NCBI RefSeq assembly: GCF_011745625.1
Contig: NW_027191455.1
Span: forward strand, 434,001 to 498,000
Direction: 5' to 3'
DNA length: 64,000 nucleotides
Origin: Cladosporium halotolerans
Lineage: Eukaryota
The translations under genes were made by a program, and so were the position numbers. Of the stretch, positions 1 through 64,000 are shown piece after piece. The stretch's first letter is position 1; each line of letters starts with the position of its first letter. A model generated the notes under the pieces. The model saw only the letters and a list, made by a program, of their open reading frames with translations, was not told the origin of the DNA and did not search any database.

Positions 1-810
1 CCGCTGCCCTTCCAATGAGAGGGTTCGCATAGGTCTATCGCGCGCGGGCACGGTGCGGCGAGTCGTCGTCGCTTTCCGAGCAACCCATCGACTTTCATCA
101 CATTGTAAATCGTCTTCCGTCTCATCTAATCAGTCGCAGTTCTTTGCGTCGCGTGCTTCCGGCCGCCTGTCACAAGCGAGCCGCAGGGCAACCCTGCATG
201 CGGCCTTCATATTATTTCCCCGCGCTCTCTACGCGAGTCGGCCGTTCGCCGCCATGGCTGCACGGACAGATCGTCGCTCTGCCGCTTCGCAGCTAGACCC
301 TGAACCACTGGCGGCCTCTCGATCTCCAGGTCCCTCGGCCTTTGCCGGGGAAATCGCGCATATTGCAGTCCATCGATGCACGAGCAAGTGGGCCGGCAAA
401 CTGGATCGGTGCCCGTCTGACAACACAAACCCTACAGCTTCCCCGAACGACGGCCCAGTGCAGAGACCTCCGTGCTTCGGTTACGCCATCCGTGTATTGT
501 GTAGCCCTGGACTGACCTTTTTGGCGGCGTCGGTGACGATCTGGGCGACATCATGGCGCTGATCTTTTGTGGTTCCCGACGCAGGGCACCTTCCACCACT
601 TGACGTAGAGCTTCTGATGCTTGAGACGAGTAGGCATAAGAGACGTCTCTCTCGTCCGTGAACATTTCTCTTTTCCTTCGTACAACAAATCCAGCGCAAA
701 CATAAATCATTTAAACTTTTCCCAAGTCTCCGAACAACAATCTCCGAGTAACGGTCTCCCCTCTCGTCAGGAACGATAAAGCTTAAGCCACCAACTTCAC
801 ATCCAACAAA

Positions 811-1044
811 ATGTCTGGCTCCATCGAGTACCTCAATGTCGACCCCGTCGTCGCCCGCGACCACTTCGCGCAGAACTTCGACCTCAACCAGCCCGAGAAG
901 GCTATGACTTCCTACCAGAAGCTCATGCATGAACACACAAAGCAACAGTTTGAGACCGCTACCTCATCATCCAAGAGGCGTTCTTCCGGCCGCAGCGTCG
1001 CCTCCCTCAAGAAGGATGACTCCATCGACTCGACTTCCTCTTAA
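811..1044 (+). CDS. Small (77 aa) hypothetical protein
   Basis: ATG in strong context (caaaATG) after a CT/CA-rich leader. Strongly C/G-ending codons, helical core AMTSYQKLMHEHTKQQ, Ser-rich tail, AT-rich 3' UTR. Confidence 0.7.
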   Translation: MSGSIEYLNVDPVVARDHFAQNFDLNQPEKAMTSYQKLMHEHTKQQFETATSSSKRRSSGRSVASLKKDDSIDSTSS

Positions 1045-2178
1045 AAAGCAGCAAATTCATGACTGCTTCCCCACTACGATCACCAGCAGCGTGCCTTGGT
1101 AACGATTTCTACGAGTTCGCTTGTTTTATTACTCGAGAAGTTTAGCGACATCACGAATTTTTCTCACGCCACTGTGTGGTGTTTCTCCGACACGAATGTG
1201 TTATTAGCGATGCATTATTGGAATTAGGCGTTTTTGTTTATTGGGATCTTATGGTGAGCGAGGATTTTTAGATTCCCCACCTCGAGCTATTCTAGCGGCT
1301 TTTATTGTACCACTAGAGATGATGATTAGCAGAATTGATTGCTATTGAACCAAACTTCATCGTTTTCGCCCAATCACTTGCGTTGTTACCCATCACTAGC
1401 TTGGCTATTCTGGAAACAAAAAATCTCGGAGTGTGACTTCGAGCTAGCAAGTCTGGTCACAAATTCATTGCGGGCTGGGGAATCTTGCAATTTTTCTAAA
1501 GTCTGCCCAGGGCCTGAATCATACCGTTCACCACTAGGACATCACTGATCCCGTTCTCTACGATCCTAATATTTCAATCTTGCCCATCTATCACGTGATT
1601 ATCCACTCGCCCACTAATTCGACTTAGGCGAGAAATCGAGCGTGTATTCCTGTTCGCTTTTGGTGTTTTGTACTTGGAAAGCATGTCTCCGTGTCCTTTG
1701 CATACTATTAATAGAGAAATGAGCTGGTGTTACCTTTCAACGAAGGTCGTCGATGGTCCCAGAGGGCGGACCCTTGCGATGGGCTGGGTTGATCCAACGT
1801 TGATCGTGCCACAGCTTGGGAAAAAGTGCTCGTTCGTGCTTGTGCTTGTCGCTAGTGGTTTTTTTCAGAGACTGCGGTGGCGTTGCCGCAAAATTCTTGC
1901 GCGACTGGATTACGATACTGGTGGCTCAGATGGTTTTTGGTCGGTAGGAAGAAGAAGTCGTCAATCAAGCACAATCCGAAAAAATGTGAATCGAAGGGCC
2001 AACTCATAATTGATGGATCGTTGGATGGAGCGATCGCTCTGAACTGAATTGGTGGACCACTACCCGGCTATACCACATTTTACCATTGACACAACTCGAA
2101 AGCCTCGCGAAATCAAATCGAACAAGCAGCTAATCAACCAACAAAACTCTCCCAGTCCCCTCCCTCTCCCCCGCAACC

Positions 2179-2660
2179 TCACACCTTCACCACAGTCACC
2201 AACCCAAAAAGCCCAGCCACCATTAACATGGACGCCCGGATATAATTCTGCCTCGTCCACGCCCTCAACAACCCCAAATGCTCCCCACTCCCTTCACTCT
2301 TCCCTTGCAACCCCTCATCCTCACTATCTCAATCAGCCTCCTAATCCCCGGCAGCATCACGAGCCCCGTCCACGGCATCGTCGCGAGCGCTGCGAGCGCC
2401 GCGGCGCCCCAAGCGTTGCGCTCCAGCGGCAGGGCGTAGGCGAGATAGGCGCTCGCGGCGGTCGAGGTCATGGAAAGGGGCACAACGAAGATGCCGCCGG
2501 TGCGGAAGATGTGCGCAAAGAGGGGCGTGGAGACGCGGGGCGGCTCGGAGAGAAGGCGTGGGAGGATGTTTTGGGAGGCGAAGAGGCCGTAGCCGGAGGT
2601 GAGGAGGGAGAGGGTGATGGAGGTGAGTTTTGCGGCGACGACGAGGGTGGGAGCGTCCAT
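2179..2660 (-). pseudogene. DUF1772/anthrone-oxygenase-like membrane protein interrupted by a 1-nt frameshift near 2325 (pseudogene or sequence error)
   Basis: The N-terminal ORF has hydrophobic helices ending 'PWTGLVMLPGIRRLIEI'. Adding one base at GAG ATA GTG restores SEDEGLQGKSEGSGEHLGLLRAWTRQNYIRASMLMVAGLFGLVTVVKV*, a typical DUF1772-like C-terminus (TGA at 2179-2181). The span is 482 nt = 3n-1. Confidence 0.65.
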
Positions 2661-3383
2661 TTTTTTGTATTTGTTATGTTTTGGTGGTGGTTTTGGGTGG
2701 GTGTAGGTGAGGGGAAGCTAGGATCTTTGCGGTGGTGTGGTTTTTGAGATTAAGAATGTTGGTTTTGCAGTTTTTGTTGATGTCGAGAACCGGATGGGAG
2801 TGGAAACGATGAAATGAGGTGGGAAGGCGAGCAGCTACTTGACTTAAATACCGGATACACGGAGTAAAAATGTCCCCGCCACTGATTGTTATCAAACGTT
2901 GAAGGCGTCTTTGGGCCGCGATGAGGCTTGCATTACAATAGCTGCGAAGAAGGGAGCTCCAAGCGATTCTTTAGGGCTTGAGGGGGTCAGCAAATACCGA
3001 AACCCCGGGCCCGACGTATCGTTAAGGTTTGCGAGCTGCTGACATACACTGTTCAAGCCGTGATTGCGGCAAGCGGTGATGGGAGGTATCGTCGTACGGC
3101 CGTCGGATGGATCGTATTCAGCCGGTGGCTTACGGCCGTGTTTTGGAGCTGCTGCAGGTGGTATGGCGGGGTCGATACAGCAAGGCGTCGAAGCCTCCCC
3201 GTAGTCCCCTGCCCTGCTGCGGCAACGGGACGGAGACTCGGGCCTTGCCGCGACCCGCCCTATAGTTGAGCGCGCGCTCTGACTGTGAGTGTGAGTCGCT
3301 GCTTGCTGCTGCCGTATGCGCCTATAGCAGAGCAGCCCTCCCAGATCCACACCACACCTCTGTCTCCTTTCTGCTCGGAATAC

Positions 3384-6074
3384 ATGACCACGCTCCTTCG
3401 ATCGCTCACGCGTCCATTTCTCCTTCTCCGAACACCATTTGCACCAGCGCCGGTCCCTGGCCCGCGATTACGATTTGCGAAACATCGTGCGCCAGCATAC
3501 ACAACCACAAATAAGCTCGAAGCAGCGAAAATGGCGACAATCCAGGCAGAATGGCGCCCTCCTCCCCAGCCATCCGAATCAGTCCAGAAAACGCTGCCGA
3601 AGCTAAGCATGTACAACACATTGACTCGGAATAAAAATGAGTTTGTGCCGCTGGATCGCGAGGGAAAGAAGGTGGGATGGTATGCTTGCGGGCCGACGGT
3701 ATACGACGATGCTGTATGTTCCCCTTGTGTCGCATTATAGTATGAAAAGGGGAAGAGGGAAATCGCTGCGGAGGAATCATATCCTTGAACATGTTTGCGC
3801 GGTGTCTTATCATACTTGAGACAACAACTGATCCGCTGATCCCAGCACTTAGGTCACGCTCGCAACTATGTCTCGACCGATATCATTCGCCGCATCTTGA
3901 AGGACTACTTCAAGTTCGACGTGAACTTCGTCATGAACATCACTGACGTAGACGACAAAATCATCCTTGCCGCGCGACAGCAGCACCTGCTCGAGGAGTG
4001 GCTCGCCAAGCACACCGATGTCGATCAGGATGTGAGGGAAACAACAGTGCAGGCACTCACAGCGTACCTCCAAAAGAACCTACCTCTGATCCCATCCGAT
4101 GTCAAGCCCGAGGCTTTTGCGAACGAGGTGGAGCGCGCATACGGACACGTCTTGAAGGGCAAGTCTGTCGCGAATGATGCCACACCTCCTGGTGACAAGG
4201 AAGCAAAAGTCAAGATGCACCTGAACACCACAAGATCCGCCGCCGAGGCATTGCAGCTAGAGCAGAAAGAACTGAGTGCTTTTGCTCTGAAAGCCTCCGG
4301 TGTTCTGCTGCCATACATTGATTCTTTGTACGGCACTTCTGTCCAAGGCAAGGATCACGAGATTTTCACGAAGCTTACGAAGAAATACGAGCAACGATTT
4401 TTCGACGACATGAAGGCCCTGAACGTGCTGTACCCCGACAAGCTGACCCGTGTGACGGAGTACGGGCCGCAGATTGTTGATTTCGTCAAGCAAATCGAGG
4501 ACAACGGGTATGCTTACGAGCATGAGGGTTCGGTGTACTATGACACCGGCAACTGGGAGAAGAACGGAGGCGTGTATGCTCGCTTGGAGCCTTGGAACCG
4601 TAACGACAAGGAACTTCAGGCCGATGGTGAGGGTTCGCTTTCGACGAAGAAGACTGGCTTCAAGCGTTCTGGCGCAGATTTTGCGCTCTGGAAGAGCTCG
4701 AAGCCTGGTGAACCATCATGGGAATCGCCGTGGGGTGAAGGCAGGCCCGGATGGCACATTGAATGCTCAGCCATGGCCTCGGACGTGCTGGGCAAGACCT
4801 TCGACATTCACTCTGGTGGTATCGACCTGTCTTTCCCTCACCACGATAACGAGCTGGCACAGTCCGAAGCCTACTGGTGCGGCAAGGACAAGGTGGATCC
4901 GCATGCCCAATGGGTCAATTATTTCCTGCACATGGGTCACCTGAGCATTCAAGGAAGCAAAATGAGCAAGAGTCTGAAGAACTTCACCACAATCCGCGAG
5001 GCCATCTCTCAAGGAGCTTGGACGCCTCGCGGATTGCGCATTGTCTTCCTCCTCGGCAACTGGAGGGATGGTCTCGAGATCACGGGAGAGGTCGTCAAGG
5101 CTGGTGTGGCATGGGAGGAGAGGGTCAACAGTTTCTTCATTCGCGTGCGGGATATCCAGCAGCGCTCGACCGAGGCCCAAATGAACGGCCTGTCCCTGCA
5201 AAACGGCAACGATGGCGCAGGATCAGACCTTCTCCAGAACCTCAGCACTGCCAGCCAGAAATTCCATGATGCCCTCTGCGACTCCTTCGATACCCCGACC
5301 GCCATGCGCGTCATCTCCGACCTCATCACCGCCTACAACTCCGCCTCCTCCGTCCCCGACACCACCTCCATCGCCATCGCCCAATGGCTCACCGAACAAG
5401 TCCACATGTTCGGCCTCGACTGCCACCCGCTGCAACCCACCCAAATCGGCTGGTCCGGCATTGACATCCCCGACGACGCCAAATCCCACATTTACCCTCT
5501 GGCCTCCCTCCGCGACCGCGTCCGCGAGCAAGCCATCGCCGGCGCTGTCGACATCGCCTCCCTCGGCGCCCTCTCCGGCGAGCCCACCGACGCCTCTAAC
5601 CCCTACGCAACCGCGCACGCGGGTTTCCAGCGCCGCCTCCTCGACCTCTCCGCCTCCTCCGCCCCGCCCAAAGACTACCTCGCCGCCTGCGACCACCTCC
5701 GCGACACCGCGCTGTGGAACCTATCCATCTACCTCGAAGACCGCGAGGGCCAGCCGGCGCTCGTGCGCCCGCTCTCAGCATCTCTGCGCCAGGAGCGCGC
5801 GGACCGCGAGCAGATGGCCGCTTCGAAGGCGGCGGTGAAGGAGAAGGCGAAGCGTGATGCGGAGGCCGCGGAGAAGGAGCGCCTCGAGAAAGGAAAGTTG
5901 AGCCATCTGGAGATGTTCAGGACGAGCGAGTTCAGCGCTTGGGACGCGGAGGGACTGCCGACGGCGGATGCGGAGGGGAAGGAGGTTGCGAAGAGCAGGG
6001 CGAAGAAGTTGAGGAAGGATTGGGAGAGGCAGAGGAAGTTGCACGAGGGGTGGGTTGCTGCGCAGGGGAAGTAG
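3384..6074 (+). CDS. CRS1: Cysteinyl-tRNA synthetase, 2 exons (3384-3713, 3846-6074); second in-frame ATG at 3531
   Basis: Splicing GTATGT..CAG gives [17 protein letters not shown] (HIGH motif). Also [41 protein letters not shown] and KMSKSLKN. Confidence 0.97.
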
Positions 6075-6279
6075 AGGTGACGGTTGCTTAGACTTCTGTT
6101 CGTCCCATTTTGAGCGTGGATGAGCAAGGTGTGATAGAGATATAGCCAAAAAGTCGATGTGGTCTACCTTCTACTTCATCTAAGGGATACTTCCGTGAAA
6201 GCGAATCGATCTATCGAGTTTCCAAGGAAAAAATAATTAAACGCCTTCAACACCCAGTACGTCGTGACACGTCCGCATT

Positions 6280-9200
6280 TCAACCCTGCCGCAACGGATG
6301 CCACTTCCCCCTCGACTCCCCCGCCGCCGGACTGCTCTGCCTGCTCCCGCCACCCACATGCTTCATCGGGCTCAGCACGCGCGGACTACGCGGCACACTG
6401 TTCCCCCTCGTGCCCATCCTGCCCCTCGACGCCTCGCGGAACTGCATGAGCTCCTTGTCCTTCCGCGCCAGCGTCTCTGCCTGCTCCCTGACCCTCGCCT
6501 GCAGCATCTTGTTCTCGCGCTCGATGTTCTGCGCCCGCGCGTCGAGCGTCATCTGCTTCGCGCGCGCCTGCTCGCCCGCGGCGCGGTTGCGCGCATGCGC
6601 CAGCTCGTTCTCCAGATCCCGGTTGGTCGTCGCGGAGTCTTGTGCTGAGCGCGAGGCGGTCTGGTACATCTCCTGGGCGTAGTCGAGGTCGTGCTGTTGC
6701 GTGCGGAGGCGGTTCTCAAGCTTTTCTTTCTCGCTCTGCGCTTGCGCGAGTGCGATGCGGCTCTGCTCCAGAGCGGCGCGCTCGGGGACGGAGTGGTCGG
6801 CGAGCGCGTCGGTCGCGGCCTTGAGTTGCTCTTTGAGGGAGCGGTTTTCGGCGCGCAGGGCGCTGAGGGTTGCGGCGCTTTCGGACATGCGGGTTACGGC
6901 TTTTTGGGCGGTGTCGATGGCGTCGTCGTTTTTCTTAGTCAGCTCGATGATATCGTTTCGTTGTTCCTCGTGGCGGTACTGCAGGTCGCTGAGGGCCTGC
7001 TGGTGGTCGGCCAGCTGGGTTTGGGTCTTGAGAAGGAGTGTCTGGAGACGCTTATTGATCTCGGCAAGGTCATCGGTCTGTTCCGGGCCAGAACTCGTCA
7101 TCGTTGGGTTGCTAGTCTTGGGGACTGAGTCGCTGACGTGCGAGATATCAAGTTCCAGCGGGTTGATGGTGATGGGATGCTCCTGAGCTCCATTGGGTTC
7201 AAGGCGGGGGCGCTTGAACGACTCTGGCTCTATTCCATTACCCGGAAGTTCGAACGAGCGCTTGTCGCCAGCGTGTGTTGCATTTTCACTGTGTGGGACG
7301 TCAATGTCGCTCTCAGTCTGGCTGTCCAAATTCTCCAGCATACTAAGCGGAGCAATACACCATTCCTTGTCAGGTTCGCCATTAGCAATGAAGCCTGCAA
7401 TGACCTTTGCTGATTCAATGGAAGGAAGCTGGCTGTGCTCTAGCTTCCCAGCGTCGTATCTCAGATCGAATATTCCGTGCATCGTTGCCCTTAGTCTCTG
7501 CTGCTGGGTGAGATTGGGCGAAAGGCATCGCTCAACATGCTCCACGGTGCTAGGCACTACGAGCGCCATCATCACTGGCTTCTTCGTTTTGCCTTCCTGT
7601 AGAAGCTTAAGAGCTGATCCGCCAGCTTCTGCAGAGTTGTCCAGACAGATTACAGCGTCAACATCTATCGAATCAGGGCTTATATCTTCGTTGGATGCCA
7701 TGATATTGACCGTAAGCGAGCATGATTCATGACTAGTGGTTTTGCCCGTATCGGCTCTGTAGCAAGTGACTTCGAAGCCGAGCAGAAAGTTCTCCAAGAT
7801 GTAAAGCAGCTGTCCGGGCTGGCAAATGACTGCGATAGATGAGGACTTATCTTTAAGCTCATCGATGAGGTGTTTCAGGAATCCGAATTTGGCGCTGCAA
7901 TCGATCGCCCATTTCGCGTGAGCCGGTGGAGGAACTTCGTATTGCGTGAGAGTCTCGACATTGTCCAGATCCGGGTGCACAACAATGCGCCGCAGTCGCT
8001 CAACTAGTGTCTCGATCTCGACGGCAAGATCGTCAATGGGCTGGCTAGTATGGAGAAACCGCTCGATCATTTCCTTGTGTTGCTGAATCATAGTCGGATA
8101 TGCATCACGCTGGTGGCCCAACAGGGCAATAGGAACCGAGTGCACATAATTACCAGTGTTAGAAGCTTCCTTTGATGCGGTTCCGGTAATCGTGCTCTGT
8201 CTTCGGAGTAGAGCATTTTCCTTCTCCTGTGGCACCAGCGTCGGGTATCGCTCTGAAGTGTTCATTTCCTCTTGAGTAACGGTCTGGACCGGAAGCGCTG
8301 CAGGGACAGCTGACGGAGATCGACCGCCGTTACGAGAAGACTCGGGCGAACCCAGCCGGGCAGGGCTTTCAGCAGCGAGCTCTGCGTTGAGCCGAGGAGG
8401 CACAGCGGATGGCTTTGCCGGAGTGACATCGGCTGAGTTTATGGATGGCGTTTGATTCCTACGTTCCGCCCGTGCGGCTCTCAGCCTCGCATGGAGTTCG
8501 TTAGCCGGCTCAGACGATGGAATTTTGTGGTCCATGCTGTAGGATCGTCCGATAGATGGTCTGGTCGGTGTGGATGGGATCGCAGGCCGACGTGGTGCGC
8601 TTTCCCCAAGGTCTTCTAAAGCACGGGAAGGAACGGATGGAAATTGGCTGAAAGTCGAGTGATCCTGCACGGGAAGGCTGACTGCTCTGGGTTGTGTCTC
8701 GAATGTATCCAGTAGCGGATGCTGGCGTCTAGTTGACAATGGATGGCCGGGGGTAGATGCCGAGTGTCCAGTTTGAATTTTCGACGGTGTCTGACTATCG
8801 GCAGGGATCACTTGCGTCTCGAAGGGGAACGAAGGTTCTGTTTCTGTGCTCTGCCGTGGGGGCGAGTGATATTTTGCGAGCGGGTTGGGAGCTTGAGAAG
8901 CTTGATGTTGCGAGGGTTGTGTCGCAAATTGACTGGAGAACGCAAAAGCTGGTGAGACTGGTGACGTGCCACTAGGTACTACTATAGCTCGATGCGAATC
9001 GCCAAATGGTCCTCTGAGCGACTCTGGCTCTTTTCCGACAGCTGGGCGTGACGAGGGCGTGCGATGTTCGACCGATGCTCCGGCCTCTTCGAAGAAAGAA
9101 GATACTGGCTGCTCCGGGTGTACAGGAGCCGCGATTCCGTCAGAGTTCAAGTTGGAGGTGCTTTGCTGCGGTGGGTGATTTGGCTCAAGATGCTGCTGTG

Positions 9201-10368
9201 AAAGCGGTTGCTCGGCAGATTGTGCGCTAGCAACAGCCTGCAATTCACTCACAACCTGGACACCTGCCTGCCCGGCACTATCTTCTGTGCTTTGTGTAGT
9301 CTCGTCCTTGTTCTGCGATTCAAGGCCTAATGAGGTCTGGAAACTTTGAGAGTCTGGAACAACCCTCCCAGATGACTGTCTATCTGGATTGTTAGAGACG
9401 GACGATTGTTTTTGGCCTGTACCCGCGACTGCGATAAATTCTCCGCTGTTGCCGAAAGAGGCTGTGGACTGCGGGAATTGCGAGTGACCACCAGGGGAAG
9501 AGGCCGGGGAGAGAGCCTGAGATAGTGCAACCGTATCGTAATCCAGATAACTCGATGGCGGAGCTGATAACTGCACGATAGCGAGATCCTGACTTGGGAG
9601 GTTTGGCGAGTTCTCCTCAGTGACGAATAGCGACTCTTCCCTTTGATTCTGAGAGAGTGGCGCGGTGTGTGCTCCTGGGCTCTCTCGGATCTCAATAGGA
9701 GAAGAGTCTGCCGGAATCTCCGCGAAATTGCTTTTCGATACCGGGGTGGTCTCGCTCAGGGAAGAGCTAGGTACCACTGTCCTTACCTTACCACGCTTCA
9801 CGGCCGGTTTGACCGGTGTCACTGAAGCACGCTCAGAACCGTTGCTAGGCGTTGTACGAGCGTCTGTAGTACTCAGCAAGCGGCATGGGATGCGGAGTTT
9901 AACAATCAAGGAACGCGTACCGTTGCCTTTGGCAGCCTTTTGCTCCGCCCAATCCGCGAGAGCTTCTTCGTTGACGTTCTCCCTGGGTTCCCAGGTAGGC
10001 TCGAATTTCTCGCCCGTCTGCTCGTCGTCTTCCCAATCAATCAAATACTGTCGATTCTTGTGAGAGCCGCGCTCTTCAAGGACAGTGCGGACTTTGTAGA
10101 ATTTTTCGTCGTCAAAGTCTCCGTGCGGGTGTGGCGATGATTCAGTTGAGGCTAGAGGAATGTGAGCACGCCTTCTCAAGCGCCCAAGTGCAAAGGTTGG
10201 CGGAGGCAAGGCGACGAAGCGAGCGGGAAGTGGCAGGCAACCAGGCAGACCCATACTTCGCCGCACTCAACCCGCGACAATCTCGGGTCTACGGCTCGAC
10301 TCACCTCTCTTGAGGCGCTTCGAAGGCTTGGGGTTAAATGGTGTGCCTTTCTTTCGTTTCGCCGACAT
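6280..10368 (-). CDS. Large nuclear protein with N-terminal chromo-like domain, long S/P-rich linker, Hda2/Hda3-like domain and C-terminal coiled coil
   Basis: Exon 1 10305-10368 (MSAKRKKG.., NLS-like), intron 10152-10304 (GTGAGT..TAG), probable in-frame 57-nt intron 9864-9920. Chromo-like motif YKVRTVLEE..YLIDWED..TWEPRENV. Hda2/3-like segment LRRIVVHPDL..CSAKFGFLKHLIDEL. Confidence 0.8.
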
Positions 10369-10992
10369 TACAACGTACGCGTCGCTCCGGGTGCCAAGCC
10401 TGCCATAACGAAGAAAAGACACGAATCAGTACAGGTCTTACTCGCGATGCAGGCTATGCAGGAAAGGAAATGGACACTGCGGTATACCACAGGGACGCGG
10501 TCGCGAGAGGGTGCAGTTGCGCTTGTCGCGACGTCGCATGGCCTGTGCTTTGCCTTGGTGGAGAGTTGCCGACGTGGATTTAGGGTCAGGGTTAAGGTTA
10601 CCTGGAGCTGTTGCTAGCTCGATGCTCGAGACCGATGTTATCATTGACTTCGCTGATCGTCCGGCGTGCGATCTCGGTGGGATGTTGGTGTAGTCAAGTG
10701 CATTGCATATGCAGAAACATAATAATTGTTGAGTTTGTATTGTATCACGAGCAACCTCGGACTTACTTCTTAACATTTCAGATGCTAGCACAGAAGTGAC
10801 AAGTCACATGCTTGCCTGCAACCTTCCACTGCGGAAGCCTTCATTCAAACAGACTGCCTCATTAATTCAATCACAAGCGAGAATAGACCTTTCGAGTTCA
10901 TTTCAATACATCCTGGTACACTTGCACCTGATTACCAAAACGCGAAGTTCCGACCTCATCGCCTTCAATCCCACAACTCTCCACACCACACC

Positions 10993-11547
10993 ATGTCCTC
11001 TCCACCCCTAACCGCCTACCTCTTCTACTGGAACCTCAAAACCCCCACCGACAACCACTGGCACCCCTACCCCGGCGCCTCAGCAACCAAACATCTCACG
11101 ACCGCCCCAGCCTGGACCTCGCGCCTCGACCTCCCCGCCACATCCGTCGACGCCGCCCCCTTCGTGCTCGCCGCCTCAACCCTCGCCTACTTCCGCCAGC
11201 TCCCCTCCCTCGGCTGGACCGCGCACGCAAACCCCTTCCAGAACAAACCGACGATGCTCGCCGCGCACCGCAGCGCCCTGCTCGCTGTGCCGGCGATCCT
11301 GCTCGCGCAGGCCGCGGGCGTCGAGTACCGGTACGCGATCCCGCGGTGGTCGCACGAGCGCGAACGGCGACGGGACGAGGAGCAGGCGCGGAGTCACGTT
11401 GAGACGGGGATGTTTTTGGGCGGCGGGGTGATGGTTGCGAGGAGTCTGGCGGGGCTGGGGCCGCGGTGGAGTTTGGTTGATTTGGTGCTCGGAGGGGCGT
11501 TGGCGGATTTGGCGCTGAGGGAATATTTTAAGGCACATGGGATTTGA
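10993..11547 (+). CDS. Hypothetical 184-aa membrane protein
   Basis: Intronless ORF, ATG in accATG context, biased codons, several hydrophobic segments. Divergent from the chromo-domain gene. Confidence 0.7.
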   Translation: MSSPPLTAYLFYWNLKTPTDNHWHPYPGASATKHLTTAPAWTSRLDLPATSVDAAPFVLAASTLAYFRQLPSLGWTAHANPFQNKPTMLAAHRSALLAVPAILLAQAAGVEYRYAIPRWSHERERRRDEEQARSHVETGMFLGGGVMVARSLAGLGPRWSLVDLVLGGALADLALREYFKAHGI

Positions 11548-11964
11548 TGGGGACGAAGGATGTGGGCGTGGCGTTACGGTTGATGTTTGGTTTGGGTTAG
11601 AGTCACATTTTACGTTGTTCGACTTGTTGTACAAAGCTAGATATTACTGTCCGGGTCTATAAATGTTTGAATGAATGGATATACACAGTGAAGAATGCTA
11701 ACGTCTTTTCATCGACATTCACATGTGTCAGTCGTCCGATGTTTTCAAATCATATTATATCATTGATATCATTTAACGCTAGCCGTCTCACGAGACAGCT
11801 TGTGATTGCAGGAGTGCCGCTCACGCTATTACGCAATGAGCAACACAGCCTCCATGGAACCTCTTCATCTATAGCGTCCTATTTACGGGACACCGCATGT
11901 AAGGCCCAACCCATTGGCCTGCCAGATGGGATGTCTTGCTGATTCCACTAGGCAATGAATCCAT

Positions 11965-12708
11965 CTATTGATGCTCGCCCTTAGAGAACCTGTCCTCCCT
12001 CTCCTTCTCGCGCTGGCGCGTGAGCTCCTTGATCTGCTCCGGCGGCGAGTCCTCGATCAAATCGCTGTCCTTGTTCAGACCGGTCCACTTGGGAAGACCA
12101 TCGGGGATATCGATGCAGCGCTGGCCGTAAAACATGTGGCATCTGGTAAAACAGTCAGCTGGTTGCTCTCAGAACGGAGGGTCTTATCCGTCGTCTCGAC
12201 TGACCTCGGCGCAAAGTTCTCCTTCTCCTGCTGCGACTTGAAGTGGATGAGCGACGGGAAGAGCAGGATCATGTTGCGGCCCTCGTCCATGATGGGGCTG
12301 TGGCAGTACGAGCAGCGGACCTTGCAGGGCAGGCGGTGCTCGACGGACTTGGAAGACGGGTCGTACCACTCGAGGTCGTGGTGGCCGTTCTTGAACTTTA
12401 TGTCGTCCTTGTGGAAAATGGCGGCCCATTGGAAGGGTGCGGCTGAATGTTCGTTAGTTCCGGATGACGTTTGTCGGCCTAGGTGGGACTTTGTGCATAC
12501 CGTGCTGTGTTTGACACGTTGTGCAGTGGCAGAGCTTGCTGTCCAATGGCTCCTCTCTGCTCAACTCGTACTCTACCTTACCGCAGTGGCAGGAAGCGTG
12601 GTAGCGGGCGTGGAAGCCGTCGTTCTTCTTGTGCATCTGGTAAGGCGGGCGGAGCTTCCAGTCATTGAGGCCCTCCTTGCTCTCCTTGTCGACCTCGTGG
12701 GGATCCAT
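11965..12708 (-). CDS. GFA/CENP-V (Mss4-like) zinc-binding protein, 3 exons; possible upstream in-frame ATG at 13035
   Basis: ASCHCGKV..CHCTTCQTQH|AAPFQWAAIF..CKVRCSYCHSPIMDEGRNM..|CHMFYGQRCIDIPDGLPKW. Introns GTATGC..CTAAC..CAG and GTCAGT..CTGAC..CAG. Confidence 0.9.
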
Positions 12709-13781
12709 TTTCGTGTACGTGGAAGCTGCGGCGGTGTTGGCGGCAGCGGCAGCGGCGGCGGCGATAGTTTCGTTGGAACAATCGGGTGTCTGCGGCGCGG
12801 TGAAGGCGCTGGCGGGGATGTTTGGTGAAGGCTTGGTGGAAGTGGAGTAGCAGTAGCTAAGGATAGCGCTGCTGCTGGAGCGGTTGAGGGCGATTGAACG
12901 TGGGGCGTCAGTGCTCGCGGTCAGAGATTGGACGGCGAGATGAAGGGCGTTTGGACCGCTGGATGTAGGATTGGAGAAAGCTACACGGCGTATCCAGTAT
13001 GGCGATGTCCGTGGGAGGTGTTGGAGGCCGGCCATGAAATAAAGACGATTTGGAGGATCTCCAGGCAATGTGCGACGTCACAAATTATCATGCAATGTTG
13101 TGCAGTGGTCCAGGGATCAGGTATAGCACTCAATGACGACTGCACGCGAGGCTAGGGTGGATGCAGACAAACGGGCGTGTAAGGCTTGTATGGAAGAAGA
13201 GGAGGGAACCTATCTTCTCGACGCAGGCGGCGCCTTTTGTCTCTGCATTTGTGCATCATTTGCAGCAGATCTTTTCGACGGACGCGCGAGCAGTCAGTCC
13301 AAGCTAGGAAGTGTGCGCAGAATGTCGTGTTCATGTCGTCACAACATGAACGAGGGACGACGTTCAGAGATCGGATCGTCGCAGATCGAGAGGCACAAGC
13401 TCGGGACGTGCAGTGCTAGCGCCACGCTGCCTTTTGCGGAGGAGACGCCACACGAACGCGTCCCGTGCTGCTGGCTTCAAGCATGGGAACTGGGCACGTG
13501 AGCTCTGCATATGGTTGCCGCTGAGATATCGAAATTCAGAGACAGCGTCTTCCTGTCCCTGTAGAATGTACGCGATCAATATTAGGGCTTTAGAGCCCGC
13601 ATAAGCGCCGCTGTCTCAAGATGCCAAAACGTGCTGAGGAACCCACTCGGCCTATCAAACGGCAAAGGAGTCGGTGGCAGACTTAATCGACGATAAAGAT
13701 AATTACCATCCTACTACTACTGCATAACGGAACATGGAAAACCTCTATGTCGCGGTCTTCGACTTTCCTACTAGCTCCACC

Positions 13782-16700
13782 TCAGCCCCGCAGCGCGGCG
13801 GCGGCATCCTTCGGCGCCACTCCAAGCACGTTGGTCAAGTAGTCGAGCCTGTTTATAATGTCAGTGAAAGGCCCTAGTCAGAGGTTTAGCTCTCGGAGAG
13901 ACTGCGGAAAACTCACTGCACGCTCTTCCTGACCCTGCCCCTGACCTTCTCGAATTCCTTGACGGACTTGTCCCACGCGGCGCCTCGCTTCCTCGGCTCC
14001 ACCCTCTTGACGCGCACTTTGAACCGCGCGCTGACGGGCCGGTGGTCGCTCACTCGGACTTCCCATCGCCGGTATTCCTCGCACTTCACTTTGCCGAGCC
14101 CTCTGAAGAGCACGCGGTCGCACCACGCTGGCGCGCGCTTCTTCTCGCTGGTGTCGTAATCGTCCGTGTTGACGTTGTACTTGTACGTAGGCGCGAAAGT
14201 GATGGGAGCTTCGGCAAAAGCGCGCAGGCGGAAGCCTGGGTTCTTTTTGCGGGAGAGTAGGAGTTGGTCACGCTCTAGCAGGCGGGCAAGATTGCGCTGC
14301 TCGACGTGCTTGATGACGGTGTCGCGGCCCATGGTGTCGATACGGTAGTTGAGGTCGCCGTTGAGGATGCAGATTTCGTGGTCAAGGATCATGCTGCCGT
14401 CGCCGCCTGATGAGAAAATATCGGCGTGCGACACTTCGGACGTCTGTGTGATTGGGTTGGCAGGGAACGGTTCGGCTTCGAGGATGGCGGCGATGTCGTT
14501 GTTGCGGTGGATGGTTTGGGTCTGTCCAGCTGCCAAGTGGCAGTTCAGGAGACAGATGCTGCTGTCGTCGAGGACCATGCGGAGCACGAGAGCGCCTTTG
14601 TTGCCATGCAGACCTCCCATACCGCGTTTGACTTCTGCAGTATGTACATAATTGATTCGTGGTCGAAGCGAGCTCTTTACGAAGACGCAAGTGAAAAGAC
14701 CCACCATACTGGCTGTGTTGAGAAGTACGTATCCGGTGTCGGGCGGCATGAAGTCCTCAATGCATCGCGTGAGGTAGTCTCGCCACGCGCGATATTGATG
14801 GCTCATATGCTCCTGCTCTGCTGGGTCCTTCTTCTTGCTCTTGAAAAATGACTTTGCAGTTACCTTTTTATTTTCTAGATCCACAAGCTCCTGGAAGCCG
14901 AAGACCATGATGTCGGGAGATCCTGCAGCTTCCATGTAGTCTCGGAGAAAGTTATTGTCCTGGGTCATGTATTGTGTATGAACATGGCTGGGCTTGACCG
15001 CTCCCGCGTTCCATGTCATCACTGCCACGCTAAGCTCGTTGAAGCTGCAGAACTCAGAATCACGCTCATGCATGCGAGCATCGAGCCAGTCTTCTTCCAA
15101 CATGCCATCCCAGATGCGTAGCATGTTGTCTGTCCCAAGCGTGATAACTTGTAATTTGTTCATGTTCCACACTGCCGAGGGTTCAGCCACGATACTGCAA
15201 ATCTGCTTCTCGTGTGCGTGCCAGTCTTTCTTGACCTTCCAAGGCGTTGACGAGGTATCGTACACATACGCCATGCCCGTGTTGTAGCCAGCCCATAGGT
15301 AGTCGCCCACGCCGGCCAATGCGCTAATCTTGTAGACGCTGACATTGACTACACTGGTGCAGGTGAAGTTTCGTCGGTTGTATATGCTGACTTTACCATC
15401 AGAATGTCCAAAATAGACGAAGTCAGGCTGACTGCTGATGGTGGCACCAGACGTTACATCGCCTGTGCTTGGTTGAGATAGAGGATCCCGAAGCACTTGG
15501 AAGTCCGCGTCTGACGATGCACTTGGGCGGAAAATACGAATGTCTTTGCCCGTTGCGATCCACACCTGCTCTCCACACGCTATGCTGAAAGTATGCCCTC
15601 TCGGCACGCGGAAACTGTTCGTTTGCTGATCCAGGCTCGGCATGCCTGACGAACTTTTCCTCCAGACAATGAGTTCGCCGCTCTCGTCCAGAGTCCAGAG
15701 GTCAGATGCATACCGGAACATCCTGATGACTTCCCGGCGATGCGCATTTGACTTGGTCTTGACAAGGGATTGGTTCATGACGTCCACTTCGTGAATGTCA
15801 CCGGCATTCGTACCAAGCCAGATGCAAGTGCCCTCCTCGTCGTTGCTGGCAGATGGTTTGAAAACCAGCGAAGTAACTTTCATGTTCTCACTATGCGCCA
15901 TGAATAATACCCGTTCGCCGGTGCGAGTATTCCAGACCTTGGTAATGTAGCCCGAGGTACAGACATATTCACCACAGGCTGCAACGAGTCGTGTATCATA
16001 ATCCGTGGGTATATGGTAAGGCCGCTGCCTGTACCTAGGCGGTCTCCGGCTTGCCATGGACGAATCCGGAAAGTCGTTTGGTGCTGTGCCTTGTCCAGGA
16101 GCGGACGGGAACGGAGGATATTCCTCAACATCATCATGAGAGTGACCGTTAGTCTGCGCTACAGGTGGTATTTGAGGTCTCTTGTCCATGGATCTTCGAG
16201 GTGGTGGCACTTCAGGGGCGAGTGCTTTCGGGATGGCGCTCGCGGGCACAGCACTTCGATCAAAGCCTTGAACCAGAGGGTTACTCTGAGCAGGTTTGAT
16301 TGCCGGTATGCGCGGCTGCGTTGGCTCGTGATAAGTGTTTGGTCGAGCAGGGAGATCCGCAGACCTTCTTGGTGTGACGGATTGGGAGAGTTTGCTAGGA
16401 CTCGCTCGTCCAGATCGTGCCTTAGGCGGGCTGTTCCTTCCAGAGAGAGGCTTCGTTGGGCTCGTCCTGCCGGATCGCATCTGTAGCTCGGGCCTTGCTG
16501 GCAACCTTGGCCGATCACCTTCTAGGTCGCCCGCAGCAGTCATGTCGCGTGTATGGAAAGGCGAGTATCGAGCAGGCATGGTAGGTGCACGCGACAGCCC
16601 ATTCATGTGGCTGCGCTTAGCTGCAACATGGTGGTGCATTGGCGGCGATTCGAAACGTCTTTCCGGCAAAGATAATGGCTCCACATAAGAGTTTGTGGAT

Positions 16701-17554
16701 CCAGATCGAGCACGTTCCGCGATTGAAGACGAATCGGAGTCTGCTCTCAAACGTTCGACAAAAGAGGCGTCTGAGCCAGCCCTGGCATGACCGGATGGCA
16801 GTTTTTCTGGCGAATTCGGCGCGCTGCTCGGCGGCGTACTGAAAGGAGACACGCTATGATCGGTGAGCTCAGTAGGGTTATGCTCCGGAGCACACAGTCC
16901 TTGCGAGGGCTGGGCGAGATTCGGTGGCTTTGTAGGAACTTTGGGCTTTCCAGCTCGGTTGACAGGAGGTGGCCCGTTCGGTTTTGAAGGACCTGGCTGA
17001 GCTTTCGCAGTGGGCGATGACTGACTAAGGGGTGTTGTCGCGGGCTTTGCGGGTTCCGTGTTGATCAGGAAAGCACTCATCCTCTGTTCTAACGAAGGCG
17101 TAGTTGCTCGACTCAGATTACGAGAATGTGTCGCACTGGGCGACCCTGTGGATGGCGTCCCTGCACGTGCTACACCGACAGAACGGGGCTCCGAAGAGCC
17201 ATTTGATGGTGGTGACTTAGGCGAGTCGACAGTCACCAAAGGAGGAAACGGCTGAGGAGGAGTACCCGAGATCATAGACAGTGGCCTTTGTCGCGGTGGG
17301 GTCGGCCCTCTCGCCCGCGGTATAGCAATTGTAGCGGCATCGCTGGGACGAGGCGCGGACGGAGACGCGCTCAGCCTACCGGCAGACTGTGGACGATCGC
17401 CCGATGGAGGTCTGTTTCCCAAAGAGACATGCCTTTGCCCTGGCTGAGGTGTTTTGGCACCTTCCGGCTCTTTCTGCAAGTTCTCGAACTTCGAGCGAAG
17501 CGAGGATACCGGCTTGATCGAGGAGTCATCTGGGCCGTTGCCCTGCTGCTCCAT
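13782..17554 (-). CDS. Inositol polyphosphate 5-phosphatase with Pro-rich N-terminus and WD40-like propeller; short last exon after intron ~13849-13915
   Basis: TWNAGA, FGFQELVDL, GNKGA, NCHLAAGQ, GDLNYRI, PTYKY, PAWCDRVL, SDHRPV. Last exon LDYLTNVLGV..LRG*. Confidence 0.93.
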
Positions 17555-18238
17555 GTTGTCCTTGCTCTTCTACCCAAGCGAACAGAGCGGTTTTCACGTG
17601 CGGGCTGATCTTTCAAGGATGCCTAGCTCGTAATGCGCCATTGAAGGTGAAAGTGTGGCCTTTGTTTGCTGGCGGATCGCAGTGTGCCGTCGCATACAGC
17701 ATGCATTCGCCGAGTCTGTGGCAGTGAAGCTCAAGCGTATCACCCGCGTGTTCGCAGAAACTCGAAACGCCTCGCTCGCGTGCCTGCAACGAGCACGTGG
17801 TTCCGAGGAAGTGGGCTGATACAGTGGGCTCCGGGGGGAGGGGCGTCTGGGCGATGTTGTGGTTGTTGCTGGCCGCTGGATCAGAGCTCCCTCACGCGCA
17901 CCGGTCCCATGCCTTGTTGAGATCCGAATTGTGAGCTCCCTCTCGCATGCACTGACCCTTCCCCCAAGGACTCGTAAGCGGTGATCACCGGGCGGGTCCG
18001 TAATAGCGAGGATGTGGCAGTGCTCTGGCAGACAGCCGGCAGCTGCAGCGTGCTGCGTGCGTCTGACAGCCGTCAGCCGTCTCCCCCAGACTTTCCAACG
18101 CCGACGCCGACGGCAGGCAGAGCCGGCGGGGTCTTTACGCCTGCCGATCAGGCACTCGGCGCGATAATCAAAACAATTAAGTTTCAAGGTTTCAACCTCA
18201 CACGGTAGCAAACACGCTTTGAAACGGCAACCGTCAGC

Positions 18239-18663
18239 ATGTGGTATGAGTTTATCAGCAACTTGACAGACATGACGCAAGTCTAACAAAGCTCTACAGC
18301 AAACACATCCTCAACGCGCAAGTCGCGATTCGCTCCCCCTGCTGCCGGCAGTGGTTCGACTGCGCGGAATGCCATGCCGAGAAGACCGACCACGACCTCA
18401 AGGGGTCCACCGAGATGATTTTCGCCTGCAAAAAGTGCAAGAAGTGCTTCCGTAAAGACATGGAGACCTTTGAAGAGAGCGACGAGTATTGCCCACACTG
18501 CGACAACCATTTCCTGCTGGAAGCCGTGGAGCCGCAGGCGCGTCTGGAGGTCGAGGGAGAGGATATCAGGAAGGACTCGAGGATGATCAGGGACGAGCGC
18601 GTGAAGCAGAAGGAGATGCCGACGGTTTGGGACGACGAGGGCGAGGCTGTGAGATTGGGTTGA
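18239..18663 (+). CDS. CHY-type zinc finger protein; 5-nt first coding exon (18239-18243), intron 18244-18299
   Basis: Spliced product MCKHILNAQVAIRSPCCRQWFDCAECH..FACKKCKKCF..CPHCDNHF. Intron GTATGA..CTAAC..CAG. Confidence 0.9.
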
Positions 18664-19139
18664 GGCGGATATGACTGACGAGGAAAAATGGCGAGTGTTG
18701 TTCCGACCGAGCAGAGATGGGATCGCTGCCTCGCGGGAAGTGTTGGTCTCGGCTTTGATGCGAGAGTCAGCTTGAGGCGAGTGAAAGGTAGCCGTGTAGG
18801 CCTGGAGGAGACGAGGAGGCACCCCAGCGCCGCCCGCGGTCACATGTCGAAGATGGTGAAGGGCGGAAGACACGCACAAGGAGCGCGTCAAAGAGATATT
18901 AATGAGACATGAACAATTTCACAAGCAAATGGACAAATCCTCCATGTGAAAAGCAGGTACCGCCGTGCTCCTTCCTAACCTGCCCCTCTCCCGCTCATAT
19001 GTGCCTCCATCCCCCCTGCCTGCAGATTTTCTTCACTTCTCGCTCACTAACGCTACAAACGACGCCGAACTTCATATCAAACGTCCATTCTCTGCCTCAA
19101 CACCCTTGTTTCCGAGCCATTACAACAAAATACACCACA

Positions 19140-19841
19140 ATGCCGGGCCCAACAACTCCCAACCACACTCCTGCACCGCAACCCAAGCCCTCACCACCAG
19201 AACCTACAGCCCGCTCGCCACCACCTCCCCACCTGCAAACCTCCCGCCACAACCCCGACTTCCGCGCCCGCAACCAGCTCAAACTCCTCCAAATCGGCAC
19301 CGCGCTCTCCAACCTGCAACTCCACCTGCACCGCGTCAAGCAAACGGAGAACCAAGCCGCGCTCGACGATGTGCACGCCCGAGCCATGAGAGTCGGGAAA
19401 GGATTGGAGAGTCTCGCGGACGGGAGGTTGGAGTTAGCGAAGCCGCCGGGCTGTCAGGAGGAGGAAGCTGGGGAGATGCTGAGGATCGATCGCCCTGGGG
19501 ATTGGTACTGTGTTAGGCATGGGACGAAGGAGGAGGAGGGGGTGGAGTATGAGGAGATTTGTGCGGAGAGGGTTGGAGTGGCTAGGAGGGGGTATGAGAA
19601 GGGTTTGAGGGAGGGGAGTTCGGGGGATGGCATTTTAGGTGAGGATGCTGGGAAGGTCGAGGGTGGGTGCGCTGGCGAGGGGGGAGATGAGACACAGGAT
19701 GTGAGTGAGGACACTACACTTGTGGAAGACGATGAGGATAGGAAGTCGCTGGGCTTGGGTGTTTCGGCGGATGTTGAGGGACTTTCAGTCTTTGAGGACC
19801 GTGGCGCTGCTGGCACTGAAGCGGCGATGTTTCTTGAGTAA
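19140..19841 (+). CDS. Hypothetical protein (Pro-rich start, short helical core, acidic Gly-rich tail)
   Basis: ATG in acaATG context within a long ORF. No recognisable domain. Confidence 0.45.
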   Translation: MPGPTTPNHTPAPQPKPSPPEPTARSPPPPHLQTSRHNPDFRARNQLKLLQIGTALSNLQLHLHRVKQTENQAALDDVHARAMRVGKGLESLADGRLELAKPPGCQEEEAGEMLRIDRPGDWYCVRHGTKEEEGVEYEEICAERVGVARRGYEKGLREGSSGDGILGEDAGKVEGGCAGEGGDETQDVSEDTTLVEDDEDRKSLGLGVSADVEGLSVFEDRGAAGTEAAMFLE

Positions 19842-20181
19842 ATTGGGCATTTCGTCGCTAGAGAGATTGCGAGAGAAGATTCTGCCATGTTGAAACACTG
19901 TTGGTGGGCCTCGATCAAAAACTAGCAAGATTTGAGCATTGTAAGGAGTATGTATCCAGCGCGTTGAGCGCTGGATTTGCGAGTTTGACATTAGGCAGAG
20001 CAAGAAAATGCACCTATAAGTGAACACAGAGACTCGTTACTTCTTTCGAATTCTTGCTCGTTGATAGTACGCTTGCAAGCATCTTCTGGGACGTCTGATA
20101 GCAGCATATATATAATACAGACGTGCATTTCTCCCCTCGAAAACGCCATGCTATGCCCTCTCAAAAGGTTGGTCTATCATC

Positions 20182-21114
20182 TTACTCGGCGCCCGCCGGC
20201 CTCTCAGCCAGTACCTGCTCCTGACCCTGCGCCGAAGGAGGGCCGGCGGCACCACCTCTGCCGCCTCGCCTCGTTGCGGCCTCGGCATCCTTCTCGGTGT
20301 TGATCTTCTCCACGATCTTCTCGATCTCCTCGGCTTGCAGGTAGGCAACCTCGTTGCCGGGCGTCATGACGGCAATTTCGATGTTCTTGGCACCAGTTTG
20401 CACAACCTCGAGGAGCGACTTGATGGTCAGCTCGATGGTGCCGTCGCGGTCAAGAGAATCGGTGTGGTTGCGCTCGAGGAATTCGCGGACGGTTTTGCTG
20501 GATCGGCCGATGGCGTTTGCTTTCCTGAAAGTGTGTTAGTTATAGCCCTCGATCCACCTTGCTTTCGGTTCAGTGTTTCCGTACCATGCGCTGTAAATAC
20601 CGCTGGGCTCAGTCTGGTAGAGCCTAGCCTCCTTGCTACCCGGGTCGAAACCAACGATGAGTGTGCTGATACCGAAAGGCCGCACACCACCACTCTGAGT
20701 ATATCTCTGCTGCACTCCGGCGACGTATTTGGTGATGTATTCGATCGAAACGGGATCCTCGACAGTCAGCCTGTGACTCTGGGCCTCCAGTCGCGCCTTG
20801 TCGATGAGAATGCGGGCATCGGCGTTGAGGCCTGCAAAGGCGAGGCAGATGTGGTCGTCCACAAGACCAATCTTCGAAGGTGTGATGCGGGTGTCTTGCA
20901 GCTTCATGGCGGACTTCTTCTCGCAGCCTAGGACGACAATCTCGTTGCCCTTGACAGCGACGGCGCAGGTGCCGCGCTTGACGGCTTCGAGAGCATATTC
21001 GACCTGAAAGACGTGACCGTCGGGGGAGAAGACTGGGGAGTGTCAGTATTTGTTTTGATATCTCAAGGGCGTAGGTGACGCCATACCGGACAATGCGCGA
21101 TCGTAGCCGGACAT
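20182..21114 (-). CDS. PRE6: 20S proteasome subunit alpha4 (alpha type-7), 3 exons
   Basis: [88 protein letters not shown]. Confidence 0.97.
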
Positions 21115-21526
21115 GCTGGGCGGTCGGAGCTCGTTGGCTCAGCGAGAAGTACGGAAAGTCCTTGTAGTGGTATCCAGGTCACGAATGAGTTTGCAGAGAT
21201 GATCAAATGATCGGTCGTGAGTTCGTGAGGGAGTGTGGGGTTGGGGATTGCGGCGGATGGTTGTAGTTGATGATGTTTCCTTGAGCTTGAAGTCGCCGTC
21301 TGAGCTCACGGCCAGGCGACTGCTTGACGCGCGAGCTGGGGACAGGCGGCAGGTGTTCCGCGCGCGCAACAGCCTTGAGCGGGCGGGCTGACGGCTGGCA
21401 CAGAGAGTGTTGTCGTCTGCCGTAGCGATTACGCCCCGATATAGGCCGAGGACGGGAAACATTTACTCGAAGGTCGGCGGCATTGTTGCTTAGGCGATTG
21501 CGCTCGCACACTCTCACTCCACCACA

Positions 21527-23277
21527 ATGGCACCCATACATCGCTGTCTGCCCGTCGCCCGGCGATTGCGACTCTCCAACACCGCCTTCCAGCAGGCCGC
21601 CCGCCTGCGTCCTGCAAGCTTGTCGCAACAGCTCCCGCAGCAGATCAGATGGCAAACCACCGAAGCCCAAGCCACCACCTCAGCTTCCGGCGTCGACCAT
21701 GCGCCGCAGTCCCAGCCCGATCGCTCGCAGAAGGACATCAAATACTCCGCCGACTCCTACGGCATCCAGCGCGACTCTCGGTTCAAGAAGCTTAGTGCAG
21801 AGGATGTGAAGTTCTTCAAGGATTTGCTGGGCAGCGAGAGCGCCGTCATTGATGGCCTCACCCAGGATGCGACCGACGACCTCGAGGGCTTCAACGCCGA
21901 CTGGATGAAGAAATACCGTGGTCAGGCGAAGCTGGTGGTCAAGCCTCAGACGACCGAGCAGGTCTCGAAGATCATGAAATACTGCAACGACAACCTGCTC
22001 GCCGTGAACCCCCAGGGCGGCAACACTGGCCTGGTCGGAGGTAGCGTGCCTGTGTTCGACGAGATCGTCTTGAATCTTGGTCGCATGAACAAGATCCGTT
22101 CCTTCGATGACGTCTCTGGTATCCTCGTCGCCGACGCTGGCGTTGTCCTCGAAGCTGCCGACTCCTACCTCGCCGAGCGTGGCCACATCTTCCCTCTCGA
22201 CCTCGGCGCAAAGGGTTCCTGCCACATCGGTGGCAACATTGCGACCAATGCTGGTGGTCTGCGTCTCCTCCGCTACGGATCGCTTCACGGCACCGTCCTC
22301 GGTCTGGAGGCTGTTCTCCCTGACGGCACCATCATGGACGACCTGTCCAAGCTCCGCAAGAACAACACCGGCTACGACATCAAGCAGCTCTTCATTGGTG
22401 GCGAGGGCACCATTGGCGTCGTCACCGGAGTTTCCATCCACTGCCCTCAGCGCTCCCCCGCCGTCAACGTCGCCTACCTCGGCCTGCCCTCCTACGAGCA
22501 CGTCCAGAAAGCCTTCCGCGAAGCCAAGGGCCAGCTCTCCGAGATCCTCTCCGCCTTCGAGCTCATGGACACCGAATCGCAGCAACTCTACGTCCGCGCG
22601 ACGGGCAAATCCCTCCCCCTCGCCGACGAGCACCCCTTCTATTGCCTGATCGAGACCTCCGGCTCGAACCCTGACCACGACAGCGAGAAGCTGACCGCCT
22701 TCCTCGAGCACGTTATGGCCGAGGAGATCGTTGCAGACGGCGTGGTCGCCGAGAACGAGACACAGGCGCAGAACCTGTGGGCCTGCCGCGAGGGCGTCTC
22801 CGAGGCCAGCCAGCACTTCGGCGGCGTCTACAAGTACGACCTGTCCATCCCGCTGCCGGACCTGTACCAGCTCGTCGACGATTGCCGTGCCCGCATGCGC
22901 GAGCTTGACCTCATCAGCATCGACGACGAGAGCAAGCCGATCCTCGACGTCGTCGGCTACGGCCACATGGGCGACTCGAACCTGCACTTGAACGTCGCGA
23001 CGCGCAGGTACGACAAGGAGGTCGAGAAGGCGCTGGAGCCGTGGGTCTACGAGTGGGTGCAGAAGCGCCAGGGCAGTATCTCCGCCGAGCACGGTCTTGG
23101 TCTGGCGAAGAAGGCGTTCGTAGGTTACTCGAGGAGCGAGACGATGATCAAGCTTATGAAGCAGATGAAGGCCTTCTTTGACCCTGTGAGTATTCCTGCT
23201 GATACTTTGAGGCTCGACTTGACACAAGCTGACTTATAGCGCAGAACGGAATCATGAACCCTTACAAGTACATCTAA
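21527..23277 (+). CDS. DLD2: Mitochondrial FAD-linked D-lactate / D-2-hydroxyglutarate dehydrogenase; intron 23186-23244
   Basis: Arg-rich presequence. PQGGNTGLVGGSVPVFDEI, PLDLGAKGSCHIGGN, KNNTGYDIKQLFIG, GSISAEHGLG, FDP|NGIMNPYKYI*. Confidence 0.95.
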
Positions 23278-23508
23278 GCGGGCCCTCCCAGCCCGACGCA
23301 GCACGTTATCAGACGAAGCTGGACAAGCATACAAACGATACCATCATAGCATTTCCCCCCATTTCCACAGAGCCGTGGCACAAGCTCATGCGCTTGAGTC
23401 CTTGATGTACATGAATTCGTGCCAATTGGGTATATAAACACATATCAACAAACGAACAACAGAAGGAGACAAATCTCAAATCCATCAATCACAAAAAGCA
23501 TTCCCTGT

Positions 23509-24874
23509 TCATGCAACAATCTCCGCCTCATCGCTGTCCTCAACCACAACCTCCGGCCCAGACGACTTCCCCTTCCTCCCCTTCACCCCTCTCGGTTTCC
23601 GAAACGCCGGCGCTTTCCCCACAGCATCTTGAGGCGCCGCCGCCACAACATCTCCCCCCTCACTCTCGCTCTCAGAAAGCAAGTGCCAAACATCATCCTC
23701 CTCCTCCGCTTCCATCAGCGGCTTCGCACCAATCTCATCCTCGCTCTCCTCTTCCTCCTGCTCCGCAACGACCTCACTCTCCCCCTTCCGCTTCTTCCCC
23801 CTCACCGGCTTAAAAAGCGCTTGCATCTCCTTCTCCCCGCGCATCCTCAGACTCAGCTCGCGCACCAGCGCGTGCCACTCCAGCGGCGCGGCGCAGGACG
23901 GGCAGGAGCCGTCCGTGGGCAGGATCGGGGCTGTGTCGTGCTGCGTTGCATGGAAGTGTGACGCTAAGCAGGAGAGGTGCGTCGTGCTGGTGCAGGAGGA
24001 GGTGGGGCAGACGAGTGTGCTGGCGCCGGAGGGTGGGAGGGGGTGGGCGCAGAGGGTGCAGATTTTGGCAGACGGGGAAGAGAGGAGGGCGAGGGATTTG
24101 GCGAGGTGGGGTTTGAGGGATTGGTGGGTAATGTCGAGGGCGGGGATGCCGGTGGGCGGGGGCGGGTTGGTGTTGGGTTCTTGTTGTTGGTCGGATGGGT
24201 TCGCTTGGGTTTGCGCGTCGAGTCCGACCCAGATGCCGTCGCGCAGGCCGTTGCCGCCTTCGTGCTCGAGGTGTTGGTTGATCCAGCGCGTCCAGACGCG
24301 CCAGACGTCTTCGGCGTAGAAGGTGACGCGGAGCGGCCAGCGCTCGAAGCTGCGGGCGCCGAGGAGGAGGTGGAGGTTGGCGAGGCGGTCGGTGAGGCAG
24401 AGGCGTGGACGGGGAGGGCGTTTGCGCGCGCGGCCGGTTTTGGGCGAGATGCGCGATTTGCTTGTTTGTTTGGTGCGGGAGATGCGTGCTGTGGAGGAGA
24501 TGTGGCGTGTGATGTGGGTGTTTTGCCATGCCCATCTGGTGAAGTTCGTCAGATGGGGGGTTTCTGTGGATCTCTGGTGGTTTTGTCGCGTTGCAAATGA
24601 AGTGAAAGGAAAGGAAGTTTTGAATGAAAAAGCCGGGCTTGACCTACTCAAACTGCAATGCTGCAATTTTGCTGGGAAATCCAGTCACAAGCAATGCCAT
24701 CTCCCACGGACGCAGTGAATCCCGTGATGTCTTGACAGCGCCACCCTTGACTTCGCCATTGTGCTGCTTAAGACGACGAACAGGATTCGGCGTGCTGCCA
24801 ACGTACAAGGAGGCATGGCGGATGGTTGATCGTAGTAGATAACACGCATAGAAGGCCGGTATAGGTTTGTCCAT
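23509..24874 (-). CDS. SLX1: Structure-specific endonuclease subunit SLX1 (GIY-YIG plus C-terminal Zn finger); intron 24536-24647
   Basis: [50 protein letters not shown]-terminal CTLC..C..HLSCL..CPSC..W. Confidence 0.95.
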
Positions 24875-25881
24875 TCTCAGAGCGCGGACAGCGCAGACAT
24901 TCGTTGATTCAGCTGACTGTCAAACTTCCGCAATCCATCGTCTCGAGTCGGTCTTTCTGCCTCAATGTTGATCTGGTTCAAACCAGGCACGCGAGCTGCT
25001 CTCTCCCCGAACTGCTGCCGCGTCGGGCTGAGGAGCTCGTATATTTGATAGACGACCCTGAAAGATCGTGCAGCAACTCCTCCTGAATTGGCTGTGAGAT
25101 TATGACCACATATATACAAGTGTGTTTACGTCGGTCGCCCACGCTCCCGCCGCGTGATGGGGAGACGTCGAGACAGGCTGCCGATCCGAGACGCCTCAGC
25201 GCCGCCTGCTTCGATGGGCCCGGACTAGCGCGGCTTGGCGGCCGATGTTCTGACTTCAGGCCTGCCTCGCTGCCTTCTCGAAGCCGAGGAGCTGCCTCAC
25301 TCCACACTGTGCGTGGGACGATCTTTCGGCCAGGGAGATACCAAGTCACAGTCTGTCCCGTTGAAAGGCAGACGTCTATCACCATTCACGCTTTTCTACT
25401 CCATCAGGTCAAACCACCACCATATTTCGCGTGATATCCTGTATTTGGAACGTTGCATCCAGCACAGTCGCCCCATCCGGTTTAGCGCGGTCTAGCGTGC
25501 CCATGTAAGCGGACTCAAAGCCTGGAGGCCGTCAAGCGACCAGCATCGCATCGCCGGTGCCTCGCTCCTCCACCCTGCAACCCACCTCCGCCGCTCCTTC
25601 GCCCACACCGTATCCATCGACATCGTGCTGTCGCCGCCGGGCTGCCAGTCACGTCGCGTTCCCGAACCGTACAATCGACACATCCCCCCGCCCGAGCCTA
25701 TACCCAGTCAATATCGCTCACGCGCAGCCGAGCCGCATAGATCCCGTCGCGGCTGGCCGACATCTGCGACTGCGCACTGCGTCGCCAACGAACAACGCTG
25801 CGAACGGCGCCCTCTGCCACCGCTACAGTGTCTTGAGAGAACACAATTCTCCTGGGCCTTTGCGCCCACTGCATTGCAGAG

Positions 25882-28800
25882 ATGGCAGTACCTTCAATGG
25901 CTGAGGGAACGCACACTTTCCCTGCGATGGCGACGCCAGGTGGCATGCGTGCGAGCCCTATGGCTACACCGAACATCTCCAGCGCCAAAGGGAAGACTCC
26001 CATAGTGTCCGCGCCTGGCACATTAAATGGACCGCCGTCGGGCAACAACCACTCGATACCGCTCAGCGCAAGGCGGGCTGAGGCCTTGGACCTGTCTACA
26101 GTGCCACGAAGAGGCCAGCCGCGTCAACCCAGCGATGAGCCCAAGAAGAATCGTCTGTTCGGCATTTCCGACGCGCCGACTTTCAGACCGACCGAGGAAG
26201 AGTTTCGCGATCCGATGGAATATATGCGCAAGATTAGTCCTGAGGGAAGCAAATATGGAATCTGCAAGATCATTCCTCCCGACAGCTGGAATCCAACTCT
26301 TGCTATCAATACGGAGGTATGAATTGGTGTATGGAAACTTTTAGGGTTATATGCTAACACAATCGCTGCAGCGTTTCCATTTTCGCACACGGCGACAGGA
26401 GCTGAACTCCGTTGAAGGCGGCAATCGCGTCAGCCACGACTATCTTGACCAGCTCGCGAAGTTCCACAAGCAGAACGGTCACTCTTTAAATCGCTTTCCC
26501 AGTGTCGACAAAAGACCACTAGACTTGTACCGTCTCAAAAAGACCGTTGAGCGCAAAGGTGGCTTTGACACCGTCTGCAAAGCGAAGAGATGGGCTGAGG
26601 TTGGCCGTGATCTCGGCTACAGCGGCAAGATCATGTCTTCTCTTTCCACATCTCTCAAGAACTCCTACCAGAAATGGCTCCTCCCCTATGAGGAGTACCT
26701 GCGTCTAGCAAAGCCTGGCGTTCAACAACATCTAGAAATGATGAATGGCGGGCCTTTCACTCCCTCGCCAGGACCATCACCCGCCAAGAAGCCCCAGGGT
26801 GGAACACCTCTGGAAATCAAGCAAGAGACCCCCGCGGTTCAAGCGTCGAATTCTCTGAACGCTTCGATCTGGGGTCAAAGCCCTCAAGCGGCGACCGAGA
26901 GGCCAGAACCATCTCGTCCCGCCAGCACGACAGGCTTTACTCCAGTCAACGTTGGTGGAGGCTTCACCGCGGTCAACACACAATCTCCGACGCCAGGCTT
27001 CACTTCGGTCAACGGTCATGGCGGCATCCCACGTTCAAATCCTGGGACACCTTCGACTCCGATCCAGACACCGCCCGCGGTGAATGGTAACTCAACTGGT
27101 GGGCCTGCAGCAAACGGTGTCGCCGCAATCAAACGGCAGCACGGCGATTTGACGCCTGAAGAAACCGATGCATTCGGTCGCCGTAGCAAGCGGTTGAAGC
27201 GGGATACGCCGGTGATTGCAGGGAGCAACATGATCCATTCACGAATGGGAGCGTCACGGCCTCAACCTATGAGGGAGCGAAGCGAGTACCAACCAGGCGA
27301 AGTTTGCGAAGGTTGCGGTAAGCCCGACGAACCTGGAAAGCGACTCACCTGCGAGGAATGCGATCAGGCGTGGCATACGTACTGTCTCGATCCCCCCGTC
27401 AAGAGTGCGCCATCTAACGGTTGGATCTGTCCGCGCTGTCTGGTCGGAAACAACGAATATGGCTTCGAGGATGGCGACGTCTATTCCCTTGCCGGCTTCC
27501 TACGGAAAGCGAACGAGTTCAAACAGAACCATTTCGCGAATCTTCCTCGTCAATACACCCCTTTCAACGAACACAAACGCACTCTGGACGAACAGGACGT
27601 TGAGCGCGAGTTCTGGAGATTGGTGGACGATCACACCGATACTGTCGAAGTCGAGTACGGCGCGGATATACACTCGACAACGCATGGTAGCGGATTCCCA
27701 ACCATTGAGAAGCAGCCGAGAGATCCATACTCGACCGACCCTTGGAATTTGAACATCTGGCCCCTTGATAAGGACAGCCTGTTCCGCCATGTCAAATCTG
27801 ACGTCTCTGGTATGACAATTCCCTGGCTGTACGTCGGCATGGTTTTCTCGACGTTCTGCTGGCACAATGAGGATCACTTCGCATACTCTGTGAATTATCA
27901 GCACATCGGCGAGACCAAGACGTGGTACGGAATTCCAGGTGCGGACACCGAGAAGTTCGAGCTCGCTATGCGTAACGAGATGCCTGAGCTTTTCGAGAAC
28001 CAACCGGACATTTTGTTCCAGCTAGTCACTCTTGCGAAGCCGGAGAAGCTGCGACAAGCAGGTGTACAAGTCTACGCGATCGATCAACATGCCGGGCAAT
28101 TCGTCATCACCTTCCCCAAGGCGTATCATGCAGGCTTTAATCACGGTTTCAACGTCAACGAGGCGGTCAACTTCGCTCCAGCTGATTGGGAGCCTTTTGG
28201 AGAGGAGGGCATCAGACGGCTGCGTGCATTTCGCAAGCAACCTTGCTTTTCGCACGATGAGATGCTGCTCACAGCTGCTTCTGGCCCGTACTCCATTACC
28301 ACTGCCAAGTGGCTAGGTCCTGCTTTAGAGCGGATGCGTGAGAATGAGATGTATGCCCGGAAATTCTTCCTCGAGCCGGAGGAGGCCGAAGCTGTGTCGA
28401 CGACTGGCGAGGCCTACACAGGACCAAGATACCAGAAGCCCGCGGAGATCATCAACCCCGAAACGGAAGAGGAAGAGATCATCTGCACGTTCTGCAAATG
28501 TTACTGCTTCCTGTCACGCGTCGTCTGTACGAAGACGGGCAAGGTCATGTGTCTCTTGCATGCGGGCCACTTCGAGTGCTGTGACGCGTCCGAGACAGAG
28601 CGTTATTCTGGCCAATCGGGGGAGCACCAGCTGTGCTACCGCATGACGGATGCGAAGCTCGAGACGACTGTGCGCAAGGTCGTAGAGAAGGCGAACATCC
28701 CGGAAGTCTGGGCCGCTAAGGTCGACGCCGAGCTTGACGAGAATCCAAGGCCCTCTCTGAAGCACTTGCGCACTCTCCTCGCAGAAGGGGAGAGGATCCA

Positions 28801-31606
28801 TTACGACCTGCCGCAGCTTACGGACCTGAAACGCTTCGTCGAGCGGTGCAATGAGTGGGTCGAGGAAGCCACTAGCTACATCACTCGCAAGCAGCAGAAC
28901 CGACGCAAAAGCGAGAAAGTCTGGCGGAAGGGCAAGTCGCAAGCGGCAGAGCAGGAGGAGCGCGAAAAGGAGCTTCGCAATGTGGACAAGATTCACAGGC
29001 TTCTCGCCAAGGCCGATGAGATTTCTTTCGACTGCCAGGAGATTAACACTCTTCGCGAGCGGTCGGAGAATATCAAAGAGTTCCAACGCGACGCGGCTGA
29101 TGCCCTTGCGAACATTCGCACGAAGACCACGGAGGAGTTCGAGGAGTTGGTGCAGCGCGGCAAAGAGTTTCATGTCGATATTCCAGAGATTGATCAGCTC
29201 GAGTCTCTGCTCAAAAGGCTTCGCTGGGACGACGAGGCGCGTGCAAAGAGGCCGAACCCTGAGACTATGCGCCAGGATAACACTCTTGGCGACATCGCCA
29301 AGTTCATCCAAGCCGGTCTTGAGATCGGCGTGCCCGAGACAAATGCGGATATTCTCTTCTTCCGTGAGCACATCGCTCAGGGTGAGCTATGGGAGCAGAA
29401 GGCAAGTGAGTTGATGGCTGTCGAGCACGTGCATTACCAGCAGCTCGACGCGCTCTCGAGACAAGCCATCACGCTGCCCGTAAACGCGGAAACTTTGGCA
29501 CGCGTGGACAACATTCTCCGCAAGCAGCGAGAGGTGCAAGAAAGGATTGTGCATCTGTTAGATCGCACCAAGGATCCCGACTTCCGCAAGCGCCCGTTCT
29601 ACCGCGAGGTGCGAGACGTCATGCAGACTCTCGAGGAGCTGCAGAGCAAACCGCAAGGCACGATCGACCTGGAGAAGGAACAGAAGCGGCACGAAGACTG
29701 GATGAGGCGCGGCAAGAAGCTGTTCGGCAAGGCCAATGCACCTCTTCACATTCTTGGACAACATATGGACATCGTCAACGAGCGCAATGTCGCTTGCTTC
29801 GATCTTGCCGATACACCTCGCGGACCTGTTGAGCCCTCTTCACGCGCCAATAGCCCCACAGCGGATGGTATGGACAGGTTGACGGACGGAAGCAACTCTA
29901 GTAGGGATGTTTTCTGTGTCTGTCGACGTCCGGAAGCTGGCATGATGATTGAGTGCGAGCTGTGCCACGAGTGGTACCACGGCAAGTGTCTGAAGATCGC
30001 CCGAGGCAAGGTGAAGGAAGACGACAAGTATACATGCCCGATCTGCGACTGGCGCGTCAAGATTCCACGCGATGCTGCGAGACCGAAGCTTGAGGATTTG
30101 CAAGCCTGGCAAGAGGAGCTTCTCACTCTACCATTCCAACCGGAAGAAGAAGCAACGCTTGCGAGCCTTTGCGATGCCGGCCAGGCATTCCGCGACTTCT
30201 TAAGGCCCTATATCAACCCTATCGTAACCTCGGGCGAAGAAGTTGGTACGCTGCGCTTCCACTTGCGCAAGGTTGAGGGTGCAGACATCCTGCTCGCTTA
30301 CGAGACGAACTATCTTCGCCAGGAGCTGCACAAATGGGCACCCGTCGCGCCGGAACCGCCGCCACTCATCGAAGCGTCCTCTTCGACACGCAAGCCCCGT
30401 CCGACCAAGCAGCAAAAGATCATGGCCCAGCTTGGCATCACTAATCCCGACGACCTCCCGCAGCAATACAAGATCAAGCCCCATATTGCGCGTCGGAAAG
30501 CCTCTGAGGCTTTCGGTAAGAACCAGCTTCCCCTGCAGCCAGCGGGTACTGGCTCGTCGTCGCCAGCGCCGAATCCGCTCCAAGGTGCTACGCTCGGGAC
30601 CTTCCAAGCCGCCCCTAAGCCAGGTCTTACCGCGCTTGCCATTCAGGTTCTGGGCAATCTTGCTAGCATCCCGGTCGCCCAGAAGATGCTTGCTGCGGAG
30701 CCGCACATGAACAGAGAGAAGCTCGACAAGATGCGGCGTCTGCTCAGCGAAGACCCTAATATCCCTGACGACATCGAGACGTTCACTGCTCGCATGGCCA
30801 CGCTACCGCATATGCCCGCTTTTGGTTACGACATCAATCACAAGCCCTCACCTGTCGGCTCGTCGGGCCCTGGCTCGGCGTTCAGGGAGCAGAGCATGTT
30901 CTCTAACGCTGGCGCTTCGCCCTCAAATGGCGGCAACGGTGGTAGCCCATCGCTTCACCAACCTCGCCTTGCATCGCCCGCAACCTTCTCTCCAGCGCCT
31001 CAGTTCGGCGGCCACAACTCTCCTCCCTCTCCGAACTTCGGCACGGCCAATATGTTCGACAGCCCCGACGCCCACACAAGCGGCGCCGCTGACTTCAAGC
31101 CCACCGTTACCTCTCCCGAGAGCGAATATCCCCCGATGGCCCGCGGCGGCATGATGGGCATGGGCATGGGCATGGGCCTGTTCGAGAGCCCGCGCACTTC
31201 CGGCGCCCACGCGAGCGGCTTGGCGAGTCTCGCTCAGGCCGGCCTGCAAAGCCCCGGCTTCGGCGGCAGCCAGCAAGACGCCGGAGGCCTGGGGATGAAC
31301 GACGTCTTTGCCGACCTTGTTGACCACGACGCCGTGGGCCTGGACGGTGCGAACGATGTTAAAGAGAAGGACCCTGATGCCGTTGTCCACGCCTCCACCG
31401 AGGACCCGGCTGGGTCTTTCGCGCAAGATTCGAACATGGATCCCCAGCTCACGGCGCAGAATGGGGACCGCGACGCTGTCATGGCCGATGCTCCTCCCGT
31501 GGCTACGACTGAGTTGCCCTCTGCCGCTGACGCGGATGGCCCTCGCCCGGATGAGAGCGCTTCTGAGCCGGAGGTCGACGTCAAGGATGCCGCGCAGAGT
31601 TCGTGA
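25882..31606 (+). CDS. kdmB: JARID1/KDM5-family H3K4 demethylase (JmjN, ARID, PHD, JmjC, C5HC2, PLU-1, PHD); intron 26317-26371
   Basis: JmjN APTFRPTEEEFRDP..YGICKIIPP, ARID LDLYRLKKTVERKGGF, VEYGADIHST, FCWHNEDH, YHAGFNHGFN, PHD CVCRR..CELCHEWYHGKC. Confidence 0.96.
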
Positions 31607-32326
31607 ATGGGTCGCCTCGCTCACGACACCAACAACAACATGTACGAAATATGATTGCGAGGGGAGAATCGCTTCGTGGACGGCTTTTTTTTCTATGCTT
31701 CTGATTCTCTGGCTTTTGATTTTAAATAAATCCTTTTTCTTTTCCTATTTTACTTTGCTATCGATCAGAAGATGGAACGAGACCTTCCATGGACGACGCG
31801 GAAATGCACTCATCTGGACGGACTGAGCCAGTTCAGCTAGCTCAATGGTCTCTCAAAAAACCAGGGCGCAGTATCTATTATACCCTCCGTTTTCTGTGGT
31901 GGGAAGAAACGGAAATGGGAACAAATGGCTTTTTTTTTCCCAGGACCTTGCTCGTGCTTTCTCTTGCTCTTTGCTCGCTGTGCGCGTGTACTATGTACGT
32001 GTATCGGTACCTTAGGACTGTATGCAGGAGAAGGATTCTTGCTTTACCTGCTTCTCAGCTGAGATGCTCCGTGACAATGTTTCTGTTGGTCAAGCAGAGA
32101 CTTTGCATCGTCCGACACGTGGGCGTTGGCCTGACTCGTAGCGGATGACGTCTGAGGAGTTTGGGTACGATCGTGGCGTATGTGTATACTTTGCATGGGT
32201 GTTACACTCTGACAATCTATGTACCTTCGACGAACAAACCGATTTTCCGCTCAAACGGCTCCCAACGCTCCCGCTTTTCCATTATCTAGATGAGCGGTCG
32301 AATAGCGACTTTTGGAGCCGCTAAAT

Positions 32327-32357
32327 AGACGTGTACTGCAGCGATGAGGTTTTGCAA
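32327..32357 (+). repeat. Left terminal inverted repeat AGACGTGTACTGCAGCGATGAGGTTTTGCAA
   Basis: Exact reverse complement of 35251-35281. Confidence 0.97.
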
Positions 32358-32760
32358 TGAGGTTTGCAATATTATTCGGATTAGGCATAGTTAGATCCAT
32401 AATATAGCCTTTAGCGCTTGGTTTTATCATCGCGATAAGGTTAAACCTTATCGCGATAAGGTTTCTGAAAGAGGTATAGCTACTAAGAGATCCTAACCGT
32501 AGGCGTTAGTAGTAGTATAGTATTCTTAGTAGTAGTAGTAGTAGTAGTTATCCTATAGATCTAGCAGATAGTGATAATAAAACGCTATAAAGCCTCTAGA
32601 TCCGTTACCGTCGTCGCGTATATTATAGTAGCAATAGGAGTTAATACTACCGCCGCTAGTCCTACCGCTAGCGACCCCTACGTCGTTATCCGCCCTATTA
32701 TCATAGTTAGTAACTCCTATACTAGCTCGATTAACCTCGCGGTATACCACCTCGTAGTAG

Positions 32761-33590
32761 GTTCTATCCGCGTCACTAAGAAGGGATACTAACTACCTTC
32801 CTAATCTTACTAATACGTAGAAGGACGCCTTTATACGTATTACGCTTAGCTATATAGAGATACGCTATAGTAGTAGAAGTAATAAAGAGTACTAGGAGGT
32901 CGTAATAGCCGATTTTAAAGCGTCTCTTAGTAGGCTATTACCTTTATTATAAGTAGTCGTACTATAGCTTAAGAGGTAATAGCGTAAGATCTTTAATAAA
33001 GAGGCGTCCGGATTAGGTATAGAGAATAAAACCGACCTATAGTAGACTATAGTAGAGTAGATTAAACTACGCGATATAGAGATCCGTCAGTAGGAGAAGG
33101 ATAAGGAGCGATAGCGTACTCGTTAAAAGGATATAAACGCCTCTAAGGTTACGTAGCGTAATATAATAAGGAGAATAAGTAATAAGGAGCTATAATAGGG
33201 CCCTATAAGCGTACCTTTAAAGGATAACTTTAAAAAGAGTAGTAACGACGATAAGAATCCTATCGCGCTAGGTAATAATAATAAGGAGGTACTAGGTAGT
33301 AAGGTAAGGCCGCGGCTATCTAAGAGGCTATCGTCGCGAAGTAGTAGTAGTATAACAAGCGTAGTAGAGATAAATATACGTCGTTATAAGTAGGTTAACT
33401 AAATCTTTAAATTAACTATAAAGAGGTAGCGTAAGAACGATAAAGAGACTAAAGAGGCTAGCGAGAAGCGGTTTAAGGCGTTAGAGTAGAAGCTTAATAC
33501 GATAATAGAGCGGCTAGAGTATCTATAGTAGGGTCGTAGTAGTAGTAGTAGTAGTAGTAGTAGAGGTAGAGGTAGAGGAGCTTACCGCGT
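32761..33590 (+). pseudogene. RIP-mutated Harbinger accessory (Myb/SANT-like) ORF, boundaries approximate
   Basis: One frame reads LTNT*KDAFIRITL..NKEY*EVVIADFKA..SGLGIENKTDL**TIVE*IKLRD, then a charged coiled region. Stops fall at expected Trp/Gln codons (TGG/CAG to TAG). Confidence 0.6.
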
Positions 33591-33966
33591 ATATAACTCC
33601 TTTAATCGATCCACGGTTAACGAATTTAGTAACCTAGTACGCGATTTTAGCCTTAATTAGGATATTATATTACTTAGCTATCTATTAACGAATCTCCTTT
33701 AAAATAAAACGTCTTCTATATAACTACTACTACTTCCTTTAGCTTAAATCCTATTCTAGAAGGTAGATTACTTATAGAGCTATACTATTAGAAGCGTAAC
33801 CTTGATATCGAATACTTAAGATACGATCTACGGACGCTCCCGCTCTATAGATCGAAGGTTATTAAATAAGTAAGAAGATATATAGGTTCTATAAGAGTTA
33901 GAGCTAGGTAGTAGGATCTTATATAATTTTTAGTAAGGATTATTACGTAAGGCTTATCCTTTAACG

Positions 33967-35100
33967 CTAAGTAGGTAAGAGGTACTCTTTAAGACTTAGT
34001 AGCAAATAATTATACTTCCTTAAGGTCTAATTCCTTCTTATATACGCCGCGTAGTTATTTAGTAATACCGCTACCTTAAAGAACGTCCTAACCGCTTACG
34101 AACTAAGCCGTAGGCCCTTCCGAAACGCTATATACGTCTACCTCTAAAACGACTCGCTAAATATATACTCTATACTAATCTAATACTTCGCTAGTAACCT
34201 ATTAAACTACTTCTATTTAGGTAGTAGATTACGACGACTAATACCGTAGCTAAAGGGCACTATAGTACTAAAGCTACTATAGTAGGCTAGATTACCGTAT
34301 AGATATAACCGCTCGTAGCGCCCTTTAACGTACGATCCTATTAGCCTACGTATACGACGATCGATACGGCTCCCTCTAAATATCGCCTAGTCGTTATCTT
34401 TACCGCTTTAAGGACCCTTAAGGGAGTATATAAGGCTATTAGGCGTTACGATCGCCTAGAACTTTAATCCATACGCTTTATAGTACCTTAAGTATTATAA
34501 TCGCTAACCTCTCGTAGGCCTTAAGGTATCCTAGAAGTAACTATTAATAAAACCCTATATATTATATAGGCCTCCGGTATTATAGATTATATTAGCGAAT
34601 AGCGTTAGCTACCTATACGACCTTAGCTACGGATACTACGCTAATAGATCTCCGAACGTAATAATAAGGTAATCTACTATATCGGTAAATATATTAGATA
34701 AGAAAGTAGGGCTCCGACCGAAGACTATATAAAGATCGCTCTATTACGTAGGATAATATAGCCTCCGGAGTAATATATAGATTACGAGTATAGGATCTAG
34801 CTAATTACGAAACCTATATTCTACCTCTTCGATCCTTAGGTATACGATAAGCTAGTATATTTCGTCTTTAGAGAACCTAGGAGCGACGGTAGTTATTATT
34901 ATTATAGTACCTTACTTTATATAGCTTATTACTACTATACCTCGTTATCTTCTTATACCGGCGCTCGGTCTAATTACTTAACTGCTAATACCGCCTCTCG
35001 TAATCCCTTTACGCTACGTAGTAGCGACGGTAGCGGCATAGTAGAGATACTTCTTTATCATCCTAATTAACTAATAAAAGAAGTAATAGGAGGTTTAAAT
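33967..35100 (-). pseudogene. RIP-mutated Harbinger DDE transposase (DDE_Tnp_4-like), 5' end approximate
   Basis: From 34560 down the frame reads I*GFINS (de-RIP IWGFIDG), YGLKF*AIVTPNSL (HGLKFQAIVTPDGL), LYGNLAY (LYGD.AY), ISIEYIF (ISVEH.F), RN*T..LLSLKEYL (GNQT..PPSLEEYL). The first and last motifs are in the same frame. Confidence 0.88.
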
Positions 35101-35250
35101 CTATAGATAATAACACCTCGAACACGGCTATATAGCTACACGGTAGCGACGCGCGTTACGCGTTAAAGAACGCGATAATACCACGTTAAGAGGCTAATCC
35201 GGCGCTATACCATAAATAGCTGCTAATCCTTTTATCATCGTTATCATCAT

Positions 35251-35281
35251 TTGCAAAACCTCATCGCTGCAGTACACGTCT
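35251..35281 (-). repeat. Right terminal inverted repeat
   Basis: TTGCAAAACCTCATCGCTGCAGTACACGTCT followed by AAT. Confidence 0.97.
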
Positions 35282-36134
35282 AATGTCCCCTCAGTAGTAC
35301 TGCAGATAGGTGCAACATGAAGTCGCAACCCAACGCCCGGGTGCCTGCCCAATGGAGCAACAATCAAAAGTCCGATTCCCAGTAGCGCCTGATCGAAGTA
35401 AGTCGATGTGTTGACTATCTCGTCAGGTGAACGCCTAATGCGTAAAGTTCGGCGCGAACTTCTGCACAAGGACGATCAACTGCAAACATGCAAACGCCCG
35501 GCCAGTGTTCTGTCCACGAGTAGAGCCGCACCGCCAAGTCAAACCGTATCAGAAGCGGCGTAGGGCTTCTGCAGTCGGTTCGACTTGGCGGAACGGCCTC
35601 TAGCCCAAGCAACAAAGGCCGCCCGAGTCGGAGGGTGCTTCGACGACACTAAGGGTGGCGCAGCAGATGCTTGGCTCTGTAGGCCCTCAGGTACGGAAGA
35701 CGGACACCTGCATACTGCAGAAGCCCTCCCATTAAAATGTAGATGGACCCTTGCTCCTTTTCTCCACAAATCACACACCGCGCGATACCCTTTCTTGCGC
35801 GCGAGCTGGAGTGTTTCATGTCGGGCCTCGCGTAGCTCTGGCCGAGCGCTCTGGATGGTGTTTCTGCGTCTCACCGAGGGCACTGCACGTGGTGCTCACT
35901 AAGGGCACTTTGTGATGCCAATGCTATGCATATTGTCGTGACGATCTCGGTGACATGCTGTTTGGCTGGGCGAGCTGGGTTTGTTTCGACGGCGTGAGGG
36001 ACGAACAGTATATATACGATCAAGGACGTCGCCTCCAAAGAGACTCCTAGACCAGAAAACCACAACTTCTTTTCTTTGCAACTTTCACTTCCAACAAAAG
36101 ACACATCACATCTCTTCTTCGACTATCGTTCAAG

Positions 36135-36997
36135 ATGCACTCCTCCAGCTTCATCACTTTCCTCGCGGCTCTCCCTGCCACCCTTGCCTGCCTTGACGGC
36201 GCCATGCCTTCTTCGACTGGTTCGAAGTCCTTGGATGAGCCTCAGTACATCGGTGAAGGAGAGACCTTCGACGCCAAGTTCGTTACTGTATGTCGCGATG
36301 CATCTCATTCTTGTCGGCCAATCACTGACATTGTCATCTAGTACGACCGTGGAACTCCCTGCGGTGGCCAGGGTGAGGGCGGTGAGGCTGACACCGTCTT
36401 CGTCCTCGAGGACGGCGCGACCCTGAAGAACGTCATCATCGGTGCCGACCAGGGCGAGGGTGTCTACTGCCTTGGCTCCTGCAACCTTGAGGTGAGACTA
36501 CGCCGTGGTATCGACAACGAGAATGACTATTTCTAACTCTTCCAGAACGTCTGGTTCGAGGACGTCTGCGAGGACGCCATCTCCATCAAGGGCGACGGTA
36601 CCGGTAAGTCCAAGCAACTCCCCTGCAATGACGAGAGACGAGAAAAGCGGCCGCTAACACGCCAGCAGCCAACATCAGCGGCGGCGGTGCCTTCCACGCC
36701 GACGACAAGGTGATCCAGCACAACGGCTGCGGCAGCGTGAACATCGAGAACTTCTACGCCGAGGACTACGGCAAGGTCTACCGTTCCTGCGGCAACTGCA
36801 GGGACAACTGCGCCCGCAGCGTCAGCATGACCGGCGTCACCGCCGTCGACGGCGGCGAGCTCATGGGCATCAACCCCAACCTCGGCGACAGGGCCACCTA
36901 CTCCGACAACTGCTTCCCCAAGACCCAGTGCCAGGCCTACGAGGGCTGCGACAAGAGCAACGGCGACTGCGAGCCGGAGAAGGCTGGCGAGTGCTAA
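36135..36997 (+). CDS. Secreted pectate lyase, polysaccharide lyase family 3; introns 36288-36341, 36492-36545, 36604-36668
   Basis: Signal peptide. [60 protein letters not shown]. Confidence 0.95.
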
Positions 36998-37553
36998 ACG
37001 GATCGATATAAGCGATATCAGGGATGAACTTGGCTGTGATCGTCTGCGACGACCAGCTGGGGGCTTGTTGATGTGTTTTTGATTCGTCCTGGAGACTGTT
37101 TCGTGACCTGTAGTGTTACTTAGACCAAGAATAAACCATCAGTGGGAAACATCCTTTGCCACACGAGGCTCCATTGTGGCGATTGAGTAATTGTTCAGTG
37201 GCCTGATACGAGAGTCAGACGGAGCAAACAAAAACTAAAACGCAAAGAGGCGTGAGATCCGTTGTGTCAAATTGGCCTAGGAGATGCGTGGGCAATCGAT
37301 TGGGTGATCAGAAAGGGGATTCTGCGAGGAAGCCAAAACATTGTGGTACAACCGAGGAGCGAAAGACATAAGACATCTCTTGAGGCGGTTCGAAGCGCGA
37401 AATCGTCTATTGTTCGACCAAGGGCTATGCACTTTTGTGAGTTTGCTGCCGTCGTCGGCAAGCCATGTCCCGCATCCATCGCTCAATACCACCATCCGGC
37501 AAATTTGCTCCAGACTCCTTGCTAAAGTTCCATGACAAACAAAACCATTTCAT

Positions 37554-38613
<1,060 letters not shown>

Positions 38614-38907
38614 TCAAGCTCCATTGCTAGCGCCGGCGATTACCGAAAGCTGGGGAACTGGTTGCGATCGCCTGCCTCGGTTGATACTTGCTCCGATAAG
38701 CAGCGCATGACAGGAGCGCATGATTAAGATAGCAGAGAGGGCGTTGTTCATAGCACACGTAATACTTGCTGCTGATGTGAGGATTTCTTAGACAATAGAT
38801 TCGATAGCAGAGACCCGCCGGACCCCCAAGCGCCACTGAATCAATCCACATTTCCAGTGTTTTTTTGAGCATCCTGCCCCAGTTTTGGACTGTCGCGCAA
38901 CCTAAGA

Positions 38908-40091
38908 ATGTGTCGGTAAGCGAAAGAATGATCAACCTGAACGAAGTTACGGCTAACAGACATTAAAGCTGGTTCGCGTATATCTCACCAACAGAACCTT
39001 GCCTTCTGGAGGATGTCATTGTCTCATCAAAGCATTCCCTTGTCAACCAAGTTCATGAGCATTACCTGCCTGGGCTGGTGGCACATGATCCTCGCGATAT
39101 CTCCAAAGACCATCTCATCACTGCCCGCAATGTGATCTATAACATTGATGGTGTCGGCATCGTCTGGTACACATCATCTAATGCCGACTTCGAAAGGGGC
39201 GATACCGGCGAATCAAACGATGGCACGCAGAAAGAAGGCCTCAGACCTGCGATGTACAAGAGTCTTCAGCCTCCTGCAAACGACTTGAACTTTCGATCGA
39301 TCTGCAGCAACACGGAAACGAGGGTGTTGATGGCTCACATCCGGGCCGCCAGTGGGACACCGATCGTCCCCGTCAACAACCATCCTTTCATCTTCGGACG
39401 GCATAGCTTCATGCATAACGGAGCTGTTACTAGTTTCTCCCTTCTGAAACTCGAGCTTTGCCAGAAGATGAGTAAAGCTGCGTACCATCTGATCAAGGGT
39501 GGCACTGACAGCGAACATATGGCGGCACTCTACGTCTCTTTCTTGACGAACTTCGAGGATGAGATCGCCTTGGAACGCGAGTACAGCGTGGAGCAAATGA
39601 CGACTGCTCTGAATGCTACCGTGACGACGATTCTCGAGCTTCAACAGGCCATGCTAGGCTCGAAGATGCAGCCGAATAGTTTGAATCTCTGCGCGACTGA
39701 TGGCGTGAAGATGGTTGCTTGTCGATTCAGAAACCACGAGACGCAAGAGCCGCCATCACTGTGAGTGGTTTCATGTTATTCAAGATTTTGCCATCGTACC
39801 TTTTGACATTTTTGATCTAGATATTACTCGACCACCGCCGGCACAACCTTGAACCGCAAGTACCCCGACAACCCCGACGGAGCCCCAACGCCAAACCGCT
39901 ACACCGGCAAAGCCGTCGAAGATCACGGCAAGCACATCATCATCGCCAGCGAGCCCAGCACCTATAAGGAAAGTGAATGGCATCTTATCCCTCGGAACAG
40001 TATAGTGATTGCGAGTGGTGAGAATGGTGTCGAGATCAAGCCTGTTGTATACAAGGCCGAATGGGATGCGGAGGATTCTACAGTCTACTAG
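38908..40091 (+). CDS. Class II glutamine amidotransferase / Ntn-hydrolase, DUG3-like; introns 38916-38968, 39761-39820
   Basis: Spliced start MCRWFAYISPTEPCLLEDV with catalytic Cys2. NIDGVGIVWY, AHIRAAS, NNHPF, FMHNG, GGTDSEH, IIASEPST. Confidence 0.9.
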
Positions 40092-40278
40092 CGTTGATGA
40101 GATTGCACGACCTATATTTTTCATGAACAGCATTTTCTTTTCTTCGTAGCTACCTAATTGATCAGGAGGGCGCATTACACGTGCTAGACCCAACCTGCAG
40201 TAACGGTAGCAGCGTACGCAAGTTGCTCCTCCCAGCTGAGGAGCAGTACGTACCCCGAACGTGGCAAAAGCCCTGATC

Positions 40279-42004
40279 TCACTTCTTCCCATCAGTATCT
40301 TCCTTTGCGTCCTCATCGCCAGCGCCAGCAGCAGCGTCTTTGGCCTGCCCGTTTCCCTTGGCCTGAAGCCCACTCTGGGCGGCCCCAGTCCCTTTCGGCA
40401 CTTCCAGCGCCGGCAGCCCCTTGCGAACCCTATACATCTGCTCCACCGTCATAATCGGCACGCGCCTTCCAATCGGATCAAACCAACCCCAAAGCATCAT
40501 GCTAACCCAGTTCTCCCACAACTTCATCTCTCTCCTCACGCTCTCCCTCATAACCAACTGATCGATACGTACCAGCATAGGCGCTTGCCTCCCCAACCCC
40601 TTATGCACCGTCTTGATCGGCTGGTCGTCATCCCCCTCAACCGGCCCTCCAGTCATAAAATCCGTCCCTGGCGCAAACATCTCCCTGAAAACCCTCATAT
40701 CCAGCACCTTCAGCGCCTGCCCGGTGCCCTTACGCTGCACGGTCCCGACTTCGTCAAACGGCACGCCCATAACCCACAGCCCGGGCATCACCGGCTCCTC
40801 GCGCCCCGGATCGTAATAGTGCCTGACCCACAACTTCAGCACGTCGAGCCTGCGCAGCGGAATCGCGGGCTCGTTGGGGTCCGGGCCCCAGCCGCGCAGC
40901 ACGCGCCATAGCGGCACGAGCCCGCGCTCGCCCAGCAGCGTCTCGCGCAGCGTGCAGCCGACGTAGCCCTTGAGCGCGTGGCGCGGCGGGAAGCGGAAGG
41001 TGTCCGGGTGGTTGGCCGGGTAGATGGGGCCGAGCGGGTGCGTGAAGTGCATGTCAATTTTGAGGAAGAGGAGAGTCAGGAATTCGATGGTGCGTGAGCT
41101 GATGAAGGTGCTGCGCATGGCGAGCATGCGGTCGGCGGTTGTGGAGAGGTCCATTATGAACCAGGCGCGCTGGGAGGGGGGTGTTAGCTGGGGCTTGGGG
41201 ATGCGGGAGGGATGGTGCTTGGGGATGTGAAGTTACCTTGAGGGCATCGAGAGTTCCTGGCGGGCAACGGTGGCCGAAGGAGGCCAGGCGGATGAGGATG
41301 TCGACGCAGATGGTGTGGCGGAAGACGACGAACTGTAGCCAACGGAGCGATGGCACGTCCCGCAAATCATCAAATGGCTTCCTGACGCCGTCTTCCTTGC
41401 CGTCCCATCGCGTTTGTTGGCGTTGTACTGGGTCTTTCAAGCAGTACTTTTGGTAGAAACGCCAGGGGAAGGTGTGCTCAGAGCCGGGAGCCCAAGTACG
41501 CATATTGGCGAGGATTTGGGCCGTGTAGTGGCAGTTGAACTGGTGATGGTACCCTTTGCTGATGGCGTAGAGTGAGATGAGAGATGGGATGTTGAGGCAG
41601 CTTGTCAGGCGAAGAAGGAGTTCGTTGTTCGCGCAGAACGCGGCTATCATGTTGAACCTTTTAGGTTTCTTCTGATCTTGCTTGAAGATCTGCGGTAGCG
41701 GTATAGCGGATTCAGCGCCCTTGCCTGCAGTTTTTGTTGAATTTGAGTTGTCAATGACCATATTCAATCGAGAATGTTGTGAGTGTTGAGATATCGGGTC
41801 CACGCCCAGGTCGGTTTCGACCGCGCGAAGCTTCTTGCGCGGACTCGGTGTTTGTTCATGAGATTCAGGAGTATGCTCGTCTGCTTCGGCCGGCACTTCA
41901 TCAGCCCGGCGCTTGCGCGGATTGTCGAATGCATTGCCAGAAGCCATTTCTTGTGCCAGTCGCTTCTTAGTGCTGGCTGATGCGACGACGACCTCAGATT
42001 CCAT
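40279..42004 (-). CDS. Hypothetical protein, ORF B: low-complexity N-terminus then a globular, F-box-like-starting domain; intron 41170-41236; start uncertain (ATG 42529, ~42038 or 42004)
   Basis: NELLLRLTSCLNIPSLISLYAISKGYH..FPWRFY..CLKDP..VPSLRWLQFV..ALK|RAWFIMD..LFLKIDMHFTHP. Canonical GTAACT..CTAAC..CAG intron joins the two ORF-track segments in frame. Confidence 0.8.
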
Positions 42005-42743
42005 CGTGGGAGAAGGCTCGAGTCCCTGGGCTGACATATCCGTCTTGGACAGGGTAGATTTTGTCCTCTTCCTCTTTGCTTCCGAGTCTTCTGGAGAAGC
42101 GCTTGGATTTGCTGGAAGTGGTTGGTGGCGAGAAGACGGACCGGCTGCCACTGCTGTCAGGAGACCAGACGCTGGTGTAGTGGTGTCCGTCGGCGGAAGG
42201 TGATGAATTGAGACTCCCGCCGCGGCCTGATTTTCCTCCGGGCGGAGACCTGGCACTGCCGGTGTTGGCGACGTGGCCGGCCTTGACATTTCCTTTGCCG
42301 TAAATGTAGTCATAGGGCATGTAACCACTTGCTTTGCTTCCGCTTGGTGCGTGAGTGAGGTTGGGCTTCTGCTCGTCTTCGAAGCTGACCCGCCTGGGGT
42401 GCCCGGCTGTTGCGGCGGCGGTAGCGGCGGAGAGAGGGATCTCTTCGACGAGGGTGGCGTTGCCTTTGCGCTTGCTGCTGAAGTCGGCGATCCACTCGGG
42501 TTCGTCGGCAGTGTCTGATTTGGCGCCATTCTTGCGGCGGCCTTGCTCCGAGTCACGCTTTTTGCGCTCCTTACGCTCCTTGCGCTTCTTTTCTTTCTCC
42601 TCTTTCGGGTCCTTGCGCCACTTGTTTCCGACGTTGGTGTGCGGGGCGTAGCCTTTCTCGGGCCACATATGATAGTGGGAGACACAACAGAAGGCGATGG
42701 CGAGGAGACCGACAGTGAAGTAGTAGAGCCTGCCGATCGCCAT
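41994..42743 (-). CDS. Hypothetical 249-aa protein, ORF A: N-terminal membrane anchor, K/E/R-rich stretch, S/G-rich tail; overlaps ORF B out of frame
   Basis: First ATG after a 5'-UTR intron (~42762-42800, GTAAGA..CTAAC..CAG). C/G-ending codon bias in this frame. TM-like LYYFTVGLLAIAFCCV. Confidence 0.7.
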   Translation of the reverse strand: MAIGRLYYFTVGLLAIAFCCVSHYHMWPEKGYAPHTNVGNKWRKDPKEEKEKKRKERKERKKRDSEQGRRKNGAKSDTADEPEWIADFSSKRKGNATLVEEIPLSAATAAATAGHPRRVSFEDEQKPNLTHAPSGSKASGYMPYDYIYGKGNVKAGHVANTGSARSPPGGKSGRGGSLNSSPSADGHHYTSVWSPDSSGSRSVFSPPTTSSKSKRFSRRLGSKEEEDKIYPVQDGYVSPGTRAFSHDGI

Positions 42744-43225
42744 GTGTTTGTGGGCCGCGTGCTGCGCGAGGGTTAGGATGTTGAAATTTCGTGTTCTTAC
42801 CTTGTTTAGTTTGTTGAGAGGTCCGTGTCAACAATAGGGGGTTTGCTATTGTTGCTGCAACCGCGTGCTGTGGCAACGAAGCTTGTAGGAGTGAAGTGGT
42901 GGGAAGGAGCATGTGACCATTTCCCAAAAGACGTAATGCTTCGCGCTAGACGCGCATCAGGTAGTCGCGTGACCACCGGCGGGAGTGGAAGTAGAGTGAA
43001 ATGAGAGTGAGTGAGATTGTCAATCTTCGACATTGAAAGCATAATCAAACAAATACAAGAGTCGCTTACGCTGCGTTGAGCGTGGTGGTATCATCCCATG
43101 CGTGTAATCAACGGCCTGTTGAAATGGCCAACCTCTCACCTGTCCCAAAAGATCCAAACCCGAACGCCTGCCTTTGCATCATTCCTTTAATGCATACTCA
43201 AATGGTGAGAGGCACTGTTCCTTCG

Positions 43226-44363
43226 CTACTTCCTGTTGATCAGGGTGAGGAACTCATCCCTGGTCTTCGCACGCTTCCGCATCGCGCCGAGCATGCAGCT
43301 CGTAGTGGTTGACGAGCCAGACTTCTGGACGCCGCGCATAACCATGCACATGTGCGCGGACTCCATCACGACGGCGACACCCTGAGGCTTCAAAACTTCG
43401 CTAAGCGCGAGCGCAACCTGCTTGGTCAACCGTTCTTGGACTTGTAGACGTCTGCTAAACATCTCTGCAATGCGAGCGAGCTTGGACAGGCCGATAACTC
43501 GCCTCGAAGGAATATATCCGATGTGCATCTTTGGGTCAAGTCAGTCAAGGCAAGTACGCGGGCATCCACCGAGCAAGAGGACGTACCTTTCCAACGAACG
43601 GCACCAAGTGGTGCTCGCACAAACTGTACACCTCAATGTCCTTCACAATGACAAGCTCATCATGATCTTCGTGGAAAACAGCACCGTTCACAATATCCCG
43701 CAAGTTCTCCTCATATCCCTTCGTAAAGAACATCATTGCCTTCGCATACCGCTCTGGAGTTCCATGCAAACCCTCTCTATCCGGGTCCTCACCGATGCAT
43801 TCCAAGATCGTCCGCACCGCACCCGACAGTTTCGCTAACCGCGCTTCCGCGTCTTTCGGGCTCTCGCGCTCATGCAGGCGACTCAAAGTGCCAGAGCTGG
43901 GCCACGACAACCCCTCGAAGTCAACGGTAGGGTTCGAGGTGATGAACGGGCTCTGGCTGCGCGTCTCGACCGCCGGAGGCGTGGGCGGCGCTTCGTCGCG
44001 CAGGTCACGCGCGGCAGCGTTGGTCTGCAGGGCTTCGATTTCGTCGTCGCCGACCTCCTCGTATTGCTTCGCGGATTTTTTCTGCTCGCCATTGGTGCTC
44101 GTCTCGCCCACGGGAAGCTTGGTTGCCGTGGAGTCTTGGAGGGAGAGCTCTTCGAGCGACAGGGGCGCTTTGTGCGGACCCATTGAGGACTGGATGGATG
44201 CGAAGGTTGTCTCGCGTTCTCCCTGGTCCCGCTCGGCTCTAGACGGGGAAGAGGACTGGTGCAGTGGGGAGTGGCCGTTGATGAGGTGTGGTGGGATTGC
44301 CTTCGGTCTCGGGGCGTAGGTGTGGTGTTCGTCGTCCATGGTGGAACGTGAGGAACCTGTCAT
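43226..44363 (-). CDS. FOL2: GTP cyclohydrolase I; intron 43529-43586
   Basis: [66 protein letters not shown]. Confidence 0.97.
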
Positions 44364-46261
44364 GCGAAAGAAGGGCTGGGCGATGTATGAGTGTTGTACA
44401 GCCGGCGTTGCGATTGTTCCGGCGCAGGTGTAGGGGTTAAAGTGGCGATTTTAATTCGAGATTTACAAGTAATAATTGGAGTTGCCGGCCTCAATGTGAT
44501 AGAACAAATAGTCCATGGCCCTGCAAGGATTGCTGATGTAGGGTCAACAGCAATCAGGCGAGCAGAGAATCCACAGGCGGGGCCTCTGCGATCCCGCCGC
44601 GCGACGTCTGGATTTTTTGAGGGCCTCAGGGCCCAGCCGCGGCAAGGATGAAGTCAGCAGCCCCGAACCTCCGGCTGCGCTTGCTTGGAGCGCAGTCCGT
44701 GCCAAGCCCCCGCCTCGCGCGGACATGAGACTCCATGTCGCCCGTCAGCACTCGCGCCGACAGACACCGAACACGATCGTGGGCAATGCCGTCAACTGAT
44801 TCTTTTGCGCTTCGTCTAGCTGACAGATTAGTATTCCTTTTCCATCTACAGTAACCGCCGTACGAGCATGATGGGTCTTCGGGTCTGGCGTGCTCGCGCG
44901 CGCCGCTCCTCCGACCGCCTTCGCTAAACCGCACATCTGGCCTCCACCGTCATCGCCAATCTTATCGCCATCATCACATGAGGAACTCAAACATGTGCGT
45001 TTTTACGCGTCAACGAGGTCCCAGTCGGTCCGCCCCCGACCAGGTGCACCTTTTCAAGCTTTTCGCGAGCAAAGACTCCCTCAGCGCTCCGGATTTGAAA
45101 CCTCTCGCAAAGCATCCACTTCGGTGGCATCCTGGCATGCGTCAACGTGACTCTCGTGTTAGATAGTATTTATTTTGCGTGAGGTGGGGAAGCTTGGGAC
45201 TGAGAACGGGCTTGGGTTGAGACCGGTGTTGAGTCTTGAAATCTTGGGTACTGGAAGAAACCGCAGCTGTATCTCCTTCACGACAGCGCCTTCACCGAAG
45301 CAATCATTACCGGAACTCGACAGGTGCTCGCATGTGCCGCGGGCACAAATCCCATGGCCAGGAGCGACTTTCATTCGGACTCCCTCAGCAGCGTTCGTGC
45401 CGTGCCTCCTACGCTGCACGCCATCGGCGGCAGCGGAGGTTGACTCGGCGAGCTCTACCCGTGCATTCCTACAGGACAGAGAGCGGGTTCAGTATTGCTA
45501 ACTGTGAAGGAAGGTCGCTTCAAAGCGGTGGGATCGATCCCGTGACATCTCACAGCTGTGCCGGCGCTGGTCATATAGTGCCCGGCACGTGCTGGTGCTT
45601 TCACTGATCTAACAGCACTGATCGCAGAAGATCGTCCCATTATGGCCACAGCCGGGTCTTATTCGTGTGCCTCAGCCACGAGCCCAGGGTCTCTGTGGTC
45701 AGTGCCTACCTTATTGTCGTGCACAAGCGCGTGCTCCTGGCTGGATATCGGTTATCCTTCATGTCTGTCACATGAACGAGACTGCTACTGCATTGACGCA
45801 ATACGTCAAGCTGCTACTACTACTTGTTGTACTAGCGCCGACACAAAAACACTGACCGTTCAGCGCGTTGATTTTGAGAAGGGGAACGAGGCTGTTTTGC
45901 GAGAAGCTCTCAGGCGCTCTGCGATCTTTCAATGCCACAGTCCTTCACCAGGCGGCAGGAAAGCATCGCAGAACTGCGCCAAGGATCAAGGCGGTTCGAG
46001 TGTGCACGGTCCACTTACTGTATTGACGAAGGCGACGAAGCAAGACATAGTGCGTTGCCGCGGCGGGAAAAGCAACAATACGCTATTTGCGCAGGGAGAG
46101 GACAATCTAGTAGTATCTGGTGAGGGCGGGCGCGGTGCCGCATGTTTTGAGGGCCATCTCGGCCGTTGTGAGGGAGACTGCTGCGGCGCTGGATTCCGTC
46201 ATCAGTCAGCTCGAAGCCAAAGCCGCTTCTCCAGTCCTCTCGGCAAAGCGCAGAGTTGCAA

Positions 46262-49200
46262 ATGCCATCCGGCGAAATGGTTGAGCAACCGATATCGCGT
46301 GCAGGGGACGCTGCAGCACGATACAGAGACGACGCGAGGCGCCCTCGCCGCTCACCAAGTCGCAGCACCTCACGCGAGCCTGTCCCGCGCCGTCGCGATC
46401 GCTCCAGAGCGCGAGGCTCTGCCACCCATCATCCTCCACACTTTTCCCCCTCTGGCGACGGCTCTACCTCTCCACCACCGCGTCGCCGGAGTCACCACCA
46501 CCACGGCGCTTCACGCTCGATATCCCGAACGCGCGGCGGAGAGTCGGAGGGAGACTTGCACTCCACGTCGCCTGCCGCACGACGCACGAAGCCGGACGCG
46601 GAGGGTCATTCGCACCATCACCATCTCCACCACCACCGCTCCACCCTCTCTACCCATCACCACGACTCCTCCCATCGCCATAGGCGCCATCGCAGCCGCT
46701 CCTACAGCCCGTCGCACCACCGTCGAAGTCATCACGAAAGAACACACCGTCGAAGCCCTGCCTCGCCGCATCGGCACTCGCATCACGAACCGCGCGCAAG
46801 GTCGCCAAGACCTGCGCAACCAGACGCCAGCGTGGCTGCTAGGCGTTCGTACTCACCACACTCATACTCTCACCGCCGGCACCGTTCGCCATCGCTCGAC
46901 TCTCGCTACAGTACTGACTCCCGGAGAGTAGAAGCTCGGCGGGCGCCGCCTGCAGAAACAACTCACAGAGGGGAAGAAGCGGCGCACCACCGTCCATCTT
47001 CAAGAGGAAGCTTCCGAAGAAGGGAGTCCCGCTCCCCGCCTCCACTGCGCGAGGATAGGACACATCGCGAGGAGGATTACGGATATAGACGTCGACACTG
47101 GGAAGAGGCGGACTATAAAGGCCGAGGCTCCCAACGAGGACCACCTTCTCCGGGAGAAAGGTCAGCCCGGCTGGACCACCGCCTACCCCGGTCGCCGGTC
47201 CGAGAATCTCGACGTTCAAGTCGCGATAGCCTGGTGGGGTCGAGTACGCAAGGCGACCATAGGCGCCCTCTGCGCTCTACCAGCAGAGAAAGAGGCCGAC
47301 GCCCAGAACGTTCAGATTACTACAACGAATCCCCAATGTATTCCCGTGGTGGTGGGTACCACCAAGGCTATGGCTATGGCCCGCCTGGGCAGCTACCTTA
47401 TGGTCGTCCGGGATACTCTCATTCGCCATATCCTCCCCATGCAGGTTCGCCGCCAATGCAAGGCTATCCGCCACAACAGCCGCCATACTCTTACCATGGT
47501 GGCCCTCCACAACCATCTCACGTACCCCACTATCAGCCTCAACCAGCTTTGAGCTACGGTGGCTCACACAGGCCCTCTTTTCCCAGGGATGGCCCGCCTC
47601 GTGGTGGAATGCGTGGAGGCCCCTCTGGCCGCGGTGGTCGCGGCCATTTCGCAAACATGTCTTGGACACCGAGCGAAGGAACCAAAGGCGGGCATATTGT
47701 GCAGCCTGGCGAAAAACCTCGAGGACGAGACGAGCAATCGACATCAGCATGGAAGAAGCCCGCTCCTGTAGGCTCACCGGACGACGAAGATAATCCTTTC
47801 AGACCGCCTGCAGACCTCAGAGCTGAGGACGAAGATGCAGCAAGGAGGCGGAGACCAGCAAGCCCGCCACCTCGAAGTTCACAAGCACAACCTACAAGGG
47901 ACCTAAGAGATAACGATGGCGGGAACAAACCATCAGAAACGGACAATGGCAAGCCCAAGATCAGTTTTTCAATCAAGGGAAGAGCCACCCACCCGGCGAC
48001 TGACCGCGCTGCTCCTCCAAAATCTGAGACTTCTCCCCTGATGGACAGAAAGCTTCCTGCACTCGATTCGCCACTTGCTCCGACTCCTCCGCCTACCGTT
48101 CCGAAGAGTCGCCTATATGTGGGCAATACCCGTGTAGAGGCGCCTCTTCCACGTAGACCTTCTCCGCCTCCCGTGCGTAAGGAGATCGTGAGAAAGAAGC
48201 GAATAAAGGTGAAGCCGCAGCTCAGCGAGGAACACGCCCAGTCAGAGAGTGTCTACTACCGCAAAACTGGAAACGAGTCCGTTGTCGGCAGCGGCACGTA
48301 TGGCAAAGTTTACAAGGGCGTACACGTGTATACAGGGCGAATGGTAGCCCTGAAGAAGATTCGCATGGAAGGCGAGCGGGACGGATTCCCGGTGACTGCC
48401 ATCCGCGAGATCAAACTCTTGCAATCTCTCAACCACGTCAACATTGTTGCTTTACAGGAAGTAATGGTTGAACGCAATGACTGCTTTATGGTCTTCGAAT
48501 ATCTGGAACACGATCTTACCGGCCTCATCAACCACCCATCCTTCACATTGACCCCTGCTCACAAGAAGCACCTCGCGAAACAATTTTTCGAAAGTCTCGA
48601 ATACCTCCACCACCGCGGCGTCCTCCACCGCGACATCAAAGCAGCCAACATACTCATCTCTAAAACCGGCGACCTCAAGCTCGCCGACTTCGGTCTCGCC
48701 CGCTTCTACCAAAAGCGCCAAAAGCAAGATTACACCAACCGCGTCATCACCATCTGGTATCGCAGCCCCGAACTCCTCCTCGGCGAAACCCAATACGGCC
48801 CCGCCGTCGACATCTGGAGCGCCGCCTGCGTGCTCGTCGAGATCTTCACCCGCCACGCCATCTTCCCCGGCGACGGCAGCGAGATCAACCAGCTCGACAA
48901 GATCTACTCCGTGCTCGGCACGCCCTCGCGCGCCGACTGGCCCGGCATCGCCGAGCTGCAGTGGTACGAGCTGCTCCGCCCCACCGCGCGCGCGACCTCG
49001 ACCTTCGCAGACCGCTACCGCGAACGCGTCTCGCCCATGGCGTTCGAGCTTCTCCAGGCCATGTTCCAGTATGATCCTAACAGCCGCCCGACCGCTGCGG
49101 ATGTCCTCGAGCACCCTTACTTCACGACCGAGGAGCCCAAGGCAGAGCGCCCCATTGAGCTTGCGCAGCTGGAAGGCGACTGGCACGAGTTCGAAAGTAA

Positions 49201-49342
49201 GGCGCTGCGCAAGGAAAAGGAGAGGGCGGAGCGCGAAGCGAGGCGGAGAGAGAGGGAGAAGGAAGGCGAGAAGCGGAAGGCGGAGGGCGAGGCGGGCGCG
49301 GATCCTAAGCGCGTTAAGACCGACGCTACGGTCGCTGCGTGA
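46262..49342 (+). CDS. CTK1: RNA pol II CTD kinase, CDK12/13 (Ctk1/Lsk1)-like, with long RS/His-rich N-terminus
   Basis: VGSGTYGKV, VALKKIRMEGERDGFPVTAIREIKLL, HRDIKAAN, DFGLAR, DYTNRVITIWYRSPELLLG. Confidence 0.9.
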   Translation: MPSGEMVEQPISRAGDAAARYRDDARRPRRSPSRSTSREPVPRRRDRSRARGSATHHPPHFSPSGDGSTSPPPRRRSHHHHGASRSISRTRGGESEGDLHSTSPAARRTKPDAEGHSHHHHLHHHRSTLSTHHHDSSHRHRRHRSRSYSPSHHRRSHHERTHRRSPASPHRHSHHEPRARSPRPAQPDASVAARRSYSPHSYSHRRHRSPSLDSRYSTDSRRVEARRAPPAETTHRGEEAAHHRPSSRGSFRRRESRSPPPLREDRTHREEDYGYRRRHWEEADYKGRGSQRGPPSPGERSARLDHRLPRSPVRESRRSSRDSLVGSSTQGDHRRPLRSTSRERGRRPERSDYYNESPMYSRGGGYHQGYGYGPPGQLPYGRPGYSHSPYPPHAGSPPMQGYPPQQPPYSYHGGPPQPSHVPHYQPQPALSYGGSHRPSFPRDGPPRGGMRGGPSGRGGRGHFANMSWTPSEGTKGGHIVQPGEKPRGRDEQSTSAWKKPAPVGSPDDEDNPFRPPADLRAEDEDAARRRRPASPPPRSSQAQPTRDLRDNDGGNKPSETDNGKPKISFSIKGRATHPATDRAAPPKSETSPLMDRKLPALDSPLAPTPPPTVPKSRLYVGNTRVEAPLPRRPSPPPVRKEIVRKKRIKVKPQLSEEHAQSESVYYRKTGNESVVGSGTYGKVYKGVHVYTGRMVALKKIRMEGERDGFPVTAIREIKLLQSLNHVNIVALQEVMVERNDCFMVFEYLEHDLTGLINHPSFTLTPAHKKHLAKQFFESLEYLHHRGVLHRDIKAANILISKTGDLKLADFGLARFYQKRQKQDYTNRVITIWYRSPELLLGETQYGPAVDIWSAACVLVEIFTRHAIFPGDGSEINQLDKIYSVLGTPSRADWPGIAELQWYELLRPTARATSTFADRYRERVSPMAFELLQAMFQYDPNSRPTAADVLEHPYFTTEEPKAERPIELAQLEGDWHEFESKALRKEKERAEREARRREREKEGEKRKAEGEAGADPKRVKTDATVAA

Positions 49343-49761
49343 GGGGTTTGCTGTTCTGAGGGATGTATGAATGATAATTGAGAACTTATTGCATTGCTGT
49401 GTGCCAGCATTGAGCTTTGTCAAGTGACCTGCTGCTTCCCGTTCATGCACCCTCGAGGCCAATCTTTTAGGGGAGGCTTAGACAAAAAGTCTTGGGTGAA
49501 TGAGAATGGAGAAGTTCCTGGTTCAGTCCCGTATCCTGATACCAAAGCGGGCGCGCTAATTTTGTGCTTCCGTATATGCCATGTTCATACTGTATATTGC
49601 ATTGGCCGGTTGCATCTGGGGTGCTCGTTCGTTATCATGCTGCAAAATTTTCGCGTAGATGACTTTCATCAAGGCCGATGGTTTCGCTCAACATATCGGC
49701 CTAGCCGGAGCGTCAATTTTCTGAAGAGCCAACCTCGCCATCCACTTGTCGCTCGTGGGGG

Positions 49762-52098
49762 TCAAGTCTCCAGAAAATCATCACAAGCAATCTTGAACGT
49801 AAGGTCGTCCGCCAGCACACCCATATGCGCTGCCCTCCCGCCCGCCATCGCCGCATGCTGGTCGACGATGATCCTCCCGTTTGACACGAGCCTGCTCTCG
49901 TCGGACTCGGTGGCGATGGCGACCATCTGGTCGTACAGCTCCTTCGCCTTCGCGATCGGCATCTGCCCGCTGCTGACGGCCATCGACAGCAGGCTGGCGA
50001 GCATCATGCGCGTGAACGGGTACTTGGCCACGAGGCTCATGAAGCCCTCGAGGGAGAGGAGGAAGAATAACTTCCAGTCGGCGTCGGTCGTATTGCGGAC
50101 TGCGGCGTTCGCGATGTAGAGGCATGCCTGCGGTCGCGGGTCAGCGTGTGATGACGAGAGGGGCGTGGAATGACGGACGGCAGCAGCGGACCCGGACCAC
50201 TTACGTGTTCCCATTGGCAGAAGTATGATGCCTCGGGATAATTACAATAGAAGTTGAGCGCCAGGTGCTTGAGTTGGTTCAGAGACGCGAGGAAGACAGC
50301 TTCTGGGGTGGCGTCCGAGGCGGTGAAAGTGGTGAGGGAGAGCTTGCGGTCGAGGAATGGCCGGAATATGTCCATTATTGAGCTGTGCAGGTACATGCTG
50401 AACTCGTAAGCAACCGGTGCGAGTTTGAAAGAGGAGCCGACTCACCGGAACATAAGATTGCGGCAGACAGACCCTTGATCATGCTGGACTGGATGTGAGA
50501 GCCTCTGGGACCACTCCAATATTTCTCGGTATTTGCGCTCTGCAAAAGGAAGTGTGCAATGTTCAATCAAAGGCGCCGAAGGATCTTCGCAGTACATCAC
50601 GGCCAAGTCGTGCATCAAAGTCCACAGGTGACACCAGTTGCCAAAAGTATAGTCGAAAGTGGTCGATGGCCTCTCCGGTATTCGCCAGTCCTCGCCAGGA
50701 ATCGGACAAGTGGGTATTTGTGCTGGAGCGTCGGACCGATAGTAAAACGATCTTATTCTGGGGCAAGAGTCAATCATTTGTTAGGTATGTTTGTCGAAGA
50801 ATAGCAAACATACGTCGTAAAATTGAAGACGGCCCAAGCCGTGTATGAATGTGCTCGAGCTCTCAGCCGCGGTAAGTTGGCGTATCTGCGTTTTGCCTCA
50901 TCACCAACACCAAAGAGGTCCACGCGGTCGACCATTGCTTGACCTTCTACGAACATGCGGGCGGCTTTTTCTTCTTGGATATCCCAAATATATGCAATGA
51001 TCAGTGTGTAGCAAGCTGAAAGTCCGAGCACTGAGTCTTCAGATTCCAGCTCCCACAATCGTTCGGCTTCGGCCTGGAAAAGAGGACGAAAATACAAGGC
51101 CAGCGGATCAACTGACGAGTACCCGAGCTACCTCGATGTCAGCGGTCATGCGCCTTCGACTTTTTCCTCGTGGCTCCGGACTCACACATGCGGTGTATAA
51201 AACCGTATTCACCAATAAAGGTGAGCAGTATGTGTGCTTCTTCGTGACGAGGTCTTGAATGAAAAGATCTGTATCAAAGGGACATGGAAATGAATGGTAA
51301 GTGTACACGTAGCGAGACAGCGCTCTTGCTACAAACTCTGTTGGAGCGGGGACTCTTGTCCAGTAAGGAACATTGAGTCGCTTCAGTCGATTATCGTAAT
51401 ACTCAGGGGGTGGTGCTGGACCTTTCAGCTTCGGTTTACTCTCTGGTGATCTCGCGGACGCGAGCCCCGTAGGACTTTCTTGTGGCGCGGCAAAACTGAA
51501 AATTGAAAGATCATCAGCTTCCTCGTCTTTACCCCTGTCAATAATCGAATACTGACACTGCCAACTGCCGTAATCTGCGCAAAGGTTCTAGCGAAAAAGG
51601 ATCCCCGGGAATCTCATGCACAAGGCTGCGCATATTGATCGGTTCGACGGTTGGGTAAGCCAAAGGACTCATCACCATGAGTTCGTGCTCCAAACTCGTA
51701 TGCGTAGAAGGCAGGACAGCTCGGGAGACATCCCGCTCCATTGACGTGGCAGGCGAGCCCATTGGCAAGGAGACCAATGTCGAAATTGGATCCTCAGTAT
51801 TTTGAACTCGACTCAGCAACCGAACGGCCTGATCCTTCGGCAATTCGCGAATGTGCTGCAGACCACGCTCTAGCGCAGACAGCTGCGCTTTGAGCGCTTT
51901 GTTCTCGCGCCTGACGGACGCTTGCCTGGTCTCCCCATCGGCTTCGGTGTCGAACGTGCACTCGGTCACGCCGCGCGACTGGCAAGGTGTGCAGGCTGGG
52001 CGAGCGCCATCGCATTTGACGTGTCGCTGGCGGCATGGATCACAGGACACTAGGATTTGCTGGCGTTTGCGCTTCCTCGTCTCCGGGACACTGTTCAT
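49762..52098 (-). CDS. Zn(II)2Cys6 fungal transcription factor with middle homology region, about 6 exons; start uncertain
   Basis: RKRKR..SCDPCRQRHVKCDGARPACTPCQSRGVTEC, coiled coil, YWTRV, FDTDLFIQDL..YCSPLLVNTVL, FQAEAERLW, SYTAWAVFN. GT-AG introns link the ORF fragments. Confidence 0.88.
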
Positions 52099-54151
52099 GT
52101 CCGTCTTGCGCTCGAGTGGCGAGCGCCCGTTGCGCTCGATGCCCGCAGACACATGGGCCCAGACTGTGAAATTGAAGCGCAGGAATAATGTCGTCTACGC
52201 GGTTCAAGAAGCAGTGTTGCCGGGTCTGTTTCGCGTGCCTTGTCCCACGCCCAGCCCTCTCGGAGGCGGCTCCGAGCAACCTTTGGATTGGAGGATCACA
52301 TGATTGCGACGCGAGGATATCGAGCCCCGCCATCTTGGAAACGATCGGAGATCTAACTGAATGCATCGCCAGATCTCAGCCGCGAGCTCAGGCTCTCACA
52401 CTTGCCAGGGCATTGTAAGGTAGCTAGCTGTAAACCACAGCGGACGGTGAGAAGAGCGACCCTGTCGGCGCAAAGTCACCTGAGAGAAAAACGTACACTT
52501 GTAGCGGGGCTCTAGTAAAGAGCGAGGACATTGAGAGCGTTCAAGGCACCAATAGTGATGTGTAGGGCCTGACCATTTCTTCACTTGCAAAGACCGCCAT
52601 AACTACAGCCAAGCCAAGGTACTTCCGGCTCTGGAGCTTGACCAACTTCAAATCCGGACAATGATGACAAATAAAACAAGGATTTATATATGACAACGTT
52701 TAATAAGTAACCACATACGACCATAGGTCAGTGAAAACTGGGCATCCCGTCCGCTCTGCCATACACAAGCACTGAACCGGGCGACTAGTACTAGAGTGGG
52801 TGACCATCTGGGAATCCCGCCTGTTGTATGTTTTTGCCGTTCTCGCTGATATTTTGCTTGAGTTGCTGAGGTATTTCGCCATAAAATGTAGCGTTGTACC
52901 CCTGAGCGGCGGCAACATTCAATCCACGTCCCAATATGTTGTTCTCCCTATAACGATGAAGAATCTCAATGCATGCCGGTGCGGACGACGTCGCGTCTGC
53001 TTAGCGTTCAGGTAGAGTTCGTCTCGACTACCAGGCCCATTTGCTTGCCGCATCTACCTCAGTAGACACATGCCGGCCAATGCGGATCCCAAGTCCCCAT
53101 TGCAATCTGGCATGATCTTTTTCCCATGGCCTCCGAAAGTTACAAGTCTGGGAAGCCAGACGGATGTTATCACTCGACCGCTATGGCTTTCCAAACGACG
53201 CTTCGTCTTTTGTGTAATGCGGATTAATGGCCTTCTGGTAACGTGTGCGACCAGGACAATCCAAAGGAAGCCTGATGAGCTGAGACACCGCCGCGGAGAA
53301 GTCGGCATAATGCAGGCTACGCCTTCCGCTTCGGGTTGGATCAGGATGTCCATGTGTCGGCTATTCGCGAATCGGTTTGTCTCCGCATGCGAGGATCTGC
53401 ACCACGCGCACGCATCTCCGCATTTCTTCGTACCCCTCGTTGCTGGAGAGCTGCAGTGGCTGCGTTGACGAGACGATGGCTGGCTCGAACCGCGCGAGAA
53501 GGTGCGCTCATCATCCAGTAGCACCTTCACGCGGAGCCCACCCGATAATGCCCCATGTACGGTAGACACGTCGAGAGGCAGATGTGGAGCGCCAGCCGTC
53601 AACGGCCTCGCCCTCCGTCCTGTGCGCCGGCCGCTCCACCGCCGTTCTCAGCACCGTCCACCAACACGAAGGCGGGGGAGCGTGACGATTCTGCGCGCCG
53701 CGTGATCCTCCTCGCCCGCTACAACTCCCACCACAATTTCCTTGCGCATAGGGCAGCCGAGGCAGCGGCTGACGAGAGCCTCGCCGCGCAGTCGTTCCAC
53801 CGCGAACCGTTTCGGCGCCGGCTTGCCTGCACGCCGCTCCGCATGACAGCCTGTGAAGTCTCTGCTTCTCCGCTCCCGCTGTCCCGCTGAGCTCGCGCGG
53901 ATTTTTCGCCCACCATCTCGGCCGCGTTTCCATTAGCCAACCTCTTACCTCACTCTCTTTCTGCTCGTTTGCTCCTGCAACCTTATCAATTGATATTCTC
54001 TTTTCATTACCACACTGATACCCGCCCACGTGCCCGCGCTCCCCAGCTCAGCCTTGTGTCGTTTGCCGGCAGATCGAGTGGACCAGACCACGCTCTAACT
54101 TGCTTGGGCTATTGCGTTTCGCGCCGTATTGATCTGCCCGGGTACCTGCAG

Positions 54152-55754
54152 ATGGCAGAAGACGACGCTGGCAGCAGCAACATCGCCCCGGACGCCGGGG
54201 ACGATATTGCTGCTGTTGGTAAGATCGATGTCGCCCGCGATGGCACTCCGAGCTCCATGGAGTCCACGCCGGAGGTCGAGGGTGCAACCGAGGCGTCACA
54301 AGAACCTGCTGCCCAACCTCAGAAGCGGAAAGGTGGAAGGAAGCCTGTATGTCTTTGTTTCCAAGTGTTCAACCTGGCCCTGCGTGACTGACATTGGGAA
54401 GATATATGCGACTTCAGAGGAACGCAAGCAGCGAAATCGGCAAGCTCAGGCTGCGTTCAGAGAACGTCGAACCGAGTACATCAAGCAACTGGAGGCAACG
54501 ATCAAACAGAACGAGGAGACTCTGGGCACGCTGCAACAGAGTCATCGTTCTGCAGCTGACGAATGCTTGATGCTCCGGTACAAGAACTCGCTTCTCGAGC
54601 GAATTCTGTTAGAGAAAGGTATGGCATTGTTCGACTCGTCCAATCTAGTGTTGTCTAACATGTATGTCAGGCATTGACGTCCAGACTGAACTACAAATGA
54701 AGAGCGGGAGTCCTGCATTTCCTCCGGGATTCATGCAGCAACTCACAGGCATGCCCCAAATGCAATCCTCGCAGCCTCCTTTGCAACGAGCTGCAATCCA
54801 ACGGCAGCACGCTCGGCGTTCTGGGCAAGCTCTAACTCCTAAGCTTCCTCACGGTCAATCGCACCCGGACATGGGCTTCACATCGACTTCACCACAAGCG
54901 GGCCCAACACCATCCTCCCACGTGTCGTCGCCATCGAATCTTTCAACGCGTTCGTTGCAAACAGGTGGGATGACTCCGCCAGCATCAGGCGTACTTGCTC
55001 AGCCTCAGGGACAGCATTCTTCGCACTTTCCGCGTTCTCAGCAGCCCTCACTCAACTCTGTAATGTATCAACCTCCGCAACAAGGGTCGCACTTGCATCG
55101 ATCGCAGCGACCAGGGCAGTTCCCGACCGGTGCCGGCGGCTTGTCCAAACAGTCACCCGGCAGCCAACACCAAAATCCCCCTGGCAGCTCCGGTAGCGCC
55201 GGCAACGGAACATCTGGCTCTGTCACTTTGGCATCAGCGTACTACCCCAGCCCGTTTCAAAAGCATATCGACCAGCTCGGCAAGTTCACCCCTCCCCCTT
55301 CTCCATCTACTGTGGAACTTTGTCGTCCTAGGGTTAACTCGTGAGTACAGAACAGGAGTACGACACATCGAATGCCTCGCACTCCATGCTTGATCAGACG
55401 GATCCCGATCACGACCATGCCAGCACTTCCGAAAATCTCGACGCACACAACCTCCAGGGGAACTACCCTCCTCAGCACTACGATCAATCGCACTCTGCGC
55501 ACGGCCAAGGCTTCGGATTCCAGCAGCACGGGCAGCAATCGCACATGCCTCCTCCCGGACAGCAACAATTGACTCCTCAATACGAACAGCAGCAGCAGCA
55601 GCAAGGAGCTGAAGGCGAGACGAGTGCTTATGCATCGATTCCGCACATGATTGATCCTAACGACCCCATGCTGGATGCAGATCCCTTCGGACTCAGCGCC
55701 AGCATGCACTACCCAACCGCTTATTCCTTCGATCAGGGCAGCGGTGGCCGATGA
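54152..55754 (+). CDS. bZIP transcription factor; introns 54347-54401, 54619-54670 and GC-AG intron 55280-55350
   Basis: KRKGGRKP|IYATSEERKQRNRQAQAAFRERRTEYIKQLE plus leucine zipper. Q-rich middle. C-terminal DPMLDADPFGLSASMHYP. Confidence 0.92.
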
Positions 55755-56602
55755 TTGCTTCCCGGAAACGGTGTTGCATTTCGACGAAAAGTTTTCTGTA
55801 CAGCGTCTGAAGAAAAACTGCACAAATGGCGTTTGATTTAAGTCGGCAGAACAAAAGCATAATGGGACGCATTTTGACGGATTATATGATGGGTTATCTG
55901 AAACGAAAAAGATCACAGCGAAGGCGCTGGGGCGGAAGGCTGTTTGGGAAGATATTTTGAGCGCTCTGATCTGGTCGCATGGGCTGTTTCATCCGCCCTG
56001 TGATGTTTGCGTTGTACATAGGGTTTCTGATCGGTTGAGAGAACACGTTTGAGGAGTAGTGGCTCATGCAATTCAGGTAGGTGATGTTGAAGTGGTGGTC
56101 CTTCTGAAATATTATGGACGACGCCAAGCTGGCGGAGCTAGCGCAGCTTGACAACGGCGACTCTGTCGTGTGGTGTCTGTTGGCGATCGGCGAGCGCTCT
56201 TTGCTACTTACGTTGTCCTGAGTCGTTGGCTGGTGGGGGACGGCAACATGAACAACTGATGCACCCGGAATACCATGGTTGTCGCTTTTGCGGCAGCGAT
56301 TACTTGGTCAGCACGAATAGCTTAGTCTCCGTTGACAAATAGGAACCAAATATGACAACCCCGCCGGGATGACACCCCCTCTCGCGGCAGAACCATCGTC
56401 ACCATCATCATGATTGTGGTCGCGCACAGCTGGAGCTGTCTTGCTTGCTGGCAGCGGGCTTGGCGCACAGCTTTTCGAGAGGGCTGGCGTGCGTTTGGCC
56501 GCGGCCGTGCGCACCCGCCAGCCTGCGCGCTCTTCGCTCCACCCGACTGCACAACTTTCTTCGAGTGATGGGCGTAGTGTGTCTGTGAAACTGCAGGAGA
56601 AG

Positions 56603-58238
56603 ATGAGCCAGATCGCGAGCAAGGTATGCTGCCGCCCCGATGTCTTACGGTCGCGCCGTCGCGTTTGCGATGGAACACGCATTGGCTTGTGTCCCGTGCG
56701 ATGGCATTCGTCGCCAATGCCTCCATCGCCCGTTGACGGCCGCCGTCCTACCCTCCGCGCGCCCAATGCTGACCCATCATCGCCATAGAACCTTTACGAG
56801 CTCCTGGGTATGCACCACCGACTTCCGATGCCGCGCGCTCGATTCCTTGCGAGCTTCACCGAGCTGTCGATGAGAGCGATGACGAAAGACGAACGCTGGC
56901 GCTGACACGTATTCGAAAGGCAACGACCCGGAGCTCGACCCTAACAGGGAACCGGAACCCCCGACCAAGGTCATCGACAAGCCTGTGCAGCGCGCCGGCA
57001 AGCGCAATGCTGGCGCTGAGGCACCCGCCCGCGATGCCGCCCGCCCGGCTGCTGGTGGACGCGGTGGTAGGCACGAGGTCTTCGCTAGGGCCGATGCTGG
57101 TATGTGGCATTCATTCTTGGGGGCGGAGAGGAGGGAGGTTCGGCGCGGCGCAGAGCGAGCGAGAGGAGATGTAGGCGCTGCGCCAATGGAGTGGGAGTTG
57201 GGGTGTGATGGAGGGAATAGACGGCGGGACATGGCGGCATGGAGGCGCATTGTGCTAACACGGCTTCTTTACAGCTGGTTCGCTGAACAACCGCGCCGAG
57301 AAGCGTGACGACGGCCTCCGCCAGGACCGTCACCCCAACCGCACCAGGGGTACGTAAATGACGCATTGTCGCTACCTCTCGAGACCGACAACTAACACGC
57401 AACAGAGCCCCGTGAGCACCGCGACGCTACCGGTGCTGCCCGCACCAGCCGTGGCCGTGGCCGCGGCGCCCGTGGCGGAGAGTACCGTGGCACTAGGACT
57501 GCCCGCGACGACCGTCACAGCCACACTGGTATCGGGTACGTATCAATCCGCTCTCCTTGAGGCTTCGCGCAATTTTGCTAACTTTCCTCAAGCGAGCACG
57601 AGAAGCAGGCCGGTCACGGCTGGGGCTACAAGGAGGGCCAGTCCGAGTGGAACGACGAGAAGGCTGGTGACGCTATTGCTGCCGCCGAGGCTAAGAACGA
57701 GGCTGGCTTCACTGCCGACACTGGCGCCGCCGACCCTGCTTTCGGCTCCGGCCCTGACGGTGCGACTGCCGCACCCGAGCCCGAGGAGGACAAGAGCAAG
57801 TCCTACGACCAGTACCTTGCCGATCTCGCCGAGAAGCGCCAGGCTCTCAGTGGCGACAGCCTCGCCATCCGCAAGCCCAACGAGGGTTCCAGCCAGAAGT
57901 TCCCTGAGGGCAAGCCCGTCGAGCGTGTGCAGGAGGAGTACTTCGCCGGTGCCGCCGGCAAGCAGCACCGCGCCAAGGAGAACAAGACCAAGAACGCTCT
58001 TACCCTGGACGGCCAGTACTACGCCGCCCCTGACACTGGTGACCGCGGTCGTGGTGGTGCCCGTGGTGGTCGTGGCGAGGGCCGTGGCGGCCGTGGTGGC
58101 CGCGGTGGACGTGGCCGTGGTGAGGGTCGTGGTGCCCGTGGTGCCCCCAGCGGTGCCCGCACCGAGCAGCGCAGCGGTCCCCGTGGCGGTGCCATCAACA
58201 CCAAGGACGAGTCTGCCTTCCCCTCCCTCGGCGCTTAA
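56603..58238 (+). CDS. STM1: Stm1/HABP4-SERBP1-like ribosome- and G4-binding protein, about 6 exons
   Basis: MSQIASK|NLYELLG|NDPELD, DDRHSHTG, EHEKQAGHGWG, KSKSYDQYLA, RGG repeats, DESAFPSLGA*. Very strong codon bias. Confidence 0.88.
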
Positions 58239-59213
58239 GCCAGGAAGCCTCAGAACTGCACAGTCACTGCTGAACGCGAGATGCTTTTCCATGAGCAGAG
58301 CACGTTCCTCGGTTTATATGTGCTGAGGATCACATGAGCCGACATGATATTGGCTCCAAAATCTGTCGTATGGGACTAAAAACGGAATGAAAGCGTTGAA
58401 GCTGTTACTGCTTTTTCTTCGCCGCGGATAGTCATCTTTCGACACTGAACAGAAAACACATACCTTTTCCCCCCTTATGCTTGTGAATCCAGCCGTCTTT
58501 GGTGATCAGGCCACGTTTCATTCATTGCTTTCGAAGATCGTCATGTAGGAATTGGGTGCCCGGTGTAAAGTCCCCAGTCATGCGACCACGCATCACAGAG
58601 TAGCGATTGTGACGGGACGGCTTCGAGGTTTGCAGTTTCCATCACATCAGTCTGAAGTCGACGATCACTCTCCTTCGCAGGCTTGCACTGCCTCGAGTGC
58701 CCCTGTGAAAATCAACTGCTTCTGCCGCTGGGATCCCAGCGACGACAGGCATGAATTGAAGCAATGTTGATAATCGGACGCGTCCCAACGTCACCAGGAC
58801 GCTTTCGAATTGATTGAAGCCACATCGATGTTCGTCAGCAGATGGCCCGTCACAGCCGCACGGCATCTACGAACCCTACAGCATAAATTTCCGATCGTGG
58901 CCTCCCGCTCACCGACAAGGAGAGCATACGTATTCGTGGAGGCTGTGTCAACGAGGCCTCACTTCGCTCCCCCGCACGTGGGCTTGAATGGCTGCGGTCA
59001 AGTGATTGGAACAGCTCCTCATGGCGTTAACGGCATTGCTCGATAGACTGTGGGGGAAAGCTTGTACGGGGTGAGTCTGCGATGGACGCGTATGCATTCC
59101 GGGAGGTGGGAAGGATGCTCATGTCCGGTTAATCAGCCACCACTATGTGGCTTGCTGGGCTGACCAGATGGCGGTGGAATGTGATGTGTAACTAGGTATC
59201 ATCGCCTAGATGT

Positions 59214-59330
59214 AAATGGAGGCGTCTATAGCAGCCTGAAAACAACCGTGATTTCTGCTGGAAAACAACGCCAAAGAAGCTTTCACTCAGAAGAGCTCAT
59301 CATCCAAATGGAGACGTCTATAACAGCCTG
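59214..59330 (+). repeat. Two 25-bp direct repeats (59214-59238, 59306-59330)
   Basis: AAATGGAGGCGTCTATAGCAGCCTG vs AAATGGAGACGTCTATAACAGCCTG, 23/25 identical. Confidence 0.85.
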
Positions 59331-60342
59331 CAGGCAACATCTTCAGTGCATCTCGGATGCATTGACGCCGCCTCTATCCAAGGCGACATAGCTGAGCAGT
59401 CGCTGTCATCAGTATTAGGGTAGCTACTCCATGGCTGTTGCCAAGTTAACCTTGTGTCTCGCGAGGAGCTTGTATCCGACGAGACTCTATTTAGCGTCGA
59501 CCTGCTCGAAAAGCAAACTCTGACATTCTTCTAGAATGAGGGCGGCTTGAAGCACGATATTGCACTAAAGTGCGGACGTCGACCAGGTGGCTGACAATAC
59601 GAGGAGCTCGTGGGCGCTGGGGTGTCAGACCATCCAGCCTCGTTGTTGGTTGCTCAGCCTTCCCAAACACCGACGCTCGGGCCTCTGGAGCTGTTTTGCG
59701 GAGACGCAGCCTATCGCCGTGCGAGCCGTGATAACGTTATTCCGCCTCGTCGAACATCTTAACGCCGCAACGTCTTGCTCTTGGCCGCAAGGGAGCGCTG
59801 AAGATAGCCTTGACTCGCTCGAATCATCTTCGATCTGTCATATGGTGAAGCTCCGGCCGCGCGGCCATGTCAACAGCATATCGTATGCCGAGCCGGAATA
59901 CCAAGACAGGTGCAGCGAAAGGGCATCCGGGTCTCCTCCAAACCGCCCGACTTGGCTAGGCTGATCTCCCACGGTGCGACAGAGGGCACCATTTGGTAGG
60001 TAGGCGGTGGCTGCCCGAGGGCGCGATGTGCGGGCATCAGCCGCGACACACGTGTGAGGCCAGCGAGTGCCGGGCGCAGCACCTCTTATGCTTCGATGGC
60101 TGGTCTTGGAGGCTGTCGTCTTTCTTTTCTGGATAGTGGGGCGGGCGACATGTCGTGGCTTGGGCTGATGCTCTCCCGTATTACTGTAGCTGATCTCCCT
60201 GCGTGGTGGTTCGTTGCTCACCTCATCTCCGCCTTCCATTGTGAGGCCTGACTGGGTCGTCGCTTCATTCACTCTTAGTCTTCCCTATTCTTACAGTTAG
60301 AACGTTCAAACTCGACACGTTCATTCAGTATATTCCCGAAAC

Positions 60343-61979
60343 ATGAGGACTTTCACTACGGCAGCAGCAGCTCTGAGTCTCGGTAAGTGGTGGATTATCA
60401 CGCGTTCAATCGCAATGGTACTAACGATTCGACAGGCTCAACTGCCCTCGCACAGCTCTCCCAGCAATGTTTCAGCGAAGTGTGCTACCAACTCAACATT
60501 CCGCAAAGCACTGCAGACTCTGGCAATGGCGATATATTCATTCAGATGACTGCCCCGACGAGCTACGAATGGGTCGGCCTAGGTCAAGGTTCTTCCATGA
60601 GCGGTGCCAACATGTTCATCATGTATATGTCAGCCGACGGAAGCAATGTCACCGTCTCCCCTCGATCTGGATCCGATCAAAGGGAGCCGCAGGTCAACAG
60701 CGCTGCAGATATTAGCGTGCTTGAAGGGTCCGGTGTAGAGGGTGACACCATGACCGCTAACATTCGGTGCGGAAGCTGCTCTAGCTGGAGCGGTGGCAGT
60801 ATGGATTTCTCGAGCTCCAGCGCATCGTGGATTCATGCTACTGCCTCAGGCTCGGCTATCCAGTCCGACAGCTTGGACGAGAGCATCAGTCAGCACGGCC
60901 GCGACTATGGTTCCTTCGACTGGGACTTCTCAAACGCAAAGGGTGGCAGCGAGGTCAACCCCCTTCTCAGTGCTACCGGAACCTTGGGCTCTGGATCAAC
61001 GAGTGGCTCCGCGACCTCCGGAGCAGCCTCTTGCACACGCGCTCCATCTAAGACTCTTGCGTCTGTCACTGGAACTTCTGGCTGCCCTACTGCCTGGCCC
61101 ACTGAATTCTCTACCTCCTGGCCAACAGCTCGCCCAACTTGGGCTGCTGACTGTCACCCAGAGGGCTTTGGCCGTGGAGGCTACGGTCCCCCCGGCAATC
61201 CTGATTCATGGCCTACCGACGCCCCTTGGCGCGACAACAACGAGAAGCGCCAGCTCCCTGAATGCGACGAAGATAGCTCATCTTCCGGAGGCTCAAGCTC
61301 GAACCTCTCCCAGAACGGACGAAGCGGCGCCTTCGGCAGCTCGCAACAGACAATGCTCCTTGCACACGGTGTCATGGCTTCCTTAGCCTTCGTCGGCTTG
61401 TTCCCTATCGGCGGTATCTTGATCAGGGTGGCAAGCTTCACCGGCCTCGTCTGGGTGCATGCTGCCCTACAGGTCCTGGCTTTCCTTCTCTATATTGTGG
61501 CGTTTGGTATTGGAATCTGGATAGCCGTGAACGGCCGCTATTTGACCAATGCGCACCCAATCATCGGCATCGTGCTGTTCATCATCCTCTTCGCGCAGCC
61601 GCTTGGAGGCCTGCTGCACCACAGGTACTACAAGAAGTACGGACGCCGCACAACGGTCTCATATGCCCACATCGGCATTGGCCGCATCGCTATTATCCTC
61701 GGAATCGTCAACGGTGGTCTGGGTCTCCAGCTCGCCGGTAACCGCAACCGCAGCCACATCATCGCTTACGCCGTCGTTGCCGCAGTGATGGGTCTGCTGT
61801 ACATCGCTTCCATCATTTACGGTGAAAGGAAGAGGAGCAGGCACTCTCCTCCGACTTACCAGCACAGCCAGAAGGAGCAGAGCCGCCATTACTCTAGCAG
61901 CAATGATTCGGCCTACGATGTACCTCAGCCGCAGGGGTCTCCGAGAGAGTACTACTCGAAACGGGATAGTCGGCGTTGA
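60343..61979 (+). CDS. DOMON/CDH-cytochrome domain plus cytochrome b561-like membrane protein; intron 60383-60435
   Basis: Signal peptide. WVGLGQGSSMSGANMFIMY..NVTVSPR, ANIRCGSCSSW, ISQH. TM domain with His ligands AHGVMA, VHAALQ, AHPIIG, LHHRY, AHIGIGR, NGGLGL. Confidence 0.9.
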
Positions 61980-62330
61980 GAGGGAAAGAGAGTGAAAGTG
62001 CGGGTTGAATTTGAGATGCAACGAAAGCGAGATTGATATCATTGCAATTAGAGCGACACGACACGGTATTTTAAACATAACGATATAGATTCTTTGGCAA
62101 CATGATGGCAGCACGATCAGTGGTATTGCGAATACAGAGCTTCCTCATCCCGATTGTCAGCGTCTCGAGAAAAAAAAAAAAGTCACATGACGTACTACCA
62201 TCAGCGCCCGACCCAGGGAGCAGCAAAGATCCAGGGAGATAGTGGGAAATGAACTGAACATTACAGCACATGAAATCACTGTTTCCCACTACCAATGAGT
62301 GTCTACAGCTACGATGTTGTGGATCTACTA

Positions 62331-62705
62331 CTGTTTGCAGAAGCCTGCTCTCCAGCTCTCGGCCTTGGAATTCAGCGCCCTACGAGACTCGGTTTTGATT
62401 GTTTCCGCAATCGATTCGACGAGCGGAATATAGGTTCCTCGCACTTAATAGCCGATTAAGACTCTCTACGACGCGAGATTGCGGGCGGGGAGGGTGTGAC
62501 TTCGACCTCATTGTCGCTAGTAAGATCGATGATGGTCGCGGGCGAAGAGAGGGGAGTCGCCTCCGTGGTCGAAGTGCTACCACTAACGCTTGAATCGTCG
62601 GTAGTAGCATGAGTAGCCTATAGCTTGCGGAAAGCGTGAAGATTGAGTCTCGTAACGCGGTGAACAATTCCGAGGCTAGGCTGGGCAATAGGCTTCTGCA
62701 AACAG
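62331..62705. mobile_element. Putative MITE / foldback element, about 375 bp, flanked by TA
   Basis: 62328-62346 is the exact reverse complement of 62690-62708. Inverted similarity continues inward for about 80 bp (GGAATT, TACGAGACTC, TTTCCGCAA). No credible coding capacity. Confidence 0.55.
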
Positions 62706-62951
62706 TAGGAGCGGAGACAGTGCCAGGACTTTCTCCAACAACCCTTGCCACAGCAACAAGAAAACAAGCTGGGGTAAACAAAGGGTGAAACGCTCCAGCA
62801 GGCATTGCCGGTCAATAACATAAAACTAATAATTACATCATTCATTCATCGAAGTTATCGTAATAACAGTTGCTACGATTCTCGAGTCTATCATTCGAAG
62901 ATAGTCAAACACGCGCATGCGGCGTCAAGCAGCCGATGACATGTCCTGAGC

Positions 62952-64000
62952 ATGGACGCTCAGCATTCCATCTTCTCGCCCTCCACGTGCTTCACGGTGG
63001 CCTGTGTCGCATTTTCATTCCTCGCAGTCTCCAGCGTCTGGAAGGGTGCGGCCAAAGAACCTGAAGTCAAAGATTCACGCCCGCGCCACCGAAGAAGAGT
63101 AGCGGTCGACAGTCTCTACGCAGACGCGTCAAGTTCGAGCAATGGCGAGCCGGAATCACCTTTGACTGTCCTGGCAGAGCTCATCAGCTCCAGCGCGAAG
63201 CTCTCTGGTAGACTTCGCAATGGCGGGTCCGACTATGAGACCACAGCCCTTCTAAGCGAGCTGTCGCTCCTCACCGCAAACCTATGCCAGCTACAGGCTG
63301 CGGTATGCAACAATGTTGGGGCTATTGCCCCCGGCACGGGCGCTGGAGCTTGCTTTACGGCGTCGGCAAGCTCCTTGAACGCAACATTGAGACTGATTTC
63401 AGGCCGGTCAGCCCAAGAATCTACGGCAGAAAAGTCCGATGTTCTTCGCAACGGCCTGGAGCAACTACAAGCGCAAAAGCCTGCTCTGGAGTTCCTACTG
63501 AGCACCTTGAATACCTCCGGACTGCCTCCAACCCCACCCTCTGAGCAGAGCAAAGATGATTTCTTGAAACCGGCAGAAGCGGACATGCTCGGCTCCATAC
63601 CGACAGGCATGACACCGGGAACTGAGGCCAGGGAGTGGATGGAACCACCTCCAGAGTACAGTCCTCCCTCCAGCTCCAGCACGGTAGTCTTGGCGGAAAA
63701 AGTGAAGGAGAAGAAAGACGTCGCAGAAGAGGCGAGCTCGCAGCCTCAGGTCGAGAATGGCGAGGGAGACGTCAATGGTGAAGCATTGTACCAGGCAGTC
63801 ACGGAGGACGACGCGCAAATCCTGTCCGATCTTCTGGAGGCGGGTCTTACTGCGAATGAAGCGTTTGGAGAGTTGCAACGTACGCCTTTGCATCAGGCTG
63901 CGCATCTAAATTTCTGCGCGTGCCTTGCGATACTCTTGCGGCACGGCGCAGACATGGGCGCGGAAGACTCGAAAGGCGACACACCACTGCATCTAGCAGC
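62952..64000 (+). CDS. Ankyrin-repeat protein, truncated by the window end
   Basis: Open frame from ATG 62952 to the end (absent from the ORF track because it has no stop). Hydrophobic N-terminus, helical region, PPEY motif, ankyrin repeats ALYQAV, RTPLHQAA..LLRHGAD, GDTPLHLA. Confidence 0.85.
   Translation, partial: MDAQHSIFSPSTCFTVACVAFSFLAVSSVWKGAAKEPEVKDSRPRHRRRVAVDSLYADASSSSNGEPESPLTVLAELISSSAKLSGRLRNGGSDYETTALLSELSLLTANLCQLQAAVCNNVGAIAPGTGAGACFTASASSLNATLRLISGRSAQESTAEKSDVLRNGLEQLQAQKPALEFLLSTLNTSGLPPTPPSEQSKDDFLKPAEADMLGSIPTGMTPGTEAREWMEPPPEYSPPSSSSTVVLAEKVKEKKDVAEEASSQPQVENGEGDVNGEALYQAVTEDDAQILSDLLEAGLTANEAFGELQRTPLHQAAHLNFCACLAILLRHGADMGAEDSKGDTPLHLA

Follow-up and report, generated by a model that had tools for sequence, protein, structure and literature searches.

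On the minus strand of the window, by which we mean the whole 64,000-nucleotide (nt) stretch of Cladosporium halotolerans DNA analyzed here, lie two reading frames, A and B, both of which are conserved and coding. Judging from their sequences, A and B are probably distinct genes, each conserved and encoding its own protein, that share a strand and whose coding sequences partly overlap in different reading frames. B would start within the 3' end of A, at an AUG of frame B, probably on a shorter transcript. The end of ORF A lies within the +1 frame (frame B), which runs on into spliced gene B (Table 1). This frame structure agrees with the original prediction: ORF A has 249 aa, the +1 frame is stop-free over A and enters spliced gene B, and there is no intergenic space between the two. 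Between position 42772 and the 5' splice site at 41237, frame B contains no stops, and a TAA closes it just upstream of A in both of the forms for which this had been claimed, at 42775..42773 in the unspliced form and at 42808..42806 (read by hand) after removal of a putative 39-nt intron in the 5' untranslated region (UTR) of A. The contig-derived protein P0067 of another strain translates straight across this putative intron. The further claim that the translated part of B starts within A is supported by a frame-B motif upstream of A's stop, which is described below. A palindrome lies upstream of A (Table 1), and loci L013, L015, and L017 have elements similar to it, AACAATAGCAA ... CTATTGT, 90 to 100 nt upstream of A's ATG.

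Table 1. Features of the A-B locus, in positions of the window
Feature	Positions	Strand	Remarks
B exon 2	40279..41169	-	296 codons plus TGA
B intron	41170..41236	-	67 nt; GTAACT ... GCTAAC ... CAG
B exon 1, counted from ATG 42004	41237..42004	-	FDNPRKRR motif and F-box-like helical region
FDNPRKRR motif of B	41929..41906	-	Counterpart of LGNLHKRR in relatives
ORF A	41994..42743	-	249 codons plus TGA (41996..41994); ATG at 42743
Predicted overlap zone	41994..42037	-	From B-frame ATG 42037 (second at 42004) to A's stop; two frames
Codons CCA GGG ACT CGA GCC TTC	42012..42029	-	PGTRAF in frame A, QGLEPS in frame B
K/E/R-rich stretch of A	42528..42623	-	Length differs among relatives
Hydrophobic anchor of A, residues 5 to 22	42678..42731	-	Read from sequence; nearly invariant among 31 homologues
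Putative 5'-UTR intron of A	42762..42800	-	39 nt; GTAAGA ... CCTAAC ... CAG; from sequence only
Palindrome CAACAATAG-N8-CTATTGTTG	42829..42854	-	Upstream of A
24-codon upstream ORF	42920..42846	-	Stop sits in the left arm of the palindrome

The predicted product of ORF A is a small protein anchored in the membrane by its N terminus, with a basic K/E/R-rich stretch and a tail that is disordered. Its N terminus is hydrophobic (MAIGRLYYFTVGLLAIAFCCV) and is followed by the K/E/R-rich stretch; the basic residues after the anchor would point to a topology with a cytosolic tail. Thirty-five homologues of A were identified, with lengths of 137 to 346 aa and identities of 37% to 99%, and a profile search with A retrieved 34 cluster representatives. 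Indels in the alignment involve whole codons, and position 3 of the codon is the most variable in close locus pairs (0.096, 0.128, and 0.200 for positions 1, 2, and 3, respectively, in the pair L001/L005). On these three grounds A was counted as a real, conserved coding region, as had been proposed. The C-terminal peptide is kept up to the stop, as PG.R.F followed by 3 to 7 residues in one clade and as P(I/L/T)QRWR in another, and the PG.R.F motif is nearly invariant among 31 homologues. Pfam assigned A to no family, the only match being MAP17 below the cutoff (E = 0.056), and protein Atlas gave only sub-threshold leads. Premature stops in A, both 27 codons early, occur in L007 (P0090, a cluster of 3 members) and in P0089; despite the premature stop, frame B is intact in L007.

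The proposal that B is a real gene also stood, since B is a conserved coding region. Its product is predicted to be a conserved fungal protein that is F-box-containing according to some databases. The F-box name comes from UniRef records only, where P0054 and P0062 designate B homologues "F-box domain-containing"; at E ≤ 0.1, Pfam identified no family, F-box included, in B exon 1, B exon 2, P0102, or P0061, and the leads from protein Atlas on B were all below 0.9 (DUF7730 and 2EXR). An AlphaFold2 model of the intron-less B homologue P0009 (22 sequences) had a mean pLDDT of 51. The B intron is backed by the frame change between tblastn segments B1 and B2, and intron-less B homologues read across the junction as ...DALKR(L/I/M)WF....

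The comparison set consisted of 17 related metagenome loci, 14 of them with enough upstream DNA, and the named relatives belong to Cladosporium, Elasticomyces, Teratosphaeria, Pseudocercospora, Neophaeotheca, and Oleoguttula. A lies upstream of B on the same strand in all 14 loci. B is in the +1 frame relative to A directly in 13 of them, and likewise in L012 once an obvious intron is removed. The overlap and its frame offset are thus kept in the relatives as expected under the original prediction, the +1 relation being found in 14/14 loci and the window, about eight lineages. Although A varies in length from 86 to 260 codons, it always stops a short way before the first conserved motif of B: LGNLHKRR lies 55 to 169 nt beyond A's stop, at seven different distances, all of which are in phase. 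No spacer between A and B has evolved in any lineage seen.

Before A's stop is reached, frame B is already under selection. Codons rarely used in A occur at the PG.R.F motif (in L002, GGG 1/21, TCT 2/22, CGG 1/29, and CCT 0/17), and the same rare codons spell (Q/L)GLGLS in frame B, or QVLGLS in L010. For six loci spelling GLGLS, the joint probability of the rare A codons is ~1e-5 to 3e-4, a figure to be read with the facts that the motif was found post hoc and that ~3 independent lineages stand behind it. GLGLS is also present in B proteins of other lineages, and G[LI]G is found 16 to 45 aa upstream of LGNLHKRR in 22 of the 34 B-frame proteins with enough upstream sequence. A GLGLS-type motif lies downstream of A's stop in L015 and therefore exists there without overlap by A. 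The QGLEPS of the window is a degenerate form of the motif; in the window, L001, and L005, where the motif is degenerate, a frame-B AUG follows it closely, at -8 or +7 relative to A's stop. The synonymous-difference rate is 0.14 to 0.16 in A's last 45 codons versus 0.244 in the whole of A. Selection on both frames was found in the overlap, limited to the last tens of codons and weaker in the window (QGLEPS), and marks a short true dual-coding zone at A's 3' end. The frame-B sequence PFSDG of L015 and L017 resembles the frame-A sequence FSHDG of the window's clade. Three differences between L015 and L017 at this site are synonymous in frame A, which identifies A as the frame under selection in that clade.

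That the +1 frame is stop-free over all of A was confirmed as an observation, but not as evidence that the whole of A is dual-coding. When A's codons were redrawn from B's codon usage in the window and six loci, 1.0 to 3.3 stops were expected in the +1 frame over A and 0 to 2 were observed; the deficit had a P value of 0.017 in the window and of 0.19 to 0.54 in the six loci. Redrawing with A's own codons gave 0 to 1.7 expected stops. Frame B is open for 539 to 794 nt upstream of A's stop. A has few hydrophobic codons and C-rich, G-poor third positions, which produce a long stop-free +1 frame as a by-product, and the scarcity of G at third positions extends to A as a whole instead of being confined to the codons that risk a frame-B stop. 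The long stop-free frame is thus mostly compositional, only weakly beyond chance, and no proof of dual coding throughout A. Position 3 of A, which is position 2 of frame B, changes at 0.20 to 0.30 versus 0.23 to 0.35 for B's own position 3, and the synonymous-difference rate is 0.244 in A versus 0.302 in B. With stop avoidance near expectation and third-position divergence near neutral, dual coding of all of A was rejected.

That the locus is an ordinary single gene, either with an intron that joins frames A and B but escaped notice or with one ORF broken by an indel in the assembly, is highly improbable. In at least five genera, annotators did merge the N terminus of A with B, and merged models exist in Pseudocercospora, Elasticomyces, a Teratosphaeriaceae sp., Cladosporium, Neophaeotheca, and Oleoguttula. 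However, the point of the frame switch differs among the merged models of close relatives (P0061 versus P0062 and P0065), and P0064 is in frame B throughout. No GT..AG pair of the right phase with a GTRNGY-like 5' site was found over A's stop in any of the nine full-length loci, and L017 has no candidate intron of any kind spanning the stop, so that no plausible intron joins the two frames. Since intron lengths vary, a constant +1 offset would not be expected from introns, and A's own frame is conserved up to 3 to 7 residues before its stop. The frame structure is also common to independent assemblies: the X1 contig covers the whole stretch at ~97% identity with no listed indel in the coding sequence of A or B, contigs of X2 and X3 cross A's stop without gaps, and P0067, 99% identical to A, has the same C terminus. 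A's stop is thus kept in three other assemblies and in a nearly identical protein, and the frame structure is not the product of an assembly error such as the indel named at the outset as an outcome that would undo the prediction. The X1, X2, and X3 contigs retain the B intron and hence behave as DNA. RNA-Seq run X16 yielded one close contig of 235 nt (42293..42527), which lies wholly inside A, and two short weak matches.

As for the expectation that standard gene callers would keep only one of the two genes, callers disagree on the locus. Public annotations contain at least four incompatible solutions, namely, the anchor spliced to B, a switch from A to B at various points, frame B throughout, and B only. 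Because these annotations contradict each other, the deposited proteins of the A-B family are unreliable.

A second explanation, which we consider unlikely, is one gene with a programmed +1 frameshift near A's end, producing a membrane-anchored A-B fusion of ~800 aa beside the short A protein. The +1 relation in all 14 loci and the window, about eight lineages, is what such a shift would give, as are a stop that lies 55 to 169 nt before B's first conserved motif for A lengths of 86 to 260 codons, the lack of a frame-B AUG fixed in position, and a peptide conserved up to the stop. Described precedents are Rab-GDI displacement factor, a Pezizomycotina nuclear gene with conserved frameshifting (PMC5009743), and antizyme, with a +1 shift at the ORF1 stop, fungi included (PMC1874602, PMC4505036). 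The sequences around A's stop argue against the shift in several ways. None of the +1 shift heptamers CTTAGGC, CTTAGTT, and GCGAGTT occurs in frame in the 14 A ORFs, where CTT followed by a stop has a single instance, out of frame. Neither the last sense codon of A, of which there are nine kinds (ATC, ATG, ATT, GAT, GAC, CGC, CGA, CAT, and GAG), nor the stop codon (TGA, TAG, or TAA, depending on the locus) is conserved. Upon folding without pseudoknots, the 90 nt after A's stop were no more structured than shuffled sequences in 13 of the 14 loci (z, -1.5 to +0.6; L002, -3.6), and no downstream stimulatory structure is shared among the folds predicted for these 90 nt in the 14 loci. The selected GLGLS motif in frame B, located upstream of A's stop, would be left untranslated by a shift at that stop and thus counts against it.

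The proteins of relatives also speak against a fusion. Among ORF-called proteins there is no single ORF in which A and B are fused in frame; proteins with both A's anchor and B are found only as NCBI gene models, which allow introns. The two natural variants that end A 27 codons early likewise weigh against the shift. Genes with +1 frameshifts have an ORF2 without a start, whereas frame-B AUGs are present upstream of LGNLHKRR in all 12 loci that carry this motif. Frameshifting exactly at A's stop, one of four mechanisms originally offered for the expression of B, is thus disfavored by the upstream GLGLS motif, the missing heptamer and structure, and the variable stop. Transcriptional slippage was considered and rejected: around the window's junction, homopolymer runs do not exceed 3. 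If the frameshift were true, the making of an A-B fusion by a +1 shift would be conserved throughout an entire order of Dothideomycete fungi, its signals, perhaps A's conserved C-terminal nascent peptide, would be unlike those of any known shift site, and the proportion of short A to fusion would be regulated.

Under the preferred reading of two separate genes, translation of B would start at a frame-B AUG within the last part of A, at 42037 or 42004 in the window; in relatives, the AUG would precede A's stop by 8 to more than 100 nt. A's last 3 to 35 codons would accordingly serve both frames. Ribosomes would most likely reach this AUG on a shorter mRNA that begins inside A. All AUGs in the 3' half of A are in frame B except for the A-frame AUG at +423, so that nearly any transcript starting there would yield B. 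Less likely would be a long mRNA covering A and B on which scanning ribosomes skip the two weak AUGs of A, or reinitiation. Some observations run against the two-gene reading. No frame-B AUG was found at a conserved position, the range being -170 to +106 nt from A's stop, and the AUG of the SKHATV block, tried as a conserved frame-B start codon, was rejected since it is lost in L001, L010, P0006, P0012, P0019, and P0026. A's stop is always near B's first motif with no spacer, as a translational link would also predict. The C-terminal peptide of A is conserved right to the stop, and peptide conservation up to a stop codon is typical of nascent-peptide effects.

The contexts of the start codons are as originally described. 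A's first two AUGs, at 42743 (aaacacATGg) and 42668 (tatcatATGt), have C at -3; the B-frame AUGs at 42529 (gcaagaATGg) and 42004 (cccacgATGg) read as claimed, and the string ATGGAATCTGA is present. They bear on a further possibility, a bicistronic mRNA without recoding, on which ribosomes would reach frame-B AUG 42529 by leaky scanning, giving a long overprinted extension of B, or would reinitiate after A. We regard this as improbable, rather more so than the frameshift. It partly overlaps the best explanation and differs from it only in the mRNA used and the length of the overlap. In 9/9 loci of the three full-length lineages, C is at -3 of A's first two AUGs, and the AUG that comes next belongs to frame B and has a purine at -3; no +2-frame AUG was found inside full-length A, and frame B is open for the distance upstream of A's stop given above. 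However, this AUG pattern is expected from A's composition alone, since a +2-frame AUG requires a Cys or Trp codon in A, and in L012, L013, L015, L016, and L017 position -3 of A's AUG is G or A. The third positions of A change nearly as B's do, and the two synonymous-difference rates are those compared above, so a long frame-B extension would be without visible selection.

As for reinitiation, the window, L010, L012, L001, and L005 have a frame-B AUG no more than 11 nt from A's stop, and L007 has one beside its premature stop; in the test for a close restart AUG, 5 of the 14 loci plus the window had one within 11 nt, and elsewhere the distance was 37 to 106 nt. Eukaryotic reinitiation after a 250-codon ORF is inefficient, which counts against this route. 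In the calicivirus type (TURBS), a restart AUG a few nucleotides from the stop is combined with an upstream TGGGA-like motif, but only one of the 14 loci has the TGGGA core within the 90 nt preceding the stop; the other 13 lack it there. Termination-reinitiation of this type was therefore not borne out. Among the four mechanisms originally offered, a promoter inside A and leaky scanning appear to stay the most likely, frameshifting at A's stop is disfavored, and TURBS-type reinitiation is unsupported.

Several known systems resemble the A-B locus in part. In green algae, bicistronic translation by leaky scanning is described for mRNAs that have, like A-B, weak upstream AUGs and a downstream AUG in a better context; the ORFs of these mRNAs are usually nonoverlapping, whereas those of A and B overlap, and the weak context in A is not conserved outside three lineages (PMC11291117). 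Antizyme is similar to A-B in that ORF2 is in the +1 frame, overlaps the end of ORF1, and has no positionally conserved start, and in that the ORF1 peptide is conserved beside the stop (PMC1874602, PMC4505036). Unlike antizyme, A-B has a variable stop, a preceding codon that is not conserved, no downstream structure that we found, and a selected frame-B motif upstream of the stop, and there is no sequence similarity between the two. Rab-GDI displacement factor is also a nuclear gene of filamentous ascomycetes with an old and maintained arrangement, an upstream ORF of modest size being followed by a longer one whose conservation is less wide; however, its slippery site is defined, a pseudoknot is present, and it shifts mostly by -1, whereas neither signal was seen in A-B and the proteins are unrelated (PMC5009743).

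Transcript overlap offers another comparison. In dense fungal genomes, many same-strand genes have overlapping transcripts, as an Iso-Seq study of Zymoseptoria tritici reports, and such overlap of neighboring genes is common in the same fungal order as A-B (10.1101/2023.04.26.537486). In humans, alternative transcripts that skip the main start are reported to express frameshifted internal ORFs, giving two proteins from one strand in different frames, and a transcript omitting the upstream start is what we propose for A-B (PMC11526972). A-B differs from both in that the two partners are long and conserved, the coding sequences and not just the UTRs overlap, and all relatives seen retain the arrangement.

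No fungal example of a conserved out-of-frame, same-strand overlap of two long conserved genes was found in the full-text literature searched. Such overlaps are rare in eukaryotic nuclear genomes. The A-B locus would provide a clean test case for distinguishing among an internal promoter, leaky scanning, and recoding.

The A protein starts with a hydrophobic anchor (MAIGRLYYFTVGLLAIAFCCV), after which come a region rich in K, E, and R and then a low-complexity tail, and the +1 frame (frame B) continues past its stop codon into the spliced gene B on the same strand (see the table). The original prediction had described the contexts of the AUG codons and the meeting of a frame-B AUG with the A stop codon in the string ATGGAATCTGA, and this description matches the window sequence. 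A GTP cyclohydrolase I gene ends ~480 nt from the A ATG. The putative 39-nt 5'-UTR intron is read through in P0067, an ORF of a near-identical strain. The palindrome upstream of A could be a transcription factor site or a 5'-UTR hairpin, and elements resembling it (AACAATAGCAA ... CTATTGT) occupy the same position upstream of the A ATG in three distant metagenome loci (L013, L015, and L017).

Features of the A/B locus and its upstream region in the window
Feature	Position	Strand	Remarks
GTP cyclohydrolase I gene, 3' end	43226..43540	minus	Pfam PF01227, E = 5e-42; upstream neighbor of A
Upstream ORF	42920..42846	minus	24 codons; stop within left arm of palindrome
Palindrome CAACAATAG-N8-CTATTGTTG	42829..42854	minus	about 90-110 nt upstream of A ATG
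Putative 5'-UTR intron of A	42762..42800	minus	39 nt; evidence, splice-like ends
ORF A	ATG 42743 to TGA 41996..41994	minus	249 aa
Frame B (+1), 5' part	open from 42772, past A stop, to 5' splice site 41237	minus
Intron of B	41236..41170	minus	67 nt
B after intron	to TGA at 40279	minus

A metagenome scan with a B alignment yielded 17 related loci, three of which have merely 165 to 312 nt of sequence before the B match. In all 14 loci with longer upstream DNA, a homologue of A is located upstream of B on the same strand, and frame B is directly the +1 frame of A in 13 of them. In the 14th and most distant locus, L012, a clear intron (GTAAGT ... CGCTAAC ... TAG) comes after the anchor exon of A, and past this intron the frame of A, worked out by hand, is again one base behind that of B. 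The proposed overlap and frame offset are kept in the window and in all 14 loci (in L012 after intron removal), which represent about eight lineages (the window; L001/L005/L006/L007/L010; L002/L004/L009; L013/L014; L015; L017; L016; and L012). The length of A ranges from 86 to 260 codons, its stop codon is TGA, TAG, or TAA depending on the locus, and the last sense codon is also variable. The stop is always located 55 to 169 nt upstream of LGNLHKRR, the first conserved motif of B, at seven different distances that are all in phase. The finding is real and more general than the original prediction knew: across this family, two fungal genes overlap out of frame, and the arrangement is conserved. 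L012 also has a second AG 4 nt past the acceptor (TAG/CCAG/, within 3595 to 3675), the use of which would bring the anchor exon straight into the frame of B; this AG may be there by chance.

Both A and B are real genes. We identified 35 homologues of A (137 to 346 aa; 37 to 99% identity; coverage mostly 98 to 100%), and a profile searched against 1.84 billion cluster representatives gave 34 clusters, 32 of which are 72 to 346 aa. Indels among the A homologues are whole codons, and in close locus pairs differences are highest at third codon positions (0.096, 0.128, and 0.200 for positions 1 to 3 between L001 and L005; 0.100, 0.072, and 0.207 between L002 and L009). B has 63 homologues, the named sources being Teratosphaeriaceae, Elasticomyces, Teratosphaeria, and Pseudocercospora; the one long hit of A is from Cladosporium. 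Judged by these named hits, the source organism is probably a Dothideomycete of the Capnodiales sensu lato.

Contigs of three other public sequencing runs (X1, X2, and X3), 95 to 99% identical, were matched to the region. The X1 contig spans the entire region; the indels listed for it (40121, 40133, 41226 in the intron of B, and 42836 upstream of A) are all outside A/B coding sequence. The A stop is bridged gap-free by contigs of X2 (41510 to 42095) and X3 (41873 to 42203), and P0067, which comes from another assembly and is 99% identical, has the same C-terminal residues as A. The intron of B is retained in the contigs of all three runs, which therefore behave as DNA. From X16, the sole RNA-Seq run, came a single close match, a 235-nt contig inside A, plus two that were short and weak. 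Among right-phase GT..AG pairs across the A stop, a GTRNGY-like 5' site was found in none of the nine loci with full-length A, and L017 had no candidate pair of any kind. With the frame structure shared by other assemblies, an undetected intron or an assembly error is highly improbable.

The +1 frame is free of stops over all of A in the window, as originally noted, but this openness is mostly compositional. A +1 stop can arise only where the last two bases of an A codon are TA or TG, and A is poor in hydrophobic residues. When the codons of A were redrawn from the usage of B, 1.0 to 3.3 stops were expected versus 0 to 2 observed in the window and six loci (P for the deficit, 0.017 in the window and 0.19 to 0.54 in the six loci); shuffling the synonymous codons of A itself gave an expectation of 0 to 1.7. 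The +2 frame contains 4 to 10 stops. The proportion of G at four-fold sites is 0.07 to 0.14 in A versus 0.16 to 0.31 in B and is low in A for all codon families. The AUG pattern inside A also follows from composition: two or three are in frame A, five to nine in frame B, and none in the +2 frame, where an AUG would need A to encode Cys or Trp. The third positions of A, which are the second positions of frame B, diverge almost as fast as the third positions of B itself (0.244 versus 0.302 synonymous differences per identical-residue codon pair), and therefore dual coding of the overlap, as entertained originally, is not visible in the bulk of A.

Over the last ~45 codons of A, the synonymous rate drops to 0.14 to 0.16. 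The C-terminal motif PG.R.F of A is nearly invariant there and is spelled with codons that A seldom uses (in L002, GGG 1/21, TCT 2/22, CGG 1/29, and CCT 0/17), the joint probability of the choice being ~1e-5 to 3e-4 in L002, L004, L006, L007, L009, and L010. The third bases of these codons (G, T, G, and T) yield (Q/L)GLGLS in frame B (QVLGLS in L010). Of the 34 B-frame proteins with at least 45 upstream residues, 22 carry G[LI]G 16 to 45 residues before LGNLHKRR, 12 of them at exactly -32. In L015, the motif is ~10 codons downstream of the A stop and so is plain B sequence. The rare codons and the motif in B proteins indicate that frame B is translated upstream of the A stop in several lineages and that A ends in a short stretch of genuine dual coding, although this signal was noticed post hoc and is carried by about three lineages. 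GLGLS is degenerate in the window (QGLEPS) and in L001 and L005 (QRGELS and QRSGLF), where a frame-B AUG lies just past it, -8 or +7 from the A stop; this fits a start codon that moved. The locus has the tested features of an overlapping dual-coding pair.

A +1 frameshift yielding an A-B fusion would explain the universal +1 relation, the missing spacer, the position of the A stop, and the lack of a fixed B start. It also fits an A peptide conserved up to its stop, with PG.R.F plus 3 to 7 residues in one clade and P(I/L/T)QRWR directly before the stop in another with a short A of 86 to 176 aa (L015, L017, P0113, P0117, and P0128); L015 and L017 differ at three sites across this peptide, all synonymous in frame A. 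However, no known shift heptamer was found in the A ORFs and no structure downstream, the stop and last codon vary, no in-frame fused relative was found among ORF-called proteins, and GLGLS sits upstream of the A stop. A shift at the normal stop is hard to reconcile with L007 (P0090, a cluster of three members; stop at 996 to 998) and P0089, two different lineages in which the same Gln codon, after ...SKHA(T/A)V, has become a premature stop and A ends 27 codons early. In L007, this stop is 11 nt after a frame-B AUG, frame B is intact, and the frame of A past the premature stop is also still intact. A shift further upstream is possible. Four tested features of a programmed frameshift gene are lacking, and we consider the fusion unlikely. 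In L015 and L017 (near 3616 to 3639), the DNA of P(I/L/T)QRWR reads (P/R)F(S/N)DG in frame B, which resembles the frame-A FSHDG of the clade of the window.

Leaky scanning on one long mRNA would agree with the weak C at -3 of the two A AUGs in three lineages but not with the G or A at -3 in five other loci. The motif of calicivirus-type reinitiation is absent from 13 of 14 loci. We consider leaky scanning and reinitiation, taken together, quite unlikely.

Sequence comparison favors separate A and B proteins, probably made without recoding, in which case translation of B would begin at a frame-B AUG near the 3' end of A and within it. In the window, B would start at AUG 42037 (-41 from the A stop) or 42004 (-8); in relatives, the nearest frame-B AUG upstream of the A stop is 8 to 170 nt before it. 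All AUGs in the 3' half of A but one (an A-frame AUG at +423) are in frame B, so a transcript starting almost anywhere there would yield B. In seven relatives of two groups (L001, L002, L004, L005, L007, L009, and L010), an upstream ORF ends ~100 nt before the A ATG (e.g., ...PLYDPKPPRKGSK...), and the A promoter must thus be inside the neighbor there; promoters in these genomes evidently sit inside neighboring genes. A Zymoseptoria Iso-Seq report states that UTRs overlap between many same-strand genes and that polycistronic reads occur but are rare (10.1101/2023.04.26.537486). On the basis of the AUG pattern, the promoter positions, and the Zymoseptoria overlaps, we rank first a shorter B mRNA that would be started inside A. 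The A mRNA would then have its 3' end within B or extend across all of B, and A transcription could interfere with the B promoter, an idea borrowed from the long undecoded transcript isoforms (LUTIs) of yeast.

The models deposited for the locus in named fungi conflict (P0038, P0046-P0055, P0061, P0062, P0064, P0065, P0102, P0108, and P0125). No protein with both the A anchor and B was found among ORF-called proteins from metagenomes or run assemblies; the two occur together solely in NCBI gene models, of Pseudocercospora, Elasticomyces, a Teratosphaeriaceae sp., Cladosporium, Neophaeotheca, and Oleoguttula. The P. fijiensis model switches from A-like to B-like sequence at another point than those of P. 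eumusae and P. musae, the P. fuligena model is in frame B from end to end, in the Elasticomyces models frame B directly follows the anchor and residues conserved in A are left out, and the T. destructans model contains B alone. Judged from the protein models, these appear to be gene-predictor work-arounds.

The closest known kinds are of two sorts. Without recoding, there are frameshifted or overlapping internal ORFs from alternative transcripts and, in dense fungal genomes, same-strand transcripts that overlap. With recoding, there are +1 frameshifting of the antizyme type and a frameshift described as conserved in the Pezizomycotina Rab-GDI displacement factor gene (PMC5009743). In the main text of open-access articles and bioRxiv preprints, we found no literature on the A/B pair or on fungal nuclear genes whose coding sequences overlap on one strand in a conserved manner. 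The overlap is annotated inconsistently in public genomes, and the locus would gain weight if a frameshift fusion proved true.
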